Source: Eubacteriales bacterium (GTDB taxonomy: Bacteria; Bacillota; Clostridia; Oscillospirales; CAG-272). From it: a stretch of 64,000 bases of DNA. Below are positions 1 through 64,000 of this stretch, piece after piece. The DNA is taken from positions 731 through 64,730 of the forward strand of contig JAZORO010000070.1 of assembly GCA_045656605.1 (NCBI GenBank), in the 5' to 3' direction. The translations under genes and the position numbers were made by a program. Below the pieces are notes generated by a model. That model was not told the DNA's origin. It ran no database searches and was given only the letters and a program-made list of their open reading frames with translations. Each line of letters opens with the position of its first letter. The stretch's first letter is position 1.

Positions 1-1
1 A

Positions 2-712
2 CTTGAAGTTAAAATAGAAGAGACGATTACAACTGAACAAGCACCTACGGTTCTATTGCAAGCGTTTCATTTGGCCTTTCCTAATGCTCTAATAAGTACA
101 TATTGCAAAAAAACAACAACTGATTATTATAAAACATTTTGGAAGCCCACAATTTTATTTTCTTATTATGGAGATACTGAATATGCTTGCGCCAAAAAAA
201 TCGAATTACAAATGGAAGATTTGGAACGCCTGAAAACATGGCATGAACTTTTAATTTCACATCATAAGGAGTGCAAAACCAATGCAAATCTTCATTGCTC
301 TACTTGGAATTATGCATTTAACGAATATCTTGATGCCGTATATTGTGGCATCGCAGAAAAAGAGTTCGCCCATTTGATTACTGCGTTAGAAGCTTTAGTG
401 GTAGACAGCACAACCGAATTGAATTTTAGAACTGCACTATATACTGCTACTCTTTATTCTGAAAATCCTGAAACAAGAGAATCTATATACAATTTAATTA
501 AAGACTGTTACAACTTGAGAAGCAAAAGCGTTCACGGCGATGTGAAAGATTTGAGGAAGAAATTTAAGAAGAAGGAAATCTACGATAGTCTGTTTGCCTT
601 GAAAAGAGTTGTTGCAGAGCTTCTTTTTAGGTTTTACGGCAAAGAAAAGAAAGATATTGTTTCCGTTATATTAAAATCTTTATTCAAAGCACCGAAAGCA
701 ACTATAATATGA
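2..712 (+). CDS. HEPN-like protein (Rx4H motif), 5' partial
   Basis: This frame has no stop codon back to the window edge, so the listed TTG at 56 is probably internal. The C-terminal part contains 'NLRSKSVHGD', which fits the HEPN Rx4-6H motif in an alpha-helical context. The region is AT-rich relative to the rest of the window. Confidence 0.4.
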   Translation, partial: LEVKIEETITTEQAPTVLLQAFHLAFPNALISTYCKKTTTDYYKTFWKPTILFSYYGDTEYACAKKIELQMEDLERLKTWHELLISHHKECKTNANLHCSTWNYAFNEYLDAVYCGIAEKEFAHLITALEALVVDSTTELNFRTALYTATLYSENPETRESIYNLIKDCYNLRSKSVHGDVKDLRKKFKKKEIYDSLFALKRVVAELLFRFYGKEKKDIVSVILKSLFKAPKATII

Positions 713-758
713 GTAAACAAAATCCATCAAGGATAATCTGTCCTCGATGGATTTTCTG

Positions 759-1019
759 TTATCTTAATGTTTCTATGGCAATCTGCATTCCTAATTTGAA
801 GGCATATTCGAAGATAGCTGCTTCTGCAAGGCTCATATACTCGTTCCAGCAATCGTGGAACTTCTCGAATATCTCCTTTTGTTTCTCTGTGAAGCTTTTC
901 TCCAAGTCCTCGTGATGCCTTGCCATGTAGCCGAGGAGTTCCTTCATCTCCGGCGAGTTCGTTCTGCTATCCTCTTGCGGTATGATATTTCCGTGCCATA
1001 GTTCTTTAATTACGTTCAT
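759..1019 (-). CDS. small hypothetical protein (mobile-element associated)
   Basis: The internal ATG giving MNVIKELWHGN... is preceded by GGAGGTATAACAAA, a good SD, so I trimmed the start from the listed 1067. The protein is charged and helical. I cannot assign a function. Confidence 0.5.
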   Translation of the reverse strand: MNVIKELWHGNIIPQEDSRTNSPEMKELLGYMARHHEDLEKSFTEKQKEIFEKFHDCWNEYMSLAEAAIFEYAFKLGMQIAIETLR

Positions 1020-1280
1020 TTTGTTATACCTCCGGTAGCACAACACAATACCACACAAATCTCGCAAAGTCCAGACTTTTGGAGAAATAAAATAGACTAT
1101 TTTTCATCGTCCATATTCTTTGTTTAGTGTTGACTAAATTTTGATCAGCGTAAGGAGCTTCTCTTTGTCTTAGGCATAGTAATTTTTCAAGGTTTAATGC
1201 AATATCGCAATGAGATGTACCCAGACGTGCACATCATGTCTAAAATGAGGGGTTTGGGAAAAATAAGTCGTTAAAAAGAC

Positions 1281-1309
1281 TTGAATATTGGAGAAGTTTA
1301 TGCTACAAT
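1281..1309 (+). promoter_or_regulatory. sigma-70 type promoter for the recombinase gene
   Basis: TTGAAT, a 17-nt spacer, then TACAAT with an upstream TGn (tgcTACAAT). It lies 33 nt upstream of the ATG at 1342. Confidence 0.5.
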
Positions 1310-1341
1310 CAAACCACTAAAATTTGAAAGGCGGTGAGTAT

Positions 1342-2919
1342 ATGACAGGTGTAATTTACGCTCGGTATTCCTCGGATAATCAGCGCGAGGAGTCGATTGA
1401 GGGGCAGATTCGTGAGAATACTGCTTTTGCCGAGAAGAACGGCATTGTTATCGTTGGGCACTACATAGATAGAGCCGTTTCTGCGAAAACGGACAATCGC
1501 CCCGAGTTTCAGCGTATGATACGTGACAGTGCTAAAAAGACATTTGACGTAGTCATAGTTTGGAAGCTTGACCGCTTTTCTCGTAACCGCTACGACAGTG
1601 CGAAATACAAGGCTGCCTTGAAGAAAAATAACGTTCGCGTTGTTTCGGCAACCGAGGCAATCTCGGAAGGTGCAGAGGGCATAATTCTTGAATCGGTGCT
1701 TGAAGGCATGGCGGAATATTATTCAGCCGACCTTGCGGAAAAGGTAACACGGGGGTTAACCGAGAATGCCTTAAAATGCCGTTTTAACGGTGGTAACGGT
1801 CTTCCTTACGGTTATACCGTTGACGAGGAGAAGCATTTTCAAATTGACCCCTTAAAAGCTCCCATAGTGGCTGAAATATTTGAGCGTTACGCTCACGGTG
1901 AATCTATTGCCGAGATAGTACATAGCCTGAACGCACGTGGACTCAAAACACAAAAGGGTAAAGCCTTTAATCACGGCACACTCAACCGAATGCTCGGTAA
2001 CAAATCCTATATGGGCGTGTATCACTACAACGGCATTGAAATTCCGGACGGTGTTCCTGCGATAGTGTTGGAAGATACCTTCAAGGTAGTCGAAAGGCGA
2101 ATGGCACAAAATAAGCACGCATCAGCCAAGAACAAGGCGGAAGAAAAGTACGTGCTTACAACCAAGCTTTTCTGCGGAAAGTGCCACACAATGATGGTCG
2201 GAGACTCCGCGCAAAAGAAAAACGGTAATATCTACCGCTACTACAAATGCGCCAGTGCAAAGAGGCACGAATGCGATAAAAAAGCCGTTCGCAAGGAATG
2301 GATTGAGAAGCTTGTACTGAACAAGGTTATCAAGGTCTTGTTTGATGACGAAGCACTTGATAAGATTGCTGACGAAATAGTCGCTCTGCTTGACGAGGAC
2401 AACAAGGTTATACCGCTTCTTGAGGCTCAACTCAAGGAAGTTCGCAAGTCTATCGACAACGTGATGAAGGCTATCGAGGCAGGAATTATCACTCGTTCAA
2501 CTAAGGCAAAGCTTGAGGAGCTTGAAGCCGAGGAAGAGCAAATCGAGCTTAATATTCTCAAAGAGCAGACAAGCACTCCCAAGCTCACGAAAGAACAAAT
2601 TTTATTTGCTTTGGACAAATTCCGTAAACTTGACTTAACAATCGAGGCAAATAAAGAGCGTTTGATTGACAGTCTTGTGAAATGTGTCTTACTTTATGAT
2701 GATAAGCTCGTTATAACCTTTAATTTCAAAAATGAGCCTGTAACTGTTCCCACAAGCGATGAGCTTCTAGCAATAGAAGGCAGTTCGGATATTGAAGCAT
2801 TTGCTTCACCAAAGCAATCCAATCCGAACTCAGATTGGGTTGCTTTTCTTTTTTGCGACTGTTGCGAGGAGTTTTGCTCGGCGACGCTATCGCAAAGAGC
2901 TCTGAGATACGCCGGATAG
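1342..2919 (+). CDS. large serine recombinase (resolvase/invertase N-domain plus recombinase and zinc-ribbon domains)
   Basis: The N-terminus 'VIYARYSSDNQREESIEGQ' carries the catalytic Ser motif, and 'VWKLDRFSRN' is present. There is a Cys cluster, CGKCHTMM...YYKCASAKRHEC, followed by a coiled-coil region. The start was set at the ATG after GGCGGTGAG. The C-terminal tail is atypical (see findings). Confidence 0.9.
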   Translation: MTGVIYARYSSDNQREESIEGQIRENTAFAEKNGIVIVGHYIDRAVSAKTDNRPEFQRMIRDSAKKTFDVVIVWKLDRFSRNRYDSAKYKAALKKNNVRVVSATEAISEGAEGIILESVLEGMAEYYSADLAEKVTRGLTENALKCRFNGGNGLPYGYTVDEEKHFQIDPLKAPIVAEIFERYAHGESIAEIVHSLNARGLKTQKGKAFNHGTLNRMLGNKSYMGVYHYNGIEIPDGVPAIVLEDTFKVVERRMAQNKHASAKNKAEEKYVLTTKLFCGKCHTMMVGDSAQKKNGNIYRYYKCASAKRHECDKKAVRKEWIEKLVLNKVIKVLFDDEALDKIADEIVALLDEDNKVIPLLEAQLKEVRKSIDNVMKAIEAGIITRSTKAKLEELEAEEEQIELNILKEQTSTPKLTKEQILFALDKFRKLDLTIEANKERLIDSLVKCVLLYDDKLVITFNFKNEPVTVPTSDELLAIEGSSDIEAFASPKQSNPNSDWVAFLFCDCCEEFCSATLSQRALRYAG

Positions 2920-2996
2920 ATGCAAGAGGCTTCGGAATATCCCCCCTTATCGGTGATGAGTAAAAAGGTATTTGGTCTGCTTTTATTAATTCTTTG

Positions 2997-3029
2997 TGCG
3001 CTTATCAGAAAAGCGCATTTTTCTTTTTT
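2997..3029 (+). terminator. rho-independent terminator after the recombinase
   Basis: The stem is TGCGCTT/AAGCGCA with a 7-nt loop, followed by TTTTTCTTTTTT. Confidence 0.6.
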
Positions 3030-3070
3030 CCGCATTGCAAAAGCCGCCATAGCTATTGCGCTCAAAAATA

Positions 3071-3099
3071 TTTACAAAAGCATCTTTGTGTGCTATAAT
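3071..3099 (+). promoter_or_regulatory. strong sigma-70 promoter of the six-gene operon
   Basis: TTTACA (3071-3076), a 17-nt spacer, then TATAAT (3094-3099) with an extended -10 (tgcTATAAT). A GGGGGA RBS precedes the ATG at 3132. Confidence 0.65.
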
Positions 3100-3131
3100 A
3101 AACAAAAGACAAAATTCTCGGGGGAAAATTT

Positions 3132-4289
3132 ATGAACAACGGATGCAGAATAAAAGCGGAGCTGCTCTCGTACGGGGTGCGAATCTCCGACGAGGCAATA
3201 AAGCGCTTCTCCTACCCGTACCTTGTCAAAAGGCGAGCGTACAGCAACACGGACAGTGCCGACTTCTTCTCAATAGATGCGCCTCAAGAAATCATAATTC
3301 TACCTGAGAATATCATTGCGGGCGTAACTCTCAACCACACCTCTCCGTGGCGCATTGAGTACAGCGAAAACGGCTACTATCTGCAAAACTCAAGCACTCT
3401 CGAAAGGTGCGACATCACGTTTACGTTAAAGCCCGATTTCTACGGAATGAAGATATACGACGGTATCAATGCGGAGAACGTAATAACCTATATATTCGGG
3501 CATACGCTCGGCATTTTTGTTAACACGTCCTGCTACTTCGCAACGCCGGAGCGTCACTGTAGATACTGCTCCATACGCTCCAACGGAGCACGTCCAAAGG
3601 ACAACGTAAGAGTGCTCGACCGTGAGCTTATCGCATCTGCGGTGAAGCTGGCAATCGAAAATGACAACGGATTTGTAAGCAGCATATTCATAAGCGGGGG
3701 GAATTTCACGGGCTTTGACGAAAGCTTTTCACGGTATGCGGACATTGCTAAAGGCGTTATGGAAGCCGTGCGCAATTCAGGCAGGGATATCCGAGTTATG
3801 TTAAGTGTTTTCCCGCCCGAAAACAAGGAATTGATTGCTCTTTTATGCGACACGGGTCTTGACATCCTGTTAGGAACAGAGGCGTTCAGTCCCGAAGCAT
3901 ATTCACGCTTCTGCCCCGGGAAATCAAAGGTGCTCTCAAAGGAAAGGCTCAAGGACGTGCTTCGTTACGCAGTCGATATACTTGGCAAAGGGCACGTATA
4001 CAGCATAGTAATACACGGTCTTGAGGACGACGAGGCGGTGGTCGAGGGTGTCGAAGAATACGCAAAGATGGGCGTATGCACAATTGTAAACGTGTTGCAC
4101 CTTGATCCCGGCACGGAGATTATCGATATGGGTGTATCTATACCCTCCCCCGAGTCAATCCTCAGAGTCGCAGGCAAGGTCTCAAAGATATACAGTGAAT
4201 ACGGCTTTGACTCATCAGTCGCATACGGCGGAAGAAGCTCGTTCGATGCGGAGTGCTCTGTTCTTAGTCCGGAGGAATTTGAAAAATGA
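3132..4289 (+). CDS. radical-SAM-like enzyme, copy A1 (non-canonical CX8CX2C cluster motif)
   Basis: 'NTSCYFATPERHCRYCS' places Cys at residues 134, 143 and 146, with an aromatic residue before the last Cys. 'FISGGNFTG' is GGE-like. 'HGLEDDE...VNVLHLDPGTE' resembles the C-terminal half of BioB/ThiH-type radical SAM barrels. It is a paralog of the 5443-6603 protein. Confidence 0.6.
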   Translation: MNNGCRIKAELLSYGVRISDEAIKRFSYPYLVKRRAYSNTDSADFFSIDAPQEIIILPENIIAGVTLNHTSPWRIEYSENGYYLQNSSTLERCDITFTLKPDFYGMKIYDGINAENVITYIFGHTLGIFVNTSCYFATPERHCRYCSIRSNGARPKDNVRVLDRELIASAVKLAIENDNGFVSSIFISGGNFTGFDESFSRYADIAKGVMEAVRNSGRDIRVMLSVFPPENKELIALLCDTGLDILLGTEAFSPEAYSRFCPGKSKVLSKERLKDVLRYAVDILGKGHVYSIVIHGLEDDEAVVEGVEEYAKMGVCTIVNVLHLDPGTEIIDMGVSIPSPESILRVAGKVSKIYSEYGFDSSVAYGGRSSFDAECSVLSPEEFEK

Positions 4290-5407
4290 AAATGAACAAA
4301 AGGATTTATCTTTATATAATAACCGCACTCGTCCTGCCAAGCATATTCCAAGAGGCTCTGATACGCCTCGGAGCTGTCGACGAGGAGCGCAAATGGCTTA
4401 TATACCTGATTCTTACTGCGTCGATAATTGCCGTGGTTCTGCTCGCAGAGTTCGTTATGTGGATCGTATATCTGTGTAAGACCCCATCGGTAGAAACAAT
4501 GCTTGAGAGAATCGACAGAATCGGCGAAAAATACGTTCTCTTCGGAGAAACGAAGATGTTCAACGTGCCGAACTCCGAGTTCGATATGTTCTACGCAAAG
4601 AACGTAAAAAACACCGAGAGCATATTCCGCAACGCACGCCCGCACACCGTGTATCACAGCCTATCTGCCAAAAAGCATTTGAGCTGGGTAGAATTTATTT
4701 TCTGGGATTTTTTAAGAGATTTAAAGGAAGAGCTCGGCTTTAACGTTATGATAGCCTTCCACGAGGATGAAAAAGGACGTGAAAGCGGAGAAAACACGGG
4801 CTCCGAAAGATACAAGGAAATGTGCCGTGAGTTCGCTCAAATCGCAAGAAACCTCATCGGAAAAGACATTAAGATAATAAATGAAGAGGAGTACCTCAAG
4901 CGTCACCCGAGATTATACTGCGACTTTCACAAGGTGTACGTAGAGAAGCTGCTCGAAAGCGCCAAGCTTGTTGCAGAGGGCAAGAGCGACTACAAGGGAT
5001 TCTGCCGAGGACTATCGTTTGCCGAGTCGGTCTTCCCTCTCATTGCCGCCGCAAAGAAGCACGACAGAATCTACGCAATAGACAGAGAAACGGCATTCAA
5101 TATATGGAACTCTCCGCCCCTCGATACGATAAAGAAGGAAGAGAGCATATACTTTATTCTTGCAGAAACTCTGAAGGACCCGGATAACAACCCATTGCAG
5201 ATATTCACCGCAGACGGCACGCTGAATATAACCGACGACCCCGAAACAGTAAGGAAAAAGCTCTTGGGAATGCCGGAGATTACAAGGCAGATAATGTATA
5301 ATATTATCTCGACGAATACTCCTTACACTCCGTCTGTCGAAGGATTCGATGATGTCGATACGGTTTATGAGTGCATAATGTTTATAAAGAATAAATACGC
5401 TATTTAG
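4286..5407 (+). CDS. membrane-anchored protein, copy B1; cytoplasmic domain resembles the class-Ic aaRS (TrpRS/TyrRS) catalytic fold
   Basis: There are two N-terminal hydrophobic helices. Its ATG overlaps the A1 stop (ATGA) and a GGAGGAA SD lies 8 nt upstream. Segments parallel TrpRS motifs (see findings), but HIGH and KMSKS are degenerate. Confidence 0.4.
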   Translation: MKMNKRIYLYIITALVLPSIFQEALIRLGAVDEERKWLIYLILTASIIAVVLLAEFVMWIVYLCKTPSVETMLERIDRIGEKYVLFGETKMFNVPNSEFDMFYAKNVKNTESIFRNARPHTVYHSLSAKKHLSWVEFIFWDFLRDLKEELGFNVMIAFHEDEKGRESGENTGSERYKEMCREFAQIARNLIGKDIKIINEEEYLKRHPRLYCDFHKVYVEKLLESAKLVAEGKSDYKGFCRGLSFAESVFPLIAAAKKHDRIYAIDRETAFNIWNSPPLDTIKKEESIYFILAETLKDPDNNPLQIFTADGTLNITDDPETVRKKLLGMPEITRQIMYNIISTNTPYTPSVEGFDDVDTVYECIMFIKNKYAI

Positions 5408-5442
5408 TAAATAATTATTTACATATTAAAGGATTGAGCCAA

Positions 5443-6603
5443 ATGCATACAAGCAATATAAGGCTGAAGGCCGAGATATTATCAGAAGGAATTTCTTTCT
5501 CCGCACGTGCGCTTGAGAATCTGCCGAGCGACGTACTTGTAAAAAGGCGTGCATATGGAAACCCCGATGAAATAAACGGAACAGAGCTTTCACTTCCGCA
5601 GGAGCTTGTGCTTTTGCCGGAGGGGATAACGGTGGGAATAAGCGCCTCGCTCCTTGCCCCCTTCACTGTCGACTATACGGGGGAAAGGTTTGTCCTTCTG
5701 CGTAACGACGAGTTTAAATGCGAGATAGGCTTTACAAGGTCCCCCGAGTTCTACGGCGCAATATGCGACTCGGGCGAGAAAGTCGAAAACGTGCTCACGT
5801 ACGTATCAGGACATTACCTCGGAATATTCGTAAATACGGCGTGCTACTTTGCCTCCCCCGGAAGGCAGTGCAAGTACTGCTCTATTAGAGCGAACTCCCG
5901 CCGACCCGAAGCGAATCTAAAGAAGGTTACGAAGGAATCCGCAACAAGCGCCGTGAGGCGTGCCGTTGAGCTCTCACGAGATAAATTCGATTTAGTCTTC
6001 ATCAGCGGTGGAAACTTCACAAACAGGGATGAAAATTTTGTTTATTACAGAGACATCGCCTTATCTATAAGGAGCGAACTTAATACCATCGCACCCGAAA
6101 TCGAGGTGGTCTTAAACGTTTTCCCACCGGACAAGCTTGCGCTTATTGATACGCTTTGCGGCAGTGGAATCAACGTGCTTGTCAGCACTGAGGTGTTCTC
6201 TGAAGAGGGATACGCATATCATTGCCCCGGAAAATCCAAAATATTGCCTAAAAAAAGGCTATATACCGTGCTCAAAAGGTACGTAAAAGCACTCGGAAAG
6301 GGTCATGTTTACAGCATAGTAATCCAGGGTCTCGAAAGCACGGACAGTCTTATCGATGGCATATGGGACTATGCAGAAAGGGGAGTGTGCACCGTAGTAA
6401 ACGTATTGCATCTCGACCCTGACACCGAGCTTGCGAAGGAAGGGGCCAAGCGCCCCGACGCCGACGATATACTTAGAGTAGCCAAAGAGCTTGAGAAGGT
6501 ATATTCAAAGCACGGCTTTGATACAAGGCGTATTTACGGCGGAAGAAATTCTTTTGATGCCGAATGCTCTTTAGGACTTATAAGCAAGAAAGGAGATAAC
6601 TAA
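5443..6603 (+). CDS. radical-SAM-like enzyme, copy A2 (CX8CX2C)
   Basis: 'NTACYFASPGRQCKYCS' is present. With the ATG at 5443 the three Cys fall at residues 134, 143 and 146, the same as in A1. It aligns along its full length with A1 ('GKGHVYSIVI.GLE', 'GVCT.VNVLHLDP.TE', 'YGGR.SFDAECS'). Confidence 0.6.
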   Translation: MHTSNIRLKAEILSEGISFSARALENLPSDVLVKRRAYGNPDEINGTELSLPQELVLLPEGITVGISASLLAPFTVDYTGERFVLLRNDEFKCEIGFTRSPEFYGAICDSGEKVENVLTYVSGHYLGIFVNTACYFASPGRQCKYCSIRANSRRPEANLKKVTKESATSAVRRAVELSRDKFDLVFISGGNFTNRDENFVYYRDIALSIRSELNTIAPEIEVVLNVFPPDKLALIDTLCGSGINVLVSTEVFSEEGYAYHCPGKSKILPKKRLYTVLKRYVKALGKGHVYSIVIQGLESTDSLIDGIWDYAERGVCTVVNVLHLDPDTELAKEGAKRPDADDILRVAKELEKVYSKHGFDTRRIYGGRNSFDAECSLGLISKKGDN

Positions 6604-7712
6604 TGAATAAAAAGCTGTTGATATACGTGCTTATGACATTGATTGTTCCTACGCTTACGTCTGAGCTGCTCTCAACATTCTTTGAATTCAACTTTGGCTC
6701 GCCTATCGTTAACGTGCTGATACTGTCTCTGGCGATTATCTTGCTTATACTTATAGTTGAGCTAATCGTGTATTTCTTCCCAAGATTCACGGGTAAGAGC
6801 AAGGCTGCGATAAGCACAAAAATCAAAGAAATCTCCGCTCCGTATAAGCTCCCCTCGGGCAAGCCGTTCTATACCGAGGACTCAAGACTACTCGCCGCTC
6901 TTGCAAGCAAAGACAGCTATAAAAAGCTACCTCTCTTAAGCTACACCTTCTTCTTCGTTGTGATGGTACGGGAGTATTTCAGCTGGATAGAATTCGTCAA
7001 CCTCACACTGCTTGCAAAGCTCGGGCGTGAGCTCGATATTGAGGTAGTAATAATACTCGAAAGCAACGAAAGCTCGCTCGATTCATCCACCCACAGAGCA
7101 AGAGATGCGGCGAGATTCAAGGCGGAAGAGGAAACCTACAAGAGAATTATTACCTCTATATTCGGCGGTAAAGTAACGATAAGAAGCGACTCGTATTACC
7201 GCAAATCGGATTCAAAAAAATACGCTCTTGAATTCCATACGCTTTACGTAAAACGAGTTCTCGGATACGTAAGGGAGCTTGAAGAGGGGAAAATCGATTA
7301 CTCGGCGTTAAGACACAGATTTGCATATCTTGAAGCTATATTCCCCATTATATGTGCGGCAGACAAAAACAAGAGCAAGGAAGTACTCTTCATACTCGAC
7401 AGAGAGAGCTCGAAGGAAACTTGGTCGAGCGCACCTCTGAAGGACAAAATAGAAAAAACGGGAATATACTTTATAAATGCGGCTACGCTGGATGCCGACG
7501 AGAGCACGGGGAAGAATCCCGTTTCTATGCTCAACCTGCTCGCACCGCATATAAAAATCAAAGAACAGCTAAGCGTCCTCTCCGATAAATCGAAGCAAAC
7601 GATACTCTATCTGTTACGAGCGGCGACCGACGACTACGAGCAATACGACGAGAACAAAGACGTCGAGATAACGATGATAATCCAAAAAATCAAGGCAAAG
7701 TACAACATCTGA
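6603..7712 (+). CDS. membrane-anchored protein, copy B2 (divergent paralog of B1)
   Basis: There are two N-terminal TM helices. Its start overlaps the A2 stop (TAATG) and follows an AAGGAG SD. It shares blocks with B1: 'SW(V/I)EF', 'E..FP(L/I)I.AA.K', '(I/L)DRE' and the C-terminal 'IK.KY.I'. Confidence 0.4.
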   Translation: MNKKLLIYVLMTLIVPTLTSELLSTFFEFNFGSPIVNVLILSLAIILLILIVELIVYFFPRFTGKSKAAISTKIKEISAPYKLPSGKPFYTEDSRLLAALASKDSYKKLPLLSYTFFFVVMVREYFSWIEFVNLTLLAKLGRELDIEVVIILESNESSLDSSTHRARDAARFKAEEETYKRIITSIFGGKVTIRSDSYYRKSDSKKYALEFHTLYVKRVLGYVRELEEGKIDYSALRHRFAYLEAIFPIICAADKNKSKEVLFILDRESSKETWSSAPLKDKIEKTGIYFINAATLDADESTGKNPVSMLNLLAPHIKIKEQLSVLSDKSKQTILYLLRAATDDYEQYDENKDVEITMIIQKIKAKYNI

Positions 7713-7722
7713 GGGTCTTTCT

Positions 7723-8877
7723 ATGAATATTAAAATATCCTCATCCGTAAGAGGCGTAAAGCCTATATATATGGGGGATGATTGTTTTCCCATCATATTC
7801 TCAAACATCGGTATGTCAACCGAGTGCGACTCCTTCTCCCGAGAACTTAGCAAGGTACGCGCCGTCGTCGCCGGAGGCGCAGATGCGGTATCCGACCTGA
7901 CGCTCATCGGAGATATCGAGGACGAGCAAAAAAGAATGCTCGAGAGCGTAAGCGTGCCCTTCGCATCAGTGGCGGCGTATGAAGCGTTTTCAAAGGCAAG
8001 AGGCTCCGAGGGTAAAATCCGAGCCGAGGACTTCATAAGAGTATTCGAAAAGCAGGCAGAGCGCGGAGTTGATATAATAACTCTGCACGCCACCGTGTTT
8101 TCATCGGATAATGAAGAGTTGGGAAGGGGCAAAAGAATTATTCCCTGCACCAGCCGAGGCGGAGCTATGATGCTCGAGCTGATGCGTAAGGGGGGGTACG
8201 AAAATCCCTTCTATACATACTTCGACGACATCATTTCGGTATGTAAAAAATACGGCACGTGCATAAGCCTCGGCCCCACCTATCGCCCGGGCTCTGTCGT
8301 AGACGCAGAATTTTCGGACAACCCGCATTTTACCGAGCTGTACCGTATGGCGAAGCTGGCAAAAAAAGCGACGGACGCCGGTGTCGGCATTGCAGTCGAG
8401 GGGATAGGTCACGCTCCGCTCGACAAAATCCCCGACCTTGTAAAAGAGGCGAAAAGAATAACCGGCAACGTGCCATACCGTGTTCTTAACGTAGCGACAG
8501 ATATCGCTATCGGCTTCGACCACGTTTCTTCAGCGATAGGTAGCTCCGTCGCCGTACAGTACGGCGCTGACAGCATAACAGCGGTAACACGCTCGGAGCA
8601 CCTCGGTATACCGACCGAGGTAGACCTCGTTGAAGCGGTAAGGAGCGCAAAGGTTGCGGCGTATTGCGGATATTCGGCAAGAACGGGTATACGAAAACGT
8701 GACGAGGAGATGTCACGAGCGAGAGCAGAGCGAGGCTGTATAGGGTGCTCCGAGGCAGCGCTTTTCCCCGAGCTTGTGAGCGAATATATCGAAAAAAACG
8801 GTATAGAAAAAAAGGACGCTTCCTGCACTATGTGCGGAGATTGCTGTCCGTTCGTTATTCTAGGTAAGAAAGGATAA
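7723..8877 (+). CDS. ThiC-family radical SAM enzyme, short divergent paralog
   Basis: ThiC-like blocks are present: 'NIGMSTE', 'ITLHAT', 'TSRGGA', 'ENPFYTYFDDIISVCKKYG..ISLGPTYRPG', 'EGIGHAP', 'TDIAIGFDHVSSAIG' and 'VTRSEHLGIP'. The C-terminal Cys cluster is 'CTMCGDCC'. At 384 aa it is shorter than typical ThiC. Confidence 0.7.
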   Translation: MNIKISSSVRGVKPIYMGDDCFPIIFSNIGMSTECDSFSRELSKVRAVVAGGADAVSDLTLIGDIEDEQKRMLESVSVPFASVAAYEAFSKARGSEGKIRAEDFIRVFEKQAERGVDIITLHATVFSSDNEELGRGKRIIPCTSRGGAMMLELMRKGGYENPFYTYFDDIISVCKKYGTCISLGPTYRPGSVVDAEFSDNPHFTELYRMAKLAKKATDAGVGIAVEGIGHAPLDKIPDLVKEAKRITGNVPYRVLNVATDIAIGFDHVSSAIGSSVAVQYGADSITAVTRSEHLGIPTEVDLVEAVRSAKVAAYCGYSARTGIRKRDEEMSRARAERGCIGCSEAALFPELVSEYIEKNGIEKKDASCTMCGDCCPFVILGKKG

Positions 8878-8883
8878 TGGCGT

Positions 8884-9426
8884 ATGTCTGACAGTGTTAA
8901 AGAAGAAGTATGGGATCTTTACGACGCAAGAGGTGTGAAGACCGGACTCGTCGTATCGAGGAGCGATAGGATTCCCGAGGGGCTATACCACCCGGTTGTG
9001 CACGTATGCGTCTTCAACGAAAAGGGAGAAATGCTCATACAAAAGAGAAATGCAGACAAGGCTCTTGAGCCCGACAAGTGGGACGTATCGAGCGGCGGAG
9101 GAGGTATATGCGGTGAAGAAATATACGAATCTGCCGAAAGAGAGCTCAAGGAAGAGCTCGGGATAATTGCAGATTTATCTAACACGCCCCCGCACGTTAC
9201 TCTGTTTTTTGAAACAGGATTTGATACTTATTATATTATCAAGGTAGACTCTCACACCTTCTCTCCGAGTATTCAGAAAAAAGAGATACAGGCTGTAGAT
9301 TGGGTGACAGAGGATAAGATTCTCTCTATGATAGAAAGCGGCAGCTTTGCGTCCTTCAAAAAGAGCTTTATATCTATGCTCTTCGAGCTGAAGGAAACAA
9401 GAGGCTCTCTATCATATAACGTATAA
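8884..9426 (+). CDS. Nudix hydrolase
   Basis: The Nudix box is 'GGGGICGEEIYESAERELKEELGI' (GX5EX7REUXEEXGU). It starts 6 nt after the ThiC-like stop. Confidence 0.85.
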   Translation: MSDSVKEEVWDLYDARGVKTGLVVSRSDRIPEGLYHPVVHVCVFNEKGEMLIQKRNADKALEPDKWDVSSGGGGICGEEIYESAERELKEELGIIADLSNTPPHVTLFFETGFDTYYIIKVDSHTFSPSIQKKEIQAVDWVTEDKILSMIESGSFASFKKSFISMLFELKETRGSLSYNV

Positions 9427-9448
9427 GAATAAAGCTATAACGAAAGCA

Positions 9449-9480
9449 AAGAGCGGGTGCCGTAAGGCTTACCCGCTCTT
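9449..9480. terminator. bidirectional stem-loop terminator between the convergent operon and the udk-like gene
   Basis: A 10-bp stem, AAGAGCGGGT/ACCCGCTCTT, is followed by ATTATTT. Confidence 0.55.
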
Positions 9481-9489
9481 ATTATTTCA

Positions 9490-10425
9490 TTAATACAAAT
9501 GCTCGTATATTCCGCCGGGAATGAACTCTCTTATGAGCGAGTTATCCGGTACACGGGACTCGTCTATCGGGTATATCTCCTTCATAGCCTCAAGGACTAT
9601 ACTTGCGTACGGATCCTTCTTTGCTAACGAGTCGTCGATAAGCGAGAGAGCTCTATCTCTCATTACTCCGGGCTCAAACGGGTGGAAGGTATTGAAAGCG
9701 AGGTCTGCAGTCTCCTTATATGGGTAGAGATAAACGTCCTCGGCGTTCAAAACGCCTCTCCACATCGAGAGAGTTCTCTCGGCGTCAGCGCCCCTATATA
9801 TACTGTCTCTCACCATACGCCTTACGAATCTCAGCTTCCTGCCGGAGAGAATCCTCTCTTCCCCCTTGTTTATATTCGTCGATACGCTGACGAAAAGACG
9901 CAGTATTCTATCCGTCGGTATGCCTGAATAGATTTTCGGATTCAAGGCGTGCAGACCCTCTATGATTACGCACCCGTCGGGCATTGCAGGATAGCTTCTT
10001 TCTTCAACACGCCTCCCCTCTTTAAAATCATAGCGAGGAAGTGTGAAGCTCTCGGAGTTCGCTATTTTCATAAGCGTATCCGAGATAAACGAGAGGTGCA
10101 AAGCCTCCGGACACTCGTAGTCAGGCGTTCCGTCCGAATGCATAGGGTACTCGGGCGAGCCGGAATCCTTATAGAAGTCGTCCAAAGATACGACCATAGC
10201 ATCCTCGCCCCTTGCAACTATTGCATCCTTCAACAGGTTTGCAGTAGTAGTCTTGCCCGAGCCGGACGGTCCCGCAAGCAGTATTATCTTTATTTTTTCG
10301 TGCCCCGTCACGTAGTCTGCAAGCCCACCTATCCTAAAGCGATAAGACTCCTCGGCATCCATAATCATACGGTCGGGGGCTTCTTTCGCCTCTTTGTTCA
10401 GTAAATCAACATCAATCTCAGCCAT
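9490..10425 (-). CDS. uridine kinase-family nucleoside kinase (P-loop)
   Basis: It has the Walker A motif 'LAGPSGSGKTT' and 'VIIEGLHALNP', and its length is typical for this family. The start was set at MAEIDV, which follows GGGAGGAG. Confidence 0.7.
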   Translation of the reverse strand: MAEIDVDLLNKEAKEAPDRMIMDAEESYRFRIGGLADYVTGHEKIKIILLAGPSGSGKTTTANLLKDAIVARGEDAMVVSLDDFYKDSGSPEYPMHSDGTPDYECPEALHLSFISDTLMKIANSESFTLPRYDFKEGRRVEERSYPAMPDGCVIIEGLHALNPKIYSGIPTDRILRLFVSVSTNINKGEERILSGRKLRFVRRMVRDSIYRGADAERTLSMWRGVLNAEDVYLYPYKETADLAFNTFHPFEPGVMRDRALSLIDDSLAKKDPYASIVLEAMKEIYPIDESRVPDNSLIREFIPGGIYEHLY

Positions 10426-10526
10426 AGCTCCTCCCACAATTTACAGAGAGCATAATCTTTATTCTGTCAGCTATATTTCGCTTCGCTGTACAAATATTAT
10501 ATGTACGAAAAAGGAAGGTGTGAGTG

Positions 10527-11030
10527 TCAGAAGCCGTTGATAGGTATATCCTCGTCGTCTGTGCCCTTCGTTACCTTAAGTATCTTTACGTAATAGCTGA
10601 GCGCCGCCGACACCTCGATAAGCACCCTCTCGCCCTCCTTGTGTCCGAGAAGCGCCGAGCCGAGAGGAGACTCCTTGCTTATCAATCCGACAAGGGCATT
10701 CTGCCTGAGGGTGGTTACTATCTGTATCTCTCTTTGCTGCCCGTTTTTCTCATTGTGAATCAAAACACGGTCGAAAAGTCCAATCTCGTCATCGCCCGTC
10801 GCAGTCTCGATGATCCTCGCCGTCCTTATCATATTTTCAAGATAGCGTATGCGACTCTCGTTGCGACGCTTCTCGCGCTTCGCCTCTTTATATTCAGCGT
10901 TCTCTGAAAGGTCTCCGAACTCCCTCGTTCTTCTAAGCTCCTCGCCAAGCTTCGGCGCAAGCACGCTTCTCCTATAGAGGATCTCCTCCTCCATCTTCTT
11001 TATATCTACCTCTGTCAGCTCGTCGTACAT
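10527..11030 (-). CDS. greA: transcription elongation factor GreA
   Basis: 'FGDLSENAEYKEAKREKRRNESRIRYLENMI' is present and the C-terminal domain is GreA-like. Confidence 0.9.
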   Translation of the reverse strand: MYDELTEVDIKKMEEEILYRRSVLAPKLGEELRRTREFGDLSENAEYKEAKREKRRNESRIRYLENMIRTARIIETATGDDEIGLFDRVLIHNEKNGQQREIQIVTTLRQNALVGLISKESPLGSALLGHKEGERVLIEVSAALSYYVKILKVTKGTDDEDIPINGF

Positions 11031-11098
11031 TATCAGCTTCTCCCTATCGTATCGCCTATAACCATATAATTATGGGGCGAAGAACGCCCCATAAGAAA

Positions 11099-12301
11099 TT
11101 ACTTTTTAAGCTCGCTTACTATCGCAAGAGTATCTCTCGCAATAACCAGCTCCTCGTTGGTAGGAATAACGAACACCTTGACAGCGGAATCGGAGCTTGA
11201 GAGCTCGATCTCCTTGCCTCTTATAGCGTTCTTTTCCTTATCAATCTTTACGCCGAGGAAAGCAAGCTTATCGCATACACGCTCTCTGTAAAGTGCGGTA
11301 TTCTCTCCTATTCCACCAGTGAAGACGATAGCATCTACACCGCCCATAGCAGCGGCGTATCCGCCAACAAACTTAAGCATCTGGTGAACGTACATATCTA
11401 TAACGAGTCTTGCTCTGTCGTTGCCCTCTTCAGCCATACGGAGTATCTCCTGGTTATCACTTGTAACCTGCGAAACGCCGCGCATACCCGACTTCTTATT
11501 CATCATAGCGTCAATCTCATCGGCAGTGGTAACCTCGCCCTTCCTCATAAGATAAGGAATAATAGCGGGGTCTATGCTACCGCACCTCGTACCCATCATA
11601 ATTCCCTCAAGAGGAGTGACGCCCATAGAGGTATCGAAACACTTACCGTCCTTTACAGCCGCAAAGGATGCGCCGTTACCGAGGTGGCAGGTAATGATCC
11701 TCGTTCCCTCAGCCTTGCCGCCGAGGAGCTCAACAGCCCTCTTGCTGACAAATCTGTGAGATGTGCCGTGGAATCCATAGCGACGGATTTTATACTTCTC
11801 GTAATACTCATACGGAAGCGCATACATATATGCATAATCCGGCATCGACTGATGGAACTCGGTATCAAATACCGCTACTTGCGGAACGTCCATAATGCTC
11901 TGGCAAGCCTTGATTCCCGTGAGGTTCGCCGGGTTATGTAACGGGCCGAGATCGATACAATCGGTTATGATCTGTTTAACCTCTTCTGTGACCAAAGCGC
12001 TCTTCGCAAGCTTATCTCCGCCGTGAAGAACTCTGTGTCCGACAGCGCTTATCTCGTCTACGCTCTTTATTACGCCTCTGTTCTCGTCAACAAGAGTGTT
12101 GAGCACGAGCTTCAGCGCATCGGCGTGATCTGCGATAGAGCACTTGATGGCATAATCTTCTCTGCCGGGTACCTTATACTTAAAGCCCGACTTGCCGCCT
12201 ATCTCCTCACAGATACCCTTGGCAATAACCTCTTCATTCTCCATATCTATCAGCTGGAACTTCAAAGAAGAGCTGCCCGCATTGATTACAAGAATTTTCA
12301 T
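11099..12301 (-). CDS. ackA: acetate kinase
   Basis: 'MKILVINAGSSSLKFQL', 'GFHGTSH' and 'FTGGIGEN' are all present. Confidence 0.95.
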   Translation of the reverse strand: MKILVINAGSSSLKFQLIDMENEEVIAKGICEEIGGKSGFKYKVPGREDYAIKCSIADHADALKLVLNTLVDENRGVIKSVDEISAVGHRVLHGGDKLAKSALVTEEVKQIITDCIDLGPLHNPANLTGIKACQSIMDVPQVAVFDTEFHQSMPDYAYMYALPYEYYEKYKIRRYGFHGTSHRFVSKRAVELLGGKAEGTRIITCHLGNGASFAAVKDGKCFDTSMGVTPLEGIMMGTRCGSIDPAIIPYLMRKGEVTTADEIDAMMNKKSGMRGVSQVTSDNQEILRMAEEGNDRARLVIDMYVHQMLKFVGGYAAAMGGVDAIVFTGGIGENTALYRERVCDKLAFLGVKIDKEKNAIRGKEIELSSSDSAVKVFVIPTNEELVIARDTLAIVSELKK

Positions 12302-12328
12302 TTCAAATCCGTCCTTTATTTTTATTTT

Positions 12329-12838
12329 TTATTTTGCAAATAACGAGGCGTCAGCCATATACGGCGCCTTAATGATAAGGCAGTAGATAACGGCGACAAC
12401 CACGCCGAGGAAAAAGCCGAAGAAAACCTGCAACGGGGTGTGCCCGACCAGCTCCTTAAGTCTTTCTATCCTTATCTTCTCATCCTTATTTTTAACTAAA
12501 TCATTGAGGAGCTCTGCCATTTGCTTAATCGTTACAGCCTGCTTACCGGTCTCGCGTCGGACGCCCATAGCATCGTGCATAACCACTGCGGCAAGAACAG
12601 CGGAAATAGCAAACTCCACACTCCCGAACCCGTAAAGCCATCCGCACATAGCCGCAAGAGCTCCGACCGTCGCAGAATGACCGCTCGGCATACCGCCGTC
12701 ACCCCACAGGCGCTCAATGATAAGCCTGCGCTCCACAACAAGATTGATTATTATCTTAAATACCTGAGCGAAAAACCAAGCGAAGAATGCGCAAAGAAGC
12801 AATCCGTTAGTAAAAAAATCAACAATATAATTCATCAT
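12329..12838 (-). CDS. divergent PAP2 / DUF212 family membrane protein
   Basis: 'GGMPSGHSATV' is present in a multi-TM protein of about 165 aa. Confidence 0.75.
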   Translation of the reverse strand: MMNYIVDFFTNGLLLCAFFAWFFAQVFKIIINLVVERRLIIERLWGDGGMPSGHSATVGALAAMCGWLYGFGSVEFAISAVLAAVVMHDAMGVRRETGKQAVTIKQMAELLNDLVKNKDEKIRIERLKELVGHTPLQVFFGFFLGVVVAVIYCLIIKAPYMADASLFAK

Positions 12839-13081
12839 ATACCTCTTTTCTCATTCTATATTATTTTACCATCTTTGTTTAAATATTTCAACCCCTTTTA
12901 AAAACAAAGAATCTCCGATGTGTAAAATCAGCGAGGAATAACAAGGTATGCTTCGGAATAAGCTTATAGTACATCATTTGCAAGGGAAAAACTTTATATC
13001 CGCATCGGGTATTGACATATGTATATTCGTTATGTTATACTTATCTAAAAAACGGCACAGCCGTCAAAAAAGGAGATTACT

Positions 13082-13324
13082 ATGGCTTCCACTTCTCTTA
13101 CCGCTACTTACGAGGCGCTCCCCAAAATCGCTAAGATTCTTATCCAGATTTTCGCAGGAGCTATTGTCGGCGGAATTTACAGAATTCTTCGCTATCTAGA
13201 AACTAAGAATACCATAACCCTTGTTGCAGGTATCCTTAACTTCGTAGGTCTTGGGGTTGTGTTCTGGGTAGTTGACCTCGTTACCGAGATAACAAACGAC
13301 AGAATCACCGTCCTTGCCGACTGA
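13082..13324 (+). CDS. small hypothetical membrane protein
   Basis: AAAGGAG lies 7 nt before the ATG. There are two hydrophobic segments, and a downstream hairpin (AGGGGG...CCCCCT plus a T-rich run) follows. Confidence 0.45.
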   Translation: MASTSLTATYEALPKIAKILIQIFAGAIVGGIYRILRYLETKNTITLVAGILNFVGLGVVFWVVDLVTEITNDRITVLAD

Positions 13325-13406
13325 TTTCGAGCGGACACTAAGAACTTTTTAGGGGGTGGACTCAGTCTTCCCCCTTTTATCTTTAAAAAAGAAAGGAGAA
13401 AGAAAA

Positions 13407-13940
13407 ATGTCAAACATCTGGCACGATATATCGCCGAAAAGAATAACGCCCGAGGACTTCATCTGCGTCATCGAAATTACAAAAAGCAGTAAGAAAAAGT
13501 ACGAGCTCGATAAGGAAACAGGATTTATTATGCTCGACAGAATTCTCTACACCTCTACTCACTACCCTGCGAACTACGGCTTTATACCCCGTACCTACGG
13601 AGACGACGGAGACCCGCTCGACGTCTTGCTTATCTGTGCAGAGCCTATTGAGCCTATGACGCTCGTCAGAGCCTATCCCATAGGCGTCATCACTATGATA
13701 GACAACGGACGCCACGACGAAAAAATAATAGCTATTCCTTACAAAGACCCAAACTACAACCACTATACCGATATCGACCAGCTGCCCGCACATATCTTTG
13801 ACGAGATGAGGCACTTCTTCACGGTCTACAAAAGCCTCGAGAATAAGACGACAGCAGTCAATGAAGTATCGCCGAGAGCCGAAGCTCTGCGTGTTATAAA
13901 AGATGGTATTGAGAACTATATAAACACTTTTTGTAAATAA
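13407..13940 (+). CDS. ppa: inorganic pyrophosphatase (family I)
   Basis: 'KKYELDKETG', 'YPANYGFIPRTYGDDGDPLDVL' and 'DEKIIA' are present. The start was set at MSNIW, which follows AAAGGAGAAAG. Confidence 0.9.
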   Translation: MSNIWHDISPKRITPEDFICVIEITKSSKKKYELDKETGFIMLDRILYTSTHYPANYGFIPRTYGDDGDPLDVLLICAEPIEPMTLVRAYPIGVITMIDNGRHDEKIIAIPYKDPNYNHYTDIDQLPAHIFDEMRHFFTVYKSLENKTTAVNEVSPRAEALRVIKDGIENYINTFCK

Positions 13941-13961
13941 TTATTTTCATTTTATCGAAAA

Positions 13962-14012
13962 AAGCAAACGAGCGCCCCGTTCTACCGAAGAATCGCTCGT
14001 TTGCTTTTTTCG
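13962..14012. terminator. bidirectional rho-independent terminator (ppa / feo operon)
   Basis: A 13-bp stem, AAGCAAACGAGCG/CGCTCGTTTGCTT, is flanked by an A-run and a T-run. Confidence 0.75.
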
Positions 14013-14069
14013 CTTTTTAATCTTTTTTAAGAAAAGCAGGTCATATGGATAGCCCAAGATCTCCCTATA

Positions 14070-14270
14070 TTAAAGAGAGTCCTCTCCATCCTCGTCATCC
14101 CGATCCTTAAGCGCTCCGCATACGTTACCGTATCTGCACTTCTCGCAGGATTTTGACTCAGGGCAGCCTATGCAACCCTTGCCCCTCTTCTTCGAGATTA
14201 CAATATACGCTATTGCCAAGCCTACAATCAGAGCTATGACAAGAGCAATCACTATTTCCTTAGCGTCCAT
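14070..14270 (-). CDS. FeoB-associated Cys-rich membrane protein
   Basis: An N-terminal TM helix is followed by 'GCIGCPESKSCEKCRYGNVC'. Its start overlaps the feoB stop (TAATG). Confidence 0.8.
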   Translation of the reverse strand: MDAKEIVIALVIALIVGLAIAYIVISKKRGKGCIGCPESKSCEKCRYGNVCGALKDRDDEDGEDSL

Positions 14271-16276
14271 TATTTAACCTCAGATTTTTCCTTGTTTTCG
14301 GTCTTCCTTTTCAGCTGCGCATTCCGTCTCAATACAAGTATAAGTATAACCGCCACTATCAGAGCAAATACGCTCCATCCGAGCACAGGCGCCCAAGGGG
14401 TCGGAAAAACTCCGCCCGTAATCAGCGTGCCGAAAAAGTATACGAGATGCCCGATCGAGAAGCCTACAGCAAGCTGAAGCGCTATGCCCGAGAAGAACCA
14501 TTTCTTGTTACCTATCTCCGCATTCATCGCTCCTATTGCCGCAAAGCAAGGGGGAGAAAACAGATTGAACATCAGGTATGCGAGCGCCGCTACCGACGTA
14601 ATGCCGAACACACTCGCAATCTCAACCGCAGCTCCGTCTATAATTACGAACTGCTCCGTGTCGATAAGATTGGATATACCGTAGGATACCGCCAAGCTTC
14701 CTACAACGTTCTCTTTTGCTATAAATCCCACGATTGCCGCCGCCGCAAGCTGCCAAGCTACGACTCCGACAACAGGCGCTATAACGTATGCAAACGGGGT
14801 TGCGATAGTTGCGAGTATCGAATCCTCAGCATCGCTGACGGCTCTGAAATCCCAGCCGAAATTCTGCATCAGGTGAATTGCAAAATTACATACAAGTATC
14901 ACAGTGCCCGCCTTAACAATATATGCCCAGCCTCGCTCAAGCGTGGATGAAACAGCTCTCAAAAAGTTCGGCACCTTATATTCGGGCAGCTCCATAATAA
15001 AGAAGTTCTTCTTTTTTCTGTTGCCTGTTATAAGATTTATAAGTAAAGCTCCTATGAGAATAACAACGATACCGACAAAATACATCAGCGTGCCTACCCA
15101 CGGATTGTCGCCGAAAAACACCCCTGCGAACAGGGCTATTACAGGAAGCTTAGCTCCACAGGGCATAAAGGGTGCGAGCATAGCGGTAGCTCTGCGCTCC
15201 CTCTCGTTGCGTATCGTACGGCAGGACATAACACCGGGTATAGCGCAGCCCGTGCCGATTATAAATGGTATTGCCGACTTACCGGAAAGTCCGACCTTCT
15301 TGAATATGGGGTCAAGAACAACGGTAGCCCTAGCCATATATCCCGAGTCCTCGAGCAAGGCAATAAGGAAGTACATCACCATAACGAGCGGCAAAAAGCC
15401 GATTACGGCGATAACTCCGCCTATAATTCCGTCAACAAGGATGAACGACCACACGCTCTCTGTACCGACAAGACCGGATACAAGCTCCTTTCCCCGCTCG
15501 AGCACGCCGACGAAAAGATCTGCGAGCCAAACGCCGGGACCTGCCTGTGAAAGCCAGAACACGGCAAACATAACCAGCGCAAAAATCGGAATACCCAGCC
15601 ACTTATTAGTGAGAATTCTATCCACCTTATCCTGCACGGGGTGCTCGATAAGTGCGGGGTTACGCCGTTCGACGTTGGATACTACCCCATCGACAAATCT
15701 ATATCTCTCTCTGTCCGATTCCCGAGACTCTGCGGGAGTCAGAGGCACGGCGGAATCCGAGTACGGAGCTGTCTGAACGCCACCCGCAAGAGAGATAGCC
15801 ATAGACACGAGCTTGTCAAGCCCTCTGCCCGAGGTCGACGCAGTTTCAATAACAGGGCAATTCAGAAGAGCGGAGAGCGCCTCTGTATCTATAAACGTCT
15901 CGCGCTTCTCATTGACGTCCGTCTTGTTTAAAGCGATGACAACGGGAATGCCTATCTCAAGAAGCTGTGTCGTGAAAAACAAACTCCTCGAAAGATTTGT
16001 AGCGTCAACTATATTTATAATAACGTCGGGGCGCTCGTTCTTTATAAAAGAGCTGGTTATACTCTCCTCGGACGTAAAGGGCGAGATAGAATATGCGCCC
16101 GGCAGATCTATAGCAATTATACCCGCCTTACCCGAAGTATATCTCCTTCTGATAAGGCGCTCCTTTCTCTCTACGGTTACTCCCGCCCAGTTTCCAACCT
16201 TTTCTTTTCCGCCGGTAATGACGTTGTACATTGTGGTCTTTCCGCTGTTCGGATTGCCCGCAAGCGCAATTCTCAT
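14270..16276 (-). CDS. feoB: ferrous iron transporter FeoB
   Basis: It has the G-domain motif 'IALAGNPNSGKTT' and a large polytopic C-terminal domain. The start was set at MRIALAG, which follows GGGAGGGAAG. Confidence 0.95.
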   Translation of the reverse strand: MRIALAGNPNSGKTTMYNVITGGKEKVGNWAGVTVERKERLIRRRYTSGKAGIIAIDLPGAYSISPFTSEESITSSFIKNERPDVIINIVDATNLSRSLFFTTQLLEIGIPVVIALNKTDVNEKRETFIDTEALSALLNCPVIETASTSGRGLDKLVSMAISLAGGVQTAPYSDSAVPLTPAESRESDRERYRFVDGVVSNVERRNPALIEHPVQDKVDRILTNKWLGIPIFALVMFAVFWLSQAGPGVWLADLFVGVLERGKELVSGLVGTESVWSFILVDGIIGGVIAVIGFLPLVMVMYFLIALLEDSGYMARATVVLDPIFKKVGLSGKSAIPFIIGTGCAIPGVMSCRTIRNERERRATAMLAPFMPCGAKLPVIALFAGVFFGDNPWVGTLMYFVGIVVILIGALLINLITGNRKKKNFFIMELPEYKVPNFLRAVSSTLERGWAYIVKAGTVILVCNFAIHLMQNFGWDFRAVSDAEDSILATIATPFAYVIAPVVGVVAWQLAAAAIVGFIAKENVVGSLAVSYGISNLIDTEQFVIIDGAAVEIASVFGITSVAALAYLMFNLFSPPCFAAIGAMNAEIGNKKWFFSGIALQLAVGFSIGHLVYFFGTLITGGVFPTPWAPVLGWSVFALIVAVILILVLRRNAQLKRKTENKEKSEVK

Positions 16277-16322
16277 TCTTCCCTCCCGAAAACTTCGTCT
16301 CAATCTTCACTAAGCTCCAACA

Positions 16323-16344
16323 TCGGTTAGCCTCTGCTAACCGA
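16323..16344. promoter_or_regulatory. DtxR/IdeR-box-like palindrome between feoA and feoB
   Basis: TCGGTTAGC-CTCT-GCTAACCGA has perfect 9-bp arms. Its core, GTTAGCCTCTGCTAACC, is identical to the site at 16622-16638. Confidence 0.5.
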
Positions 16345-16368
16345 CTTTCAAAAAAAGCAGCCGGCGCA

Positions 16369-16584
16369 TCAGCGCACGGTTATCGCTTCTGCAAGATTAA
16401 TATCTATGCTGTACCTGCTGTTTTTAACCATTAACACGCATCCGCTCTTGCGGCGTGAAATAAGCCTTACGCTCTCGCCGCTATAGCACCCTATGGAGAA
16501 TAGGAAAGCGTTCAGCTCCTCGTCCTCGGTTTCTATACTGTCAACTATATAGTCCTTACCTTCCTCGGCATAGCGTAAATTCAT
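16369..16584 (-). CDS. feoA: FeoA family protein
   Basis: A 71-aa SH3-like FeoA sequence lies immediately upstream of feoB. Confidence 0.85.
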   Translation of the reverse strand: MNLRYAEEGKDYIVDSIETEDEELNAFLFSIGCYSGESVRLISRRKSGCVLMVKNSRYSIDINLAEAITVR

Positions 16585-16621
16585 ACATTCCCCCCGGGGT
16601 GTTTCTAAAAATTCGATGTCA

Positions 16622-16638
16622 GTTAGCCTCTGCTAACC
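16622..16638. promoter_or_regulatory. DtxR-box-like operator overlapping the feoA transcription start
   Basis: GTTAGC-CTCT-GCTAAC(C) lies directly downstream of the -10 of the feoA promoter. Confidence 0.55.
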
Positions 16639-16645
16639 ACAAGTT

Positions 16646-16674
16646 ATTATACACTAAGGAGAAAATTTTGTCAA
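16646..16674 (-). promoter_or_regulatory. consensus sigma-70 promoter of feoAB
   Basis: On the minus strand: TTGACA (16674-16669), a 17-nt spacer, then TATAAT (16651-16646). Confidence 0.7.
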
Positions 16675-16849
16675 TAGATTTTCTTCATTTTTTTACCTTC
16701 CACACCATCTTTTTATTCAGCGTTAGGCTGTCGGCCGTCGTTGCGGATATATCGCCGTTTTCCCCTTCTGCTTTTTGCTCTTGATTTTTTGGGCTGAGTG
16801 TGTTATGCTTAAATTAAGAGATGTTAATAACCTTATTTAGGAGATAAAG

Positions 16850-17212
16850 ATGATTTTACAAGAATCCGGCGAGATGTATCTCGAAACAATACTTGTACTC
16901 ACTGAGAAAAATGCGCACGTTCGCTCTATAGATGTTTGCGAGCATATGGGATTTTCGAAGCCGAGCGTAAGCCGTGCCATAGGACTTCTCAAAAAAGGCG
17001 GATACGTCGAGGTAGACAAAGACGGATATATCACTCTTACGAACGAGGGCTACTCCGCTGCAAGAAGAATATACGAAAGGCACAGAATGATTACCGATAT
17101 GCTCGTATCTCTCGGTGTGCCTGAGAATATAGCCTCTCAGGATGCCTGCAAGATCGAGCACCACGTCTCCGACGAGACCTTCGAGGCTTTGAAAAAGCAT
17201 ATATCCAAGTAA
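16850..17212 (+). CDS. DtxR-family metal-dependent transcriptional repressor (short form)
   Basis: 'GEMYLETILVL', a winged HTH ('VCEHMGFSKPSVSRAIGLLKKGGYV') and metal-site residues ('RHRMITDML...KIEHHVS') are present. Confidence 0.85.
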   Translation: MILQESGEMYLETILVLTEKNAHVRSIDVCEHMGFSKPSVSRAIGLLKKGGYVEVDKDGYITLTNEGYSAARRIYERHRMITDMLVSLGVPENIASQDACKIEHHVSDETFEALKKHISK

Positions 17213-17364
17213 GTGTCATAGAATCAGTAAATCGTTCCGTTAAAAATGCCGCAAGCTTACTTGTGCGCACCGGGGCAGAAGCGTGGTGCAGTATTCACGG
17301 CTTAGGCTCATAGAAATCGGAGCGATATCTTACCTCACGCAATAAGCTTTATATAAAAAATCAA

Positions 17365-17393
17365 GGCGAGGCTACCTTTCGGTTAGCCTCGCC
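17365..17393 (-). terminator. rho-independent terminator of the PFOR gene
   Basis: A 10-bp stem, GGCGAGGCTA/TAGCCTCGCC. In the minus sense it is followed by TTGATTTTTTAT. Confidence 0.7.
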
Positions 17394-17435
17394 CTTTCGG
17401 CTTGCCTTACGGCAATCCTATTTTATCAGAAACGA

Positions 17436-20400
17436 TTAGCTGTAGAAGTCAACCATCTTCTTAAGTCTCTCGTACTTCGCCTTTGCGGAAGCCTCAGCCT
17501 TTGCGAAGAGCTCCTTCGCTCTCTCGGGGAATGCCTGAGCAAGACGAGTGTAACGAGCCTCTCCGCCGATGAAGTCCTGATAAGAAGCTGTGGGCTCCTT
17601 GGAATCAAGGGAGAAGGGATTCTTGCCCTCTGCCTTAAGAGCAGGGTTGAATCTGAAGAGCTGCCAGTAGCCGGCCTCAACAGCCTTCTTCATCTCAGCC
17701 TGGCAGTTAGCCATACCGCCCTTGATGGAGTGCATCTCACAAGGAGCGTAACCGATGATGATGGAAGGTCCGGGATAAGCCTCAGCCTCTGCCATAGCCT
17801 TAAGAGTCTGGTTCATATCAGCGCCCATAGCAACCTGTGCTACGTAAACGTAACCGTAGGACATAGCGATCTCTGCAAGATTCTTCTTGCCGATAGCCTT
17901 ACCTGCCGCTGCGAACTGAGCAACCTGACCGATGTTAGAAGCCTTGGAAGCCTGTCCGCCGGTATTGGAGTAAACCTCGGTATCGAATACCATAACGTTT
18001 ACGTCCTCGCCGGATGCAAGCACGTGGTCAAGACCACCGAATCCGATATCGTATGCCCAACCGTCTCCACCGAAGATCCATACTGCCTTCTTCGAAAGGA
18101 ATGCCTTCTCAGCAAGGATAGCGGGAGCAACGGGACAGCCTGCAGCTGCAGCCTTCTCAAGCTCAACTACGAGAGCCTTGGTAGCAGCCTCGTTAGCCTT
18201 ACCGTCCTCAAGAGTAGAGAGGTAAGCATCGGCAGCTGCCTTGAACTCAGCGGATGCCTTATCGGACTCTGCCATAGCTCTAACCTTTTTAATGAGCTTC
18301 TCACGAACAGCCTTCTGACCTACGTACATACCAAGACCGTGCTCTGCGTTATCCTCGAACAGCGAGTTAGCCCAAGCGGGTCCTCTGCCGCTCTCCTTGT
18401 TTACGGTGTAAGGAGTTGCAGGAGCGGAGCCACCCCAGATAGAGGAGCATCCGGTAGCGTTGGATATATACATTCTCTCACCGAAGAGCTGGGTGATAAG
18501 ACGAGCGTAGGAGGTCTCTGCACAGCCTGCGCAAGAGCCGGAGTACTCGAGAAGGGGCTGCTTGAACTGGCTACCCTTGATGCTGGTAGCGACAAGTTCG
18601 GTCTTCTCAGATACGTTAGCAACAGCGTAGTCGTATGCAGCCTGCTGATCAAGCTGAGTAGCGATAGGCTTCATCTCAATTGCGGGAGCCTTGCCGGTCT
18701 TCGCAGAGTTTGCGGTAACGGGGCAAGCCTTTACGCAAAGAGTACATCCCATACAGTCAAGCGGAGAAACAGCCATAGTGAACTTGTACTCGGTCTTAGC
18801 AACGTTGTTCTTTGTGAACTTGGTAACAGCGGGAGCTGCCTCTGCCTCTGCGGCAGTCATTGCGAAGGGACGGATACAAGCGTGAGGACATACGAATGCA
18901 CAGTTGTTACACTGGATACAGGTCTCGGGATTCCACTGAGGAACGGTAACCGCAACACCTCTCTTCTCATATGCGGAAGAGCCCTGGGGGAAGGTACCGT
19001 CAGCGTACTTAGCAAAGGTAGCAACAGAGAGTGTGTCACCCTTCATTGCGCCTACGGGAACAACGATATCGTTTACGAAATCGATGAGGTCAGCTCTCTT
19101 ACCGGAGAACTTAGCTGCGGGTGCGGTAACACCTGCGTCAGCCCAAGCTGCGGGAACGTCAACGGATACGATAGCATCCTTACCTGCGTCGATAGCCGCA
19201 TAGTTGAGGTCAACGATAGCCTGTCCCTTCTTGATGTAGGACTTGTAAGCAGCCTTCTTCATATGCTCGATAGCTTCGTCGATGGGAAGAATCTTAGCAA
19301 GAGTGAAGAATGCAGACTGAAGAACGGTGTTCTTTACCTTAGCGTTACCGAGGTCGATAGCAATCTTGGTAGCGTTGATGATGTAGAACTTAACGTTATT
19401 CTTTGCGATATAGCTCTTAACCGATGCGGGAAGATGAGCATCAAGCTCGTCTACAGACCAGGGGCAGTCAAGAAGGAATGCGCCGCCCGGCTTAACGTCG
19501 GAGATCATATCGTACTTTGCAAGATATGCGTTGTTGAGGCAAGCAACGAAGTCAGCCTTGCTGATATAGTAAGAAGACTTGATGGGGCTGTCACCGAATC
19601 TGAGGTGAGAAATGGTGATACCTCCGGTCTTCTTGGAGTCATACTGGAAGTAAGCCTGAATGAACTTATCGGTATGGTCGCCTATGATCTTGATAGAGTT
19701 CTTGTTTGCACCAACGGTTCCGTCGCCGCCAAGACCCCAGAATTTGCACTGAATCATATCAGAGGGTGCAGTGTCGGGAGCTGCAGTCTCGGTAAGAGAA
19801 AGACCGGTAAGATCGTCAACGATACCAACGGTGAAGTGGCACTTAGGCTCAGCCTTAGCCATATTCTCGTAGATAGCGAAGATAGAAGCGGGAGTAGTAT
19901 CCTTAGAGCCAAGACCGTATCTGCCGCCGAGAACCTTCACGCCGCATCTGCCAACCTCGTTGAGAGCTGCGATAACGTCGAGGTAAAGGGGCTCGCCAAG
20001 AGAGCCGGGCTCCTTTGTTCTGTCAAGAACGGATACAACCTTTGCGCTTGCGGGAATAGCCTCAGCAAGCTTAGCCGCAACGAAGGGTCTGTAAAGACGA
20101 ACCTTAACAAGACCAACCTTCTCGCCCTTAGCAAGAAGATAATCAATAACCTCCTCTGCAACGTCGCAAACCGAGCCCATAGCGATAATAACACGCTCAG
20201 CATCGGGTGCGCCGTAGTAGTTGAAGAGCTTGTAATCGGTACCGAGCTTAGCGTTAACCTTACCCATATACTCCTCAACGATTGCGGGAAGAGCATCGTA
20301 GTAGGGGTTGCAAGCCTCTCTGTGCTGGAAGAAGATGTCGCCGTTCTCAGCCGAGCCGCGAAGTACGGGATGCTCAGGGTTGAGAGCTCTGTCACGGAAT

Positions 20401-21029
20401 GCCTGTACAGCATCCATATCAACCATCTCGAGAAGATCCTTATAATCCCAAGCGGCAACCTTCTGTACCTCGTGAGAGGTTCTGAAGCCGTCGAAGAAGT
20501 TAAGGAAAGGAACTCTACCCTTGATAGTAGCTAGGTGAGCAACTGCACCAAGGTCCATAATCTCCTGTGCGTTGGTCTCAGCAAGCATAGCAAAGCCGGT
20601 CTGGCGGCAAGCATAAACGTCCGAGTGATCGCCGAAGATGTTAAGAGCGTGGGAAGCTACGCATCTTGCGGAAACGTGAATAACGCAGGGCAGAAGCTCG
20701 CCCGCAATCTTATACATATTCGGGATCATAAGAAGAAGACCCTGAGAAGCAGTATAAGTGGTGGTGAGAGCGCCTGCACCAAGAGAACCGTGAACAGCGC
20801 CTGCTGCGCCTGCCTCAGACTGCATCTCTACAACCTTAACGTTCTCGCCGAAGATGTTCTTAGCGGGCTCGCCAAAGATGTTCTTGTCGGATGCAGACCA
20901 AGTGTCTGTTACTTCCGCCATAGGGCTGGAAGGGGTGATAGGATAGATAGCAGCAACCTCTGTGAACGCATAGGATACGTGCGCCGCAGCGGTGTTACCA
21001 TCCATAGAAATTTTCTTTCTTTCTATCAT
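17436..21029 (-). CDS. nifJ: pyruvate:ferredoxin (flavodoxin) oxidoreductase
   Basis: The protein is about 1200 aa with 'MDGNTAAAHVSYAF', two ferredoxin-type motifs (CIQCNNCAFVCPH and CMGCTLCVKACP) and the TPP domain motif 'GGDGWAYDIGFGG'. The start is probably MIERKK after GGAGGAAAAACC; an alternative ATG lies at 21044. Confidence 0.95.
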   Translation of the reverse strand: MIERKKISMDGNTAAAHVSYAFTEVAAIYPITPSSPMAEVTDTWSASDKNIFGEPAKNIFGENVKVVEMQSEAGAAGAVHGSLGAGALTTTYTASQGLLLMIPNMYKIAGELLPCVIHVSARCVASHALNIFGDHSDVYACRQTGFAMLAETNAQEIMDLGAVAHLATIKGRVPFLNFFDGFRTSHEVQKVAAWDYKDLLEMVDMDAVQAFRDRALNPEHPVLRGSAENGDIFFQHREACNPYYDALPAIVEEYMGKVNAKLGTDYKLFNYYGAPDAERVIIAMGSVCDVAEEVIDYLLAKGEKVGLVKVRLYRPFVAAKLAEAIPASAKVVSVLDRTKEPGSLGEPLYLDVIAALNEVGRCGVKVLGGRYGLGSKDTTPASIFAIYENMAKAEPKCHFTVGIVDDLTGLSLTETAAPDTAPSDMIQCKFWGLGGDGTVGANKNSIKIIGDHTDKFIQAYFQYDSKKTGGITISHLRFGDSPIKSSYYISKADFVACLNNAYLAKYDMISDVKPGGAFLLDCPWSVDELDAHLPASVKSYIAKNNVKFYIINATKIAIDLGNAKVKNTVLQSAFFTLAKILPIDEAIEHMKKAAYKSYIKKGQAIVDLNYAAIDAGKDAIVSVDVPAAWADAGVTAPAAKFSGKRADLIDFVNDIVVPVGAMKGDTLSVATFAKYADGTFPQGSSAYEKRGVAVTVPQWNPETCIQCNNCAFVCPHACIRPFAMTAAEAEAAPAVTKFTKNNVAKTEYKFTMAVSPLDCMGCTLCVKACPVTANSAKTGKAPAIEMKPIATQLDQQAAYDYAVANVSEKTELVATSIKGSQFKQPLLEYSGSCAGCAETSYARLITQLFGERMYISNATGCSSIWGGSAPATPYTVNKESGRGPAWANSLFEDNAEHGLGMYVGQKAVREKLIKKVRAMAESDKASAEFKAAADAYLSTLEDGKANEAATKALVVELEKAAAAGCPVAPAILAEKAFLSKKAVWIFGGDGWAYDIGFGGLDHVLASGEDVNVMVFDTEVYSNTGGQASKASNIGQVAQFAAAGKAIGKKNLAEIAMSYGYVYVAQVAMGADMNQTLKAMAEAEAYPGPSIIIGYAPCEMHSIKGGMANCQAEMKKAVEAGYWQLFRFNPALKAEGKNPFSLDSKEPTASYQDFIGGEARYTRLAQAFPERAKELFAKAEASAKAKYERLKKMVDFYS

Positions 21030-21209
21030 TGGTTTTTCCTCCATATAAAATATTTTATAAACAAATTAAGGCTGAGGTTTCCCTCAGCCCACTATTATAT
21101 CACATATATGTAGAAAAGTAAATAGAGAAGCTAAAAATTATTGTGAAAAAATTCACAGACCGTAAGCGAGCGCATGCGAAATCTTTAGCGCAACTCTATT
21201 GTTTTTCTG

Positions 21210-21833
21210 TCAATTATTTTTCTTCTCAAGTTCATCAACTGCCGCTCTGTATCCGTCAAGGTCGGTAAGAATATTCAACGCCTCGATCAACGCCTTTGCC
21301 GACATATTCTCAGGTAGTCTGAAGTGTAGAGCAAGGCGTTTTCTCCTATCTGATGAGTTATCTTTGCCGGACAGACCATCAAGATAAAAATGCGTTTTTG
21401 TAATCAATTCTTTACTTTTTCTCTGCGTTTCTCCATCTTCCGAGTCAATAAACGGCGACAGCACTCGGAGTATTTCTTCTTTTTTCATCCCTTCGACGCC
21501 GAGGATACCTTCCTTCGAAGGGGTGCTCTTTCTTCTCTCTTTGCCTTCAATCCTCGGTATATAAGCCGAGAAAACCCTATCCTTTGGCAGTATACCCTTT
21601 ATATACGAGCGTATTACGGCCCCCGCTCCATCCGAATCGGTAAGAATAACTATGCCGTCGCAGGACAGAGCTCTGATGAGAGCTTTTTTCTCGCTTGACG
21701 AAAAGATTTCGAAGCCGCCGGACGTTATCACAGTACCGTCGACAGCGGATAGCAACGCTATCTTATCATATTTACCCTCGACTATAACCGGGTAGCGCAG
21801 TTTCGGCTTACCCGTGTGCGATTTTTCAGCCAT
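21210..21833 (-). CDS. Toprim-domain protein, RNase M5-like
   Basis: 'PVIVEGKYDKIAL' and 'IVILTDSDGAGAVIRSYI' form the Toprim acidic motif. It overlaps the nth 3' end by 8 nt. Confidence 0.6.
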   Translation of the reverse strand: MAEKSHTGKPKLRYPVIVEGKYDKIALLSAVDGTVITSGGFEIFSSSEKKALIRALSCDGIVILTDSDGAGAVIRSYIKGILPKDRVFSAYIPRIEGKERRKSTPSKEGILGVEGMKKEEILRVLSPFIDSEDGETQRKSKELITKTHFYLDGLSGKDNSSDRRKRLALHFRLPENMSAKALIEALNILTDLDGYRAAVDELEKKNN

Positions 21834-22488
21834 TATCAGCTCTCCTCTCGTTATGTAGGCACAGGTCGGAAAGCGGACATTCCCCGCATTTAGGATTTCG
21901 GGCGGTGCAGGTTTCTCTACCGAAATAAACTATCCTGTGGCAAAAATCCGAGCCTTCCGATGCATCTATAAGCTCGGTAAGAATCTTCTCTATCTTATAA
22001 GGGTCTCGCAATGATTCGGGATACATTCCGAGCCTGCCGGCTATACGCATACAGTGAGTATCGCAAACCACAGCCGGAAGAGAGTAAACGTCGCCCAAAA
22101 GCAAGTTTGCAATCTTTCTGCCTACCCCTGGGAACTTAAGCAACGTATCCATATCATTCGGGAGTACTCCGCCGTATTCATCTGCGAGCATACGGGATGC
22201 GTCACGGATATTCCGAGCCTTGCTCTTGTAAAGTCCGCAGGGCTTAACTATCTGCTCTATCTGCGCAAGATCGCCCTCTGCCATCGAGCGTGCGTCGGGA
22301 AAGCGAGAAAACAGCTCCTTACACACTATATTCACCCTCGCATCCGTACACTGAGCAGACAGCCTGCCCATCACCAGCAATCGCCAGGGATCGCCCTCGT
22401 ATTCGAGTGCGCATTCTGCATTCGGATAAACCTCCTTGAGCCTGTCTACAATCAAAGCAAGCCTATTCTTTTTTTCTCTCTTTGTCAA
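21826..22488 (-). CDS. nth: endonuclease III
   Basis: It has the HhH-GPD motif 'LLKFPGVGRKIANLLLG' and the 4Fe-4S loop 'CTARNPKCGECPLSDLC'. Confidence 0.9.
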   Translation of the reverse strand: MTKREKKNRLALIVDRLKEVYPNAECALEYEGDPWRLLVMGRLSAQCTDARVNIVCKELFSRFPDARSMAEGDLAQIEQIVKPCGLYKSKARNIRDASRMLADEYGGVLPNDMDTLLKFPGVGRKIANLLLGDVYSLPAVVCDTHCMRIAGRLGMYPESLRDPYKIEKILTELIDASEGSDFCHRIVYFGRETCTARNPKCGECPLSDLCLHNERRADNG

Positions 22489-22533
22489 GGCGGTTCCCCC
22501 TTTTTTTCTTATTAATGAATATTATTCCTTCTA

Positions 22534-23127
22534 TTACTTGTTATCATCATAGAAGCCGGAGTTGCGTACCAGCTTTTCCGTAAGCTTAATGCATAGGCCG
22601 ATTACCGTGTCCATCTCTCCTTCGTATGAAAGCACAAATCTGCCCCCATCTCCTTGTATGCCGTACGATCCCGCTTTATCCATAGGCTCACCCGAGTCTA
22701 CGTATGCATAGATTTCTTCATCCGAAAGTTGCTTGAAGGTTACGGATGTCGTATCAACGCCCGAAAACATTCTGCCCTTATAATGAACCGCAACACCGGT
22801 GTGTACGTGATGCGTCCTGCCTGAGAGTGAGCGCAACATTCCTGCCGCATCCTCTCTATCCTTCGGCTTTCCGAGAGCGACGCCGTCAATTTCGACAACT
22901 GTATCGGACGAAATAATTAGTCTGTCCTCACCCACCTTAGCGAGTACAGCTCTACCCTTCCTCTCGGCGATAACCGCAGTACCGTCTCTGACCGACATAT
23001 TCTCGGGAAACGATTCATCCACATCCTCTGTTATCACGTCAAAACTCGAGAACAATCCGCCGAGAAGCTCTCTGCGCCTCGGGGATTTAGAGGCGAGGAC
23101 GACCTTTTCTTCCTTATATAACATCAT
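22534..23127 (-). CDS. maf: Maf-like nucleoside triphosphate pyrophosphatase
   Basis: 'LASKSPRRRELL', 'DKAGSYGIQG' and a length of 197 aa all fit Maf. Confidence 0.9.
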   Translation of the reverse strand: MMLYKEEKVVLASKSPRRRELLGGLFSSFDVITEDVDESFPENMSVRDGTAVIAERKGRAVLAKVGEDRLIISSDTVVEIDGVALGKPKDREDAAGMLRSLSGRTHHVHTGVAVHYKGRMFSGVDTTSVTFKQLSDEEIYAYVDSGEPMDKAGSYGIQGDGGRFVLSYEGEMDTVIGLCIKLTEKLVRNSGFYDDNK

Positions 23128-23189
23128 ATCTCCTTTTATAGCCTGTGCGGAGTCAGTCGAATGAGTAAAGCTAAAATCTTCTGCGCTCC

Positions 23190-23229
23190 CCCGAAAGAAA
23201 CGCCCCCGAGCCCGAAGACTCGAGGGCGT
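23190..23229 (-). terminator. probable terminator of the lipoprotein gene
   Basis: An 11-bp stem with one mismatch, ACGCCCCCGAG/CTCGAGGGCGT. In the minus sense it is followed by TTTCTTTC. Confidence 0.45.
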
Positions 23230-23267
23230 GCCTCTTGTGCTTATATTCTATTAATTCAAATCTCGAA

Positions 23268-25049
23268 TTATTCCTCATCGGCAGTCTCGGAGGAGAACTT
23301 AGCATACTCCTCAACGAGCAGGTTCAGATATTCTTCCTTAGTACCGCGAATGTTGCCGTACTTGGTGTGCATATTATCGAACTTGAATCTTGCTGCCTTG
23401 ATCATCTCGTGCCACTTGTTAGCACTTGCCTCGTCGTCCTCGGTGCTGAAGAACTTAGCGATAGCATCCTCGAATACCTTATCGAAGGCAGTACGTACGT
23501 GCTCACGGATGTAGTCAAGCATATCTGCGTTTCCAACAGCGTTATCACCACTCTGAGCAACCTTACCCTTAAGCTGAGACTCATAGTACTCGTTAAGGAT
23601 GTCGGTAGAGTTAAGAGACTGATAGTTGAGGTAAGCAGAGCACTGAGCAAACTTGTTGGTGCAGGCTGCAACTGCGCCTATACGTCCAAGGTTGTGAATC
23701 TGAGTGAGGTATGTATCCTGTACGGGGTTACCCTCTGCGTCAACAGTTCTGTAAAGAGGAACGGGAGCGATACCGAAGCCGCCGTCCATATTCTGATACT
23801 GCTCATACTCAAGCGCACCTACGCAGATAACGTTACCGAAGAGAACCTCGCCCTCGGCGAATCTGGTTCTGATAGCAGCTCCGGGAGAAGTACCGTAATC
23901 ATAAAGCTCGGATGTATCGTTCTTTTCGATTCTAACGGAGATTACGCCCTTCTGTGAGAAGAGGTTAGAAAGATTCTCGCAGAACTTCTCAAGATCAACG
24001 TTGGTTGGGGGATACGAATACACGTAATCGTTGTCTTCTGTGTTGAACTCTCTCTTGATGATGGTGATAGACGTGGTGTAAAGCATACCGGAAACGCAAA
24101 GACCGGAGTTAGCATCGAGAGCAAATCCTACTCTGTCGTACAGGTCGTAGAGGTTAGCTCCGCCCGTGGTGCTGGTTCTGTCGATAGATACGTCGTCAGC
24201 GAACTCAGCCATAGTGTCATAGTTCCACTCCATATCCCAGATGAGCTCGAAGAAGTCATCCATAGTGAAGTCATCATCGTCGGTACGGTCAGCTCTGTGA
24301 GGAGCCTCACCGGTAGTATCAACGTCAAGACCGTTCATAAGATTGGAGTTAACAGGGATAACGTAGAATGCACGAACCATATCAGTGAAGTAGTCACTGG
24401 ACAGGCAGTACATCTTCTCTCTGGAGAGAGTAAGAGACCACATGTAATCGAACATGTATCCCTCGCCCTTATCGGTGTAGGTAGGATCGTTAGCAAACTC
24501 GAAGTAGTTCTTACCCTTAAGCTCTCCAGCGCCTCTGATAGTAGAGTTAAGGTTAGCGAATGCGCCCTTAAGAGAAGCAGAAGTCATATCAAAGACGAAG
24601 TTACAGAAAATATCAGGGCAGGTCGAGGAAGCCTCGTTTACTGCTGTGTTAATTCTGTCGATGTTGGCACCCCATCCGTAAGCGGACGTATCGGGGAGCT
24701 CATCCCAGTTGATTTTGGATACCTTAGTGATACCATTTGCAAGAGTGTTTCTCTGAGTAACCATGGTGTCGATAAGCTCGGGGGTAACGCCATCGGAAAG
24801 CTGACCCGCTATGTATCTTCTACACTCAGAAGAAAGCTGCTGTCCGTCAGAGTTGAGGGTGTACTGGAACTTAAGCTGAACGTCGTCCCAAGGGTAGGTG
24901 ACCTGGCTGTTACCGCCGCCACCGCCACCGCCGCCACCGCCGCCACCGCCGCCACCGCCGCCGGGCTCTTCTTCGGGCTTCTTACAAGCGGCGAACATTG
25001 TGACAACCATGACAAGAACAAGCAGTAACGCAAGTAATTTGGTTTTCAT
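23268..25049 (-). CDS. lipoprotein, large extracellular solute-binding-protein-like, with a poly-Gly linker
   Basis: It has a signal peptide with the lipobox 'MFAAC', followed by EEEP, 17 Gly, and a mature domain of about 540 aa. No ABC permease genes are adjacent. Confidence 0.6.
   Translation of the reverse strand: MKTKLLALLLVLVMVVTMFAACKKPEEEPGGGGGGGGGGGGGGGGGNSQVTYPWDDVQLKFQYTLNSDGQQLSSECRRYIAGQLSDGVTPELIDTMVTQRNTLANGITKVSKINWDELPDTSAYGWGANIDRINTAVNEASSTCPDIFCNFVFDMTSASLKGAFANLNSTIRGAGELKGKNYFEFANDPTYTDKGEGYMFDYMWSLTLSREKMYCLSSDYFTDMVRAFYVIPVNSNLMNGLDVDTTGEAPHRADRTDDDDFTMDDFFELIWDMEWNYDTMAEFADDVSIDRTSTTGGANLYDLYDRVGFALDANSGLCVSGMLYTTSITIIKREFNTEDNDYVYSYPPTNVDLEKFCENLSNLFSQKGVISVRIEKNDTSELYDYGTSPGAAIRTRFAEGEVLFGNVICVGALEYEQYQNMDGGFGIAPVPLYRTVDAEGNPVQDTYLTQIHNLGRIGAVAACTNKFAQCSAYLNYQSLNSTDILNEYYESQLKGKVAQSGDNAVGNADMLDYIREHVRTAFDKVFEDAIAKFFSTEDDEASANKWHEMIKAARFKFDNMHTKYGNIRGTKEEYLNLLVEEYAKFSSETADEE
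24912..24962 (-). repeat. GGC/GGT codon microsatellite encoding Gly17
   Basis: Read on the minus strand the tract is (GGC GGC GGT)x4, GGC GGT, GGC GGC GGT. Confidence 0.95.
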
Positions 25050-25283
25050 GTTTGTTTTCTCCTTTTTTGATTTTATACCGTAATGTTTTTACCGTTTTTT
25101 GCTCGACCCACGGTAGAAGACCGTTGCAAAAAGCTTTGTGTCCCCACGGTGATTAAATGCAGAGAAGCAGTTCCTCATACGAGCTGCCGGGGGGATTCTG
25201 CCCGCAACACCCCATCCTACGTATCACGTAATGAGCGAGGCGCAAAACAGAGCGTGCAGTAATCACTCCACTTTCGCGTGTAT

Positions 25284-25313
25284 ATAATAACACAAAACAT
25301 ATAAACAAGTCAA
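25284..25313 (-). promoter_or_regulatory. promoter of the lipoprotein gene
   Basis: On the minus strand: TTGACT, an 18-nt spacer, then TATTAT with TGn (tgtTATTAT). It implies a 5' leader of about 230 nt. Confidence 0.5.
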
Positions 25314-25420
25314 GAAGAAGAAATGAACAGAAACAATTTTCTCGAACTTTGCACAACGAAAACAATCGAATTTTGTGCATACTGTCTCAAATAAATTAAC
25401 AGATTTTTAACGTAGCGACC

Positions 25421-25930
25421 TTAGTGATTCTGCACATTCCTGAATCTCGCACTGTCTCGCACGCTATCCACACCTATTGCCAATGCTACGAGCAGGGCTT
25501 CCTCACTCGGCTCGAGTACTTCGAGCCTATAGCTGTCTCTGAGGAAATCCGATGCGCCCTCGTACGCCGCTCCCATCCGAGCGACCTCAACACCGTTCTT
25601 TATCACCCTGATAGGCTTGAATAAGCCTTGCGACTCGAATCGGATATCATCGGAACACCTGTCAACACCGACAGCTCTGCCGAAGAATCGCTCCTTAAGC
25701 CTGCAATAAAGCTCTCCGTCCGCAGTGTAAACAAGTGCCCTCTTAAACAGGGATATCCAGTACTGGTTTCTCACGATGAAAATGAGCTTCCCCTCTGTGT
25801 CGTATATGAACTTCTTGTTTGTTATCGAAAAGAACTTCCCTCTAACCTCAAAAAGAGATCTGCCCTCTTCATCCCTCACGTAGGAATTACCTCTGATGCT
25901 GAATAGCTTGTTTTTTACGTATACAACCAT
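25421..25930 (-). CDS. LURP-one-related (DUF567, tubby-like) family protein
   Basis: 'KLFSIRGNSYVRDEEGRSLFEVRGKFFSITNKKFIYD' shows the repeated beta-strand pattern of this family. The start was trimmed to the ATG with GGAG 9 nt upstream. Confidence 0.55.
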   Translation of the reverse strand: MVVYVKNKLFSIRGNSYVRDEEGRSLFEVRGKFFSITNKKFIYDTEGKLIFIVRNQYWISLFKRALVYTADGELYCRLKERFFGRAVGVDRCSDDIRFESQGLFKPIRVIKNGVEVARMGAAYEGASDFLRDSYRLEVLEPSEEALLVALAIGVDSVRDSARFRNVQNH

Positions 25931-26215
25931 ATTCTCCATCTCCGTTCGATTTTTAAAAACAACGAAAGCGTCCCCTCGTTTTTCGCCATTTCGGCAAAAA
26001 GCAACAAAGTGCTTGCGCCATACTCGGTTGCATTTACGGGCTCTCTTTAGTTGCACCACACACTGATGAATGTAAACTTTGATTTACTTTTACTCAAATT
26101 CAAAGCCGTGATATGTCCATACCCGTATGCAATTAACAACAGTTTTCGCCGAAGCTAGCCTTGCCTTCCGTCTCGTCCGTTTTCTCAGATACCACAGCGA
26201 TGCGGCAGCAAAAAA

Positions 26216-26980
26216 TCAAGCCTCATAAATCTTCACGCCCATATCGGAAAGCGAGTCGATAAGCTCACGCTTGTCGCTCTTGTTGGTTACGAGTATATCC
26301 ATCTCTCCCGCCTCGGTTATCCTTGCGAATGCCTCACGACCGAACTTAGAGCCGTCGGCAACGACTATAACGGATGCCGCAGAGCCAATCATCTGCCTGA
26401 CTAGCGATGCCTCGTTCGAGTAATAGAGTGTCAGGCCTGCCTCCTTGCTTATACCGTCAACCGAGAGTATGCACTTTGTCGCCCTGTAATTTCTCACCTG
26501 GCTCTCTGCATCGCTTCCGTGAGTAAACTGGTATTTCGGGTCAACGTCTCCCCCAAGCAAAATCACGTTGAAGGATGCGTGCGATGCCGCAACCGTGGCG
26601 TTGTGAATCGAATTCGTTACTATGCTCACGTTTTTCTTGCCACGTATTGCCCGAAGGACGTACGTCAGCGTTGTTCCGCCGTTCATAAATATCGTATCGT
26701 TGTCCTCTATGAGAGCGGCTGCCAACTCCGCTATGCGTCTCTTCGCTGCCGAATTTGTCTTATACCTTTCGACCAAATCCATACTTGCATACGCCTTGTT
26801 CAAGGCTACCGCTCCGCCGTGCACTCGCTTCAGATGTCCCTCCGCCTCGAGCACTTCGAGGTCCTTACGTATCGAAACCTCGGACACCTCGCACTCGGCG
26901 CTGAGGTCGCACACTCTTACTCTTCCCTCTTCCTGTATTCTTGAAATGATAAATTCTCTGCGGCTCTCTGTACCCAGCAT
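26216..26980 (-). CDS. DeoR family transcriptional regulator
   Basis: It has the N-terminal HTH 'RREFIISRIQEEGRVRVCDLSAECEVSEVSIRKDL' and a C-terminal sugar-phosphate-binding domain. Confidence 0.85.
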   Translation of the reverse strand: MLGTESRREFIISRIQEEGRVRVCDLSAECEVSEVSIRKDLEVLEAEGHLKRVHGGAVALNKAYASMDLVERYKTNSAAKRRIAELAAALIEDNDTIFMNGGTTLTYVLRAIRGKKNVSIVTNSIHNATVAASHASFNVILLGGDVDPKYQFTHGSDAESQVRNYRATKCILSVDGISKEAGLTLYYSNEASLVRQMIGSAASVIVVADGSKFGREAFARITEAGEMDILVTNKSDKRELIDSLSDMGVKIYEA

Positions 26981-27279
26981 AACTGCAATTCCTTTCATAA
27001 GCAAGCTTTTTTATTGCATTATAGCATACAAAACGAAAGAACGCAAGTCATATGAAAGCCTTTTCTTTTTCTCCGCAATAATTTATTATTTCTATCAAAA
27101 TGATTCCTTTGTTATTGACTTTTGAAGTGATTTGTGGTATCATTAAGTGAATTGAAAACAAACAGAAACGAAAGTCAATCGAAATGGCAATTAAGCCATC
27201 GGAACGACGGAGTCAGCCCTGTTGCCCGAGTCTATCCCGAGGATATCAAAATTATTTTTTTACATAAAGGAGAAAAAAC

Positions 27280-27900
27280 ATGGAATTCAAGGTTTATCAG
27301 AAAGAGATCGAGCTTCAGTCGAGAGGTTGGATACCCACCTTCCACGACGTTACCAGCGACATTCTCAAAATTGTAGAGGCATCCGGAGTTAAAAACGGAA
27401 CCGTTTGCATCGCCTCTCACCACACCACCTGCTCGGTTATGGTTCAGGAGTGCTCTCACGACATAGACTCCTTCGATCTCGAGTATCTCCAGCATGATCT
27501 TCTCGATATAATGAGAAAGCTCATCCCCGACTTTGCCGAGGAGCATCAGTACCGTCATCCCGGTCCGATCCACTCTCAGTTCGGCAGATACGTTAACGAG
27601 CCCGGCGACTTCACCAGCATGAACACCGACGGTCACCTTCGTTCTGTATTCTTCGGCAGAAGTGAGACTATGACCATCAAGGACGGTGTTCTCGACGGCG
27701 GTGAGTTCGCTCACGTATACTTCATCGACTGGGATCACGTTCGTGCACGTCACAGACAGCTCAACGTAACCGTTATGGGTACTACCGAGGACGTCGAGGA
27801 CAGAAAGTACAACAACGGAGAGGTTGTCAACACCCTTCGCAAGTACACCCCCGAGGAGAAGGCGTACGACGTACACTACGACCTTCAGTGGAAGAGATAA
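27280..27900 (+). CDS. YjbQ/UPF0047 family protein (secondary thiamine-phosphate synthase family), extended form
   Basis: 'NGTVCIASHHTTCSVMVQE' is present. At 206 aa it is longer than the usual length of about 140 aa. Confidence 0.6.
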   Translation: MEFKVYQKEIELQSRGWIPTFHDVTSDILKIVEASGVKNGTVCIASHHTTCSVMVQECSHDIDSFDLEYLQHDLLDIMRKLIPDFAEEHQYRHPGPIHSQFGRYVNEPGDFTSMNTDGHLRSVFFGRSETMTIKDGVLDGGEFAHVYFIDWDHVRARHRQLNVTVMGTTEDVEDRKYNNGEVVNTLRKYTPEEKAYDVHYDLQWKR

Positions 27901-27963
27901 TTAAACACTTTTTTGAATAAAAACAGGTTGCACCAGTGCAACTCAAGATGCGAATACAAAACT

Positions 27964-28647
27964 ATGAAAATATTACTTGACACAGCAAATCTTAAGGACA
28001 TCAAATATTTCAACAAGCACTATCCCATAGTCGGTGTCACCACCAACCCCACCATTCTCTCACGTGAGGGCGGCAACCCGATAGAGACTCTCAAGGAAAT
28101 CAGGAGCATTATCGGCGAGGATAAGGAGCTACACATACAGGTTACGGAGACGAAGTTTGAAAAAATCATCGAGGAAGCTCACGCTCTTATCGATGCCTTT
28201 GGCAAGAACACTTTTGTTAAAATCCCCGTTACCGACGTAGGTCTGAGAGTTACGAAGCACCTCTCTGATTTAGGCTTCGAAGTTACGGTTACTGCCGTGC
28301 TTACCGCCGCACAGGCTATGCTCGCATCGGAAGCGGGAGCTTCCTACGTTGCGCCTTACATAAGCCGCTCGGAGAATCTCTGCGCAGACGGTGTAGGTAC
28401 GGTTGCGGACATATCAGCTATATTTGAGAAATCGGGAACAAAGACGCAGATTCTCGCCGCAAGCTTCAAGACGGCGAAAGAAGTGCTTGACGTAGCCGTA
28501 GCAGGATGTCACTCTGCTACAATTGGCTCGACTATAATGAAGATGCTCATCTCCCACACCACTACGGATACCTCTATTGCAGGCTTCGAGGCGGACTGGA
28601 GACGTGCATTTGGAGACACCACGCTCTTAAAGCTTTTAGGTAAGTAA
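27964..28647 (+). CDS. transaldolase / fructose-6-phosphate aldolase family protein
   Basis: 'MKILLDTANLKDI', 'GVTTNPTIL' and 'VKIPVT' are present. The start is taken at MKIL; the RBS is weak. Confidence 0.8.
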   Translation: MKILLDTANLKDIKYFNKHYPIVGVTTNPTILSREGGNPIETLKEIRSIIGEDKELHIQVTETKFEKIIEEAHALIDAFGKNTFVKIPVTDVGLRVTKHLSDLGFEVTVTAVLTAAQAMLASEAGASYVAPYISRSENLCADGVGTVADISAIFEKSGTKTQILAASFKTAKEVLDVAVAGCHSATIGSTIMKMLISHTTTDTSIAGFEADWRRAFGDTTLLKLLGK

Positions 28648-28695
28648 GAGCTCGCAAAACTCGTTCACACATCAGTAAATACAAGGAGTTTTACA

Positions 28696-30024
28696 ATGGC
28701 AACAGTCGTAATTATGCCCCGTCAGGGACAAAGCGTTGAAAGCTGTATCATAACTGCCTTCAACAAGAAGGTCGGCGATACCGTTGCGGTAGGCGACGTC
28801 CTCTTCTCTTACGAGACCGACAAATCCTCCTTCGATGAGCCTGCTCCCGTAGAGGGAAAGATTCTCGCTATTTTCAGGGAAGAGGGCGATGACGTACCCT
28901 GCCTTGAAAGTGTGCTTGTTATCGGCAAGGACGGTGAGGATTTCTCGGAGTTTATCCCCAAGGGTGACGCTGCACCCGCTCCCGCTCCCGCAAATACCGA
29001 GAGCGCACCCGCAAAGGCAGAGACCGCAGAAGCAGTCTCCGACGCAGCGCCCGCAGAAGCAGCCGGCTTCACCGGAGCGGCAACCTCTATCTCGCCCAGA
29101 GCGAAAAACCTTGCCGAAAAGACCTCCGCAGACCTGCTCAAGGCTGTACCCACAGGTCCTAACGGTAGAATTATTGAAAGAGACGTACAGAAGCTCGTTG
29201 ATATGGGTCTGACCGTTTCTCCCGCTGCTAAGGATTCCTACACCGAAGCCGCCGAGGGTACGGGCATCAGAGGAAGAGTAACCCTCAGAGACCTCAGCGC
29301 TCCGGCAGAAAAGCCTGCGTTCACAGGGCCCGAATTCGAGGACGTCAAGCTCCCGGGCATAAGAAAGGTCATAGCGAAGACTATGCACACCTCTCTTTCC
29401 ACTATGGCTCAACTGACTATGAATACGTCCTTCGACGCAACAAAGCTGCTTAACCTCAGAGCATCTCTGAAGGCAGGCGCTGAAAAGTTCGGTCTCGGAA
29501 ACATCACGATCAACGATATGATACTCTTCGCAGTATCAAGAGTTCTTCCTCTGCACAGAGATTTGAACGCTCACTTCCTCGATGACAAAATCAGGTATTA
29601 CAACACCGTCAACCTCGGAGTTGCGGTAGATACTCCCAGAGGGCTTATGGTTCCCACCGTATTCGGCTCTGACAGGATGACTCTCACCGAGATATCCAAG
29701 GCGGCAAAGGCTCTTATCTCAGAGGCGCAGAGTGGAACCATCAGCCCCGACAAGCTTCAGGGCGGCTCGTTCACCGTCACCAACCTCGGCTCGCTCGGCA
29801 TCGAGAGCTTCACTCCCGTTATCAACCCTCCTCAGACCGGTATACTCGGCGTAGGATGCGTAACCAGAAGAATTAAGGAAGTTGGCGGCAAGGACGTAAG
29901 CTATCCCGCTATGGGTCTTTCTCTCACCGTCGACCACAGAGCGCTCGACGGTGCTCCTGCGGCGAAGTTCTTGAAGGAGCTCTGCTTCGTGCTTGAGAAC
30001 TTCGACCTTCTTCTCGTTCAGTAA
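28696..30024 (+). CDS. 2-oxoacid dehydrogenase E2 (dihydrolipoamide acyltransferase)
   Basis: It has the lipoyl domain motif 'YETDKSSF', an Ala/Pro-rich linker, a subunit-binding domain and the catalytic motif 'DHRALDG'. Confidence 0.9.
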   Translation: MATVVIMPRQGQSVESCIITAFNKKVGDTVAVGDVLFSYETDKSSFDEPAPVEGKILAIFREEGDDVPCLESVLVIGKDGEDFSEFIPKGDAAPAPAPANTESAPAKAETAEAVSDAAPAEAAGFTGAATSISPRAKNLAEKTSADLLKAVPTGPNGRIIERDVQKLVDMGLTVSPAAKDSYTEAAEGTGIRGRVTLRDLSAPAEKPAFTGPEFEDVKLPGIRKVIAKTMHTSLSTMAQLTMNTSFDATKLLNLRASLKAGAEKFGLGNITINDMILFAVSRVLPLHRDLNAHFLDDKIRYYNTVNLGVAVDTPRGLMVPTVFGSDRMTLTEISKAAKALISEAQSGTISPDKLQGGSFTVTNLGSLGIESFTPVINPPQTGILGVGCVTRRIKEVGGKDVSYPAMGLSLTVDHRALDGAPAAKFLKELCFVLENFDLLLVQ

Positions 30025-30042
30025 AGTTTGGGAGGAGACAAA

Positions 30043-31404
30043 ATGTACGATTTGATTATACTCGGCGGAGGTCCCGCCGGCTACAATGCGGCAGAGAGAG
30101 CAGGACACGCAGGGCTCAAGACTCTTGTAATTGAAGAAAGAGCGCTCGGCGGCGTCTGCCTTAACGAGGGATGCATCCCCACGAAGACTCTGCTCTATTC
30201 GGCAAAGATTTATGATTATGCGAAGCATTCAGCTGACTACGGCGTTAGGTTCGGCTCTGCCAAGATCGACCACGCATTCGTCGTAGCGCGCAAGAACAAG
30301 GTTGTAAAGCAGCTCGTATCCGGTGTCGGAGCAAAGCTGAAAAAGGCTAAGGTCGACGTGGTTTACGCAAGCGCTAAGATCAACGGCAAAAACGCAGACG
30401 GCTTCGTAGTAACGGCAGACGGCAAGGATTACGTAGGAAAGCAGCTGCTTATCGCTACCGGCTCTTCTCCTGCTCTTCCTCCCATCGACGGACTTGCGGA
30501 TTCGCTCAAGTCCGGGTTTGCTCTTACAAACAGAGAGGTGCTCGATCTTAACGAGATTCCCAAGACGATTGTTGTCGTCGGCGGCGGAGTCATCGGTCTT
30601 GAGATGGCATCCTACTTCAACTCGGTCGGAACGAAGGTATACGTTGTCGAGATGCTCGACCATATAGCGGGCGCTACCGACAGAGAGATATCCACCCTTC
30701 TTGAGAAGGAGTATGCTAAGCGCGGCGTTGAATTCATACTCGGCGCTAAGGTTACGTCCATCAAGGATAAGGCTGTTACCTACGAAAAGGACGGAAAGAG
30801 CGTGAAGCTCGATGCAGACTATGCTCTTGTCTCGATAGGTCGCCGTCCGAGAACGGCAGGCATCGGATGCGAGAGCATCGGTCTCCTGCTTGAGCGAGGA
30901 GCTATCGTCACAAACGAGTACGGAAGAACCAACGTACCCGGCGTTTGGGCTGCAGGCGACGTAAACGGCAAGTCTATGCTTGCTCATACGGCGTACCGTG
31001 AGGGCGAGGTTTGTATCAACAACATCCTCGGAAAGAAGGACAGAATCAATTACAACTCCATCCCCTCTGTTATATACACCAACCCCGAGGTTGCCTCGGT
31101 AGGTGAAACCGCAGAGTCTGTGAAGGCTAAGGGCCTTGACGCAACCGTAGAGACCGTAACGCTCAAGTATAGCGGCAGATATATCGCTGAAAACGAGCAC
31201 GGCAACGGCATTGTCAAGCTCATTATTGACAACAAGCACCGCAACATCATCGGCGTACATATGTACGGTAGCTATGCATCCGAGATTATCTACGGAGCAG
31301 CTATGATGGTAGAGACCGAGATGCGTGTTGCTGACGTACAGAAGCTCGTATTCCCCCACCCCACCGTTTGTGAGGTAATACGTGAAGCAATGTTTATGGA
31401 TTGA
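30043..31404 (+). CDS. lpdA: dihydrolipoyl dehydrogenase (E3)
   Basis: 'YDLIILGGGPAGY' and the redox disulfide 'GGVCLNEGCIPTK' are present. The start follows GGGAGGAG. Confidence 0.9.
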   Translation: MYDLIILGGGPAGYNAAERAGHAGLKTLVIEERALGGVCLNEGCIPTKTLLYSAKIYDYAKHSADYGVRFGSAKIDHAFVVARKNKVVKQLVSGVGAKLKKAKVDVVYASAKINGKNADGFVVTADGKDYVGKQLLIATGSSPALPPIDGLADSLKSGFALTNREVLDLNEIPKTIVVVGGGVIGLEMASYFNSVGTKVYVVEMLDHIAGATDREISTLLEKEYAKRGVEFILGAKVTSIKDKAVTYEKDGKSVKLDADYALVSIGRRPRTAGIGCESIGLLLERGAIVTNEYGRTNVPGVWAAGDVNGKSMLAHTAYREGEVCINNILGKKDRINYNSIPSVIYTNPEVASVGETAESVKAKGLDATVETVTLKYSGRYIAENEHGNGIVKLIIDNKHRNIIGVHMYGSYASEIIYGAAMMVETEMRVADVQKLVFPHPTVCEVIREAMFMD

Positions 31405-31427
31405 TGAAATTTAAAGGAGAATAAATT

Positions 31428-33914
31428 ATGCCTAAGAGCCAATACGTTGATCCCGCACGTGCCTTTGATGCGGGTTACATACACTTCGAAGACATTCCCG
31501 TATGCCAGTACAACAAAACCCTTGCTGAGGAAAAGAAGATTTATACGAAGGATGACTTCCTTCGCATTTACCGTGACATGGCTATCATCCGTGAGTTCGA
31601 GACTATGCTCAACGAGGTTAAGGTCAAGAGCGAGTACAACGGTGTTAAGTACAACAACCCCGGCCCTGCGCACCTCTCCATAGGTCAGGAGGCTTCGGCT
31701 GTCGGCGAGGCTTACTGCCTTGATATCAACGACCTTTCCTTCGGTTCGCACCGTAGCCACGGTGAAATTCTTGCAAAGGGTCTTTCGGCTATCTACAAGC
31801 TTGAGGACGCTGAGCTTTACGACATTATGAAGGAGTTCCTCGACGGATCTGTTCTCTCGGTTGTCGAAAAGCATATGAACGCAGGCGGAAACGTCAAGGA
31901 GCTTGCTATCAACTTTCTTCTTTACGGCGCTCTGGCAGAGATTTTCGCACGTAAAACCGGCTTTAACAGAGGTCTTGGCGGATCGATGCACGCCTTCTTC
32001 ATCCCCTTCGGTCTTATGCCCAACAACGCTATAGTCGGTGCGAGCGCACCCATAGCTCTCGGAGCTGCTCTCTACAAGCGCTCCAACCACAAGCCCGGTA
32101 TCATTATATCCAACTGCGGCGACGGTGCTACCGGCAGAGGCCCCGTGCTCGAGGCTCTCAACTTCGCTTCTATGGATCAGATCACCAAGCTTTGGGGTAT
32201 GGACGGCAGATATTCCTCTGACGGAATGCCCATACTCTTCAACGTATTCAACAACCACTACGGAATGGGCGGTCAGACCCGCGGTGAGACTATGGGCTTC
32301 GATATGGTTGCCCGTCTCGGCGCAGGCTTCAACCCCAGCCAGATGCACGCAGAGCGTGTAAACGGTTACGATCCTCTTGCGGTTATCGATGCGGTTACAC
32401 GCAAGAAGAAGCTCCTGCTTGAGGGCAAGGGTCCTGCTCTTCTTGATGTTGTTACCTACCGTGTATCCGGTCACTCCCCCTCAGACTCCTCTACTTACAG
32501 AACTCAGGAGGAAATCGACGCTTGGAAGGCAGCAGATCCCATTCTCGCATTCAAGAATAAGCTCATCAAGGGCAAGCTTGCAACCGAGAACGAGATCGCT
32601 AAGCTCCACGAGGAAATTACCGCACGTATGACCGAGATTATGAAGCTCGCTATCAACGACGACGTTTCTCCTCGCATGGACCTTGTCAAGGAGCCCGACG
32701 CTATCTCCTCTATTATGTTCTCTAACGGCAAGGCCGTCAGCCTCGATCCCGAGCGTGAGGCAGAGATGCTTATGCCTAAGGAAGAGTGCCCCCGTGTCAA
32801 GGAAATCAAGGGTAAGATCCGTACCGCAAAGGACGAGAACGGCAAGCCCGTATCCAAGATGAAGATGTACAACATCTGCGACGGTCTTTTCGAGCCGATT
32901 ATCGACAAGTTCTATGATGACCCCACGCTTATCGCTTACGGCGAGGATAACCGTGACTGGGGCGGTGCGTTCGGCGTATACAAGAAGATGACCGACGCTG
33001 TTCCTTATCACAGATTCTTCAACTCTCCTATCTCGGAGTCTGCAATCGTCGGCTCTGCGGTAGGCTACGCTATGTGCGGCGGTAGAGCTATCGTTGAGCT
33101 TATGTACGCAGACTTTATCGGATGCGCAGGCGACGAAATCTTCAACCAGATGGCAAAGTGGCAGGCTATGTCCGCAGGCATACTCAAGATGCCCATCACT
33201 CTCAGAGTTTCAGTCGGCTCCAAGTACGGCGCTCAGCACTCTCAGGACTGGACTGCGCTCTGCGCTCACATCCCCGGTCTTAAGGTTGTATTCCCCGCTA
33301 CTCCCACCGACGCTAAGGGTCTTATGACCTCTGCGCTTGACGGCACAGACCCTGTAGTCTTCTTCGAGTCTCAGAGAATTTACGGCATAGGTGAAGAGTT
33401 CAGAAAGGACGGTGTACCCGAGGGTCACTTCGCAATCCCCTTCGGCGAGCCCGAGGTTAAGAGAGAGGGTAAGGACGTTACCATTCTCACTATCGGCGCA
33501 GTTCTGTACAGAGCTCTCGAGGCAGCTGATATCCTCAAGGAGAAGTACGGTATATCCGCAGAAATAATCGACGCACGCTCTATCGTTCCCTTCAACTACG
33601 AGAAGGTTATCGAGTCTGTTAAGAAGACAGGTAAGATTCTGCTTGTCGGAGATGCCTGCGAGCGCAACTCCGTAATGAGAGATATGGCTTCCAACATCAC
33701 CGAGATGTGCTTCGACTACCTTGACGGCCCGCCCGTAGTAGTCGGCTCTCGCAACTGGATCACTCCTGCATTCGAGCTTGAGAAGTCCTTCTTCCCCCAG
33801 GCTGACTGGATCATTGATGCTCTGCACGAGAAGATTATGCCCCTTAACGGCCACGTACCCACCAACAATTTCACCGACCTTGAGAAAGTTGAAAGAGCTA
33901 AGAAGGGTCTTTAA
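31428..33914 (+). CDS. fused E1 alpha/beta component of a TPP-dependent 2-oxoacid dehydrogenase
   Basis: This single 828-aa ORF has an E1-alpha-like N-terminal half ('GQEA..VG', 'GDGATGRG') and an E1-beta/transketolase-like C-terminal half ('PISESAIVGSAVGYAMCG'). Confidence 0.85.
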   Translation: MPKSQYVDPARAFDAGYIHFEDIPVCQYNKTLAEEKKIYTKDDFLRIYRDMAIIREFETMLNEVKVKSEYNGVKYNNPGPAHLSIGQEASAVGEAYCLDINDLSFGSHRSHGEILAKGLSAIYKLEDAELYDIMKEFLDGSVLSVVEKHMNAGGNVKELAINFLLYGALAEIFARKTGFNRGLGGSMHAFFIPFGLMPNNAIVGASAPIALGAALYKRSNHKPGIIISNCGDGATGRGPVLEALNFASMDQITKLWGMDGRYSSDGMPILFNVFNNHYGMGGQTRGETMGFDMVARLGAGFNPSQMHAERVNGYDPLAVIDAVTRKKKLLLEGKGPALLDVVTYRVSGHSPSDSSTYRTQEEIDAWKAADPILAFKNKLIKGKLATENEIAKLHEEITARMTEIMKLAINDDVSPRMDLVKEPDAISSIMFSNGKAVSLDPEREAEMLMPKEECPRVKEIKGKIRTAKDENGKPVSKMKMYNICDGLFEPIIDKFYDDPTLIAYGEDNRDWGGAFGVYKKMTDAVPYHRFFNSPISESAIVGSAVGYAMCGGRAIVELMYADFIGCAGDEIFNQMAKWQAMSAGILKMPITLRVSVGSKYGAQHSQDWTALCAHIPGLKVVFPATPTDAKGLMTSALDGTDPVVFFESQRIYGIGEEFRKDGVPEGHFAIPFGEPEVKREGKDVTILTIGAVLYRALEAADILKEKYGISAEIIDARSIVPFNYEKVIESVKKTGKILLVGDACERNSVMRDMASNITEMCFDYLDGPPVVVGSRNWITPAFELEKSFFPQADWIIDALHEKIMPLNGHVPTNNFTDLEKVERAKKGL

Positions 33915-33969
33915 TTAAAAAACTACGTCGGGCGCTCGTCGCCCGACGTATTGATATTTAGGTGCTTTT

Positions 33970-34944
33970 ATGAAATTTCTTGTTCTGAAAACACACGATC
34001 CTTATTACAATCTCGCAATAGAGGAATACCTCTTTGACACGTCGGATGAGGACGTTTTTATGCTATGGCAGAACGAGCCCTCGGTCATAGTGGGAAAAAA
34101 TCAGAATGCCATAGCCGAAATCGAGCCACAGTACGTGAAAGAGAACAACGTACACGTTGTTAGAAGGATTACCGGCGGCGGAGCGGTATATCATGACCTC
34201 GGCAACGTCAATTATACTTATATTACAGTCGGGCACGACTGGAATGCCGATTTTTCCTACTTTACTCTTCCTATATGCGAGGCTATACGCTCGCTCGGAG
34301 CGGAAATTCAGCCGGGGGGCAGAAACGACCTTATTCTGTCCGATGGCAGAAAGGTATCCGGAACAGCTCAGCACGTTCGGGGCAAAAAGGTTCTGCATCA
34401 CGGCACTCTGCTCTATTCCTCTAACCTCGACGCCATAGCGAAGGCTCTGCGCCCCTCGAAGGAGAAGCTTTCAACAAGAGCGGTAAAATCTGTAAGTTCA
34501 AGGGTAGCAAATCTATCTGAGGCTCTCATGCAAAAAATCACTGTAGAGGAGCTTATATCTCTTATCGGAGAGGAAATAATCAAGGCTTACAAGCCGACGG
34601 TCATAGAGCCCCCCGTGTCGGAAGAAATAGATAGACTGTACACGAGAAACCGCTCCGAGGAATGGATATATCCATCTAGAGATTATCTTACGGATTTCGA
34701 CATAAGGAGAAGCAAGAGGTTCTCCTTCGGCACGCTGGACATAGATATCTCATACTCAAAGGACCGTATCAATTCGGTAAGAATACAGGGCGATTTCTTC
34801 GGCAGAAAATCTATCGCCAAGCTCGAATCTGCCGTAACGTGTATTGATTTTTCGAATTTAGACCTCGCACTTGAAGCAATTGACGTCGGGGAATACGTAG
34901 ACGGAATGACAAAAGACGAGTTAAAGGAGCTCTTGCTTCCGTAA
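33970..34944 (+). CDS. lplA: lipoate-protein ligase
   Basis: 'NLAIEEYLF', 'VVRRITGGGAVYHDLGN' and 'KVSGTAQ' are present. Confidence 0.85.
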   Translation: MKFLVLKTHDPYYNLAIEEYLFDTSDEDVFMLWQNEPSVIVGKNQNAIAEIEPQYVKENNVHVVRRITGGGAVYHDLGNVNYTYITVGHDWNADFSYFTLPICEAIRSLGAEIQPGGRNDLILSDGRKVSGTAQHVRGKKVLHHGTLLYSSNLDAIAKALRPSKEKLSTRAVKSVSSRVANLSEALMQKITVEELISLIGEEIIKAYKPTVIEPPVSEEIDRLYTRNRSEEWIYPSRDYLTDFDIRRSKRFSFGTLDIDISYSKDRINSVRIQGDFFGRKSIAKLESAVTCIDFSNLDLALEAIDVGEYVDGMTKDELKELLLP

Positions 34945-35019
34945 AGCGTCCCTAACTATAAATGCCGATTTGAATTTCGCTTAAATTCCAATTGTTTGAT
35001 TGTATTTAGCTAATAAAAG

Positions 35020-35060
35020 AGAGCCCGACGGCAACCGATTGTTTGCCGTCGGGCTCTTGT
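35020..35060. terminator. bidirectional terminator
   Basis: A 15-bp perfect stem, AGAGCCCGACGGCAA/TTGCCGTCGGGCTCT, sits between convergent genes. Confidence 0.7.
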
Positions 35061-35116
35061 GCTGCGGACTTAAGCGCACGATACTTTTTAGAAGTTAGAT
35101 AGATCAGAAGCGAGCC

Positions 35117-36922
35117 TTATGCAAGAGAATACTTTTGCTTATATTCATTGAAGGCGGTCTCGTACTCTTCGCTTCCCTCTCTGACCTCGGAAAGATACTT
35201 GTGCATATCGAGCAACTCCTTGGTGGACAGCTCGATAACGCAACCCGCTATATTGGAGCAATGGTCGGATACACGCTCAAGATTAGTGAGTATATCGGAT
35301 AGAATGAATCCGTGCTCAATGCTGCACTCGCTCTTCTGAAGCCTTATAATATGACCTGCCTTTATATCATCTCTAAGGTCGTCAATAACCTGCTCAAGAG
35401 GCTCTACCCTTGCCGCAAGCTTAACGTCGCCGTTAACGAATGCAGCCTTGGTAAGCGAAAGAATCTCTTCGACAGCCGCCACAAGCACTGAGAGCTGACG
35501 GTTAGCCTCATCCGAGAAGGATATCTTCTTATCCCTCATTTCCTCAGCCGACTCGACGATATTTACTGCGTGGTCGGATATGCGCTCGAGGTCACCGATA
35601 ATGTGCAGAAGCTCGGTTACTTGCTCCGAATCTTTTACGTCAAGGTCGGTCGCCGAAAGCTTGACAAGATAAGAGCCGAGCGAGTCCTCATAGTTGTCCG
35701 CCTTAGCTTCCATATCTCTTATCACGTTCGCCACCTTAGGGTCGTAATCCTTGAACATCTTAAGCGAATCAACAAGAGCCGATACGGAAATTTCAGCCAT
35801 AGAATACGCAACACGGGTAGCGCTCTCTGCCGCAACAGCAGGAGTACCGAGCAGACGCTCGTCGAGCATATTTGCCGTTTCCTTGTCCTCTTCCTTATCC
35901 TTAACAAGGAAGGTGGCAAGCCTTGCGAGCTGCTTGTAGAACGGTCCGAGAATGGCTACGAGGATAACCTTGAATAGCGTGTGACAAAGAGCAACGCCCC
36001 ACATATCGATAGGAAGCGATACGAATGCAAAGTTAAGTATAGCGTTAAGCAGACAGAATACCGAAAGCACGATAACTACGCCTATCACGTTGAACAAAAG
36101 GTGAACGACAGCGGCTCTCTTACCGTTCTTGTTAGCTCCGATGGACGAAAGCATTGCGGTAACGCACGTACCTATATTCTGACCCATTACGATGGGAATT
36201 GCGGCGCCGTAAGAAATAGCGCCCGTGACTGTCAACGACTGAAGTATACCGACAGACGCAGAGGAAGACTGCACTATAGCGGTAAGAACAAGACCTGCGA
36301 GAACGCCGAGAATCGGATTCTCGAACATAAGGAGTACGTTCTTAAAGCCTTCGTCTGTGGAAAGAGGCTTGACGGAATCGCTCATCATACTCATACCTAC
36401 CATAAGAACGGCAAAGCCGAGGAGTATAGCGCCGATGTCCTTCTTCTTTCCTCTCTTTACAAACATCGTGAGGCAAATACCGATGACGGCGAGAATAGGC
36501 ATCCAGCTGTCGGGCTTCAAAAGATTTAGTATATCCTGAGCGCCGCCGCTAATCTGACCTATGCCGGACATAGCCGTAAGCCACGAGGTGACGGCAGTAC
36601 CGACGTTTGCGCCGATTATTACGCCGACCGCCTGCAAAAGAGTCATAGTGCCGGAGTTTACAAAACCGACAACCATAACCGTCGTAGCGCTCGACGACTG
36701 AATAATAGCGGTAACTCCGAGTCCTAAAAGAAAACCTTTTATTGGATTTGACGTCATCTTGCCGAGAATAGCCTTAAGGCTTGAGCCTGCGCTCTTTTTC
36801 AGCGACTCGCCCATAACGTCCATTCCGTAAAGGAACAGAGCAAGACCGCAAAGCAGGGACAGAACGCTGAATACGTCAAACTTCTCAGCGCTTTCCAAAA
36901 GAAACAAGTTTAGACTGTTCAT
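35117..36922 (-). CDS. Na/Pi cotransporter family protein with C-terminal PhoU-like domains
   Basis: The polytopic N-terminal half carries the repeated 'QSSSA(T/S)' motifs. The C-terminal half is helical with 'ERISDHA' and 'ERVSDHC' PhoU-type repeats. Confidence 0.85.
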   Translation of the reverse strand: MNSLNLFLLESAEKFDVFSVLSLLCGLALFLYGMDVMGESLKKSAGSSLKAILGKMTSNPIKGFLLGLGVTAIIQSSSATTVMVVGFVNSGTMTLLQAVGVIIGANVGTAVTSWLTAMSGIGQISGGAQDILNLLKPDSWMPILAVIGICLTMFVKRGKKKDIGAILLGFAVLMVGMSMMSDSVKPLSTDEGFKNVLLMFENPILGVLAGLVLTAIVQSSSASVGILQSLTVTGAISYGAAIPIVMGQNIGTCVTAMLSSIGANKNGKRAAVVHLLFNVIGVVIVLSVFCLLNAILNFAFVSLPIDMWGVALCHTLFKVILVAILGPFYKQLARLATFLVKDKEEDKETANMLDERLLGTPAVAAESATRVAYSMAEISVSALVDSLKMFKDYDPKVANVIRDMEAKADNYEDSLGSYLVKLSATDLDVKDSEQVTELLHIIGDLERISDHAVNIVESAEEMRDKKISFSDEANRQLSVLVAAVEEILSLTKAAFVNGDVKLAARVEPLEQVIDDLRDDIKAGHIIRLQKSECSIEHGFILSDILTNLERVSDHCSNIAGCVIELSTKELLDMHKYLSEVREGSEEYETAFNEYKQKYSLA

Positions 36923-36965
36923 TTTTACTCATCCTTTATTTTCCGGTGAATCCCCCGAATTAGTT

Positions 36966-37751
36966 TTACACAATAATATCCTTCACGCTGTCGAGTATAT
37001 ACTTGGGGCGATAAGAGAACTTTGTGAGTCCGTCTCTCGTAGTAACACCGGAAAGCACGAGCACGGTATCTATCTCGGTCTCGATTCCGGCGATGATATC
37101 GGTATCCATACGGTCGCCTATCAAAGCCGTTTCAATCCTGTGAGTTCCGAGCTTCTTCAAAGCGTGGCGCATCATAAGAGGATTCGGCTTGCCGACAAAA
37201 TACGCCTTCATCCCCGTCGTCAATTCTATGGGAGAAATAAGAGCTCTGCACGCAGGCACTATCCCCTGCTCCGACGGATCGGTAAGGTCACTGTTTGTGC
37301 CTATGAGCTTTGCGCCGTTCATAACAAGCCTGCACGCCTTCTCGATTTTCTCATAGCTGAGCGCCTTCGTCGAACCGAAAACAACATAATCGGGGTTGTA
37401 GTCGTTCATACTGAAGCCCGCCTCGTAAAGAGCGTAGGTAAGTCCGGGCTCACCGATGACGTAAACAGAGCCGCCGCTACACTGACCTGCGAGGAAGGAT
37501 GCGGTTGCAAGAGCGCTGGTATAAAAATGATTCTCGGAAACGTTAAGCCCCATTCTGTAAAGCTTCTGAGAAAGCTCCCTCGGCGAGCGCTCGGACGAGT
37601 TCGTCAGAAAGAGATAATCCTTTCCTTCTTTTTCCAGCCACACAAGAAAGTCCGCAACGCCCGGTATCACCCTGTTCCCGTGATAGATAACGCCGTCCAT
37701 ATCGCATATAAAAGCTTTTTTCTCTCTTAAAACATCAAGATTCTGATCCAT
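36966..37751 (-). CDS. HAD-IIA family hydrolase (NagD-like sugar phosphatase)
   Basis: 'FICDMDGVIY', 'LTNSS' and 'IGDRMDTDI' are present. The start follows AGAGGAG. Confidence 0.8.
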   Translation of the reverse strand: MDQNLDVLREKKAFICDMDGVIYHGNRVIPGVADFLVWLEKEGKDYLFLTNSSERSPRELSQKLYRMGLNVSENHFYTSALATASFLAGQCSGGSVYVIGEPGLTYALYEAGFSMNDYNPDYVVFGSTKALSYEKIEKACRLVMNGAKLIGTNSDLTDPSEQGIVPACRALISPIELTTGMKAYFVGKPNPLMMRHALKKLGTHRIETALIGDRMDTDIIAGIETEIDTVLVLSGVTTRDGLTKFSYRPKYILDSVKDIIV

Positions 37752-37788
37752 TTTTAACTCCTCTGTCAATTTTTCAAAAGGTAAACCA

Positions 37789-38448
37789 TCAAAGAAGCTT
37801 CTGCCCGTTTACTACAAGTGTAAAGCTGATTTCGAGCTTCTCTGCCGCTCTGCGACACATAATCATACGCTCAAGGAATATCTCAAAGTAATCCATAACA
37901 GCGCTTATCTCGGAATTAATCGTAAGATTCAGCGAAAGAGTCTTTTTATCTTCGGAAAAATCTAGAGAAGCCGCCTCGACCGAATAATTGACTCTATCGT
38001 GAATATCAAATGCCGTAACGTCACAATTTCTAACCCTGGAACGTCTGACGTCGGTCTTATCCGCCAGAATAAGCGCCGCCGCAACGGGGTTAACAGCGAC
38101 CCCTGCGCCCTCATCGTGGTTTCCAATAGCGGTCACGATGGAAGCTATGTCCTTCGCAGGCATACCCAGCTTATCCAGAATTCTGAACGCTATGACCGCT
38201 CCCGTCTCGGAGTGATTTACCCTGTTAACCACGTTTCCTATATCGTGCAAATATCCCGCTATCCTGGCGATCTCGACCGTATGCTCGTCATAACCGAGCG
38301 TCTCGAGTATATACGCTGCCGTTATACTGACCTTAGTAACGTGCGCAAAGCTGTGCTCGGTATAGCCGAGAGCCTTCAGCGACGCATCCGCCTCCGTGAT
38401 ATACGTTCTTATGTCCTCGTTATTTTTTATATCTTCAAATTTTATCAT
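37789..38448 (-). CDS. HD-domain phosphohydrolase
   Basis: 'HSFAHV' and 'GYLHDIGN' are present. Confidence 0.7.
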   Translation of the reverse strand: MIKFEDIKNNEDIRTYITEADASLKALGYTEHSFAHVTKVSITAAYILETLGYDEHTVEIARIAGYLHDIGNVVNRVNHSETGAVIAFRILDKLGMPAKDIASIVTAIGNHDEGAGVAVNPVAAALILADKTDVRRSRVRNCDVTAFDIHDRVNYSVEAASLDFSEDKKTLSLNLTINSEISAVMDYFEIFLERMIMCRRAAEKLEISFTLVVNGQKLL

Positions 38449-38735
38449 ACTCTCTTTGCGACCTTACCTTCCAATATAGGATTCAAAGAAAAAAACAATC
38501 TCACTACCGACAACTGCTTCTTACGGAATACATTTTCGGCGTCACTCGGATTTGATATATCGAGCAAGCAAGCTTCGTCTCGCCCACACTACCCCATTTT
38601 ACATTATTATACTTTTTTTTACTCTCTATTTCAATAGCTTCGGGGAAAAATCAGCCATTTCCCGTCTGTTTGTATATTTTGTTTTTACCTTTTTGTCAAA
38701 AACGTAGAAATTGAATATAATTTTAAGGGCAAAGG

Positions 38736-38764
38736 TTGACTTAACCGAAAGACTGTGATATAAT
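38736..38764 (+). promoter_or_regulatory. promoter of the mgtC-like gene
   Basis: TTGACT, a 17-nt spacer, then TATAAT with TGn (tgaTATAAT). Confidence 0.6.
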
Positions 38765-38795
38765 ATTTAATTATTGTTTCTGTAAAGGGGAGCCT

Positions 38796-39497
38796 ATGAA
38801 AGCTATACTTGAATACCTTGCAGGTCTTGATGTTTTATGGAAAACTCTGTTCCGTGTTGCGCTCGCCATTATTATGGGCGGAGTTATGGGAATGGAAAGA
38901 GGAAAGCAGGGCAGAGCCGCAGGAATGCGTACGCATATGCTTGTGTGTCTGGGCGCAACCCTCACCGCAATGACGGGCGTATACACATTTAAGGTTCTTG
39001 AATTTGGTAACGATCCGCTCCGTATTGCCGCTCAGGTCGTATCCGGCATAGGCTTCCTCGGAGTAGGAACTATATTAATAAAAGGACGCTTCCAGATAAC
39101 CGGTCTCACCACCGCTGCAGGCCTGTGGACGGTCGCTACCGTGGGTATTGCCCTCGGCATCGGCTTCTATGCGGGCGCCGTCGCTACTTTTATCGCCGCC
39201 GTCGTCGCTATTACGATTATGGCAAGGTTTGAGTACCGTATTAAGAATAAGCACACAAGATTCGGTATATACGTCGAGATACGCTCGGATAAGGAAGTCA
39301 GAAAGGTAATCAATTATCTTGAGGAACACTTCCGTGTCAGCGACATACAGGTAACCCCTTCGAGGAGCGGTATATCGGGCAACGTGGGAATTGAAGCAAA
39401 CGTGCACGCATACGACAACATAAATCTCGATCCCAACCTTATATCCGCCGAGATCGAAAGGCTCGAAGAGGTTGTATTCGCCGTAGAGTCTATATAA
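38796..39497 (+). CDS. MgtC/SapB family membrane protein
   Basis: 'GGVMGMERGKQGRAAGMRTHMLVCLGA' is present, followed by a C-terminal ACT-like soluble domain. Confidence 0.85.
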   Translation: MKAILEYLAGLDVLWKTLFRVALAIIMGGVMGMERGKQGRAAGMRTHMLVCLGATLTAMTGVYTFKVLEFGNDPLRIAAQVVSGIGFLGVGTILIKGRFQITGLTTAAGLWTVATVGIALGIGFYAGAVATFIAAVVAITIMARFEYRIKNKHTRFGIYVEIRSDKEVRKVINYLEEHFRVSDIQVTPSRSGISGNVGIEANVHAYDNINLDPNLISAEIERLEEVVFAVESI

Positions 39498-39524
39498 ATC
39501 AAAAACAAAAAGTGAAAGTTCGCA

Positions 39525-39570
39525 AAAAACGCCTGTACCTGCACTGCGCTAGACAGGCTTTTTTGTTTTT
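39525..39570 (+). terminator. probable rho-independent terminator
   Basis: A GCCTGT/ACAGGC stem is followed by TTTTTTGTTTTT. Confidence 0.5.
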
Positions 39571-39717
39571 ATGCCGTATTTTCAAGGCAAGCGTTTTGCA
39601 AAAGTGCCCCTATAACAGCATCTTTTCCAAAAAATGTCCATAAACTCTTGATAATTCGATTTTATTAGTGTATAATAGCATTGCGAATTTTTAAAAAACG
39701 GAGGAAAAGAGAGCAAA

Positions 39718-40902
39718 ATGAAGGAATTGCTCAGTCTTTTTGAAACCATCCTCGCCTTCGGCAAGGACGGAAACTGGAAAATGATTCTTATGTGGGTTAT
39801 CGGCGGAGTTCTGATATACCTCGCAATTAAGAAAGAAATGGAACCCACACTGCTTTTACCCATAGGCTTCGGTTGTATTATTATGAACTTCCCCGGCTCG
39901 GGCGCAGCAGAGCCTCTGCATACACTTTACGAGGCAGGTATAGCTAACGAACTGTTCCCCCTTATACTCTTCATCGGTATCGGAGCTATGATAGACTTCG
40001 GTCCTTTGCTCACAAACCCCAAGCTTATGATATTCGGCGCGGCGGCTCAGTTCGGTATTTTCTTTACTCTTTGCATGGCGTCGATCTTCTTCCCCGACTT
40101 CCGCGACTTTGCTTCTATCGCAATCATCGGTGCGGCAGACGGCCCCACATCGATAGTTGTAGCTACAAAGCTCGGCTCTCAGTACGTAGGCGCTATTACG
40201 GTAGCGGCATACTCTTATATGGCTCTCGTGCCTATTATTCAGCCCCCCGTAATCAAGCTTCTTACTACAAAAAAGGAGAGAATGATACGTATGGCGTACA
40301 AGCCTGCGAGCGTATCCAAGACTACGAAGATTCTCTTCCCCATTATTATCACAATCATCGCCTGCATCTTCGCTCCCGGAGCCGGTTCGCTCATCGGATT
40401 CCTTATGTTCGGTAACCTTATCCGCGAGTGCGGAGTCCTGGACTCGCTCTCTGAGACAGCTCAGAAGGTGCTCGCTAACCTTGTCACCCTCTTCCTCGGT
40501 ATCACCATCGCCTTCAATATGACGGCAAGCCAGTTCCTGAACGTAAACACCCTTCTCATTATGGGACTCGGTCTTATTGCGTTTATAGTTGATACCGCAG
40601 GCGGCGTCCTCTTCGCCAAGCTTTACAACGTCGTAGCAAGAATATTCGGTATGGAGCTTATCAATCCTATGATCGGTGCGGCAGGTATATCCGCCTTCCC
40701 GATGTCGGGCAGAATCGTACACAAGATGGCTCTGGCTGAGGACAATCAAAACTTCCTGCTTATGCACTCCATAGGCGTAAACGTATCCGGACAGATAGCA
40801 TCGGTTATTGCAGGCGCTCTTATTCTCAACTTCTTCGTGCCTATGCTCGGCGGAGCTGAGAGCGCATCGGTGCTCGATGCACTTGCATCCCTGTTCGCTT
40901 AA
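39718..40902 (+). CDS. sodium ion-translocating decarboxylase beta subunit (OadB/GcdB/MmdB family)
   Basis: This polytopic 394-aa protein has 'LLLPIGFG', 'IGAMIDFGPLLTNP' and 'GAADGPT'. Confidence 0.85.
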   Translation: MKELLSLFETILAFGKDGNWKMILMWVIGGVLIYLAIKKEMEPTLLLPIGFGCIIMNFPGSGAAEPLHTLYEAGIANELFPLILFIGIGAMIDFGPLLTNPKLMIFGAAAQFGIFFTLCMASIFFPDFRDFASIAIIGAADGPTSIVVATKLGSQYVGAITVAAYSYMALVPIIQPPVIKLLTTKKERMIRMAYKPASVSKTTKILFPIIITIIACIFAPGAGSLIGFLMFGNLIRECGVLDSLSETAQKVLANLVTLFLGITIAFNMTASQFLNVNTLLIMGLGLIAFIVDTAGGVLFAKLYNVVARIFGMELINPMIGAAGISAFPMSGRIVHKMALAEDNQNFLLMHSIGVNVSGQIASVIAGALILNFFVPMLGGAESASVLDALASLFA

Positions 40903-40920
40903 AGATTGAAAGGAGAAAAA

Positions 40921-41064
40921 ATGGACTTTATACCTTCCAATTTTGTAACCAACCTTAAGTATATGGGCGTAGGAATGCTCGGCGTCCTTATGATTGTCGC
41001 AATAATTATGGGAGCAACCTACCTTATCGGTTATATCTCCGGCAAGGCGAGCAAGGGTGAATAA
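40921..41064 (+). CDS. 47-aa single-TM mini-protein, possible OadG-like gamma subunit (not in the ORF track)
   Basis: AAAGGAGAAAAA precedes the ATG at 40921. The product is MDFIPSNFVTNLKYMGVGMLGVLMIVAIIMGATYLIGYISGKASKGE. It starts 19 nt after the oadB-like stop and is followed by a strong terminator. Confidence 0.5.
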   Translation: MDFIPSNFVTNLKYMGVGMLGVLMIVAIIMGATYLIGYISGKASKGE

Positions 41065-41094
41065 CCGCACCGCCTTTCCATGTTAAACAAAAAA

Positions 41095-41130
41095 ACTGCC
41101 GACTCAACTCTCTGAGTCGGCAGTTTTTTT
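41095..41130. terminator. bidirectional rho-independent terminator
   Basis: A 12-bp stem, ACTGCCGACTCA/TGAGTCGGCAGT, is flanked by an A-run and a T-run. Confidence 0.8.
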
Positions 41131-41148
41131 ACAAATGCTCGCAAGCTA

Positions 41149-41646
41149 TTACAAAAGCATACCTGCTCCGATAAATGCGGAGTACACGCCTTCACCAAGC
41201 ATTATGGCGATGATTGCGCACAGATAAACCGCAACGTATACAACGCCAACGACTGCGCCCACGATAGCTGCGATTCCGCAGGTCTTCGCATACTCGGGCT
41301 GACTCTCCTTCCAAACAATCCACAGAATGAGTCCGATGATAGGCATACCTACGCATACGCTTGCCAGAGCGCCCTTAGCCGCTGAAACAGCGAGGCCGGG
41401 GTTTTTATCCTTGTTGAGCGCCCAGATGATAAGACCTATCCACCAGAAGAAGAAGGAAAGCACAGCGATTCCGCCGTTTCTGCCCAACTTATTATCAGCA
41501 ACGCCGCTGAGGTCTACCGGGGGTACTGTCCCGTCCGTATCGGTTGCGAAATCGGTATCTGCCGATGCTTCAATCTTTGCGCCGCAGCTCTGGCAGTAGA
41601 GGTCCGTATCCTCAACCTTATTGCCGCAATATTTGCAAAACTTCAT
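41149..41646 (-). CDS. zinc-ribbon domain membrane protein
   Basis: The N-terminal 'CKYCGNKVEDTDLYCQSCG' is followed by several TM helices. The start follows GGAGG. Confidence 0.6.
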   Translation of the reverse strand: MKFCKYCGNKVEDTDLYCQSCGAKIEASADTDFATDTDGTVPPVDLSGVADNKLGRNGGIAVLSFFFWWIGLIIWALNKDKNPGLAVSAAKGALASVCVGMPIIGLILWIVWKESQPEYAKTCGIAAIVGAVVGVVYVAVYLCAIIAIMLGEGVYSAFIGAGMLL

Positions 41647-41710
41647 TTTTACCTCCACAAGTTTTATTTAATAGCAAAAGCTTACTATTACCTGAAAATT
41701 CACGACTCTG

Positions 41711-42535
41711 TCAGGAGTCGGGGAACAAACGCTTCAGGAAGAACTCCATAACGTGCTCGTTGTTCCCGACGGCGATATTCTTCGCAACCGCCTTAAGCTC
41801 GTCGCACGCATTCTCCATAGCGTAAGAATTCGGAGTGATAGCGACCATCGAGATATCGTTTCTGCTGTCTCCTACAGTAATTATCTCATCGACCGAAAGT
41901 CCCAGCGCTTCGCACAGAGTGAATACCATCTTACCCTTGCCTGCCTCGGGAGAATATATCTCGAGATTGACGTCATCCGATGCGGCTACGGAGTGACCGA
42001 GAGCGGTGAGCTCTCTATAACACTCCTCCCTCTCGCTCGCACTGTGGAAGAAAGGAATGAGCATCTCCAGCTGGTGCGTACCGTCAAAGCAAGAGTCGAT
42101 ATCATCAGTATACACTGCGTAAATGTGAAAGTGATGAATAAATGAGTCGGAGACTCTGTAATACTTAAACGCTGCATCTAAGTCAGCCATTGTTTCGCAA
42201 AGGCACTCTCCGTCACAATGAATATTTATATATGCGTCATACTTTCTTAAGACAGATAAAAGCTCGCCGTGCTTATCTGCGGGTATCATCCTCGTGATTC
42301 TCTCGCCCGTAACAAGATTCTCAAGCACCGAGCCGTCGGAAGAAATAAGATATTTTATACCAGGGTGATTCAGCACCTCGGTCGGTATCTCCGATTTTCC
42401 CCTACCCGAAGAAGGCACCACGATAACGCCCCTCTCGGCAAGCTCGCTTATCGCCCGTGAATTTCTCTCGGAGAGCAATGCATCATCATCCAAAAGCGTG
42501 CCGTCGAGGTCTGTAACTATCGGCTTAATTGCCAT
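41711..42535 (-). CDS. Cof-type HAD-IIB family hydrolase
   Basis: 'IVTDLDGTLL', 'SGRG' and 'GDSRNDISM' are present. Confidence 0.85.
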   Translation of the reverse strand: MAIKPIVTDLDGTLLDDDALLSERNSRAISELAERGVIVVPSSGRGKSEIPTEVLNHPGIKYLISSDGSVLENLVTGERITRMIPADKHGELLSVLRKYDAYINIHCDGECLCETMADLDAAFKYYRVSDSFIHHFHIYAVYTDDIDSCFDGTHQLEMLIPFFHSASEREECYRELTALGHSVAASDDVNLEIYSPEAGKGKMVFTLCEALGLSVDEIITVGDSRNDISMVAITPNSYAMENACDELKAVAKNIAVGNNEHVMEFFLKRLFPDS

Positions 42536-42747
42536 CTGTACTCCTTAGCTTTATACAATTGCGCAAAGAGGACAACAAGGCTTCCCGAAAGCGCATTTTT
42601 AATTTCAAAACGATTATACCAAATGAATCCCGCAAATGCAATAGAAAAATGGAAAAAGCGTACTTTTTGTTGACTTTCGTCATCTTGTATGCTAGAATTC
42701 TGTGTGTTTGTATTTAACGGTAGAGAATTTTAATTTAAAGAGGATTT

Positions 42748-44142
42748 ATGAAAAGCTTATTCGGAGACAGAAAATTTTATAATAGAGTCCTGACGATATT
42801 CATCCCTATAGTCATTCAGATGGCGGTGACGAACTTCGTGAGCCTGCTCGATAATATAATGGTCGGCGCACTGGGTACAGAATCAATCTCCGGTGTCTCC
42901 ATCGTCAATCAGTTTATATTCATATTTAACCTTATAATTTTCGGTGCACTATCTGCGGCAGGAATATTCACTGCGCAGTACCACGGCTCGAACGACGAAG
43001 ACGGAATCAGATATACCTTCAGATTCAAGCTGATGTTCAATATAGTCGTCTCCCTTCTTTGCACTCTTGTTTTCTTCTTGTTCAGAGCCGAGATTATCAA
43101 CCTGTTTATTCACGACGACGGCAGTGTGGGGAACATAGAGCTCGCATTTCTCGAAGCAGAAAAATATCTTATGTATATGCTTATCGGGCTTGCGCCTTAC
43201 GCCGTGGCGCAGGTCTTCGCATCCACGATGAAGGAGACGGGAGAAACGGTAGTGCCGATGATATCGAGCATTGCGGCAGTGGCTGTAAACTGCGCTCTGA
43301 ACCTCGTGCTTATCTTCGGTATGCTCGGCTTCCCTGCCCTCGGGGTTGTAGGCGCAGCTATCGCTACGGTAATCTCCAGATTTGTAGAGCTTCTTATCCT
43401 CGTAATATGGTTCATTTATAAGCGCCGCAACGGCGGATATATAAGAGGCGCTTTCGCTTCTATGTACGTGCCTATGCACCTTATTCGAAAAATCATCCGT
43501 AAGGGCCTTCCTCTTATGGCGAATGAGTTCTTCTGGTCGCTGGCAGTCACTATGAGGAATCAGTGCTATTCCACAAGAGGTCTCGAGGTGCTTGCGGCTA
43601 ACAGCATATCAACAACGGTATCAAACTTCTTCGGAGTCGTTTATCTTGCGATGGGCGCATCAATCGCAATAATCCTCGGTAACACGCTGGGGGCGGGAGA
43701 TATCGAGGGCGCTAAGAGCGAGTCGAAAAAGCTCATAACCTTCTCCGCCCTTCTCTCGGCAGGTATCGGCTTGATTGTCGCTGCGCTTTCCGGAGTATTC
43801 CCCCTTATGTACGACGTAGAGCCTGAGGTTAGAAGCCTCGCTACCGTTATGCTGGTCGTCACCGCCCTTTTGACACCCGTATACGCTTTGAGCAACTCGA
43901 CCTACTACACTATACGCTCGGGCGGCAAAATCTTTACCACCGTGCTTCTCGACAGCGCCTTTATGTGGAGTATCGTCGTGCCTGTGTCACTGATTCTTGC
44001 GCACTTTTCCTCTCTTGATATCGTGCCTCTGTTCATAATCTGTCAGTGCACGGAGATGCTCAAGGTCGTGCTGGGATTCATTCTTCTGAAGAAATCCAAC
44101 TGGGCTAACCGTATGGTCGCTCCCGGGGAGAACGCAGAATAG
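42748..44142 (+). CDS. MATE family efflux transporter
   Basis: The protein is a 12-TM type with 'PIVIQMAVTNFVSLLDNIMVG'. Confidence 0.85.
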   Translation: MKSLFGDRKFYNRVLTIFIPIVIQMAVTNFVSLLDNIMVGALGTESISGVSIVNQFIFIFNLIIFGALSAAGIFTAQYHGSNDEDGIRYTFRFKLMFNIVVSLLCTLVFFLFRAEIINLFIHDDGSVGNIELAFLEAEKYLMYMLIGLAPYAVAQVFASTMKETGETVVPMISSIAAVAVNCALNLVLIFGMLGFPALGVVGAAIATVISRFVELLILVIWFIYKRRNGGYIRGAFASMYVPMHLIRKIIRKGLPLMANEFFWSLAVTMRNQCYSTRGLEVLAANSISTTVSNFFGVVYLAMGASIAIILGNTLGAGDIEGAKSESKKLITFSALLSAGIGLIVAALSGVFPLMYDVEPEVRSLATVMLVVTALLTPVYALSNSTYYTIRSGGKIFTTVLLDSAFMWSIVVPVSLILAHFSSLDIVPLFIICQCTEMLKVVLGFILLKKSNWANRMVAPGENAE

Positions 44143-44151
44143 CTTACCCTT

Positions 44152-44961
44152 TTACTGCTCCTCACCTTCAACTCGGGAGAAACGAAGCGCATACTCGGAT
44201 GCGGAAAGTGAAAAACAGTTTTTGAAAGCCCTTGAGAAAACAAATACGTCGGAATATCCGACAGAGGCGGCTACGACGGAAAAGGAGTAGCCGCCTTCCT
44301 TTATCATTTCCTCGGCTCTTTTCATTCTCAGCTCCTTAAGGTACGCCCCCGGAGTCTGCCCCGTTTTCTCTTTGAAAATCTGTTGAAAATAAGTACGGGA
44401 AAGATGCAGTCTTTTCGCTATATCCGATGCCGTGATGCCATTCGAATATTCCTTCTCTATCATACTTACCGCCGTATGAATATATCCGTCGGGCGAGGAA
44501 GCCTTTTCGTCCCGTGCGAGGAGAATAGAAACAATCCTATACACAGAGGCAAGGAGATGCTCCTCATAGCCTCTGCCGGATGCAAATTTTTCGTCTTTAT
44601 CATACGCAGACAGAAACACATCTCTAAGCTCGGGAGCGTATATGTAATCGCCCTTTAACCCCTCGGGCAATGCGATACTACTCTCAAAGCCTATCCAATA
44701 ATACTCCCAAGGGTCGCTCCTGTCTGCCTCATAATAGGTGACCTCGTTCGGCTTAATTATAAAAATATCTCCCGCCGAAAGGTGCGCCACGCCTCTCTTT
44801 GTTCTGAATATACCTTTGCCTGACAATACAAAATGCAAAAGAAAGTATTTTCTAATCGCAGGTCCGAAGCTGTGTCCCGAATCGCAAATTTCCCGTCCGC
44901 ATAGGACAGGATTTATTTCTTTAAACCCTTTATCAAGAATATTTTTACTTTCAGACGCCAT
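44152..44961 (-). CDS. AraC family transcriptional regulator
   Basis: It has a cupin-like N-terminal domain and a C-terminal AraC HTH ('IAKRLHLSRTYFQQIFKEKTGQTP'). It is divergent from melA. Confidence 0.85.
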   Translation of the reverse strand: MASESKNILDKGFKEINPVLCGREICDSGHSFGPAIRKYFLLHFVLSGKGIFRTKRGVAHLSAGDIFIIKPNEVTYYEADRSDPWEYYWIGFESSIALPEGLKGDYIYAPELRDVFLSAYDKDEKFASGRGYEEHLLASVYRIVSILLARDEKASSPDGYIHTAVSMIEKEYSNGITASDIAKRLHLSRTYFQQIFKEKTGQTPGAYLKELRMKRAEEMIKEGGYSFSVVAASVGYSDVFVFSRAFKNCFSLSASEYALRFSRVEGEEQ

Positions 44962-45092
44962 TTTTTCCCTTCCTCTTGTTACGGAATTATATCTTTATTA
45001 TACATAAACAAAAGACAAATTGCAATTGTACTTGAAAAATTTTTGTAGTATAATTAAATCGAAATTCAACAAAACCGAAAAGGAGACTTAAA

Positions 45093-46418
45093 ATGATTAA
45101 AATTACGTTTATGGGTGCAGGAAGCACCGTTTTCGCAAAGAACGTACTCGGCGACTGTATGCTCACCCCCGCCCTTGATGAGCTGAATATTTCTCTTTAC
45201 GACATTGATTCGGACAGACTCGAGCAATCCTTCGTTATGGTAAATCTTCTTAAAAAGAACCTAAACAGAGACAGCGTTATCGTTGAGAAGTACCTCGGTG
45301 TTGAAAATCGTAAGGACGCTCTTCGCGGAGCCGACTTTGTAGTAAACGCCATCCAGGTCGGCTTCTATCGCCCTGCAACAGTTATAGATTTTGAAGTACC
45401 GAAGAAGTACGGTCTAAGACAGACTATCGCTGATACTCTCGGCATCGGCGGCATATTCCGCGCACTCAGAACGATACCCGTGCTTGAGGATTTTGCAAGA
45501 GATATGGAAGAGGTTTGCCCCGACGCATACTTCCTCAACTACACCAACCCTATGGGAATGCTCGCAGGGTATATGCAGAGATATACAGGCGTCAAGACCG
45601 TGGGTCTCTGTCACTCCGTGCAGGTATGCTCGAAAAAACTCCTCTCCGGTCTCGGAATCGAGCCTAAGCTCCCCCTTAAGGAGAAGATTGCGGGAATCAA
45701 CCATATGGCGTGGCTGCTCGAAATAAAGGACGCCGACGGTGTCGACCTCTACCCCGAGATTAAGAAGAGAGCCTTCGCAGAGCTTGCGAAAATGCCCGAG
45801 AGCGAGTGCAAGGACCTCGTCAGATACGAATACATACGCCGCTTCGGCTACTACTGCACAGAGTCGAGCGAGCACAACGCAGAGTACAACAACCTCTTCA
45901 TCAAGTCGAAGTACCCCGAGCTTATCGACAGATACAATATTCCTCTCGATGAATATCCCCGTCGCTGTGAAAACCAGATAAAGGGCTGGGAGGATGCAAA
46001 GCTCGCATATATGTCGGGGCAAATCACTCATACACGCTCAAGAGAGTACGCCTCCGCTATAATGGAAGCTATCGTTACCAACGTACCCACCCAGATAGGC
46101 GGAAACGTCATTAATAACGGATGCATCGAGAACCTTCCCCGCGAGGCGTGCGTAGAAGTCCCCTGTCTTGTAAACCGCCTCGGCATTCAGCCGACGGTAG
46201 TAGGCAGACTCCCCGTCCAGCTCGCAGCGATGAATATGACTAATATCAACGTACAGCTACTCACAATCGAGGCTGCTGTGACGAAGAAAAAGGAGCATAT
46301 CTACCAGGCGGCTATGCTCGATCCCCACACCTCGTCGGAGCTCTCTATCGACGACATCGTAAGTATGTGCGACGACCTCATCGAGGCGCACGGCGACTAC
46401 CTGCCTAAGTATCACTGA
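45093..46418 (+). CDS. melA: alpha-galactosidase, glycoside hydrolase family 4
   Basis: 'KITFMGAGSTVFAKNVLGD', 'GLCHSVQ', 'INHMAW' and 'TESSEHNAEY' give a close full-length resemblance to MelA. Confidence 0.85.
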   Translation: MIKITFMGAGSTVFAKNVLGDCMLTPALDELNISLYDIDSDRLEQSFVMVNLLKKNLNRDSVIVEKYLGVENRKDALRGADFVVNAIQVGFYRPATVIDFEVPKKYGLRQTIADTLGIGGIFRALRTIPVLEDFARDMEEVCPDAYFLNYTNPMGMLAGYMQRYTGVKTVGLCHSVQVCSKKLLSGLGIEPKLPLKEKIAGINHMAWLLEIKDADGVDLYPEIKKRAFAELAKMPESECKDLVRYEYIRRFGYYCTESSEHNAEYNNLFIKSKYPELIDRYNIPLDEYPRRCENQIKGWEDAKLAYMSGQITHTRSREYASAIMEAIVTNVPTQIGGNVINNGCIENLPREACVEVPCLVNRLGIQPTVVGRLPVQLAAMNMTNINVQLLTIEAAVTKKKEHIYQAAMLDPHTSSELSIDDIVSMCDDLIEAHGDYLPKYH

Positions 46419-46813
46419 TATCAGACCCTTTGCAAGGGCAGAGGCGGATTAGCGTAATACCCTTAACGGATAACAAGTAAACGTAAAAAGAGATAGCATT
46501 TCGGTCAAATACCGTTTTGTTATCTCTTTTGTTTATAGAGTAGACTCGGGCTTTTTGCGTTTAATTATCAAAAGACGATAACCGCACTTAGCAGCGCCAA
46601 AAATTTTTCCGCATTACAAACAAAGATACTTTCTCCGACGTCAAGACCGCAAAAGAAGGGTTGCGCTTTCAAAAAAGAAGACACTATCATTCAAGTACAA
46701 TTATAAGCCATTAAAGTTCAACAATACTGTTGATTTTCATCTGCGATATATGATACAATTATGTTAATCCGAAAAGCTCGTATAAGACTCGAGCAAGAAA
46801 AAGGGGCATAGCC

Positions 46814-49800
46814 ATGAATTTATCTATCGCAAAGATAAAAAGAACGCTCGACGTTCTTAAGGAATCCTCTTCTACTTTAGTAGAAAAAATCGACAATCTC
46901 ACGGCGTTAGAGGTTTTCGACTACAAGGAGTCGAACGAGCCGCCAAAAGGTGAATTACGCCCTTCTCCGTCGTAGACGGCCTTGAAAAAAGATACTGGAT
47001 AAAATCGTCCTTCAAGACACCCAAGGACGAGACGAACTGCAAATATTTTCTCAGAGTAAATACAGGCGTTAAGGGCTGGGATGCTATCAACCCTCAGCTC
47101 ATATTCTACTCTAACGGCAAAATGGTGCAAGGACTCGATATAAATCATTTTCTTGTGCCTCTCGAGGGCGATAAGGACTACGATACGTATTGCTATCTCT
47201 ATTCCGGCAGTCAGGTCTCTCATTTTCCCGTTAAGTATGAATTGATAAAGATAAACAAGCGTGCGGAAAAGCTATATTATGATATGGTAGTACCGCACGA
47301 CGCCTGCCGCGACGTATACCCCGAGGATTCCAAAGAATATTCCGAGACTCTCAGGGCGCTTGATATGGCTGCAAATGCGATTGATTTTCGCAATATCGGC
47401 TCTAGGGAGTTCTATGAGAGCGTGGAAAAGGCTCTTAGCATTATGGAAGAGGAGTTTTATGAGAAGCTCTGCTCAATCGAGGGTAAGCCTATCGTCAACT
47501 ACGTAGGTCACACTCATATAGACGTCGAATGGCTCTGGGACAGGCGACAGACGAGAGAAAAAATACAGCGCAGCGCCTCTACCGCCGTTACGCTTATGAA
47601 GGAATACCCCGAATATAAATTTATGCTCTCTCAGCCAGAGCTGTACCGATATCTCAAAGAGGGCGCACCCGAAAAGTACGAAGAGGTGCGTACACTAATC
47701 GACTCGGGAAGATGGGAGGTCGACGGCGCTCTGTACCTCGAGTGCGACTGCAACCTGACTAGTGGCGAGAGTCTCGTGCGTCAGCTTATGTACGGCAAGA
47801 GGTTCTTTGCGTCCGAGTTCGGACGTGACAGCAGAATCTGCTTCCTGCCCGACGTGTTCGGATACAGCGCAGCGATGCCTCAGATACTTAAGAAGAGTGA
47901 CGTAGACTACTTCATCACATCGAAAATCAGCTGGAACGATACTAACACAATGCCGCACGACGCATTTATGTGGCAGGGCATCGACGGTACGGAGATATTC
48001 TCCGCCTTTATAACCGCTCAGGATTATAAAAAAGGAAAAGCGCCGACAAACGGCACTACGTACGTCGGTAATATCACCGCCGCAAACACGAAGGGGGCGT
48101 GGGAGAGATTTAAGGACAAGGATTACTCATACAACGTAATCTCGACATACGGCCACGGAGACGGCGGAGGTGGACCCACCCGTGAGATGCTCGAGCGCGG
48201 AAGAAGACTCGAAAAGGGTCTGCCCGGGATGCCGGTAGCTAAATTCAACCACCTGCGCCCGTACTTGGATACTCTGGCCGAGGAATTCTTTAAAAACGCA
48301 GATAGGCTTCGAGTCACTCCCAAGTGGGTTGGCGAGCTATATCTTGAATACCACAGAGGAACGTATACAACGCAGGCCGCCGTAAAGAGGGGCAACCGAA
48401 AGTCCGAGCTGGCGCTGGGCGCTCTCGAGGCAATCTCGTCACTGGGTCTGCACTGTGGCGAGGACTTCGACAGAGCAAAAATCGCAGATGCCTGGCGTGA
48501 CGTATGCACAACCAATTCCACGACATTCTACCTGGCTCGAGCGTAGAGTCGGTCTATCGCTTTGCCGCCGATGATCACGCACGTGTGATTGGCTATGCGA
48601 CAGCCGAGAGCGAAAGAAGGCTCAGGAATCTTGCGAAAAAAATCAACACGGGTGGCGGTGTGCTCGTATACAATCCCACGGGATTTTCACGGAGCGGCAA
48701 CATATCCTTAGACGGAATGACTGTTAGCACGGGGTGCGGAATACCCGCCTTCGGATATGCCGTTATTCAGCCTAAGGCGCCCGTATGCGAGGTTACCGTA
48801 TTGGGCAACACGGCAGAAAACAGCTTCTACAAGCTCACGCTCGACAGTGCCGGAAGGATAAAATCTCTATACGACAAGCGTGCAGAGCGTGAGGTTGTGC
48901 TCGACGGCTCTTATATGAATGAGTTCTCTACCTACGAGGACTATCCTCAGACCTATGATGCGTGGGAAATCGAATCCTATGCTTTCACCAAAGGGTACAA
49001 GCTCGACTCCGACGCTGTTATAGCTCCCGTATACGACGGAGAGAGAGCAGGCCTTACCGTTACAAGAAAATATCAGAGTTCCGAAATAAAGCAGACAATA
49101 TGGCTATACTCAGCTTCCGAGAGAATAGACCTCGACCACCATATAGATTGGCACGAGAAGCATCAGCTGCTTAAGCTCGCCTTCCCTCTGAATTTGCACG
49201 CAACGAAGGCAAGCTACGATATTCAGTTCGGACATCTGGAGCGTCCCACGCACCAAAACACAAGCTGGGACAAGGCGAAGTTCGAGGTTTGCGCACACAA
49301 ATGGGTCGATATTTCCGAGCACGGGTACGGCGTCTCCCTGCTTAACGATTGCAAATACGGCTATTCCGCAGAAGGCAGCACAATTAAGCTCACCTGTATT
49401 AAATGCCCCGAATATCCCGCCCCCAATGCGGACGTCGGAGAGCACGAGTTCACCGTTTCTCTCTATCCGCACGAGGGCGATTTCCGAGAGGCGGGAACAA
49501 TCCGAGAAGCGTATGCCCTTAACAGTCCTCTTATGGCTATGAGGATTGAAAAGAACGACGGCGTTCTTCCCGAAAGCTTCTCGCTTGTATCGTGTGATAA
49601 CCCTGCCGTTGTTCTTGAAACCGTAAAGCCGGCAGAGGAATCCGACGATATTGTAATAAGGCTGTACGAGTCCTTCGGCGGTAACGCAAAAGCGAGAATC
49701 CAGCTTGCCGACGGATTTACCAAAGCCTATCTCACGACCTTGACCGAAAAGAATGTACAGGAGCTTCAAATTACAGACGGATGCCTTGAGCTCAAATTCC

Positions 49801-49841
49801 ACGCTTTCGAAATTCACACTCTCAGGCTTGCACGCTCGTAA
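46814..49841 (+). pseudogene. GH38 alpha-mannosidase interrupted by two frameshifts
   Basis: Three consecutive frames together encode one GH38 protein: 46814-46972, then about 46954-48546 ('GHTHIDVEWLW'), then 48504-49841 ('NQFHDILPGSS'). The frame changes are near 46950 and 48500. Confidence 0.75.
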
Positions 49842-49965
49842 TTGCAAAAGCGCAATGGCAATATAGGCTTAGTACAAACGTACGGATATCGTTTTTTACA
49901 CCTTCACTTCCTCTTATTCGTACCGCTTTGCTCCTCGAACGCAAAAAGCTAAATAAAACAAACTA

Positions 49966-49999
49966 AGGGCGCTCCTGCGGGAGCGCCCTTCTCTTTTTC
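49966..49999. terminator. bidirectional terminator
   Basis: The stem AGGGCGCTCC/GGAGCGCCCT has a 4-nt loop and is followed by TCTCTTTTT. Confidence 0.75.
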
Positions 50000-50007
50000 A
50001 AAAGCTA

Positions 50008-51357
50008 TTATTTTTCCGTATCGACCCCGGCGCCTACAACCTTCTTAAGCAAGGGCACAAGAGCGATGAGGAGCAAGGTAACAGCTCCCGCTACGAGGAA
50101 TATCTCCGGCGCAGGTATATATGCCGTAGTCATCGCATCTGCGCCTGCGTCCTCGAGAGGAATGTTTCTCGCCTTGTTTATCGCATTTCCGATAAGCGGA
50201 CCGGCAATCATAGGAATTAAAACGCTGAATACCATACGCACGCCCTGGAGCTTGCCCGTATCCTTCGGGGGCGTGTAGTCTCTGACGATAGAGCCGGTCA
50301 ATTGCGCCAAGAATATATATCCCGTAATCATAACGAAGCCTGCGATACCGAAGAGTATAAGAGTCGGGAGCTTGTCGATACCCTTAACAAGATACATAGC
50401 AAACAGCCCCGCCGCCATAACAGCGCCTGCAATGTACAGCAGCTTTACCTTATCGAGTTTATCGCTGAGCCTACCGAGATAAAGGTTTATTATTGCGCCG
50501 AATATTATCGCTGCGCCGAAAACGATACTGTACTCGATTACGCTGAAGTCAAGGAAGGTCTTCATATAAATTATGAGGTAAGGCATAAATATCTGGCAGG
50601 CAATGCCGTATACCACAATTATAATCAGTGTAATATAGAGAGGCAGGTTCTCCTTAATCACAGATGAGCGGAAGCCGTAGAATATATCCTTAAGTCCGCC
50701 GTTTTTCTCAAGGGTATCGCTGTCACGTATAACAAACACACCAACGACACCCGACACGGAAATGACTGCTCCGAGCCCGACAAAAACGGGTGTATAGCTG
50801 AATGCATCCACAAGTATTCCGAAGCCGCCGGCAACTATAAGCATGGCGAAGAGGGGCATCACAGCTACAACTCCCTCTATCTTGCCTCTTATTTTTGAGG
50901 TAGTGTTATCGGTGACCCAAGCGTTGAAGCAAGCGTCGTTTGCCGTCGAGCCGAAGAGCGTCATAACGCAATCGCCAACAATAACCGCCGCAAGTGCGAG
51001 AGTAACGGCTCCGCCCTCGTCAAGGCTGAAGAGCTTCGCCATAAGCTCTGGAGAGATACATCCGAACAGAGCAACAGTCACTCCCCAGATAGCATAGCCA
51101 TATGATATAAAGTGACGCCTTACGCCAACCTTGTCAGAAAGGGTGCCCGCAATCAGAGTCGCCACAGTCGCCATAACTCCGCTGAGCTGAACCATAAGCG
51201 TTATAGCCTCAAGGTTAGGGGCAATTGTGTCGAAAACAAAAAGATTAAAGTACATATTCTCGACACTCCAGGCAATCTGCCCCGCAATGCCGAAAAGTAT
51301 GAGGGTAAGCCAACTTCTTCTCGAAAAGCCGCCGTTCGGCGTATCAATACTCTTCAT
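50008..51357 (-). CDS. MFS transporter (possibly glycoside/cation symporter-like)
   Basis: The 449-aa protein has about 12 hydrophobic segments and sits in a glycosidase neighbourhood. Confidence 0.65.
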   Translation of the reverse strand: MKSIDTPNGGFSRRSWLTLILFGIAGQIAWSVENMYFNLFVFDTIAPNLEAITLMVQLSGVMATVATLIAGTLSDKVGVRRHFISYGYAIWGVTVALFGCISPELMAKLFSLDEGGAVTLALAAVIVGDCVMTLFGSTANDACFNAWVTDNTTSKIRGKIEGVVAVMPLFAMLIVAGGFGILVDAFSYTPVFVGLGAVISVSGVVGVFVIRDSDTLEKNGGLKDIFYGFRSSVIKENLPLYITLIIIVVYGIACQIFMPYLIIYMKTFLDFSVIEYSIVFGAAIIFGAIINLYLGRLSDKLDKVKLLYIAGAVMAAGLFAMYLVKGIDKLPTLILFGIAGFVMITGYIFLAQLTGSIVRDYTPPKDTGKLQGVRMVFSVLIPMIAGPLIGNAINKARNIPLEDAGADAMTTAYIPAPEIFLVAGAVTLLLIALVPLLKKVVGAGVDTEK

Positions 51358-51568
51358 ACTGCATTATTCCTTTCTTATCGGTAAAAATAGTTTTATCAAA
51401 ATACCAAAAAACCGTTCAAGATAAACTTGGGCAAGTATAATGGATTTAACAGGGACATTATAGCACCGAGATAGCATTTTGTCAACACAAATGACTTCCC
51501 CACCCTTGATTTTCGAGAATTCGTGTGCTATAATTTTTGTGTTTGAATAATATCGAAAGAGTGAAAAA

Positions 51569-52936
51569 ATGGCAACAAGCATATCAAAAGATTTTACACG
51601 TGGCAGTATTCCGAAGTCATTGCTTATGTTTATGCTCCCCTTTATGGCGTCAAATGCGCTCCAAGTGCTGTATAGCACGATAGATATGGTTATAGTCGGG
51701 CACTACGTAGGTACTCCGGGACTTTCCGCCGTATCGCAGAGCAGCCAGATTGTGAACTTTGCGGTTATGGTGTGCCTCGGCTTTGCCAATGCGGGCCAGG
51801 TGCTCATATCCCAGGCTCTCGGCGCAGGTAAGAAAAAAGAGATGAACGATATCATCGGTACTCTGTTCTCCTACCTTGTAATCCTATCCGCCATACTGTC
51901 CGTTATAATACTGGCAATCCGAGTCTGGATATTAAACGTGATGAAGATACCCGATGAGTCCTACGCTATGACTATGGATTATCTGGTCATATGCACTGCG
52001 GGTCTTGTATTCACCGCCGGATACAATATGGTATCCGCCGTGCTCAGAGGTATGGGTGACACGAAGCGCCCCTTCCTCTTCATTGCGCTGGCTTCTGTTG
52101 TCAACCTGATTCTCGACCTATTGTTCACAGGTCTTTTCGGCTGGGGCGTTGCCGGTGCGGCGTGGGCTACCATAATCGGTCAGGCGGTATCCTTCGTTTT
52201 CTCGGCGGTCTACCTATACAGGAAGAGGGAAGAGTTCGGCTTCGACTTCCGCCGCAAGAGCTTTATACCTCGTAAGAAATTCTGTCTGATGATTACGGGG
52301 CTCGGCACACCGATGGCTGTGCAGTCCGGATTTATCAACGTATCTATGCTCTTCGTAAACGCTATGATAAACGACGTCGGCGTTGTAGCCTCGGCTACCT
52401 TCGGTGTCGGTGTCAGAATCGATGATATTATAAACAAGATTTCTCAGGGAATCCAGTATGCCGCAATGCCTATGATAAGCCAGAACATCGGGGCAAAGCA
52501 GGAGAAGAGAGCTACGAGCGTCGTATACTACGCTATCATATACTCGCTTGCTCTGACTCTTATTTTCGTGCTTCTGTATATTCTTCTCGGACGGCAGCTC
52601 TTTATGATGTTCTCCGACGACCCCCTTGTGCACGAGATGTCCTCGACGTTTATAAAGGCTATAATCTGGATGTTCCCCGCCTTCGCAGTTATGAGAGGAA
52701 GCGGAGCATTTATTCAGGGTATCGGAAATGCGAAGCTCGGTATGGTGCTCGCAATACTCGACGGAGTAGTACTGAGAATAGGACTCAGCTGGATTTTCGG
52801 AAGCCTTATCGGCTGGGGCTTCTACGGATATGTCCTCGGCTATGCCTTGGCTCCGTACGGCTACGCTGTCCCGAGTATAACCTACTTCTTCTCGGGAATC
52901 TGGAAAAAGAGAAAGGTACTCGCAGACTCACTGTAA
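51569..52936 (+). CDS. MATE family efflux transporter
   Basis: 'LPFMASNALQVLYSTIDMVIVG' is present in a 12-TM type protein. Confidence 0.85.
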   Translation: MATSISKDFTRGSIPKSLLMFMLPFMASNALQVLYSTIDMVIVGHYVGTPGLSAVSQSSQIVNFAVMVCLGFANAGQVLISQALGAGKKKEMNDIIGTLFSYLVILSAILSVIILAIRVWILNVMKIPDESYAMTMDYLVICTAGLVFTAGYNMVSAVLRGMGDTKRPFLFIALASVVNLILDLLFTGLFGWGVAGAAWATIIGQAVSFVFSAVYLYRKREEFGFDFRRKSFIPRKKFCLMITGLGTPMAVQSGFINVSMLFVNAMINDVGVVASATFGVGVRIDDIINKISQGIQYAAMPMISQNIGAKQEKRATSVVYYAIIYSLALTLIFVLLYILLGRQLFMMFSDDPLVHEMSSTFIKAIIWMFPAFAVMRGSGAFIQGIGNAKLGMVLAILDGVVLRIGLSWIFGSLIGWGFYGYVLGYALAPYGYAVPSITYFFSGIWKKRKVLADSL

Positions 52937-53008
52937 CAAAAAAGTGCATCCCACGGCGACGAAGGCTCGATCGAGAGCGCCACGCTGATGTGGGATGCGC
53001 TTTTTATT

Positions 53009-53497
53009 TTAAAGGTCTGCTATAAGCTGATTTCTGCTGTGCTTATCAAGCTCTCTGTAATCGGCTATAACGTATCTGTTATCATCAGAATCCCTGACAC
53101 GTACCCTTCCGTCGGGATAAACACGGATATCGTGGTTTCTGTTTCTGATATCAAATTCCTTTCTGCCTCTGTCTGTGTCAACGACCCAGTGTATCTTTCC
53201 GTTTTTCTCGCTGACTGAAAGTATTCTATCTATATTCGGCACAAGGTAATAATCGTCGAGACTGTCGGTGACAACCCTCTTTGACTCAGGGTCTAAGTCA
53301 TCAAGATTTCGAACGACCGCTTTTTCTATCCCTTCCGCATCGAGAAAAGTAATATAGCCGGTCAGTCTGCTGACGGGGAAAAGCCGCCTTGGCTCAAGCT
53401 CCGTCATAACCTCTCCCGTCTTAAGGGTGAGCGTCACAAGATTGTTCTCTGCGCAAGAAACCTTATCCGTATCGGTTAAAAAAATCCTCGTACTCAT
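53009..53497 (-). CDS. DUF1854 domain protein
   Basis: 'EPRRLFPVS' and 'YITFLD' are present. Its start overlaps the stop of the upstream ABC gene (ATGA). Confidence 0.65.
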   Translation of the reverse strand: MSTRIFLTDTDKVSCAENNLVTLTLKTGEVMTELEPRRLFPVSRLTGYITFLDAEGIEKAVVRNLDDLDPESKRVVTDSLDDYYLVPNIDRILSVSEKNGKIHWVVDTDRGRKEFDIRNRNHDIRVYPDGRVRVRDSDDNRYVIADYRELDKHSRNQLIADL

Positions 53498-55809
53498 CAG
53501 AATCTCTCCTCCTCTCTCATCCTCTCGGCATCCTGCGCCATAGACTGTATTTGTACAAGCTTATAGTATTTCCCCTTCATAGCCATAAGCTCCTCGGGAG
53601 AGCCGTTCTCGATTATCCTACCGTCGTCGACGACGATAATTCTGTTAGCTCTTTTCAGAGTAGAAAGCCTGTGGGCGATCATCAAGGTCGTCTTTCCTTC
53701 AATAAGCCTGTCTATGGCCTCCTGTATCAGATGCTCGGTCTCCGAATCAACGGCTGCAGTAGCCTCGTCAAATATAAGGATTGACGGCGACTTCAATACC
53801 GCTCTGGCTATCGATATTCTCTGCTTTTCTCCACCGGAGACGCCTACTCCACGCTCTCCGAGCATAGTATCGTATGCGTCGGGCTGGCGCGCAATAAAGC
53901 CGTGGGCATTCGCTATGTCGGCGGCGTTGATCACGTCTTCTACCGTAGCATCGGGATTACTGTATGCTATGTTATTAAATATCGTGTCGCTGAACATCAT
54001 CGGCTCTTGCTGAACGTATCCTATCTGCCCTCGATAGGCTGAGAGGTCGAAGTTCTTTATATTATGCCCGTCTACAAGTATCTCGCCGGAGTACCCGTCG
54101 TAGAATCGCATAAGAAGATTCACAAGAGTTGATTTTCCCGAGCCGGTCGTTCCTACGATACCGACTATTTCTCCGGGATTTATGGTGAGGGATACATCGT
54201 CGAGCACCTTTTTCGTTCTGTCGAAGGAGAATGTGACGTGATTGAACTCTATCTTTCCGTCGAGCTTATTCGGCACGGTATGCATCTCGGCCTGTGTCTC
54301 CGGCTCAGCCTCCAGTATATCGAGAATTTTCTCGGTAGATGCCAAAGCCCCCTGGAAGGAATCCGAGAGGTTTGCAAAGAAGGTAACCGGATTGTAAAAC
54401 ATAGACGCATATGAAATGAAGGAGACTACAAGTCCTGCGGAATAACCGCCGACCCCCTCGATAACCTTCGTTCCGCCAACCATCCATATTATAAGAGAGC
54501 CGCAGGTAACGAGGAAGGATATAATCTGCGGGAAAGAGGTTGCAAGCTTTCCTATCTTCAGGTCCATATCAAGCCAGTCCTCGTTCTTTTTTATGAACTT
54601 ATCAGCCGACCTATCCTCACCCGTGAAGGACTTTACAACCTTAATACAGGGTATTGTATCCGACAGGGTAGAAAATACCGACGCCCACCTGCGCCAGATT
54701 CTTCTGTAATACGGGCGGATTTTCTTCGAAAAGATTCTCGTAGCTATAACGATGAATATAACCGGAACCAAGGAATAAAGGGTCAGCGTTGGGTTGAGTG
54801 CAAGCATTATGATAACTATACCGACAAGCTGGAATGCGTGGACCACGGCCTCCTGCGTTATTCTCAGCATAAACTGCTGAAGAGTAGCCGAGTCGCCCGC
54901 AATACGGTTTATTACAGAGCCCGTAGAGGTTTTGTCATAGAACTTCATCGGCAGGTATTGCGCCTTAAGATAAATATCGTTCCTCAGCGCAGCGACCGCT
55001 TTGTCACCGACGGTACGCATAAGATACGCTCTTACTATTCCGATTCCGTACTGGAAAATATACGTGAACAGAAGGCAGGCTATCATAGTGAATAACAGCC
55101 GCACGCCGCCCTCTCCGACAAGAGAGGCGATTTTATTAAGAAGCGTGACCTCGGAGACACCCTTCCCCCCAGGGAATACGACGTCAACTATATAACCCGT
55201 AACCGTGGGTGGAACAAGGGATAGAGCCGTGGTAATCAGCGAAAGTATAATACATACGATGAGAGTTTTTACCTCGGGTAATATGTATTTCGAGAGCTGC
55301 TTCACTATCTTAAACTTTGAACGGCACATAATGCATTCAGCGCCCGGATGAAGCAGAGTTCTACCGCACTTCGGGCAAACGCTGAGAGCTCTTTCGAAGG
55401 TTATCGACATAACGGCGAGCTCTTCGTTTTTATTTCCGCCCTCATTCAAGTGATTAATAAATAAAGCCGCCGCATCACACAGAGCGGCGACCGAGTAGGT
55501 ATATCTGAAGAACACCTCTCTCTTACCGCTCGGCATTATTGCCGAAAGCGTAGCGTTTCCGTACATTCTCTTCGCTACAACATCCTTCATATCACGGTAA
55601 AGGAGCTTGTCCTCTCCGCCATCGCCGTCGCAGCTCAACAGATACTCATCCGTAAAGATCAACGCCGTGGTGGAATATCTTCCTTTTTTTGACAAATCGC
55701 CGACAATTACGAAAAGGACGGAGTCTCCATCTTCATAAACTCTGTCGACGACGGGAGCTATGCTCTTAGGCAAATCCCTGTTTTTTAACACGTACCGTTC
55801 GTTCTGCAT
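53497..55809 (-). CDS. ABC transporter ATP-binding/permease fusion with an N-terminal extra domain containing a zinc ribbon
   Basis: The N-terminal ~190 aa contain 'CPKCGRTLLHPGAECIMC'. A six-TM exporter domain follows, then the NBD with 'GTTGSGKST', 'VSGGEKQR' and 'ILIFDEATAAVD'. The start is ambiguous: either the ATG at 55809 after GGGGAGG, or a TTG at 55926 after AAGGAGAGG. Confidence 0.8.
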   Translation of the reverse strand: MQNERYVLKNRDLPKSIAPVVDRVYEDGDSVLFVIVGDLSKKGRYSTTALIFTDEYLLSCDGDGGEDKLLYRDMKDVVAKRMYGNATLSAIMPSGKREVFFRYTYSVAALCDAAALFINHLNEGGNKNEELAVMSITFERALSVCPKCGRTLLHPGAECIMCRSKFKIVKQLSKYILPEVKTLIVCIILSLITTALSLVPPTVTGYIVDVVFPGGKGVSEVTLLNKIASLVGEGGVRLLFTMIACLLFTYIFQYGIGIVRAYLMRTVGDKAVAALRNDIYLKAQYLPMKFYDKTSTGSVINRIAGDSATLQQFMLRITQEAVVHAFQLVGIVIIMLALNPTLTLYSLVPVIFIVIATRIFSKKIRPYYRRIWRRWASVFSTLSDTIPCIKVVKSFTGEDRSADKFIKKNEDWLDMDLKIGKLATSFPQIISFLVTCGSLIIWMVGGTKVIEGVGGYSAGLVVSFISYASMFYNPVTFFANLSDSFQGALASTEKILDILEAEPETQAEMHTVPNKLDGKIEFNHVTFSFDRTKKVLDDVSLTINPGEIVGIVGTTGSGKSTLVNLLMRFYDGYSGEILVDGHNIKNFDLSAYRGQIGYVQQEPMMFSDTIFNNIAYSNPDATVEDVINAADIANAHGFIARQPDAYDTMLGERGVGVSGGEKQRISIARAVLKSPSILIFDEATAAVDSETEHLIQEAIDRLIEGKTTLMIAHRLSTLKRANRIIVVDDGRIIENGSPEELMAMKGKYYKLVQIQSMAQDAERMREEERF

Positions 55810-56161
55810 TACGCCTCCCCGAAGAAGCGTGAAGCCGAAAGCAACAGGCCTCATTTGCGATAGAACAGGCCGATATAATATCTCAATAACGTGGCCTGTT
55901 TTACTTAAATCCGCGCGCTGTTGCAATCAGCTCGCCTCTCCTTTCATCCCGCACCAATGTGTGCGTGCCTTCGCATTATGAAAATATTATTCCCTCATCG
56001 GGTAATGCTATAATAGCACACGGTTTTTGAAAAAGCAACCCTTTTTCGAAAAAAAGAAAAAACTATTTTCACCCTGCTTTTTCGATGAAATTATTCTAAA
56101 AAAATAGGGGAGCCGGCACGCCTTTAGTACGGCGTGGGCTTCCCTGTTTTTCAATCCTAAA

Positions 56162-56899
56162 TCATATCACGTACGAGTCATTGTCCGTAATTTTTCTCAC
56201 GTGAGGGCAGAAGAGCTCTGCACGGTATCTCGGTGTCAAGAATCTCACGGCATTTTTTATGATAGTCTGTACCTCGGGCACCTTATAGGTCGGGAAGGTC
56301 TCGTGTCCGGGCTGGAAATAGAAAATCTTTCCGTTTCCTCTCTCGTAAAGAAGCCCCGAGCGGAAGACCTCGCCGCCGGAATAGCTACTTATCAAAAGCA
56401 CCTTTTCCGGGTTAGGAACGATGAACGGCTCACCGTACGTTTCCTCGTTATCAAGCGTAAAATATCTGTCGATCCCCTGCGTTATAGGATGAGAAGGGTC
56501 GACAACCCACAAGACCTCGGAATCACTCGACTCACGCCAGCACAGATGACAGGGCGTGCCCATAAGACGCTTAAAGGGCTTGGAGTGATGGGCCGAATGA
56601 AGAAAAATCATCCCCATTCCGCTATGCACGGCGTCGCATACAAGCTCTGCTGCCTCGTCAGGCACTCTTCCGTGCGCTATATGACCCCACCAAATCAAAA
56701 CGTCCGTTTCTTCGAGAATCTCTTTGGTTATTCCGCAATTCTCATCGTCGAGCGTTGCAACTCTTACGGTTATATCATCCTCTTCACCGAGGAAATCAGC
56801 GATTGTGCGATGGATACCTTCCGGGTAGACAGTCGCTACCGCCTCGTCCTCTTTTTCGTGTATAAATTCATTCCAAACAAGTACACGTATCAAAATCAA
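56162..56899 (-). CDS. ThuA domain-containing protein
   Basis: 'VLVWNEFIHE' and 'DVLIWWGH' are present and the overall pattern is class-I glutamine-amidotransferase-like. Confidence 0.7.
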   Translation of the reverse strand: MILIRVLVWNEFIHEKEDEAVATVYPEGIHRTIADFLGEEDDITVRVATLDDENCGITKEILEETDVLIWWGHIAHGRVPDEAAELVCDAVHSGMGMIFLHSAHHSKPFKRLMGTPCHLCWRESSDSEVLWVVDPSHPITQGIDRYFTLDNEETYGEPFIVPNPEKVLLISSYSGGEVFRSGLLYERGNGKIFYFQPGHETFPTYKVPEVQTIIKNAVRFLTPRYRAELFCPHVRKITDNDSYVI

Positions 56900-57073
56900 A
56901 TCCTTCTTTTCAAATGCTTTATTTTTTACTTCATTATATCACTCACAAAAACAGTTTTCAATACTTTTAGAATTTTTTAAAGCAAACCGTGCCCGGGCAA
57001 GCCCTTGACAACACTCGAAAAATTTGATATACTCGTCCAAGACAAAAACCTTAACCGGCATTTGGAGGAACCT

Positions 57074-57889
57074 ATGCTACTTTGCGATTATCACGTACAT
57101 ACACGCTTCTGCGATGGGAATGACGAGCCTTCGGCTATTGCTAAAAGAGCCTATGAGCTCGGCTTCTCTTACCTCGGTTTTTCCCGTCACGGCTTCTTTG
57201 AATTCAAATTAGATAAGAGCTTTGAGTTAATTGACAATGAATATAAAAATGCGATATCCGCACTTAAGGAAGAGTACGGAAAGAAGGGTCTGACCATATT
57301 CACAGGGGCAGAGGTCGATTATATATCCGAGGAAAAGCTAACGGGCTACGACTATACTATCGGCTCGGTGCACTACCTTTCCTGCGGCGGTAAGGAGCTG
57401 ACGTTCGATACTCGAACGCCCGATATGATTTACTCAATGACAGACGAGTACTTCGACGGTAGCTTTGATAAGCTGGCTGAAGCTTATTTTGCAAGGGTCG
57501 GCAGCCTCTTTGACAAGAGGAACTTTGATATAATCGGTCACTTCGACCTTATATCAAAATTTGCGGAAAAGGAGAATTTCCGTCTGACCGATAAATATTA
57601 CCTTGCCGGATTTGAGGCGATAGACCGACTTTTAAAAAGCGGAAAGCCCTTCGAAATAAACACCGGCGCAATAGCGAGAGGTTATCGTAAGACGCCTTAT
57701 CCTTCTCGCCCCTTTCTCGAGTACATAAGAAAAAAAGGCGGAAAGATAGTGATAACGGGAGATTGCCACTCCCAGGAACATCTCGGCAGGTACAACTCAC
57801 TCGGTGTAAAATTTGCAAGAGACTGCGGTTTCGACTCAAGAATGATTCTCACGGAGATGGGCTGGGTAGAGATAGATCTCTTCGCATAA
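57074..57889 (+). CDS. histidinol-phosphatase HisJ family / PHP-domain phosphoesterase
   Basis: 'CDYHVHTRFCDG' and 'GSVHY' are present. The start follows GGAGGAA. Confidence 0.75.
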   Translation: MLLCDYHVHTRFCDGNDEPSAIAKRAYELGFSYLGFSRHGFFEFKLDKSFELIDNEYKNAISALKEEYGKKGLTIFTGAEVDYISEEKLTGYDYTIGSVHYLSCGGKELTFDTRTPDMIYSMTDEYFDGSFDKLAEAYFARVGSLFDKRNFDIIGHFDLISKFAEKENFRLTDKYYLAGFEAIDRLLKSGKPFEINTGAIARGYRKTPYPSRPFLEYIRKKGGKIVITGDCHSQEHLGRYNSLGVKFARDCGFDSRMILTEMGWVEIDLFA

Positions 57890-57893
57890 AATT

Positions 57894-57936
57894 AAAAACG
57901 AGCAAAATGCGAAATAAAGCATTTTGCTCGTTTTTT
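57894..57936. terminator. bidirectional rho-independent terminator
   Basis: A 13-bp stem, ACGAGCAAAATGC/GCATTTTGCTCGT, is flanked by an A-run and TTTTTT. Confidence 0.8.
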
Positions 57937-57966
57937 GCAAACATCTATTTACATATATGGCTATTA

Positions 57967-58728
57967 TTACTCCTTTACCGAAAGGGTGGCGATATAAGTT
58001 TCAACTCCTAGGTCTTCAAGATACCCTGTCCCATTCGTATCGCTGTATATATCGACGAGACGGAATCCCGCCTTCAGCTGTCCCCCTATCTGCTCGGATA
58101 CAGTATGAGAGAACTGCATTCCGCAATCCTCTTCTTCGAGCATACGCCTTTGCTCTGCGTTTACAAGAGGGTTGAAGGGCATATGATTCATTATCTGTCT
58201 CTCATCCTCATTCACAAGATAATTCACCTCGTTGCCGAGCCCCGAGAGAAGTCTGCCGCCCCTCTTAAGAATTCTGTAGCATTCCTTGAATATAGGCTCT
58301 ACACTCTCGACGTAGCAGTTCGAAACGGGGTGGAAAACGAGGTCAAACTCTCCGTCGGGAAACGGCAACGGCTTAGTCATATCTGCCTTTATTATATCTA
58401 TACTGTACCCCTCTCTTTCAGAAACCAGCCTCTCGCTCTCAAGCTGTCTTTCCGAATAATCTAGTACGGTGCATTCCGCCCCGAGTGCGGCAAAAATCGG
58501 CATCTGCTGACCGCCGCCAGAAGCAAGCCCGAGAACCTTCCTTCCCTTCAAGTCTCCGAACCACTCCTTCGGTACGGGCTTCGTGGGTGTGAGAAGAACA
58601 CTCCACTCACCCGACTTCGCCTTCTCGAACTGCTCGTGGCTGATTGGTACACCCCATTCCCAGCCCTCGTCGACCCATCTATCGATTGTTCTTGAGTTTA
58701 TCTCCTGATAGCTTAAATTCTTATCCAT
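57967..58728 (-). CDS. class I SAM-dependent methyltransferase
   Basis: It has the SAM motif I 'VLGLASGGGQQ' and an acidic residue after beta-2 ('VLDYSE'). Confidence 0.75.
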   Translation of the reverse strand: MDKNLSYQEINSRTIDRWVDEGWEWGVPISHEQFEKAKSGEWSVLLTPTKPVPKEWFGDLKGRKVLGLASGGGQQMPIFAALGAECTVLDYSERQLESERLVSEREGYSIDIIKADMTKPLPFPDGEFDLVFHPVSNCYVESVEPIFKECYRILKRGGRLLSGLGNEVNYLVNEDERQIMNHMPFNPLVNAEQRRMLEEEDCGMQFSHTVSEQIGGQLKAGFRLVDIYSDTNGTGYLEDLGVETYIATLSVKE

Positions 58729-58938
58729 ATGCATTTCCTTTTATGACTTTAATGATACTATTTTATCATTCTTAAAAAGACTTTTCAAGAAAAACATAAA
58801 AATCTTTTCCTTTATATTGGTTTTGTACACAAAAAAACTCATTTAACGGCTCACCTTGACTTTTACTAAGCTTTAAAGTATAATGAAGGCGAATTACTCG
58901 GTAGAATACGCCGCATCAATTCAAAAAGGAGCCAGATA

Positions 58939-59754
58939 ATGAAAACCGACCCTAGCGTAAAGAGTATTATTCTAAAATGGTATAAGACCCTCGGATTTAA
59001 GGATGAATACGACGCTGAATTTGAAAAAGGACTTGACTCGGTATACGTCGATAAGTGTGCGAATGTTGATAGCTACGGCTTCGACTGTGAGGACGGCGTA
59101 GCTAACTTCCTTCATTATTTATACTTTCTTGAAAAGATGGAAAAAGATTACGTAGAAAAGCGTATACCCTATGAAATTTTTCTTGACACGGCTATCGACG
59201 TTGTAAGGTGGACTGATATATGGAGCGAGCTTAAGGGTAGGCTGTATCTCGGCGAGCTGGAATGGCTCTGGCATATACTGACTCTTAGGATTATCAAGCT
59301 CGGCAGACTTCAGTTCTGCCGCAAGAGCCTATCGTGCGACATACCAGAATACGGACTAAAAAAAGGAGACCCCGTGCTCGACGTACATATACCCGCCGCA
59401 GGACCTATGACCCCCGAGGAATGTGAGCGCTCCTTTGCTCTTTGCAAGGAGTTCTTCCCTGAGTTCTACCCGGATTTCGACTACAAGTGCTTTACCTGCC
59501 ACTCGTGGCTACTGGACGATACGATAGCCGACCTTGTGGGTTATGAGAGCAACATTATGTCCTTCGGCAGAAGGTTCAAAATTATAAAAAAAGAGCCTTC
59601 ATACGCAATACTCAGCTACACGATACGCTGGAAGACGAACAAGGATAACGTCAGCGAATCAAATCCCTCGACCCGTCTCGGTAAGGCGGTGAAGGAAGCC
59701 GTGCTTAACGGAAGAGAGCTTTACGCAGGATTTGGCATAATACCGAGAAATTAA
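58939..59754 (+). CDS. N-acyltransferase-like protein (NAT_N / GNAT-like C-terminal architecture)
   Basis: 'LDVHIPAAGPMTPEECERSFALCKEFFPE' and 'FTCHSWLLD' fit a family I recall as acyltransferase-domain proteins. This is recognition only. Confidence 0.4.
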   Translation: MKTDPSVKSIILKWYKTLGFKDEYDAEFEKGLDSVYVDKCANVDSYGFDCEDGVANFLHYLYFLEKMEKDYVEKRIPYEIFLDTAIDVVRWTDIWSELKGRLYLGELEWLWHILTLRIIKLGRLQFCRKSLSCDIPEYGLKKGDPVLDVHIPAAGPMTPEECERSFALCKEFFPEFYPDFDYKCFTCHSWLLDDTIADLVGYESNIMSFGRRFKIIKKEPSYAILSYTIRWKTNKDNVSESNPSTRLGKAVKEAVLNGRELYAGFGIIPRN

Positions 59755-59796
59755 CGCAAACATACAAAGATCGCCACATCGAAAGGAGACGTACAA

Positions 59797-61116
59797 ATGA
59801 CAGAGCTTATCTTTTCCTTTGATACAGAGGACTTCACCTCCAACACGGCCGCCGACTCTATAAGGGACGAGGCGCGCATACTGAGAGAAGAGGGGGTCAG
59901 AGGCTGCTTTCTTATGGTTGGGCTTCTCGCAAGGTCGCTCGAGAAATGGCAGAGAGACGACGTAATAGAGGAGCTGAAGCACCACGAGGTCGGACTGCAC
60001 AGCTACGGTCACACCCTGCACCCCACTATAAACGAATATACAGACGTCGAGGACTTCTCTGTGGCGTACAATCTCGTTATGAAAGAGGAGACGCTTGCAA
60101 ACGAGCTTGTAAAAAGAGTTGCGAAAAGAGATAGACTATATGCCGCCTGCCCTCCCGGAAACCAGAAGAACTACGTAGCGATGTACGCCTACCGTGATAT
60201 GGGCATTCCTATATACACCGACACTCTGTGCGATACGGCAGACGGAGACGGCGCTTACTACTGCAACATTTACCAGATTAGGTACACGTTTATGATGGAG
60301 AGCCTGCTCTTTAAGGAGTGCTCCGATGATGACTTAAAGCAGGTGCTCGACGAGCTGGCTTTGAAGAAGAGAGCCGTGATCTTCACCCACCCGAACAACG
60401 TGCTTTTCAGCCAGGCGTGGGATGAGCAATTCTACAAGTACAACCGCACCGAGTTCGACTGCTGGGTAGAGGGCGAGAGACGTCCTATTGAGGATTCTAT
60501 GCGCTTCTACGAAAACTTCAGACGGCTTGTCAGAATGGTTAAAAACGATAAGCGCTTCAAAATCACGACCTACTCCGAGATCGCCGAGAGGCTGGAGAGT
60601 GAGCCCGAGAGAAGAGTGACTGTCGACGACGTACCCGAGATACGCCGCAGGATAGAGGAGAGGCTCTATCCGATATCCTCACCCTTAAATTTGTCGCTCT
60701 CGGATATTTTCTATTCCTGCGTAGACCTTCTTTGCGGCAAGAAAGTTCACAAATGCGAGAAGGTATACGGGCTATTATATCAGCCGTATGCTATCACCGA
60801 GCCGCTCACCGTACACGCCGGAGCAATCAGAGACAGCGCAAAAAGTCTCTCTTACGGCTTTATTCCGGAGAAAGTAAAGGTTGCCGGCGTCGATCTCGGC
60901 CCTGCGGATTGGCTCAGAGCGGCCCTCGCTATACTGTCGGGTGAAGAGAGCTATACCATAATGCCGAAGGAGAATATGCCCTCTCTGGATGCATTCCCGA
61001 GACTGGACACGATAAGCTTCAAGGGCGGATGGATGCAGAGCGACGAGTTTATGGACAACTACGTATCGGACCGTCTGAGACTGCAAAGCTGGACTATGAG
61101 ATTCCCCGAAATATAA
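59797..61116 (+). CDS. polysaccharide deacetylase (CE4/NodB)-like protein
   Basis: 'FSFDTEDF' is TFDDG-like, and 'LHSYGH' matches the H(S/T)xxH motif. Confidence 0.4.
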   Translation: MTELIFSFDTEDFTSNTAADSIRDEARILREEGVRGCFLMVGLLARSLEKWQRDDVIEELKHHEVGLHSYGHTLHPTINEYTDVEDFSVAYNLVMKEETLANELVKRVAKRDRLYAACPPGNQKNYVAMYAYRDMGIPIYTDTLCDTADGDGAYYCNIYQIRYTFMMESLLFKECSDDDLKQVLDELALKKRAVIFTHPNNVLFSQAWDEQFYKYNRTEFDCWVEGERRPIEDSMRFYENFRRLVRMVKNDKRFKITTYSEIAERLESEPERRVTVDDVPEIRRRIEERLYPISSPLNLSLSDIFYSCVDLLCGKKVHKCEKVYGLLYQPYAITEPLTVHAGAIRDSAKSLSYGFIPEKVKVAGVDLGPADWLRAALAILSGEESYTIMPKENMPSLDAFPRLDTISFKGGWMQSDEFMDNYVSDRLRLQSWTMRFPEI

Positions 61117-61122
61117 AAGAAA

Positions 61123-61160
61123 AAGGCGAGAGCAGAGGGTTTTCCTTCTATTCTCGCCTT
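61123..61160. terminator. possible bidirectional terminator
   Basis: The stem AAGGCGAGA/TCTCGCCTT has a 20-nt loop. Confidence 0.4.
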
Positions 61161-61174
61161 ATTCAGTTTCGGAT

Positions 61175-61495
61175 TTAATCCTCAAATATCAGCACGTCGA
61201 AGAAGTCTATCTTGCAAATCTCGGCGTACAGCATAATGTCCTCAATCTGCGGCTTGCTGACTCCCCTCTCCCAATTGAGTATCACGCTGTCGGATACGTT
61301 AAATATCTCGGCGAGCTCAGCCTGGCTGATGCTGCTGTCCATCTCAAAGCGGCACTTCTCGCAATTGCCGTCGCCTCTGCACTCCAGAGTTCCCTCTCTC
61401 AGCGTTTTACATACGAATCTTCTGAGATTAATATTATCCCTTCTGAGAAGCTTCAGATTCTGACCTGTGGTCGTCCAATCGATAAACTTGCGCAT
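61175..61495 (-). CDS. XRE-family HTH protein with a Cys-rich insertion
   Basis: 'ISQAELAEIFNVSDSVILNWERG' forms the HTH and is preceded by 'CKTLREGTLECRGDGNCEKC'. The start is set at MRKF, which follows GGGGGTGG. Confidence 0.65.
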   Translation of the reverse strand: MRKFIDWTTTGQNLKLLRRDNINLRRFVCKTLREGTLECRGDGNCEKCRFEMDSSISQAELAEIFNVSDSVILNWERGVSKPQIEDIMLYAEICKIDFFDVLIFED

Positions 61496-61733
61496 ATGTC
61501 CACCCCCGTGTATGCTTGTGCGGAGCGGATATCCGCCTCGCCCCCAATTTCTTGTCTTTATTCTACCATAGATAAAAACACAAGTCAACGGAGTTTTTCG
61601 CAATTTCACCTCACCTCTTTTCAAAAAACCGTTTACTATTCGGAATATTTAAAAAGGCGGCCGCCTCTTCTTGACAAAAGCATCGGATAGTGATAGAATC
61701 ATTGATGTTATAATCAGAGAAAAAGGAAAACAA

Positions 61734-62660
61734 ATGGGAATAAAAAGATTTTTTCACCCCTTGATACTCCTGCTTGCGGCGGCTCTTTGGGGATTTGCCT
61801 TCGTTGCGCAGGAAAAGGCGTCCGGGGTGGGCGCATTCGCTCTCGGAGCAGCCAGGAGCGCACTAGCTACGGTATTTCTCACAATACTTATTATAGTGTT
61901 TGATAAAATCACTAAAAACGGTCGCCGTCTTGTTTCCAAGAGCGGCATAGACTTTACAAAATCCGAGCTTATCGGCGGATGCGTCAGCGGACTTGCACTT
62001 ACCGTCGCATCGGCCTTCCAGCAGCTCGGTATAAACCAGGGCACGGACAGTGGTAAAGCGGCGTTTGTCACCGCTCTTTACGTAGTACTCGTGCCTGTGT
62101 ACGCTTTGGCGCTTAAAAAGAGAGCTCCGATTAACGTATGGATAAGCGTGGTTATAGCCGTTGTCGGCTTCTACCTTTTGTGCATAAAGAACGGGCTGTC
62201 CATTCTCCCGTCCGATGCGCTGGTGCTCGCCTGCGCCTTTACCTTCCCTCTGCAAATTCTCTCGATAGACCATTTCTCGAAAAAATGCGACTGCATAAGG
62301 CTCTCCTGCATACAGTTTGCCTCTGCGGCAGTATTCAATACCGCAATATCTCTTGTACTCGAAGAGCCTGTCTTGGAGATGAGTCACGTGATCGATGCGT
62401 TCCCGTCGGTGCTCTACCTTGGAATCGTATCGAGCGGTATCGCTTACACTCTGCAAATTGTCGGACAGAAGGGCGTTAACCCCACGGCAGCAACGCTGAT
62501 TATGTCCTTGGAATCCGTGTTTGGCGTTATCGGAGCGACCTTAATTATCGGCACGAGGCTCGAGCCGAGGGAATACGTCGGTTGCGCCGTCGTGCTAAGT
62601 GCTGTAATTATCTCACAGCTTGAATTCAAGAAGACGCCGAAGAAGAGCTTCAAAGAATAA
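61734..62660 (+). CDS. DMT (EamA) family transporter
   Basis: It has 10 TM segments in two EamA-like halves. The start is set at MGIKR, which follows AAAGGAAAA. Confidence 0.8.
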   Translation: MGIKRFFHPLILLLAAALWGFAFVAQEKASGVGAFALGAARSALATVFLTILIIVFDKITKNGRRLVSKSGIDFTKSELIGGCVSGLALTVASAFQQLGINQGTDSGKAAFVTALYVVLVPVYALALKKRAPINVWISVVIAVVGFYLLCIKNGLSILPSDALVLACAFTFPLQILSIDHFSKKCDCIRLSCIQFASAAVFNTAISLVLEEPVLEMSHVIDAFPSVLYLGIVSSGIAYTLQIVGQKGVNPTAATLIMSLESVFGVIGATLIIGTRLEPREYVGCAVVLSAVIISQLEFKKTPKKSFKE

Positions 62661-62739
62661 GGAAAAAGAATATAATAGCTAAGAAGGAGCGTTAAATTGT
62701 AAAAACCGCTCGCTTCTAAAATCGCACGGAGAAACAAGA

Positions 62740-62775
62740 AACGGCGAGGATGTAAAAATCCTCGCCGTTTTATTA
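62740..62775. terminator. bidirectional terminator
   Basis: A 12-bp stem, AACGGCGAGGAT/ATCCTCGCCGTT, is followed by TTATTAT. Confidence 0.7.
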
Positions 62776-62790
62776 TGCTTAAAAAAATAC

Positions 62791-63942
62791 TTAGAGGTCT
62801 ATGTCTCTGTTCTCAAGTGCGCTGAGTCCTACACGGAACGCTCTTGAGGCTACTAGTCTGTCTTCCTCATTCTCGCTCTGCATCATAGGCAGAAGCCTGC
62901 GATAAATTTCTCCCGCAACAGACATATCTCTCTCGAAGTACTCTGTGCCGTAAAGAGGTACGGTCTTATCCTCAAGCTTGAAGTAATAAAGGCCAAAAGC
63001 ATCGCATTCCAGACTCTTGGGAACGATAAACCTCGGGTCTACGTACCCTGTCAGCTCAACGGAGAGAGCCGTATCGACGCCGTACTTCTTGCTGCTTATA
63101 AGCTGGCTGATTCTGTTCGTTATCTCGTTATTTGCGCTGACTCCCGTTATGTCTATTTGTTCGGTAACAAATCTAAGATGGCCGAAGGTGACGTGCTTTC
63201 CGTCTATCGAGAGCTCTCCGTCGTTGTAATCAACCGAAAGGAGCTTTACACCGCCGACGTACGGATTGTCAAAGCCTGTACACTCGAGCGAGCCGCAATA
63301 GCTGTACATAGATCCGCCCTTCTTGACAAACTCGGTCTTCTCGTGGCGTGAGCCGAGCGCATAATAATCCGCTCCAAAACGGCTCATATCCGTAAGAGAA
63401 ATCGGGCAGGTCGTAGAATCGAGCTCACCGCCCAAATCCGCATATCCGCACACGATATTTATCTTCGTGCCGTCGTCAACGTGGCTGTCGTATAAGGGAT
63501 TTGTCGTCATATTCTCATCCTGAAACGCCCAGCCGTATACGGTAACCCTGTCCTCCTCAAAGTCAAACCTGGAGAGGCTCTCAGAGGAGAATACGTAACA
63601 GTTCGACGGAAGCCTGCCGGACAGATAAATAGGATTATCTCTGTAAGCGTCGCTCCTGCCGGGTGCGATAACAAACTTTGTATCAGGGCAGTTTCTAAGC
63701 TCTCTGATAATAACCTCAGCCGTATTATTAGTCACGTATTTAGTATCAAAGAGGTCGCCGCTTACAAGAACGTAATTAACCCCGCGCTCTCTGATGAACT
63801 CCATCATACGCATAAAGGTCGCTCTCTTCTCTCTGTGGCGCTCAGCGCTCTTTTCTGCAGTCATACCAACGTAAGGCAAATCAAGATGTATGTCACTGCA
63901 ATGAAGAAACTTAAGCTTCTTGCTAAAGCTCGACTTTTCCAT
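62791..63942 (-). CDS. metallophosphoesterase, SbcD/YhaO-like DNA repair exonuclease
   Basis: 'FLHCSDIHLD', 'VLVSGDLFD' and a later 'GSRH' are calcineurin-like phosphoesterase motifs. Confidence 0.75.
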   Translation of the reverse strand: MEKSSFSKKLKFLHCSDIHLDLPYVGMTAEKSAERHREKRATFMRMMEFIRERGVNYVLVSGDLFDTKYVTNNTAEVIIRELRNCPDTKFVIAPGRSDAYRDNPIYLSGRLPSNCYVFSSESLSRFDFEEDRVTVYGWAFQDENMTTNPLYDSHVDDGTKINIVCGYADLGGELDSTTCPISLTDMSRFGADYYALGSRHEKTEFVKKGGSMYSYCGSLECTGFDNPYVGGVKLLSVDYNDGELSIDGKHVTFGHLRFVTEQIDITGVSANNEITNRISQLISSKKYGVDTALSVELTGYVDPRFIVPKSLECDAFGLYYFKLEDKTVPLYGTEYFERDMSVAGEIYRRLLPMMQSENEEDRLVASRAFRVGLSALENRDIDL

Positions 63943-64000
63943 AGTCTTCCCCCTTTAGAAACATTCTTTCATTTATACTAAGTATATCACCTTATAATAG

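Follow-up and report, generated by a model that had tools for sequence, protein, structure and literature searches.

The six plus-strand genes that span 3132-9426 of the window, as the whole stretch of 64,000 nucleotides analysed here is called, may constitute an undescribed nucleotide-transforming radical-SAM cassette that acts on a ribotide other than AIR and includes a membrane-tethered partner, the protein B, a proposal about as likely as not. No description of such a cassette was found in the literature, and the profile searches agree with the original prediction that the genes belong neither to a described pathway nor to a known defence system: the protein C falls short of the cut-offs for BzaB and ThiC, Pfam contains no family for B, and neither PADLOC nor PHROGs gave a match for A, B or C.

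Organization of the operon

The genes and the signals at their borders are the following:

2996-3018, + strand: terminator-like hairpin with T-run, 3' of the serine recombinase gene (8 pairs, tail TTTTCTTTTT)
3071-3099, + strand: sigma-70-type promoter TTTACA-17-TATAAT with TG extended -10 (11/12 consensus matches)
3132-4289, + strand: A1, radical-SAM protein, 385 aa
4286-5407, + strand: B1, TM hairpin and TyrRS/TrpRS-fold domain, 373 aa
5434-6603, + strand: A2, A1 paralogue (TTG start, alternative ATG at 5443)
6603-7712, + strand: B2, divergent B1 paralogue, 369 aa
7723-8877, + strand: C, ThiC-family radical-SAM protein, 384 aa
8884-9426, + strand: D, Nudix pyrophosphohydrolase, 180 aa
9449-9480, no strand assigned: GC-rich hairpin between convergent genes, likely bidirectional terminator

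The intergenic gaps from A1 to D are -4, 26 or 35, -1, 10 and 6 nt, the value of 35 nt applying if the ATG at 5443 is taken instead of the TTG at 5434, and the starts of B1 and B2 overlap the stops of A1 and A2 by 4 nt and 1 nt, respectively. The promoter is the top-scoring plus-strand site within 12 kb and precedes a 5' UTR of ~33 nt, with a GGGGG Shine-Dalgarno sequence upstream of the A1 ATG. The downstream element forms a 13-pair hairpin of -24.8 kcal/mol (z = -5.3; 0/200 shuffles as stable) followed by ATTATTT; it is likely the operon terminator, acting in both directions, and was not flagged by a simple terminator scan. The ORF positions, spacing, promoter and terminator are those originally predicted, and the six genes are one transcription unit.

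The site at 2996-3018 sets the operon apart from the transcription of the large serine recombinase gene (1324-2919), which lies 212 nt upstream, close to the ~210 nt noted before. The gene converging on the operon is of the uridine-kinase/PRK family and unrelated. The ORF at 56-712, putatively HEPN-like in the original prediction, has neither a Pfam nor a PADLOC match. The GC content of the operon (46-49%) equals that of the remaining window, the first 2 kb of which have 40%.

Recurrence of the cassette in other genomes

Recurrence in other genomes, named beforehand as a point on which the original prediction would turn, was found. The full six-gene set occurs in one metagenome locus, L001, with 54-60% identity for B1 and C, the B-C-Nudix core turns up in seven other distinct contexts, which belong to Bacillota, Bacteroidia and an AT-rich lineage, and an eighth context keeps A-B-C with an HD hydrolase in place of Nudix. 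Since the gene order recurs in other loci, the adjacency of the six genes is not fortuitous. The architectures include:

L005, L007 and L021 (Bacteroidia MAG for L021): A-B-C-Nudix
L003/L004/L008 (Bacillota MAG): HD-A-B-C-AAA_17
L016, L020 and L022: B-C-Nudix-dNK

Among the ~10 distinct loci on which the architecture counts are based, the AAA_17 kinase accompanies 4/6 cassettes with A and 0/3 without it, and the dNK kinase 3/3 cassettes without A and 0/6 with it; neither kinase was found near the cassette in the window or in L007. Two input modules thus alternate: A accompanied by an AAA_17 (CMP-kinase-like) kinase, and a deoxynucleoside kinase, dNK, in cassettes that lack A. The conserved unit is B, C and Nudix or HD, in this order, plus a nucleoside or nucleotide kinase, with A being optional. 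Thus, of the earlier view of six genes as a unit, their joint recurrence stands for one metagenome, but the conserved unit is smaller, and the A-B duplication is confined to the window and one metagenome. B adjoins a ThiC-like gene and/or Nudix in 10/11 distinct B loci, the exception (L019) being a distant homologue. The parts are separable, because L018 has B-Nudix without C and L024 has C without B. The cassette is rare and conserved across phyla, the B family comprising 47 clusters among 1.84 billion representatives.

Radical-SAM, Nudix and kinase components

The assignments of A1 and A2 to radical-SAM enzymes, of C to the ThiC family and of D to Nudix were borne out by matches to NF045502, PF01964 and PF00293. 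A1 and A2, 47% identical, match the NF045502 variant_rSAM model at 2e-61 and 3e-61 (207.9 and 207.4 bits, cut-off 125 bits) and have in common the cluster motif CX8CX2C, invariant in A (C134, C143 and C146 in A1); the N-terminal domain of A1 is beta-rich, with an invariant KRRxYxNxD motif. The AF2 model of A (pLDDT 93) gives generic radical-SAM matches, such as RlmN, PFL-AE, NifB and LIAS, with ThiH only at rank 26; with these matches and the CX8CX2C motif, A is not of the ThiH/NosL type suggested at first.

The MSMEG_0568 family (TIGR04043) is associated with Nit1C clusters, as database descriptions have it. A1 and A2 align with it end to end but stand outside it, since they reach just 83 and 58 bits where the cut-off demands 304, and the nitrilase, GNAT and AIRS-like neighbours of the MSMEG_0568/Nit1C-type clusters are not present beside A. 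The Nit1C cluster, which includes a radical-SAM gene, is described in PMC1199592. The distant A homologues in Duganella adjoin a thymidylate-kinase-like gene.

D matches PF00293 (9e-15) with an intact Nudix box, G-x5-E-x7-RELKEELGI, and is of the DR_0079/YfcD type: DR_0079 of D. radiodurans and YfcD of E. coli are its closest solved relatives, aligned at full length (1e-10 and 9e-9), although with 51 bits D does not reach the 152 bits of the YfcD equivalog cut-off. DR_0079 prefers cytidine di- and triphosphates. The AAA_17 kinase of the cassettes is similar to kinase domains of the (d)CMP-kinase type and to those of anti-phage dCTP deaminases.

The cassette sets a radical-SAM gene beside a P-loop NMP-kinase-like gene and nucleotide phosphohydrolases, as in viperin-CMPK2 and the prokaryotic viperins, a combination seen with members of the A family in two contexts that are unrelated to each other. 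However, neither A nor C is homologous to viperin (PADLOC gave no pVip match; CX8CX2C in A vs CX3CX2C in viperin), and the ddh-nucleotide product and antiviral phenotype are features of viperin.

It is possible, if rather doubtful, that the cassette is an anti-phage or conflict system, in which the molecule that C (and A) would make from a cellular nucleotide, by viperin-like logic, would be toxic, chain-terminating or signalling, the kinase would supply or activate it, Nudix would limit self-toxicity or degrade the signal, and B would be the membrane effector or sensor. The pairing of a radical-SAM with a CMP-kinase-like gene, which echoes viperin-CMPK2, is consistent with such a role, as are the rare and patchy distribution across phyla, a genomic position that differs in every locus, and the mobile elements beside several loci (the serine recombinase in the window, an integrase fragment and tRNA at L016, a terminase at L018). 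L005 borders FRG/PDC-S15, an SNF2 protein (DpdE/ZorD-like) and PD-Lambda-3_B, and in L024 the C-clade gene shares a tight operon with the genes for a standalone CARF protein (6e-79) and for an MkoA-like helicase (3.6e-79). The TM hairpin of B with its degenerate enzyme fold is a typical effector architecture, similar in layout to the ligand-gated 2-TM effectors of CBASS, Pycsar and type III CRISPR with their degenerate enzyme or ligand-binding fold domains; however, B is related neither in sequence nor in fold to the SAVED, CARF and cNMP-binding sensors, and the cassette contains no cyclase.

Against this role, A, B and C gave no PADLOC or PHROG match and A and B have no relatives in IMG/VR, the GC content is host-like, there is no obvious phage-sensing component, and ThiC-type enzymes are slow and oxygen-sensitive. 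Most loci border housekeeping genes such as gyrAB, RNase J, relA, recF and secE-nusG, and for ten unannotated ORFs that flank six of the loci PADLOC returned a single weak HTH-domain match. The defence-island context of the original prediction is retained for L005 and L024 but not for the loci in general.

The ThiC-family enzyme C

C matches PF01964 ThiC_Rad_SAM at 6e-96 and has the NCBIfam ThiC models as its top matches, and some database entries label members of its clade 'phosphomethylpyrimidine synthase'. However, it is below the equivalog cut-offs of ThiC (322 vs 410; 287 vs 460) and BzaB (254 vs 700). C shares with ThiC the 5'-phosphate ligands Tyr286, His322, Ser342-Arg343-Gly344 and Arg386, the ribose ligand Glu422, the SAM ligands Gly230, Glu489 and Met572, the second-metal ligands His426 and His490, and the C-terminal cluster cysteines. 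In the clade alignment of 118 sequences, Gly230, His322, Ser342, Arg343, Arg386, Glu422, His426, Glu489, His490, Cys570, Met572 and Cys573 are invariant. Both aminoimidazole-base contacts of ThiC, Asp383 and Tyr449, conserved in the two solved ThiCs that were compared (plant and Caulobacter, both GDGLRPG and PFY), are, in contrast, exchanged: no sequence has Asp at position 383 (P 68, T 22, A 22, S 3, C 2), and all 118 have Arg for Tyr449 and Tyr for Phe448. The C of the window has Pro for Asp383 and Tyr-Arg for Phe448-Tyr449, with the cluster motif CX2CX3C in place of the CX2CX4C of ThiC; Asn228 and Leu259 are variable in the clade, and ~47 N-terminal profile positions are missing. C belongs to a new ThiC branch with a rebuilt base-binding pocket, although this pocket may continue to accept AIR.

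A divergent isofunctional vitamin pathway is improbable; in it, C would turn AIR into the thiamin pyrimidine HMP-P or into 5-hydroxybenzimidazole, the precursor of the cobamide lower ligand, the kinase would serve the salvage of aminoimidazole riboside or HMP, Nudix would trim HMP-PP or thiamin diphosphates that are damaged, and A and B would have accessory roles. The PF01964 and NCBIfam matches, the annotations and the conserved catalytic, SAM, metal and phosphate ligands agree with it, as does a weakly PurK-like protein 3' of C in L024, AIR being the substrate of PurK. However, C is under all equivalog cut-offs, the exchange of the AIR-base contacts extends to the whole clade, and, unlike ThiC/BzaF, C has neither a TPP nor a cobalamin riboswitch (the scan of the window and seven loci found no riboswitch of any kind) and no thiamin or cobamide genes near the cassette in any locus examined. 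Its partner in 9/10 distinct C loci is the TyrRS-like membrane protein, for which neither of the two known pathways has a function.

The membrane-anchored proteins B1 and B2

B1 and B2 are 26% identical and have in common a TM hairpin and a TyrRS-like domain. The hydrophobic segments of B are two, confined to residues 1-65 and flanked by K/R on both sides; in B1 they correspond to TM helices at ~5-27 and 33-65, and the soluble TyrRS/TrpRS-fold domain, which follows them, probably lies in the cytoplasm. Among PDB structures, the 50 best matches of the AF2 model of B (pLDDT 90) are all TyrRS/TrpRS (Foldseek probability 1.0, TM 0.5-0.6), as expected from the predicted membrane-anchored, degenerate TrpRS/TyrRS fold, and the whole soluble part, the C-terminal helical domain included, superposes on archaeal TyrRS/TrpRS. 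B retains from the class Ic synthetases the FP motif (TyrRS YP), the LDR motif (GxDQ) and the post-KMSKS segment I-x-(V/L)-x-D-x-x-x-x-I-x-x-K, but differs by the loss of HIGH and KMSKS, unconserved Tyr-pocket residues, the two-helix hairpin and the lack of a Pfam family. HIGH is replaced by W134-V-E-F137 in B1 (W-(V/I)-(E/D)-(F/Y) in the family). The family-conserved W134, H159, F250-P251, D266-R267 and W274 map tentatively to TyrRS active-site positions, according to secondary-structure register and an hhalign alignment to MjTyrRS that is weak (E 0.0015, probability 17%); in this alignment the Tyr-binding Gln155 and Asp158 of MjTyrRS stand opposite Ala and Lys. B represents a new protein family, tRNA-synthetase-like and anchored in the membrane, with a remodelled catalytic centre.

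A system centred on amino acids or tRNA, in which B, like TyrRS, cyclodipeptide synthases or EpmA, binds an aromatic amino acid, aminoacyl-tRNA or tRNA and A, in the manner of EpmB, ThiH or RlmN, modifies the amino acid or RNA at the membrane, is highly improbable: the superposition of B on archaeal TyrRS/TrpRS, a cyclodipeptide synthase among its viral-library fold matches (rank 7, E 7.7e-3, far weaker than true TyrRS), the match of A to the RNA methylase RlmN over 310 columns and the translational coupling of A and B point to it, but B lacks HIGH/KMSKS and the MjTyrRS Gln155/Asp158 pair, none of 38 B members matches Pfam tRNA-synt_1b or CDPS, the B1 soluble domain is acidic (pI 5.5; family pI 5.6-9.6), three loci have B without A yet B keeps to its ThiC-like/Nudix neighbours, and EpmB-type aminomutases are absent from the fold matches of A.

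The suggestion of a ligation pair like EpmA/EpmB was likewise disfavoured: the class I fold of B carries no adenylation motifs, and A is no aminomutase. EpmA itself is a paralogue of class II.

Proposed function

In the nucleotide-transforming cassette proposed here, kinases and Nudix (or HD) together would convert a (deoxy)nucleoside or nucleotide to its 5'-monophosphate, and C would perform a ThiC-type radical rearrangement of a ribotide other than AIR. A, where present, would add a further radical step on a nucleotide, analogous to viperin with CMPK2. B would make no aminoacyl-adenylate, and would bind the product or hand it on at the inner membrane face. The duplicated and diverged A-B pair of the window suggests two specificities. 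The metabolite and anti-phage hypotheses of the original prediction share one chemical core, and the candidate roles of the cassette would be to make a metabolite, either secreted or cofactor-like, or to act in antiviral defence or conflict.

Organization of the operon and its surroundings

The six genes predicted to form one plus-strand operon were all found where they had originally been placed.

Features of the operon and of its upstream edge
2996-3018: terminator-like site, which shuts off the upstream recombinase gene
3132-4289, + strand: A1, radical-SAM protein, 385 aa
4286-5407, + strand: B1, membrane-anchored TyrRS/TrpRS-fold protein, 373 aa; 4-nt overlap with the A1 stop
5434-6603, + strand: A2, radical-SAM paralogue of A1, 389 aa; starts with TTG, a start at the following ATG (5443) giving the 35-nt gap noted earlier
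6603-7712, + strand: B2, paralogue of B1, 369 aa; 1-nt overlap with A2
7723-8877, + strand: C, ThiC-family protein, 384 aa
8884-9426, + strand: D, Nudix protein, 180 aa

The promoter proposed at 3071-3099 (TTTACA-17-TATAAT) matches at 11 of 12 positions, carries a TG extension and is the top plus-strand site of the first 12 kb, with a GGGGG ribosome-binding site upstream of A1 and a 5' UTR of about 33 nt. The terminator placed at 9449-9480 also stands, as a GC-rich hairpin (-24.8 kcal/mol, z = -5.3) with ATTATTT just after it and convergent genes on either side; it was not picked up by a simple terminator scan and was seen on folding. No paralogues of the operon genes, including a second thiC, were found elsewhere in the 64-kb window. 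In a search of 5.8 billion proteins, the exact sequences of B1, A2 and C, all from one 67.5-kb NCBI contig, were returned and that of A1 was not, A1 probably having another start codon in the public record or being missing there. At 90% identity, AckA and GreA of the window are singletons as well; a Bacillota-like source is suggested by the closest loci.

The gene upstream of the operon encodes a large serine recombinase (1324-2919; Resolvase, Recombinase and Zn_ribbon_recom domains; phrog_95 integrase, 1e-120). The GC content is 40% in the first 2 kb and 46-49% in the operon, the latter being the same as in the remaining window; thus, the operon adjoins a mobile element, and its base composition shows no sign of membership in that element. 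The region 1-3070 (40% GC) holds a 218-aa ORF (56-712), the sole match of which is a PHROG of unknown function (1.6e-8), a 102-aa minus-strand ORF and the recombinase/integrase gene; an integrated element that continues past the window start probably has its edge here. On the other side, a minus-strand gene at 9490-10437 encodes a 315-aa uridine-kinase/PRK-family protein (PF00485, 4e-18) with an N-terminal extension, which scores far under the udk equivalog cut-off. It converges on the operon, shares the hairpin terminator with it and is the sole nucleoside-kinase-like gene adjoining this copy of the cassette; its functional link to the operon is doubtful, because it is not conserved beside the cassette in other loci.

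Recurrence and modularity of the cassette

The gene combination, put forward earlier as a candidate undescribed system, recurs outside the window, and such recurrence rules out a fortuitous adjacency of the genes. The loci, a small sample of about 10 distinct contexts and mostly metagenomic, were scored by HMMs for the A and B families; for the kinases, C and D, phmmer was used.

Gene order of the cassette at related loci (AAA_17, CMP-kinase-like kinase; dNK, deoxynucleoside kinase; HD, HD hydrolase)
L001, metagenome: AAA_17-A-B-A-B-C-Nudix, the same six genes as in the window
L003, L004 and L008, Bacillota MAG: HD-A-B-C-AAA_17
L005, metagenome: AAA_17 on the divergent strand, then A-B-C-Nudix
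L007, MAG GCA_965337615.1: A-B-C-Nudix
L021, Bacteroidia MAG GCA_025999875.1: 75-aa gene-AAA_17-A-B-C-Nudix
L016 and L017, metagenome: B-C-Nudix-dNK
L022 and L023, Clostridia MAG: B-C-Nudix-dNK
L020, AT-rich organism, beside secE-nusG: B-C-Nudix-dNK, with dNK cut off at the contig end

The gene order and the tight spacing of the cassette are identical across the loci, and the invariant core consists of B, C and a phosphohydrolase in this order, the last being a Nudix protein and, once, an HD hydrolase. The remaining genes vary, dNK being present in each of the three cassettes without A and in none of the six that contain it, and AAA_17 in four of the six with A and in none without. The parts are separable as well, since B is followed by Nudix without C in L018, and C occurs without B in L024. 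In the former (L018:316-2016, a 5.4-kb contig), the Nudix gene follows B directly, with an opposite-strand HAD hydrolase gene and a phage terminase large subunit gene about 2 kb off, and B with Nudix may form a functional unit of smaller size, possibly carried by a phage.

In the latter (L024:2498-9700, a contig end of Logan SRR9850981), the ThiC-like gene of the C clade (8001-9146) belongs to a tight same-strand operon from which B and Nudix are absent. The operon encodes, in order, a standalone CARF protein (PADLOC CARF2, 6e-79), a 297-aa unknown protein, an MkoA-like helicase (3.6e-79), a second unknown protein (475 aa), the ThiC-like protein and a protein of 185 aa that is weakly similar to PurK/ATP-grasp (4.6e-5). 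The 475-aa protein encoded upstream of C was considered as a cryptic B and rejected, as it has no transmembrane segment and is not B-like. The locus may represent a separate CARF-linked system with the same enzyme clade.

A homologous 75-aa helical protein is encoded just before AAA_17 in L005 (9622-9849, minus strand; putative Bacillota) and L021 (4790-5017, plus strand; Bacteroidia), the two being related at about 1e-9 to 4e-10 by phmmer; it is absent from the window, L001 and L003. With a narrower B alignment, the locus scan returned nothing from IMG/VR and one locus from the metagenomes.

A ThiC-family clade with a changed base pocket

Protein C matches PF01964 (6e-96) and is of the ThiC family; it would work like ThiC and BzaF, but differs from ThiC in score, base contacts and cluster spacing. 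The ThiC equivalog assignment was rejected at 322.2 bits against a cut-off of 410 and 286.6 against 460 (NF009895 and TIGR00190), and that of BzaB/BzaF 5-hydroxybenzimidazole synthase at 253.8 bits against 700 (TIGR04386). The clade yields 210 matches at E <= 1e-20, of which the best 120 listed are all about 380 aa long.

The active-site residues of A. thaliana ThiC, as described in PMC4389238, were used as a map for the clade; there, the base of aminoimidazole ribotide (AIR), the ThiC substrate, is contacted by Asp383, through a hydrogen bond to N3 of the imidazole, and by Tyr449, which stacks on its C5-amino group (PMC4389238). With these residues mapped onto an alignment of 118 members (A. 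thaliana numbering), the phosphate ligands are kept: Tyr286 (115/118), His322, Ser342, Arg343, Gly344 (117/118) and Arg386. So are the ribose ligand Glu422, the SAM ligands Gly230, Glu489 and Met572, the second-metal histidines His426 and His490, and the three C-terminal cluster cysteines, including Cys570 and Cys573. The second ribose ligand Asn228 and Leu259 are variable. The base contacts are changed throughout. The position of Asp383 is never Asp (Pro in 68 members, Thr in 22, Ala in 22, Ser in three and Cys in two), and that of Tyr449 is Arg in every one of the 118, preceded by an equally invariant Tyr in place of Phe; the two ThiCs of solved structure, one from a plant and one from Caulobacter, read GDGLRPG and PFY here. 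C of the window has Pro and Arg, respectively. The cluster motif is CX2CX3C vs CX2CX4C of ThiC. This pattern of residues shows C as a predicted complete catalyst with a base pocket unlike that of ThiC, and the invariant Arg at 449 suggests that the base recognized may bear a carbonyl or carboxylate.

Membrane-anchored proteins with a TyrRS/TrpRS fold

The two B proteins of the window are only 26% identical and matched no family in Pfam, NCBIfam, PADLOC or PHROGs. Pfam gave nothing consistent on all 38 members of the B alignment, in particular neither tRNA-synt_1b nor CDPS; a direct sequence search of the PDB returned noise, and the 38-sequence profile reached TrpRS below threshold (E 0.027). 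The family is extremely rare: a word-indexed search returned three relatives from 5.8 billion proteins, and a profile run exhaustively against 1.84 billion representatives returned 47, 29 of them at E <= 1e-30. The hydropathy plot contains two hydrophobic segments inside residues 1-65 and none beyond, with Lys and Arg on the N-terminal side and past the second helix, which points to a putative in-out-in hairpin with a soluble domain predicted to be cytoplasmic. A distant member (L019:315-3585; 468 aa, profile E 1e-6) is encoded between an amine-oxidase-type flavoprotein and an opposite-strand AAA_33 kinase, so that B again has a P-loop kinase as its neighbor, here with no ThiC-like gene in the context.

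The degenerate TrpRS/TyrRS fold foreseen for the soluble domain is borne out by an AF2 model from the 38 family members (pLDDT 90, pTM 0.87), for which the best 50 Foldseek matches in the PDB are all TyrRS or TrpRS (E 2e-7 to 6e-6, probability 1.0, TM 0.4-0.6), the alignments spanning about 310-373 columns, including the C-terminal helical domain. In the viral library BFVD, giant-virus TyrRS/TrpRS come on top. The cyclodipeptide synthase candidate was rejected, as it has no Pfam match, is missing from the best 50 PDB matches and ranks only seventh in the viral library (E 7.7e-3).

B shares the fold of TyrRS/TrpRS, but the HIGH and KMSKS signatures, which in class Ic synthetases serve ATP binding and adenylate formation, are wanting. 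In a tentative residue mapping to M. jannaschii TyrRS (MjTyrRS), based on the register of secondary structure and on a collinear, weak hhalign alignment (E 0.0015), W134-V-E-F137 lies opposite H42-L-G-H45, the family consensus being N-W-I-D-Y, and the family motif K-x-x-L-x-W-(I/V)-(D/E)-(F/Y) falls on the HIGH signature. At the KMSKS position B has LQIFT, where neither Lys nor Ser is conserved; ESxFP aligns with the TyrRS YP motif and LDR with GxDQ, and the segment after KMSKS is clearly kept (NITDDPETVRKKL vs AVDDSPEEIRAKI). Other residues are conserved at the old active site, namely W134, H159, F250-P251 and D266-R267, and W274 is invariant in 38 of 38 members. As read from the alignment, the old active site is one where new residues appear to be under purifying selection and the adenylation signatures are gone.

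Radical-SAM and Nudix components

A1 and A2 (47% identity) are members of the radical SAM superfamily by their cysteine motif, partial TIM-barrel fold and profile scores. Both pass the cut-off of 125 for the NCBIfam model NF045502 'variant_rSAM' (208 and 207 bits), and A1 exceeds the PF04055 gathering cut-off of 29.5 with 43.2 bits, A2 falling just under it at 27.2. Among 26 relatives the three cysteines (C134, C143, C146) are invariant in CX8CX2C spacing, the canonical one being CX3CX2C, as are the motifs FISGG, CPGK, the N-terminal KRRxYxNxD and the C-terminal YGGRSxDxE. There was no PDB match by sequence or profile, and membership in the MSMEG_0568 family (TIGR04043) was discarded as a weak alignment (83.2 bits for A1 and 58.1 for A2 against a cut-off of 303.7). 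The AF2 model (pLDDT 93) matches the folds of RlmN, PFL-AE, NifB, LIAS and HydG, none of them specifically. The ThiH/NosL type of tyrosine or tryptophan lyase, suggested earlier, was rejected on fold and motif: there is no family match, HydG and ThiH rank 16 and 26 among the generic fold matches, and the spacing is CX8CX2C.

The A family comprises about 29 clusters. Distant homologues (31-37% identity), none of them with B, C or D in the neighborhood, are present in Acidobacteriota, Pedobacter, Duganella and others. In Pedobacter (L011:5861-9155) and Duganella (L014:5314-11632), the distant A gene (31-36% identity) directly follows a gene for a B12-binding radical-SAM protein of 712-883 aa, and in Duganella A is followed by a thymidylate-kinase-like gene and an adenylation-PCP protein; these look like a different, natural-product-like cluster with the same CX8CX2C enzyme type.

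D matches PF00293 (55.3 bits against a cut-off of 21.1; 9e-15), and its sequence GGGICGEEIYESAERELKEELGI fits the Nudix box GX5EX7REUXEEXGU exactly, so that motif and score alike place it firmly among the Nudix proteins. Among solved structures, its nearest relatives are DR_0079 (1e-10 over the full length), which we take to prefer CDP and CTP, and YfcD.

Proposed pathway and rival readings of its role

C would need a 5'-monophosphorylated ribosyl substrate, and its partners, the nucleoside or NMP kinase and the Nudix or HD hydrolase, would set the phosphorylation state of a nucleotide; taken together, this need and these partners point to a nucleotide-transforming pathway, in which C would perform a ThiC-type radical rearrangement of a ribotide other than AIR. 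The chances of this mechanistic core being right we put as evenly balanced. The product would be bound or handed over at the membrane by B, encoded just upstream of C. In line with a nucleotide pathway, AAA_17 is similar to domains of the (d)CMP-kinase type and to the kinase portion of the anti-phage dCTP deaminase, and D to DR_0079. Since 'AAA_17 plus A' and dNK replace each other, they may, by speculative analogy with viperin and CMPK2, be alternative ways of reaching one and the same NMP, possibly of deoxy type. The duplicated and strongly diverged A-B pairs of the window suggest two specificities.

That the pathway serves conflict with phages is a tentative reading and, on balance, a rather unlikely one. 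It is favored by the rare, patchy and cross-phylum distribution, with a different genomic site in each genome, by the mobile-element neighbors in the window, L016 (an integrase fragment and a tRNA) and L018 (the terminase), by the defence-like flanks of L005 (FRG/PDC-S15, an SNF2 protein of DpdE/ZorD-like type and PD-Lambda-3_B), by the transmembrane-effector architecture of B and, above all, by the tight same-strand operon of L024, where the C-clade gene accompanies the CARF protein (6e-79) and the MkoA-like helicase (3.6e-79). However, PADLOC and PHROG are negative for A, B and C, and IMG/VR holds no relatives of A or B; in PADLOC-DB v2 (pVip included), A1, A2, B1, B2 and C had no match and D a weak one to the candidate PDC-S07 (4.4e-8). 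The flanks are mostly housekeeping (gyrAB, RNase J, relA, recF, nusG), PADLOC found one weak HTH-domain match among ten unannotated ORFs in the flanks of six loci, and the GC content is host-like. A fuller version, which we consider unlikely, is that of a new kind of nucleotide-based conflict system, anti-phage or antimicrobial, where this third ThiC branch would rearrange a canonical (deoxy)NMP, possibly of cytidine, in place of AIR, to a new heterocycle, and membrane-anchored, TyrRS-fold B would sense or deliver the product, with two interchangeable inputs into the same core: a viperin-like radical-SAM enzyme with the CMP-kinase-like kinase, or dNK. If this fuller version is true, the CARF/MkoA-like operon with the C clade would provide a link to cyclic-oligoadenylate signalling.

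A divergent, isofunctional role in thiamin or cobamide synthesis is improbable, given the equivalog cut-offs, the changed base contacts and the missing riboswitch and vitamin-gene neighbors. A TPP riboswitch and thiamin neighbors are typical of Firmicutes ThiC, without strictly defining it; Rfam at the gathering score found two tRNAs only in the window and seven loci, with no TPP or other known riboswitch, and no thiamin genes flank the cassette at any locus examined. An amino-acid or tRNA-centred role is very improbable, HIGH and KMSKS being lost and B constantly accompanying the nucleotide enzymes and not A; nor is B uniformly basic, the charge expected of a tRNA-binding protein, the B1 domain being acidic (pI 5.5), and the EpmA/EpmB-like pair envisaged before falls as well, EpmA/EpmB being a class II LysRS-like ligase and a lysine-2,3-aminomutase-type enzyme, whereas B has a class I (TyrRS) fold and A no aminomutase family or fold match.

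Relation to known systems and significance

By kind, the cassette belongs with radical-SAM operons that transform nucleotides, as those of ThiC/BzaF or viperin type do. What is new in it is B, a family without a Pfam, NCBIfam, PADLOC or PHROGs model, and C, a functionally undescribed clade. Full-text searches of the literature brought up no account in which a ThiC paralogue has a TyrRS-like membrane protein, a Nudix protein and kinases as partners, and searches on ThiC-like proteins or paralogues with Nudix, radical SAM or anti-phage functions gave nothing relevant.

The ThiC reaction is among the most complex radical rearrangements known, and to our knowledge only two functions have been assigned in the superfamily, HMP-P and 5-hydroxybenzimidazole synthesis, both from AIR. 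As the C clade, with at least 118 sequence clusters, keeps the catalytic residues and has a systematically rebuilt base pocket, a third substrate or product of the ThiC superfamily is predicted. B represents an unusual fate of an aminoacyl-tRNA synthetase scaffold, with the adenylation motifs gone, new active-site residues and a membrane tether. The modular input and the CARF-linked occurrence of the C clade suggest unexplored nucleotide-derived chemistry in anaerobes, including gut-type Clostridia and Bacteroidia, with possible relevance to antivirals, antimetabolites and new cofactors.

Follow-up and report, generated by a model that had tools for sequence, protein, structure and literature searches.

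In the radical SAM superfamily, the CX8CX2C spacing of the cysteine motif is a known and permitted variation, and RadicalSAM.org lists it for Megaclusters 4-6-1, -3, -5 and -6, together with the spacings CX14CX2C, CX5CX2C and CX11CX2C (PMC9477430). The latter three are those of QueE of Burkholderia multivorans (CX14CX2C), HmdB (CX5CX2C) and the YhcC/Elp3-type proteins (CX11CX2C), in which the insertion lies, as in the two proteins described here, between the first and second cysteines, and the CX2C part is likewise retained with its aromatic residue. Cluster and SAM binding stay intact with the insertion of QueE. These enzymes belong to subfamilies unrelated to ours, have other accessory domains and substrates, and lack the N-terminal domain and the CPGK signature described below; the YhcC-like protein of the genome from which our sequence came has C-x11-C-x2-C. 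As for the CX8CX2C spacing, NCBI has curated a domain-level NCBIfam model, NF045502 'variant_rSAM', named merely 'radical SAM protein', whose probable counterparts in RadicalSAM.org are the CX8CX2C Megaclusters 4-6-x; the weak sequence matches (BioB and MqnE) and the fold matches (HydG and ThiH) of our proteins are compatible with Megacluster-4-6. The motif itself is not new, such radical SAM proteins having already been catalogued by the curators of RadicalSAM.org and NCBI, and the initial annotation of our sequence, which did not name this spacing among the known variants, has to be corrected on this point. Literature searches on MSMEG_0568, the gene combination and the motif gave nothing on topic beyond RadicalSAM.org, and neither a characterised member of the variant_rSAM family nor a paper on any member was found in the literature. 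The remaining literature matches to CX8CX2C were plant DUF26, NUBP1 and anamorsin.

The window (the whole stretch of DNA analysed, 64,000 nucleotides; all positions refer to it) carries two diverged A-B modules adjacent to each other, and the A genes (A1 and A2) and their relevant parts are as follows.

3132 to 4289, + strand: A1, predicted variant radical SAM protein (385 aa)
5443 to 6603, + strand: A2, paralog of A1 (386 aa from ATG 5443)
3132 to 3482, + strand: N-terminal domain of A1 (residues 1-117), predicted as two short helices and a small beta sheet
3531 to 3569, + strand: CX8CX2C motif of A1 (C134, C143 and C146; Y145 is the aromatic residue preceding the last cysteine)
5842 to 5880, + strand: CX8CX2C motif of A2, CYFASPGRQCKYC

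A1 and A2 are 47% identical across their full length. The start of A2 is most likely ATG 5443, preceded at 9 nt by an AAAGGA ribosome-binding site; with the in-frame TTG 5434 there is no spacing, and its use appears unlikely. Translation of positions 3531-3569, in frame in the ORF 3132-4289, gave CYFATPERHCRYC, and that of positions 5842-5880, in frame in the ORF 5443-6603, gave the A2 motif listed above; the stretched motif that the initial annotation had placed there in both paralogs was thus recovered, with the cysteines numbered C134, C143 and C146 in both proteins (A2 from ATG 5443), and the canonical CX3CX2C spacing is absent from both. The bare C-x8-C-x2-C pattern occurs in 14 of the 2635 open frames of at least 150 aa in the genome (6.3 expected from composition), and with an aromatic residue before the last cysteine in three only, namely A1, A2 and a third that looks like a non-coding antisense frame. 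It is because of its conservation and position that the motif of A1 and A2 is regarded as more than chance. The X8 spacing was kept in 139 of 175 collected proteins. Conservation was counted over 161 full-length representatives of the family: C134 and C143 are present in all 161 and C146 in 160, the opposite of the lack of conservation in homologs that had been named as grounds for refuting the motif, and the aromatic residue reported ahead of the last cysteine is F or Y (position 145) in 159.

The profile HMM search that had been proposed as a check speaks for the radical SAM assignment. The NF045502 scores are 207.9 bits for A1 and 207.4 bits for A2, far over the cut-off of 125, and the alignments cover profile positions 3-356 and 3-357 of 357, with the N-terminal domain, CX8CX2C loop and CPGK signature all inside the match. 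With Pfam PF04055 (gathering score, 29.5), A1 clears the threshold at 43.2 bits (44.9 bits when the genome itself was scanned) and A2 stays slightly under it at 27.2 bits; the alignment begins at profile position 9, downstream of the first cysteine. Note that Pfam alone misses A2 and many homologs, which fall under the cut-off, and such enzymes are therefore under-counted in genome surveys. The NF045502 family is broad and functionally mixed, with 2111 clusters (50% identity) at E <= 1e-3, and was found in 15 of the 401 sampled genomes of the phylum. A profile search of the PDB gave marginal matches only, to NifB, MqnE and BioB (E, 5e-4 to 1e-2). The MSMEG_0568 family (TIGR04043; nitrilase Nit1C / Nit6803-type cluster) belongs distantly to the same variant family, and A1 and A2 match its model with 83.2 and 58.1 bits over most of their length, far under the 303.7-bit cut-off, at an identity of about 24%. 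A nitrilase gene is the defining neighbour of the MSMEG_0568-type radical SAM gene (PMC1199592), and the plasmid homologs annotated as MSMEG_0568, which were recovered by tblastn, adjoin a nitrilase; no Nit6803-type nitrilase was found beside the cassette of the window. Assignment of A1 and A2 to the MSMEG_0568 family was rejected on the score and the missing nitrilase neighbour.

The structure of A1 was predicted with AF2 (pLDDT 93.8, pTM 0.92) as a partial (beta/alpha)6 core in which the motif occupies the loop following core strand 1 (residues 125-129). In a Foldseek search of the PDB, the best 23 matches were all radical SAM enzymes, the best fold matches being RlmN, PFL activase, lipoyl synthase, HydG and NifB with modest TM-scores (0.4-0.68), and a viral structure library gave generic radical SAM matches only; structure prediction, also proposed as a check, thus yielded a confident model of the radical SAM fold. 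The initial annotation had pictured a 'BioB/ThiH-like partial TIM barrel' and pointed to the segments 'SGGNFT' and 'NVLHLDPGTE', which lie in A1 as FISGGNFT (186-193) and NVLHLDPGTE (320-329). The partial barrel stands, whereas the likeness to BioB and ThiH is only loose: enzymes of the BioB/ThiH/HydG type have a full (beta/alpha)8 barrel, with an auxiliary cluster in BioB and HydG, and in the A1 model the core is six-stranded and an auxiliary Cys cluster is missing. The 161 representatives share no other group of conserved cysteines (C261 is kept in 89% and C316 is variable). The N-terminal domain, modelled alone (pLDDT 91.6), had no fold match in the PDB (best E, 0.89), in agreement with the earlier remark that the N-terminal 130 or so residues match nothing, and it is specific to the variant_rSAM family.

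The best Foldseek E-value (3.3e-7, up to 337 aligned columns) was obtained with the class A methyl synthases RlmN/Cfr, but the TM-score was just 0.42-0.47 and the hhalign probability low (9.6%). In the hhalign alignment of A1 with the genome's own RlmN, which is to be read with this low probability in mind, C134 falls on the first canonical cysteine with a 5-residue insertion, the pre-core strand pair ('FYG..G..VE..') falls on the N-terminal extension of RlmN, and the positions of the catalytic cysteines of RlmN (equivalents of E. coli C118 and C355) are occupied by G127 and Y365. Since both catalytic cysteines are missing, an RlmN-type class A methyl synthase was rejected for A1, suggestively so, given the low-probability alignment. 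Alignments of A1 with the PFL activase and the NrdG-like protein of the genome were spurious or partial, and the motif was covered by the RlmN alignment only.

Beyond the cysteines, A1 has the following conserved positions; counts are out of the 161 representatives.

3687 to 3701, + strand: FISGG (186-190) at the end of core strand 2 (184-188), the canonical GGE position; G190 in 159, G189 in 108
3879 to 3881, + strand: E250 at the end of core strand 4 (244-250), the ribose motif position; E in 158, D in 3
3912 to 3923, + strand: C261-P-G-K264, the family signature after strand 4; K264 in 161, P262 in 158, G263 in 159, C261 in 144
4017 to 4025, + strand: G296-L-E298 at the end of core strand 5 (289-295), the GXIXGXXE position; G296 in 159, E298 in 148
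4098 to 4115, + strand: H323-L-D-P-G-T328 after core strand 6 (316-321); G327 in 111, S or T at 328 in 131
4224 to 4241, + strand: C-terminal tail Y365-G-G-R-S-S370, with Y365, G366, G367, R368 and S370 invariant in the clade of the window

The glutamate position of GGE is N or V in A1 and A2, and N, T, S or V across the representatives. L322 and T328 are invariant within the clade, as are K33, R34, R35, Y37, N39, D41, P51 and E53 of the N-terminal part; the wider family has R368 in 86 of 161 and S370 in 96 of 161. The clade's own invariant residues are KRRxYxNxD, H124 and R154-P155.

The A genes are accompanied by the following genes, B1 to the Nudix gene being parts of the same cassette.

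1324 to 2919, + strand: large serine recombinase upstream of A1 (Resolvase, Recombinase and Zn_ribbon_recom domains)
4286 to 5407, + strand: B1, predicted membrane-anchored partner, whose start overlaps the A1 stop
6603 to 7712, + strand: B2, partner of A2, 26% identical to B1
7723 to 8877, + strand: short ThiC-like radical enzyme, 384 aa (PF01964, 322 bits)
8884 to 9426, + strand: Nudix hydrolase (PF00293, 55 bits), the last gene of the cassette

A B homolog lies directly after each A gene of the clade (10 of 10), and no family for B1 was found in Pfam, NCBIfam or PADLOC. The ThiC-like protein scores under all NCBIfam ThiC and BzaB cut-offs. A Nudix gene is present in six of seven cassettes, an HD phosphohydrolase replacing it in the cassette L001, and a PRK08356/dNMP-kinase-like gene is present in five of seven. 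Several cassettes sit on mobile DNA, with recombinase or plasmid genes adjacent. The clade of the window comprises only five 50%-identity clusters among 1.84 billion, and the NF045502-family scores show a gap, the five representatives scoring above 499 bits and the next 344 bits; A2-type proteins form a separate clade (support, 100/99). In a sister clade the gene is paired with a second radical SAM enzyme (B12-binding), and a Nudix gene accompanies it on an Agrobacterium plasmid. Elsewhere in the family, other clades adjoin NMT1/THI5-type ABC transporters, PNPOx-like proteins, AsnC regulators and nitrilases, and from these different neighbours the function is not uniform across the variant_rSAM family. 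Distant matches were found on 371 plasmids (Klebsiella). The single match in phage records, MT835476.1 (23% identity), has TetR, FGGY-kinase and ABC-transporter genes around it and is uninformative on phage carriage. The clade of the window, unlike the motif, is undescribed.

The sequence motif, the family membership, the fold, the conservation and the gene linkage are directly supported, and on sequence and model we hold with high confidence that A1 and A2 truly belong to the radical SAM enzymes, as members of the curated, uncharacterised variant_rSAM family (NF045502). Counting against this are the A2 score below the PF04055 gathering score, the replaced GGE glutamate and the modest TM-scores. 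Cluster binding, SAM cleavage, the substrate class and the biological role of A1 and A2 are what we infer, as follows. The canonical CX3CX2C loop would have become CX8CX2C by a five-residue insertion between the first and second cysteines, and C134, C143 and C146 would ligate three irons of a [4Fe-4S] cluster, with the fourth iron chelated by SAM, which may stack on the aromatic residue 145. SAM would be gripped by the C-terminal ends of strands 2 (SGG), 4 (E250), 5 (G296 and E298) and 6; reduction of the cluster would cleave SAM, and the resulting 5'-deoxyadenosyl radical would abstract hydrogen from the substrate. An anionic substrate is probably bound by the invariant K264 of CPGK, the clade-specific basic patch K33-R34-R35 and R368. 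The A protein of the clade would act with the translationally coupled, membrane-anchored B and the ThiC-like radical enzyme, and most likely performs one radical step in the making or remodelling of a phosphorylated nucleotide-like small molecule, encoded on a mobile accessory cassette. It is from the partners, namely B, the ThiC-like protein and the usual Nudix/HD and dNMP-kinase-like proteins, that a phosphorylated nucleotide-like product is considered most likely. Taken as a whole, this explanation (radical SAM enzymes with a nucleotide-like small-molecule step on a mobile cassette) appears probable to us; that the substrate of A1 and A2 itself is of nucleotide type has somewhat less than an even chance, and this part is drawn solely from the neighbouring genes, with the quite different neighbours of the other clades counting against it.

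As for the biological role, the cassette may, as a tentative reading, make a secondary metabolite, an antimetabolite or a cofactor analogue, for example one derived from purine or AIR. The ThiC-like gene is present in all seven cassettes, and, to our knowledge, ThiC and BzaA/B are the only characterised enzymes of the ThiC family, both rearranging the nucleotide AIR. The HD hydrolase and kinase next to the radical enzymes in L001 point the same way, and the co-duplication of A and B suggests two parallel or successive tailoring steps. The two N-terminal hydrophobic helices seen in the sequence of B also favour a metabolite, and the membrane-anchored B could possibly, at the same tentative level, link production of the compound to its export or to an acceptor in the membrane. 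However, the core cassette contains no transporter, resistance gene or regulator, and the same evidence also fits a defence role.

Such a role, namely viperin-type anti-phage defence in which the product of the radical enzymes is a nucleotide analogue that is toxic or terminates chains, is somewhat more doubtful, and equally doubtful is its extension that the Nudix/HD and kinase proteins set the phosphorylation state of the analogue or shield the host. The cassette is sporadic (present in one of 41 related genomes), and the surroundings speak in part for this reading: the serine recombinase lies beside the cassette of the window, the L059 cassette lies amid DnaB, PcfJ and resolvase genes, and the L003 cassette shares an island with genes of the SNF2, FRG and Ymh types. 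The kinase of the cassette is similar to the kinase-like portion of an NCBIfam model, 'anti-phage dCTP deaminase', and a weak match links the Nudix protein to the PADLOC candidate PDC-S07. By contrast, the PADLOC defence models gave no match for A1 and A2 (E <= 1), B or the ThiC-like protein, the L001 and L005 cassettes have ordinary housekeeping neighbours, and a membrane-anchored partner like B is absent from viperin systems. We regard it as unlikely, though worth stating, that the A-B modules and the ThiC-like enzyme would form a membrane-associated pathway on mobile DNA combining two unrelated radical SAM chemistries, with a new modified nucleotide or AIR-derived anti-phage or antibiotic effector as the product; if true, the CX8CX2C variant_rSAM family as a whole would have its first assigned function, and the co-duplicated A2-B2 would be a second tailoring step or act on a second substrate.

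It is very improbable that A1 and A2 bind Fe-S but no longer cleave SAM, serving B or the ThiC-like protein as a structural, regulatory or redox subunit, or that only one paralog is catalytic. The missing GGE glutamate and the A2 score below the Pfam cut-off could be taken in this sense, and in duplicated enzyme pairs one copy is often inactive. However, both paralogs retain the three cysteines, the aromatic residue 145, G190, E250, K264, G296 and E298, loss of the GGE glutamate is seen in many radical SAM enzymes that are active, and the A2-type proteins form an old, well-conserved clade. Hardly credible are ligands other than C134, C143 and C146, with C261 in place of C134, or four cysteines on a closed cluster or metal ion, and the CX8 spacing incidental, for C261 is invariant in the clade and in the first alignment of 32 sequences but is A, I or T in 17 of the 161 representatives, all of which have C134, and C134 stands directly after strand 1, the canonical place of the first ligand, and was aligned with the first cysteine of RlmN (low-probability hhalign); C261, kept in 89% only, was thus rejected as a cluster ligand.

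Returning to the reading of A1 and A2 as radical SAM enzymes of a nucleotide-like small-molecule pathway, variant_rSAM is a sizeable family, and the window is an unusually informative entry point, with a rare clade, fixed odd partners and two diverged A-B modules side by side. If the substrate were identified here, an uncharacterised radical SAM family would gain a known chemistry, and a new nucleotide-derived metabolite or defence effector could come to light. The prokaryotic viperins with a linked kinase and OxsB/OxsA resemble the present cassette in that a radical SAM enzyme is combined with a nucleotide kinase or phosphohydrolase on accessory DNA. OxsB/OxsA of oxetanocin, in which a radical SAM enzyme and an HD phosphohydrolase act on deoxyadenosine phosphates, is a model for the production of a metabolite; viperin-like structures appear only at rank 49 of the fold list of A1. 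Neither viperins nor OxsB/OxsA are related to A1 and A2 at the level of sequence family, and in both a ThiC-like enzyme and a membrane-anchored partner, which accompany A1 and A2 in the window, are absent.

The A1 and A2 genes encode paralogous radical SAM proteins (47% identity over the full length), and each is followed by the gene of a membrane-anchored partner, B1 or B2 (26% identity to each other). The features of the window are as follows.

3132-4289, + strand: A1, open reading frame of 385 aa
3132-3482: N-terminal domain of A1 (residues 1-117; pLDDT 91.6 when modeled separately)
3531-3569: CX8CX2C motif of A1, in frame, translated as CYFATPERHCRYC
4286-5407: B1, directly after A1
5443, same strand as A1: ATG, most likely start of A2, with an AAAGGA ribosome-binding site 9 nt upstream
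5842-5880: CX8CX2C motif of A2, in frame, translated as CYFASPGRQCKYC
6603-7712: B2, directly after A2

The A2 start was assigned to ATG 5443 because of the spacing to AAAGGA; the alternative in-frame start, TTG 5434, lies immediately against this site. Counting from this ATG places the motif cysteines at C134, C143, and C146 in both proteins (A1 numbering is used below), and both copies of the putative [4Fe-4S]/SAM motif claimed in the initial annotation were found in frame within A1 and A2. Note that the bare C-x8-C-x2-C pattern alone carries little meaning; 14 occurrences were observed (6.3 expected) among the genome's 2635 open frames of 150 aa or longer. With an aromatic residue before the last cysteine, three frames of the 2635 were obtained: A1, A2, and one that looks like non-coding antisense.

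The assignment of A1 and A2 to the radical SAM enzymes is supported by profile matches and by the predicted fold, in agreement with the initial annotation. The NCBIfam model NF045502 ('variant_rSAM'; cut-off, 125) matched both proteins end to end (A1, 207.9 bits; A2, 207.4 bits). The Pfam model PF04055 (gathering score, 29.5) gave 43.2 bits for A1 and 27.2 bits, slightly under the gathering score, for A2, the alignment in both cases beginning at profile position 9, past the first cysteine. In the AlphaFold2 model (input, 32 sequences; pLDDT 93.8, pTM 0.92), an N-terminal domain (residues 1 to ~120) precedes six beta/alpha units, whose core strands are at 125-129, 184-188, 221-225, 244-250, 289-295, and 316-321, and the CX8CX2C motif is situated in the long loop following core strand 1. 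In the Foldseek search against PDB, the best 23 matches were all radical SAM enzymes (TM-scores, 0.4-0.68), among them RlmN, PFL activase, lipoyl synthase, HydG, NifB, and ThiH; the search against the viral library likewise returned radical SAM enzymes. The N-terminal ~130 residues had been noted as lacking a recognizable match, and a fold search of residues 1-117 against PDB gave no significant match either (best E, 0.89). This domain lies within the NF045502 model, is also present in the sister clade, and contains residues invariant in the clade of A1 and A2 (K33-R34-R35, Y37, N39, D41, P51, and E53); it may be a fold without a solved representative.

A HMMER scan of 1.84 billion representatives yielded 2111 relatives (E<=1e-3), of which 524 passed E<=1e-30, and column conservation was counted over 161 full-length representatives. 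The three cysteines, on whose conservation in homologs the motif call depended, were kept in 161 (C134), 161 (C143), and 160 (C146) of them, and the aromatic residue at 145 in 159. The C-terminal ends of the core strands are the SAM contact region in the radical SAM fold, and G190 (159/161), E250 (158/161), G296 (159/161), and E298 (148/161) are near-invariant there. In the signature C261-P-G-K264, C261 is conserved in just 144 of 161 and was therefore ruled out as a cluster ligand; K264 is conserved in all 161, making it a good candidate for a role in catalysis or substrate binding. The spacing between the first two cysteines is X8 in 139 of the 175 collected proteins, with X9 (10), X5 (8), X7 (7), and X10 (4) as minor forms. 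Among the 161 representatives, the extra loop residues keep an aromatic residue at the second and third positions. In a low-probability hhalign alignment with the genome's own RlmN, C134 falls on the first canonical cysteine with a five-residue gap, and Y365 pairs with the C-terminal catalytic cysteine of RlmN. The neighboring position in the C-terminal tail, G366, is cysteine in 61/161 family members and glycine in the window's clade.

The CX8CX2C motif is not new. Its presence stands as the initial annotation described it. The family is already curated by NCBI (NF045502), and RadicalSAM.org lists the spacing for Megaclusters 4-6-1, -3, -5, and -6, Megacluster-4 corresponding to the subgroup of biotin and thiazole synthases (PMC9477430). 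Thus, A1 and A2 add to a known, biochemically unexplored kind; our literature search found no paper characterizing any member of the variant_rSAM family. TIGR04043 (MSMEG_0568 family) is a distant branch of the same family and adjoins Nit6803-type nitrilases on plasmids (for the Nit1C nitrilase gene cluster, see PMC1199592). A1 and A2 are not its members, with 83 and 58 bits against a cut-off of 303.7 and, unlike TIGR04043 members, no nitrilase neighbor. Outside the window, a YhcC/TIGR01212-like radical SAM protein of this genome (contig C54:64598-65074, - strand) carries C-x11-C-x2-C (CPNRDGKCGTGGCSFC), a spacing listed by RadicalSAM.org for Megacluster-2-4-1.

The surrounding cassette is a more interesting object than the motif. 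The window's clade is rare: a word-indexed search of 5.8 billion protein clusters gave only ~25 close relatives, the exhaustive search gave five representatives above 499 bits (next one, 344), and among 41 related genomes (24 of the same genus) the family exceeded the cut-off only in the window's own. The cassette gene order is fixed. A B homolog directly follows all 10 A genes (window, two; L001, L003, L005, L012, two; L059, L060, and L061, the L numbers denoting other loci with family members). A ThiC-like gene after B is present in 7/7 cassettes, a Nudix gene in 6/7 (an HD phosphohydrolase takes its place in L001), and a PRK08356/dNMP-kinase-like gene in 5/7 (absent from the window and L005). 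L012 is doubled like the window (kinase, A1, B1, A2, B2, ThiC-like, Nudix). A2-type proteins form a separate clade with 100/99 support in the maximum-likelihood tree, and the duplication of A is therefore old; every invariant residue is present in both A1 and A2. The surroundings vary between loci (a serine recombinase near the cassette in the window; DnaB, PcfJ, and resolvase genes in L059; SNF2, FRG, and Ymh-type genes in L003), which fits cargo of mobile elements. At 9490-10437 (- strand), convergent with the cassette end, the window has a gene for a 315-aa uridine-kinase/PRK-family protein, different from the dNMP-kinase-like protein (182-188 aa) of other cassettes; it may be a stand-in for the latter or an unrelated neighbor.

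The sister clade (31-37% identity; Acidobacteriota, Pedobacter, Magnetospirillum, Duganella, Allosphingosinicella, and an Agrobacterium plasmid) is without B and the ThiC-like gene. A B12-binding radical SAM protein of 712-883 aa (Pfam) is encoded directly upstream in L016, L017, and L019, and a 750-aa annotated radical SAM protein matching B12-type NCBIfam models in L021; in L015 and L018, the preceding ORF is of comparable size. Across several clades, the variant gene adjoins, and often overlaps, a B12-binding radical SAM gene (L016, L017, L019, L021, L049, and L052). On the Agrobacterium pusense plasmid (L021), Nudix and galE genes follow it. The family exceeded the cut-off in 15 of 401 sampled genomes of the phylum, some with two or three nearby copies, and the neighbors were NMT1/THI5-type binding proteins with ABC transporter parts, PNPOx-like proteins, SAM synthetase, AsnC regulators, a B12 radical SAM enzyme, and QueC-like and decarboxylase genes. 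Because neighbors differ across clades, the variant_rSAM family is functionally mixed, an adjacent second radical SAM enzyme and tandem paralogs being recurring themes. In two Bacillota loci, L051 (G310:C73) and L050 (G335:C17), two or three NF045502 copies with the motif CHFWxNDKGCR[YF]C are interleaved with the binding proteins, ABC transporter parts, small PNPOx-like proteins, and SAM synthetase, which looks like a different, transporter-linked use. The sole match in the phage collection, L022 (MT835476.1, 'UNVERIFIED: Bacteriophage sp.'), has TetR, FGGY sugar kinase, amino-acid ABC transporter, and ECF transporter genes nearby and looks bacterial rather than viral. The plasmid collection gave distant tblastn matches to A1 in 371 Klebsiella plasmids, mostly non-mobilizable.

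The motif, family, fold, conservation, and gene linkage are directly evidenced. As for the role, ThiC/BzaA/B enzymes rearrange the nucleotide AIR, and we tentatively consider the substrate of A1 and A2 phosphorylated and nucleotide-like, because the constant partners are a ThiC/BzaA/B relative, a Nudix or HD hydrolase, and a dNMP-kinase-like protein. The cassette product may be a defense effector or a secondary metabolite; the PADLOC search returned no model for any core cassette protein. The translational coupling of A with B and their joint duplication suggest that each A acts in complex with its own membrane-anchored B. In the proposed mechanism, a [4Fe-4S] cluster would be ligated by C134, C143, and C146 and would bind SAM at its fourth iron. 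Reduction of the cluster would generate the 5'-deoxyadenosyl radical, and the radical would abstract hydrogen from the substrate, with K264, R368, and the basic patch of the N-terminal domain keeping the substrate in place. The effect of the five-residue loop expansion is probably to shape the surface next to the cluster while leaving the chemistry unchanged, on the model of Burkholderia QueE, in which a longer cluster-loop insertion shapes that surface with the chemistry unchanged.

What the first reader, a model, noticed from the sequence alone, without database searches (positions are those of the whole stretch)
4286..5407. Membrane-anchored proteins whose soluble domain resembles a degenerate TrpRS/TyrRS (class Ic aaRS) catalytic core (B1; B2 at 6603-7712)
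B1 has two N-terminal TM helices followed by segments that parallel TrpRS landmarks as I remember them. 'KKHLSWVEFIFWDFLRDLKEELGFNVMIAFHEDE' corresponds to the HIGH-loop...LQ...(I/V)xDxHA strand. 'REFAQIARNLIGKDIKIINEEE' corresponds to 'LAxYLAxGIDPxxxxxFxQSE'. 'FAESVFPLIAAAKKHDRIYAIDRE' corresponds to 'YPxLMAADILxYxxxxVPVGxDQ'. 'LNITDDPETVRKKL' corresponds to the 'IxLLDDxxxIxKKI' segment that follows KMSKS. Canonical HIGH and KMSKS signatures are absent; for example, 'FTADG' sits where KMSKS would be. This suggests an aaRS-like ligand-binding or alternative-chemistry protein rather than a synthetase. A membrane-tethered class-I aaRS paralog coupled to a radical SAM enzyme would be unusual. Known aaRS-paralog precedents include cyclodipeptide synthases (class Ic fold) and EpmA.
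Basis: inference. Interest (0 to 1): 0.7.

Follow-up and report, generated by a model that had tools for sequence, protein, structure and literature searches.

The report
Membrane-anchored TyrRS/TrpRS-like pseudo-synthetases beside radical enzymes
Two neighbouring genes encode membrane-anchored proteins with the fold of tyrosyl/tryptophanyl-tRNA synthetases but without their catalytic signatures; they belong to a rare, undescribed family that nearly always sits beside a ThiC-like radical enzyme, a Nudix hydrolase and a nucleotide-type kinase.

Summary

- **Structure.** B1 (4286-5407) and B2 (6603-7712) are paralogs, 26% identical (E 1e-24). Each has an N-terminal two-helix membrane hairpin and a cytoplasmic domain of about 300 residues.
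- **Fold.** The AlphaFold models are confident (pLDDT 90.6 and 88.7). For both, all 50 best PDB matches are TyrRS or TrpRS (E down to 9e-8, probability 1.0).
- **Sequence.** A profile alignment to M. jannaschii TyrRS is collinear over 192 columns (score 31; shuffles 13.2 ± 2.0).
- **Catalytic motifs.** HIGH is replaced by (H/Y)-L-(S/N)-W, with Trp in 40 of 41 members. KMSKS is gone.
- **Family.** It is tiny (47 representatives among 1.84 billion proteins) and has no Pfam, NCBIfam or PADLOC model. I found no paper describing it.
- **Partners.** The most constant neighbour is not the upstream variant radical SAM gene. It is a short ThiC-like enzyme directly downstream (9 independent loci), usually followed by a Nudix hydrolase and a P-loop kinase. 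Recombinase, integrase or relaxase genes are often nearby.

Best reading (inferred): B is a non-adenylating, membrane-tethered small-molecule binder that works with the radical enzymes. It could be a receptor/effector or a substrate-handling subunit. Function is untested. I rate it a new variant of the aaRS-paralog theme, interest about 0.65.

The parts
3071..3099 (+). Promoter-like site (TTTACA-17-TATAAT with an extended TG) just upstream of A1, preceded by a terminator-like hairpin at 2996-3018. Probable operon start.
   Evidence: 11 of 12 consensus matches; sequence read
3132..4289 (+). A1: variant radical SAM protein (NF045502) with a CX8CX2C cluster motif. Its stop codon overlaps the B1 start (ATGA).
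   Evidence: (NF045502 E 2e-61)
4286..5407 (+). B1: membrane-anchored class Ic aaRS-fold protein, 373 aa.
4298..4480 (+). B1 N-terminal transmembrane hairpin (helices aa 5-27 and 33-65). Basic residues flank it on the N-terminal side and after TM2, which implies N-in/C-in topology and a cytoplasmic domain.
4670..4693 (+). B1 K129-E136 (KKHLSWVE), at the position of the HIGH loop. Family signature is K-x-(Y/H)-L-(N/S)-W-(I/V)-(D/E); Trp replaces the second His in 40 of 41 members.
4754..4774 (+). B1 A157-K163 (AFHEDEK), the end of strand beta2. It aligns with IQITDDEK of eukaryote-type TrpRS and LLADLHA of TyrRS. Position 162 is acidic in 36 of 41 members.
5024..5107 (+). B1 E247-W274: ESVFPLIAAAKK (aligns with the YPxxQxxD specificity helix), strand beta4 IYAIDR (D266 present in 32 of 41), and the invariant W274.
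5198..5263 (+). B1 Q305-A309 at the KMSKS position (no Lys or Ser signature), followed by the conserved NITDDPETVRKKL motif shared with TyrRS/TrpRS.
5434..6603 (+). A2: second variant radical SAM protein, 47% identical to A1, CX8CX2C motif. Its stop codon overlaps the B2 start (TAATG).
6603..7712 (+). B2: paralog of B1, 369 aa. TM helices at aa 3-28 and 34-63 (nt 6609-6791) and a class Ic aaRS-fold domain. The HIGH position reads YFSW.
7723..8877 (+). ThiC-like radical enzyme of a short clade, 384 aa, with a C-terminal CTMCGDCC (CX2CX3C) motif. This is the most constant neighbour of the B family.
   Evidence: synteny
8884..9426 (+). Nudix hydrolase with an intact Nudix box (YfcD/IDI-like subgroup). 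A recurrent member of the module.
   Evidence: synteny
9490..10437 (-). Uridine-kinase/PRK-family P-loop kinase, convergent with the operon. It may correspond to the kinase found in the same strand of other loci; membership is uncertain.
   Evidence: kinases in other loci
1324..2919 (+). Large serine recombinase directly upstream, in a lower-GC stretch. Context only: the module may be cargo of a mobile element.

Best explanation
**What is shown.**
- B1 and B2 are membrane-tethered pseudo-synthetases. A two-helix N-terminal hairpin anchors a domain of about 300 residues with the Rossmann/CP1 architecture of class Ic synthetases (TyrRS/TrpRS).
- The two ATP-activating signatures are replaced family-wide: HIGH by (H/Y)L(S/N)W, and KMSKS by non-basic residues.
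- The C-terminal helical region is shortened (two predicted helices, about 47 residues after the shared NITD..I..K motif, against about 77 residues in M. jannaschii TyrRS).
- The genes sit in a tight operon: variant rSAM-B1-variant rSAM-B2-ThiC-like-Nudix.
- Across the family the constant neighbours are a ThiC-like radical enzyme, a Nudix hydrolase and a P-loop nucleoside/nucleotide-type kinase.

**What is inferred.**
- The positive-inside pattern puts the domain on the cytoplasmic face of the membrane.
- B does not charge tRNA or make an aminoacyl-adenylate.
- It keeps the relic amino-acid/adenylate pocket as a binding site for a small amino-acid-like or nucleoside-like molecule. The pocket residues are K129, W134, D/E136, H159, an acidic residue at 162, E247/S248, D266 and W274.
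- That molecule is made or used by the adjacent radical enzymes. Candidates are an AIR-derived heterocycle or nucleotide, SAM, or 5'-deoxyadenosine.
- B couples the ligand to the membrane, either as a receptor/effector or as a substrate-presenting subunit paired 1:1 with the enzyme encoded next to it. This would resemble HisZ, a dead HisRS paralog that serves HisG as a ligand-binding subunit.
- The duplicated A-B pairs suggest heteromeric assemblies, in line with the obligate dimers formed by class Ic enzymes.
For: **Fold.**
- Confident models.
- Exclusively TyrRS/TrpRS among the top 50 PDB hits for both paralogs, and at the top of the viral library.
- Collinear profile alignment with z of about 9 against shuffles.
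- Weak independent TrpRS hits.

**Loss of catalytic motifs.** Position 134 is Trp in 40 of 41 members, and there is no Lys/Ser pattern at 305-309.

**Conserved polar residues at pocket-equivalent positions.** K/R129 in 40 of 41, D/E136 in 41 of 41, acidic 162 in 36 of 41, D266 in 32 of 41, W274 in 41 of 41. These argue for a functional site rather than a decayed one.

**Membrane anchor.** It is a family trait: 39 of 41 members have hydrophobic segments before W134.

**Functional linkage.**
- Start/stop overlaps A1/B1 and A2/B2, and gaps of 6-26 nt elsewhere in the operon.
- The same A-B-A-B-ThiC order recurs in L001 and L004 at 54-69% identity.
- B-ThiC-like adjacency is seen in 9 independent loci. 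Nudix is present in 8 and a kinase in 6.
Against: - No ligand, complex or activity has been tested.
- B1 and its close orthologs keep the first His of HIGH (H131), and conserved lysines (K129, K258, K325) could in principle support non-canonical nucleotide chemistry. Catalysis is therefore not excluded.
- Membrane tethering has no obvious rationale for a soluble-metabolite pathway.
- The distant members (L006, L008, L016) have other neighbours (TrpF-like, amine oxidase, a canonical rSAM), so the ThiC link is not universal.
Confidence: 0.5

Rival explanations
1. Conflict-system reading. The module is a mobile anti-phage (or other conflict) system. The ThiC-like enzyme (with or without the variant rSAM) makes a modified nucleotide-like signal or toxin, and the kinase and Nudix build and destroy it. 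B is the 2TM effector whose aaRS-like domain senses that molecule and perturbs the membrane, as the TM-plus-sensor effectors of CBASS or Pycsar do. This is a specific sub-case of the best explanation, listed separately because it makes distinct predictions.
For: - A 2TM hairpin is universal in the family. There is a semi-conserved Pro in TM1 and an acidic residue in TM2, each in 23 of 41 members.
- The family is rare and patchy: 47 representatives in 1.84 billion proteins.
- Mobile-element genes lie next to the module: a serine recombinase (window), an integrase (L009), a relaxase (L014) and a HipA-like gene (L012).
- Accessory genes have a nucleotide theme: dNK/dTMP-kinase-like kinases, a kinase resembling the kinase domain of anti-phage dCTP deaminase, and Nudix.
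- Weak SLATT/YLATT hits.
Against: - A, B and the ThiC-like protein have no PADLOC match.
- No relative was found in phage, plasmid or viral-contig collections.
- No known defence gene was identified nearby.
- In L005 the module follows secE-nusG.
- The SLATT/YLATT E-values (about 0.04) are not significant.
- Co-duplication and translational coupling of A with B is not typical of signal-effector pairs.
Confidence: 0.25
2. Cyclodipeptide-synthase-like catalyst. B uses an aminoacyl-tRNA rather than ATP as its activated substrate, and transfers the aminoacyl group to a pathway intermediate or a lipid at the membrane.
For: - The precedent is the same: CDPSs are class Ic-fold proteins without HIGH, KMSKS or an anticodon-binding domain (established knowledge).
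- A CDPS appears among the structural matches (BFVD rank 8, E 6.8e-3).
- B has a shortened C-terminal region.
- A gamma-glutamyl hydrolase (Peptidase C26) next to B in L005 hints at amino-acid-conjugated intermediates.
Against: - TyrRS/TrpRS are far better structural matches than the CDPS: TMq about 0.5 against 0.32, and no CDPS appears in the top 50 PDB hits.
- There is no Pfam CDPS hit.
- The serines after strand beta1 (S125, S127), where CDPSs carry their catalytic Ser, are not conserved across the family (17 of 41 each).
Confidence: 0.1
3. Non-canonical ATP-dependent ligase. B still activates a carboxylate with ATP using a diverged site, as MshC or PanC-type HUP ligases do, and ligates it to a product of the radical enzymes.
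For: - The HUP fold is retained.
- B1 orthologs retain H131.
- Conserved K129, K258, K325 and the GxDQ-like D266 are present.
Against: - The second His of HIGH is Trp in 40 of 41 members. The first is His in only 7 of 41.
- The KMSKS loop has no conserved Lys.
- No member reaches any aaRS or ligase family threshold.
Confidence: 0.1
4. Passive anchor. B is a decayed synthetase remnant that only tethers or stabilises the radical enzymes at the membrane, for example near an electron donor, and binds no ligand.
For: - The catalytic motifs are lost.
- The anchor is universal.
- B is tightly coupled to Fe-S enzymes that need reductive activation.
Against: Strong conservation of polar and aromatic residues exactly at the HIGH-loop and pocket-equivalent positions (W134, D/E136, acidic 162, D266, W274) is not expected for a mere tether.
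Confidence: 0.05

Closest known systems
Archaeal/eukaryote-type tyrosyl- and tryptophanyl-tRNA synthetases (class Ic; e.g. 2cya, 2cyb, 1j1u, 3hzr, 3foc)
   Same: - Overall fold of the soluble domain: five-stranded Rossmann core, CP1 helices, the loop at the KMSKS position and the following NITD..I..K motif.
- Collinear motif order.
- Similar domain size (about 300 residues).
   Different: - No HIGH and no KMSKS.
- Below all family thresholds.
- Shortened C-terminal helical region.
- An extra N-terminal 2TM hairpin and a juxtamembrane segment of about 55 residues.
- Encoded in an operon with radical enzymes, not as a housekeeping gene.
Cyclodipeptide synthases (AlbC, YvmC, Rv2275)
   Same: Class Ic-derived proteins that lost the ATP motifs and the anticodon-binding domain and were recruited to secondary metabolism.
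   Different: - CDPSs are soluble, smaller, and form their own sequence family.
- Structurally B is closer to true TyrRS/TrpRS than to CDPS.
- The CDPS catalytic Ser position is not conserved in B.
HisZ (catalytically dead HisRS paralog, regulatory subunit of HisG)
   Same: Functional analogy only. HisZ is an aaRS paralog that lacks aminoacylation activity and serves a metabolic enzyme as a ligand-binding subunit. It is mentioned as lacking aminoacylation activity in PMC5388404.
   Different: HisZ is class II, soluble, and has a known partner and ligand. There is no homology to B.
LysX / MprF-type membrane-linked aaRS systems
   Same: An aaRS-type domain physically tied to the membrane.
   Different: LysX is an active class II LysRS fused to a multi-pass lipid-modifying domain. 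B is class Ic-like, lacks the catalytic motifs and has only a 2TM hairpin.
ThiC / BzaF radical SAM superfamily (for the partner gene)
   Same: - The partner at 7723-8877 matches PF01964 over its full length (E 6e-96).
- It keeps the GH and EH motifs that align with the corresponding motifs of plant ThiC.
   Different: - Short (379-394 aa).
- Below the NCBIfam ThiC and BzaB cut-offs.
- Cluster motif is CX2CX3C instead of CX2CX4C.
- Always paired with a B-family protein.

Membership tests
Class Ic aminoacyl-tRNA synthetases (TyrRS/TrpRS) | Rossmann-type catalytic domain with CP1 insertion, structurally closest to TyrRS/TrpRS | tested here: met
   Models have pLDDT 90.6 and 88.7. The top 50 PDB matches are all TyrRS/TrpRS at probability 1.0, with E down to 8.9e-8 and TMt 0.5-0.63. 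BFVD top 5 are likewise TyrRS/TrpRS.
Class Ic aminoacyl-tRNA synthetases (TyrRS/TrpRS) | HIGH signature (HxGH) after strand beta1 | tested here: not met
   The aligned position reads H131-L-S-W134 in B1 and YFSW in B2. The family has Y/H-L-N/S-W, with Trp in 40 of 41 members and the first His in 7 of 41.
Class Ic aminoacyl-tRNA synthetases (TyrRS/TrpRS) | KMSKS loop signature | tested here: not met
   The aligned position is Q305-I-F-T-A309. No Lys or Ser is conserved in columns 305-309 across 41 members.
Class Ic aminoacyl-tRNA synthetases (TyrRS/TrpRS) | Reaches the curated sequence-family thresholds (Pfam tRNA-synt_1b, NCBIfam trpS/tyrS) | tested here: not met
   No Pfam hit for any of the 41 members. 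NCBIfam TrpRS hits reach only E 0.09 and 0.0017, far below the cut-offs. A full HMMER profile search of 1.84 billion proteins listed 47 proteins at E of 0.001 or better, far fewer than a profile that recognised bona fide synthetases would return.
Class Ic aminoacyl-tRNA synthetases (TyrRS/TrpRS) | C-terminal anticodon-binding domain | tested here: inconclusive
   Only about 47 residues (two predicted helices) follow the NITD..I..K motif in B1, against about 77 in M. jannaschii TyrRS. No coordinates were available to compare the domains directly.
Class Ic aminoacyl-tRNA synthetases (TyrRS/TrpRS) | Amino acid activation and tRNA charging | not testable with these tools
   Needs ATP-PPi exchange and aminoacylation assays.
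Cyclodipeptide synthases | Class Ic-like fold without HIGH or KMSKS | tested here: met
   As in the rows above.
Cyclodipeptide synthases | Sequence or structural membership in the CDPS family | tested here: not met
   No Pfam CDPS hit. The only CDPS match is BFVD rank 8, E 6.8e-3, TMq 0.32. None appears in the top 50 PDB hits.
Cyclodipeptide synthases | Use of aminoacyl-tRNA substrates through a conserved Ser after strand beta1 | tested here: inconclusive
   S125 and S127 are each present in only 17 of 41 members. The activity cannot be tested here.
2TM membrane effectors of conflict systems (e.g. SLATT-type) | N-terminal two-helix membrane hairpin fused to a ligand-sensing domain | tested here: met
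   Hairpin present in 39 of 41 members.
2TM membrane effectors of conflict systems (e.g. SLATT-type) | Significant match to a known effector or defence family | tested here: not met
   PADLOC gives nothing for A, B or the ThiC-like protein. SLATT_1 and YLATT hits have E of about 0.04-0.05 in 2 of 41 members.
2TM membrane effectors of conflict systems (e.g. SLATT-type) | Location in defence islands or mobile elements | tested here: inconclusive
   A recombinase, integrase, relaxase or HipA-like gene lies next to 4 loci. No known defence genes were seen, and L005 lies after secE-nusG.
ThiC/BzaF superfamily (partner gene 7723-8877) | Full-length PF01964 match and the CX2CX4C cluster motif at equivalog score | tested here: inconclusive
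   PF01964 E 6e-96. NCBIfam ThiC scores 322 bits against a cut-off of 410, and BzaB 254 against 700. The motif is CX2CX3C in all 8 loci examined.

The most novel reading that the evidence does not exclude
The B family is the membrane effector/receptor of a previously unrecognised, mobile conflict or signalling system. A third functional clade of ThiC-like radical enzymes converts a ribotide or nucleotide into a new small molecule. A kinase and a Nudix hydrolase tune its level. A relic aminoacyl-adenylate pocket in a TyrRS/TrpRS-derived domain reads it out at the membrane.
Probability: 0.2. Interest if true: 0.85.

Novelty: new variant of a known kind. Interest (0 to 1): 0.65.

Why it matters
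**New branch of aaRS paralogs.** Catalytically repurposed aaRS paralogs (CDPS, HisZ, GluQRS, MshC) have each opened a piece of new biochemistry. This family adds a membrane-tethered class Ic derivative with its own conserved site, K..LNW(I/V)(D/E).

**A possible third ThiC-type chemistry.** The family is genetically locked to a distinct clade of ThiC-like enzymes. To my knowledge (not checked here) the ThiC/BzaF superfamily has only two characterised reaction types, so a third clade with a dedicated partner suggests new radical chemistry on a nucleotide-like substrate.

**Directly testable.** The kinase, the Nudix hydrolase and the mobile-element neighbours make it a candidate nucleotide-based conflict or signalling module. 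The operon is small (four to six genes) and the soluble domain is predicted with high confidence.

Tried and rejected
**Searches that found nothing useful.**
- Single-sequence PDB searches with B1 and B2 gave only noise: rotavirus VP8* at E 0.03 over 48 residues, and designed helical repeats.
- The best PDB profile hit, MJ0480 (E 0.006), covers the TM and juxtamembrane region. I took it as compositional. The Rab22 hit (45 residues) was also dismissed.
- Pfam gave no family for any of the 41 members.
- Rfam found no riboswitch (THI-box, cobalamin or other) in the window or in four related loci. This removes an easy link to thiamin or B12.
- PADLOC gave no hit for the core genes. The Nudix hit to PDC-S07 and the kinase hit to a dCTPase kinase domain are generic.
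- Phage, plasmid and viral-contig collections hold no relative.
- Genome and metagenome scans returned one locus each. One alignment was too diverse to scan with.
- The third word-indexed homolog search, using the profile, added almost nothing.
- Eight literature searches found no description of the family or operon. The 'ThiC' hit in PMC7159879 was the word 'thickness'.

**Things I could not do.**
Its closest structural relatives remain unknown.

**Ideas considered and dropped.**
- The Nudix is not an isopentenyl-diphosphate isomerase. My comparison with the E. coli IDI sequence, recalled from memory, puts Gly/Ser at the catalytic Cys position, and the Nudix box is intact (sequence).
- The 47-aa E. 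coli 'unknown protein' that represents A1's cluster is a clustering artefact.


Full report
**1. What is at the coordinates**

The + strand between 3.1 and 9.4 kb carries six tightly packed genes:

| Gene | Coordinates | Identity |
|---|---|---|
| A1 | 3132-4289 | radical SAM |
| B1 | 4286-5407 | 373 aa |
| A2 | 5434-6603 | radical SAM |
| B2 | 6603-7712 | 369 aa |
| ThiC-like | 7723-8877 | PF01964 |
| Nudix | 8884-9426 | Nudix hydrolase |

- A promoter-like site (3071-3099, 11 of 12 consensus matches with an extended TG) follows a terminator-like hairpin (2996-3018) just upstream of A1.
- A1's stop overlaps B1's start (ATGA) and A2's stop overlaps B2's start (TAATG). The other gaps are 6-26 nt.
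- A large serine recombinase (1324-2919) lies immediately upstream, in a stretch of lower G+C.
- A1 and A2 are 47% identical. B1 and B2 are 26% identical (E 1e-24).

**2. Checking the observation**

*Membrane helices.* Hydropathy finds two N-terminal hydrophobic segments in each B protein. The structure models show them as a helical hairpin: B1 5-27 and 33-65, B2 3-28 and 34-63. Basic residues lie before TM1 and cluster after TM2 (K/R at position 65 in 29 of 41 members). This predicts N-in/C-in topology, so the large domain is cytoplasmic, next to its Fe-S partners.

hhalign of the 41-sequence family alignment (A3) against it aligned B1 109-333 with TyrRS 20-229 over 192 columns:

| TyrRS | B1 |
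|---|---|
| HLGH | H131-L-S-(W134) |
| IILLADLHA | VMIAFHEDE |
| YPIMQVND | FPLIAAAK |
| KMSSS | Q305-IFTA309 |
| AVDDSPEEIRAKI | NITDDPETVRKKL |

- The score of 31.0 compares with 13.2 ± 2.0 (maximum 18.4) for 50 shuffles and 9.7 for the reversed sequence.
- A family HMM run against PDB sequences independently found Giardia TrpRS 3foc. It matched two collinear stretches at the IQITDDEK strand and at KMSAS...LTD..IKNKI (E 0.061).
- NCBIfam gave weak TrpRS hits for B1 (E 0.09) and one other member (E 0.0017).
- On sequence alone the signal is borderline but consistent and in the right order.

**3. The decisive test: fold**

- A full HMMER profile search of 1.84 billion representative proteins found only 47 relatives. 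These gave a 41-sequence alignment (A3).
- With it, AlphaFold2 gave a confident B1 model (pLDDT 90.6, pTM 0.87). It has five parallel strands (121-126, 153-158, 196-199, 262-267, 288-293) separated by helices, including two long CP1-like helices at 208-230 and 236-258.
- Foldseek against the PDB returned TyrRS or TrpRS in all 50 listed matches. The best was 2cya (E 8.9e-8, probability 1.0, TM 0.52/0.58), and 169 hits had E of 1e-3 or better.
- B2 was modelled separately (pLDDT 88.7) and gave the same picture. The best match was 2cyb_B (E 3.6e-6), again with all 50 being TyrRS/TrpRS.
- Against predicted viral structures, the first five matches are giant-virus TyrRS/TrpRS (TMq about 0.5). ArgRS, GluRS, a cyclodipeptide synthase and cytidylyltransferases follow at E of about 4e-3 or worse, with TMq of 0.34 or less.
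- The match is therefore specific to class Ic, not just to the HUP superfamily.

**4. What is kept and what is lost**

Column statistics over the 41 members show the following.

*Lost:*
- At the HIGH position the family reads (Y/H)-L-(N/S)-W. The fourth residue is Trp in 40 of 41 and the first is His in only 7 of 41.
- The KMSKS-equivalent columns (305-309) have no conserved Lys or Ser.

*Conserved around the relic active site:*
- K/R129 (40 of 41), W134, and D/E136 (41 of 41).
- H159 (29 of 41) and an acidic residue at 162 (36 of 41).
- E247 and S248, with F250-P251 (the 'YP' of the specificity helix).
- D266 at the end of beta4 (32 of 41), which by position corresponds to the Asp of GxDQ.
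- The invariant W274, plus T295, G301 and the N-I-T-D...I..K motif (D317 and K325, each in 32 of 41).

*Annotation from my own knowledge, not tested here:* position 162 aligns with the Glu of TDDEK, which I recall contacts the substrate alpha-ammonium group in eukaryote-type TrpRS. The GxDQ Asp contacts the ATP ribose.

*Shortened C-terminus:* only about 47 residues (two helices) follow the NITD motif, against about 77 in M. jannaschii TyrRS. The anticodon-binding region is therefore reduced.

*Anchor as a family trait:* 39 of 41 members have hydrophobic segments before W134. The two exceptions are an N-terminally truncated sequence and one outlier. Pro18 in TM1 and an acidic residue in TM2 each occur in 23 of 41.

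**5. Family and genomic company**

No Pfam, NCBIfam or PADLOC model covers the family. Close relatives of B1 and B2 number three each. I examined 13 further loci.

| Locus | Gene order |
|---|---|
| L001, L004 | A-B-A-B-ThiC (54-69% identity to the window); L001 adds Nudix and an upstream AAA_17 kinase |
| L003 (Bacillota MAG) | A-B-ThiC-kinase |
| L014 | relaxase, A-B-ThiC-Nudix-HTH-kinase |
| L009/L010 | integrase fragment, B-ThiC-Nudix-dNK |
| L012/L013 | B-ThiC-Nudix-kinase |
| L015 | B-ThiC-Nudix |
| L005 | secE-nusG-C26 hydrolase-B-ThiC-Nudix |
| L011 | DUF362-B-Nudix |
| L016 (distant member) | kinase-B-canonical rSAM |
| L008 (distant member) | amine oxidase next to B |
| L006 (distant member) | TrpF-like gene next to B |

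- The constant core is B + ThiC-like enzyme + Nudix + P-loop kinase.
- The CX8CX2C variant rSAM (NF045502) is an addition in the subclade that includes this window.
- The ThiC-like partner forms its own short clade (379-394 aa). Its motif is CxMCGxxCP (CX2CX3C) rather than CX2CX4C, and it scores below the NCBIfam ThiC and BzaB cut-offs.
- No riboswitch precedes any of these operons.
- No relatives occur in the phage, plasmid or viral collections searched.

**6. How it most likely works**

*Shown:* the fold, the loss of motifs, the anchor, and the conserved synteny with translational coupling.

*Inferred:*
- B does not activate amino acids. The two signatures that stabilise the ATP transition state in class I enzymes are replaced in every member.
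- The site is under selection, so it most likely binds something.
- A relic aminoacyl-adenylate pocket suits an amino-acid-plus-nucleoside-shaped ligand. Given the neighbours, candidates are the product or substrate of the ThiC-like enzyme (an AIR-derived heterocycle or nucleotide), SAM, or 5'-deoxyadenosine.
- The universal hairpin says that the membrane location is part of the function.

I therefore favour a non-catalytic, membrane-tethered binder that works with the radical enzymes (confidence about 0.5). HisZ-HisG is the closest functional analogy.

*Two versions remain open:*
- A substrate-presenting or complex-forming subunit. Supporting this, each A gene is translationally coupled to and co-duplicated with its own B, and class Ic enzymes are obligate dimers, so B1/B2 heterodimers are plausible.
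- A sensor-effector of a mobile conflict system. Supporting this are the 2TM hairpin, the rarity of the family, the recombinase/integrase/relaxase neighbours and the kinase-plus-Nudix nucleotide theme. Against it, nothing in PADLOC matches.

*Catalytic rivals are less likely but not excluded:* a CDPS-like aa-tRNA-dependent transferase, or a non-canonical ATP-dependent ligase.

**7. Comparison with what is known, and novelty**

- B works from the same scaffold as TyrRS/TrpRS but fails three of their defining tests: HIGH, KMSKS and the family thresholds. It should not be filed as a synthetase.
- It resembles CDPSs in evolutionary logic, but it is not a CDPS by sequence or by structural rank.
- Membrane-linked aaRS systems are known (LysX/MprF). 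Those are active class II enzymes fused to lipid-modifying domains.
- Eight literature searches found no description of this family, of its pairing with ThiC-like enzymes, or of the operon. A survey of prokaryotic aaRS paralogs has no occurrence of 'transmembrane' or 'cyclodipeptide' in its text (PMC5388404).
- I rate it a new variant of a known kind (aaRS-derived pseudo-enzymes), in a new gene context.

**8. Verdict**

- Observation: confirmed.
- Interpretation: supported at the fold level.
- Function: unknown and only inferred.
- Interest: 0.65. A specialist in aaRS evolution or radical SAM enzymology would find the membrane tether, the conserved replacement site and the exclusive link to a distinct ThiC clade surprising. 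The system is small enough to test directly.

Noticed in passing
window 7723-8877 (also L001 6877-8061, L003 9162-10310, L005 3348-4517, L009 9182-10333, L012 2913-4070, L014 3799-4944, L015 1447-2586): The ThiC-like partner forms a short clade (379-394 aa). It has a C-terminal CxMCGxxCP (CX2CX3C) motif instead of ThiC's CX2CX4C, and it scores below the NCBIfam ThiC and BzaB cut-offs. It may represent a third reaction type in the ThiC/BzaF superfamily.
   Followed up: partly
window 3132-4289 and 5434-6603: The two radical SAM proteins (NF045502 'variant_rSAM', distantly related to the MSMEG_0568 family) carry CX8CX2C instead of the canonical CX3CX2C. A further invariant Cys sits in a CPGKS motif. 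Their structure could not be predicted because the homologs from fetched loci were not admissible.
   Followed up: partly
window 1-2919: The first 2 kb are 39.6% G+C, against 44-52% in the rest of the window. They hold an unassigned 218-aa ORF (56-712), a DUF6809 ORF (759-1067, - strand) and a large serine recombinase (1324-2919). This is probably the edge of an integrated mobile element carrying the operon.
   Followed up: partly
B family TM region (B1 aa 18 and 55; window 4337-4339 and 4448-4450): There is a semi-conserved Pro in TM1 and an acidic residue (E or D) in the cytoplasmic third of TM2, each in 23 of 41 members. Two members give weak SLATT_1 or YLATT hits (E about 0.04-0.05). None of this is significant, but it is compatible with a functional hairpin rather than a purely passive one.
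   Followed up: partly
L005 1325-1930; L008 315-1571; L006 1-555; L011 63-1136: Some family members have other neighbours: a Peptidase C26 gamma-glutamyl hydrolase, a flavin amine-oxidase-family protein, a TrpF-like isomerase, and a DUF362 protein whose stop overlaps the B start. These hint at amino-acid-conjugated or phosphoribosyl-amine chemistry in variants of the module.
   Followed up: no
window 9490-10437 (- strand): A uridine-kinase/PRK-family P-loop kinase is convergent with the operon. Other loci carry a nucleoside/nucleotide-type kinase in the operon itself, so this gene may be the functional counterpart.
   Followed up: no
protein cluster look-up (not in the window): A1's 90% identity cluster is represented by a 47-aa E. 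coli 'unknown protein' (Q56377 / AAA88667.1). It has no detectable similarity to the window, so this is a database clustering artefact.
   Followed up: yes
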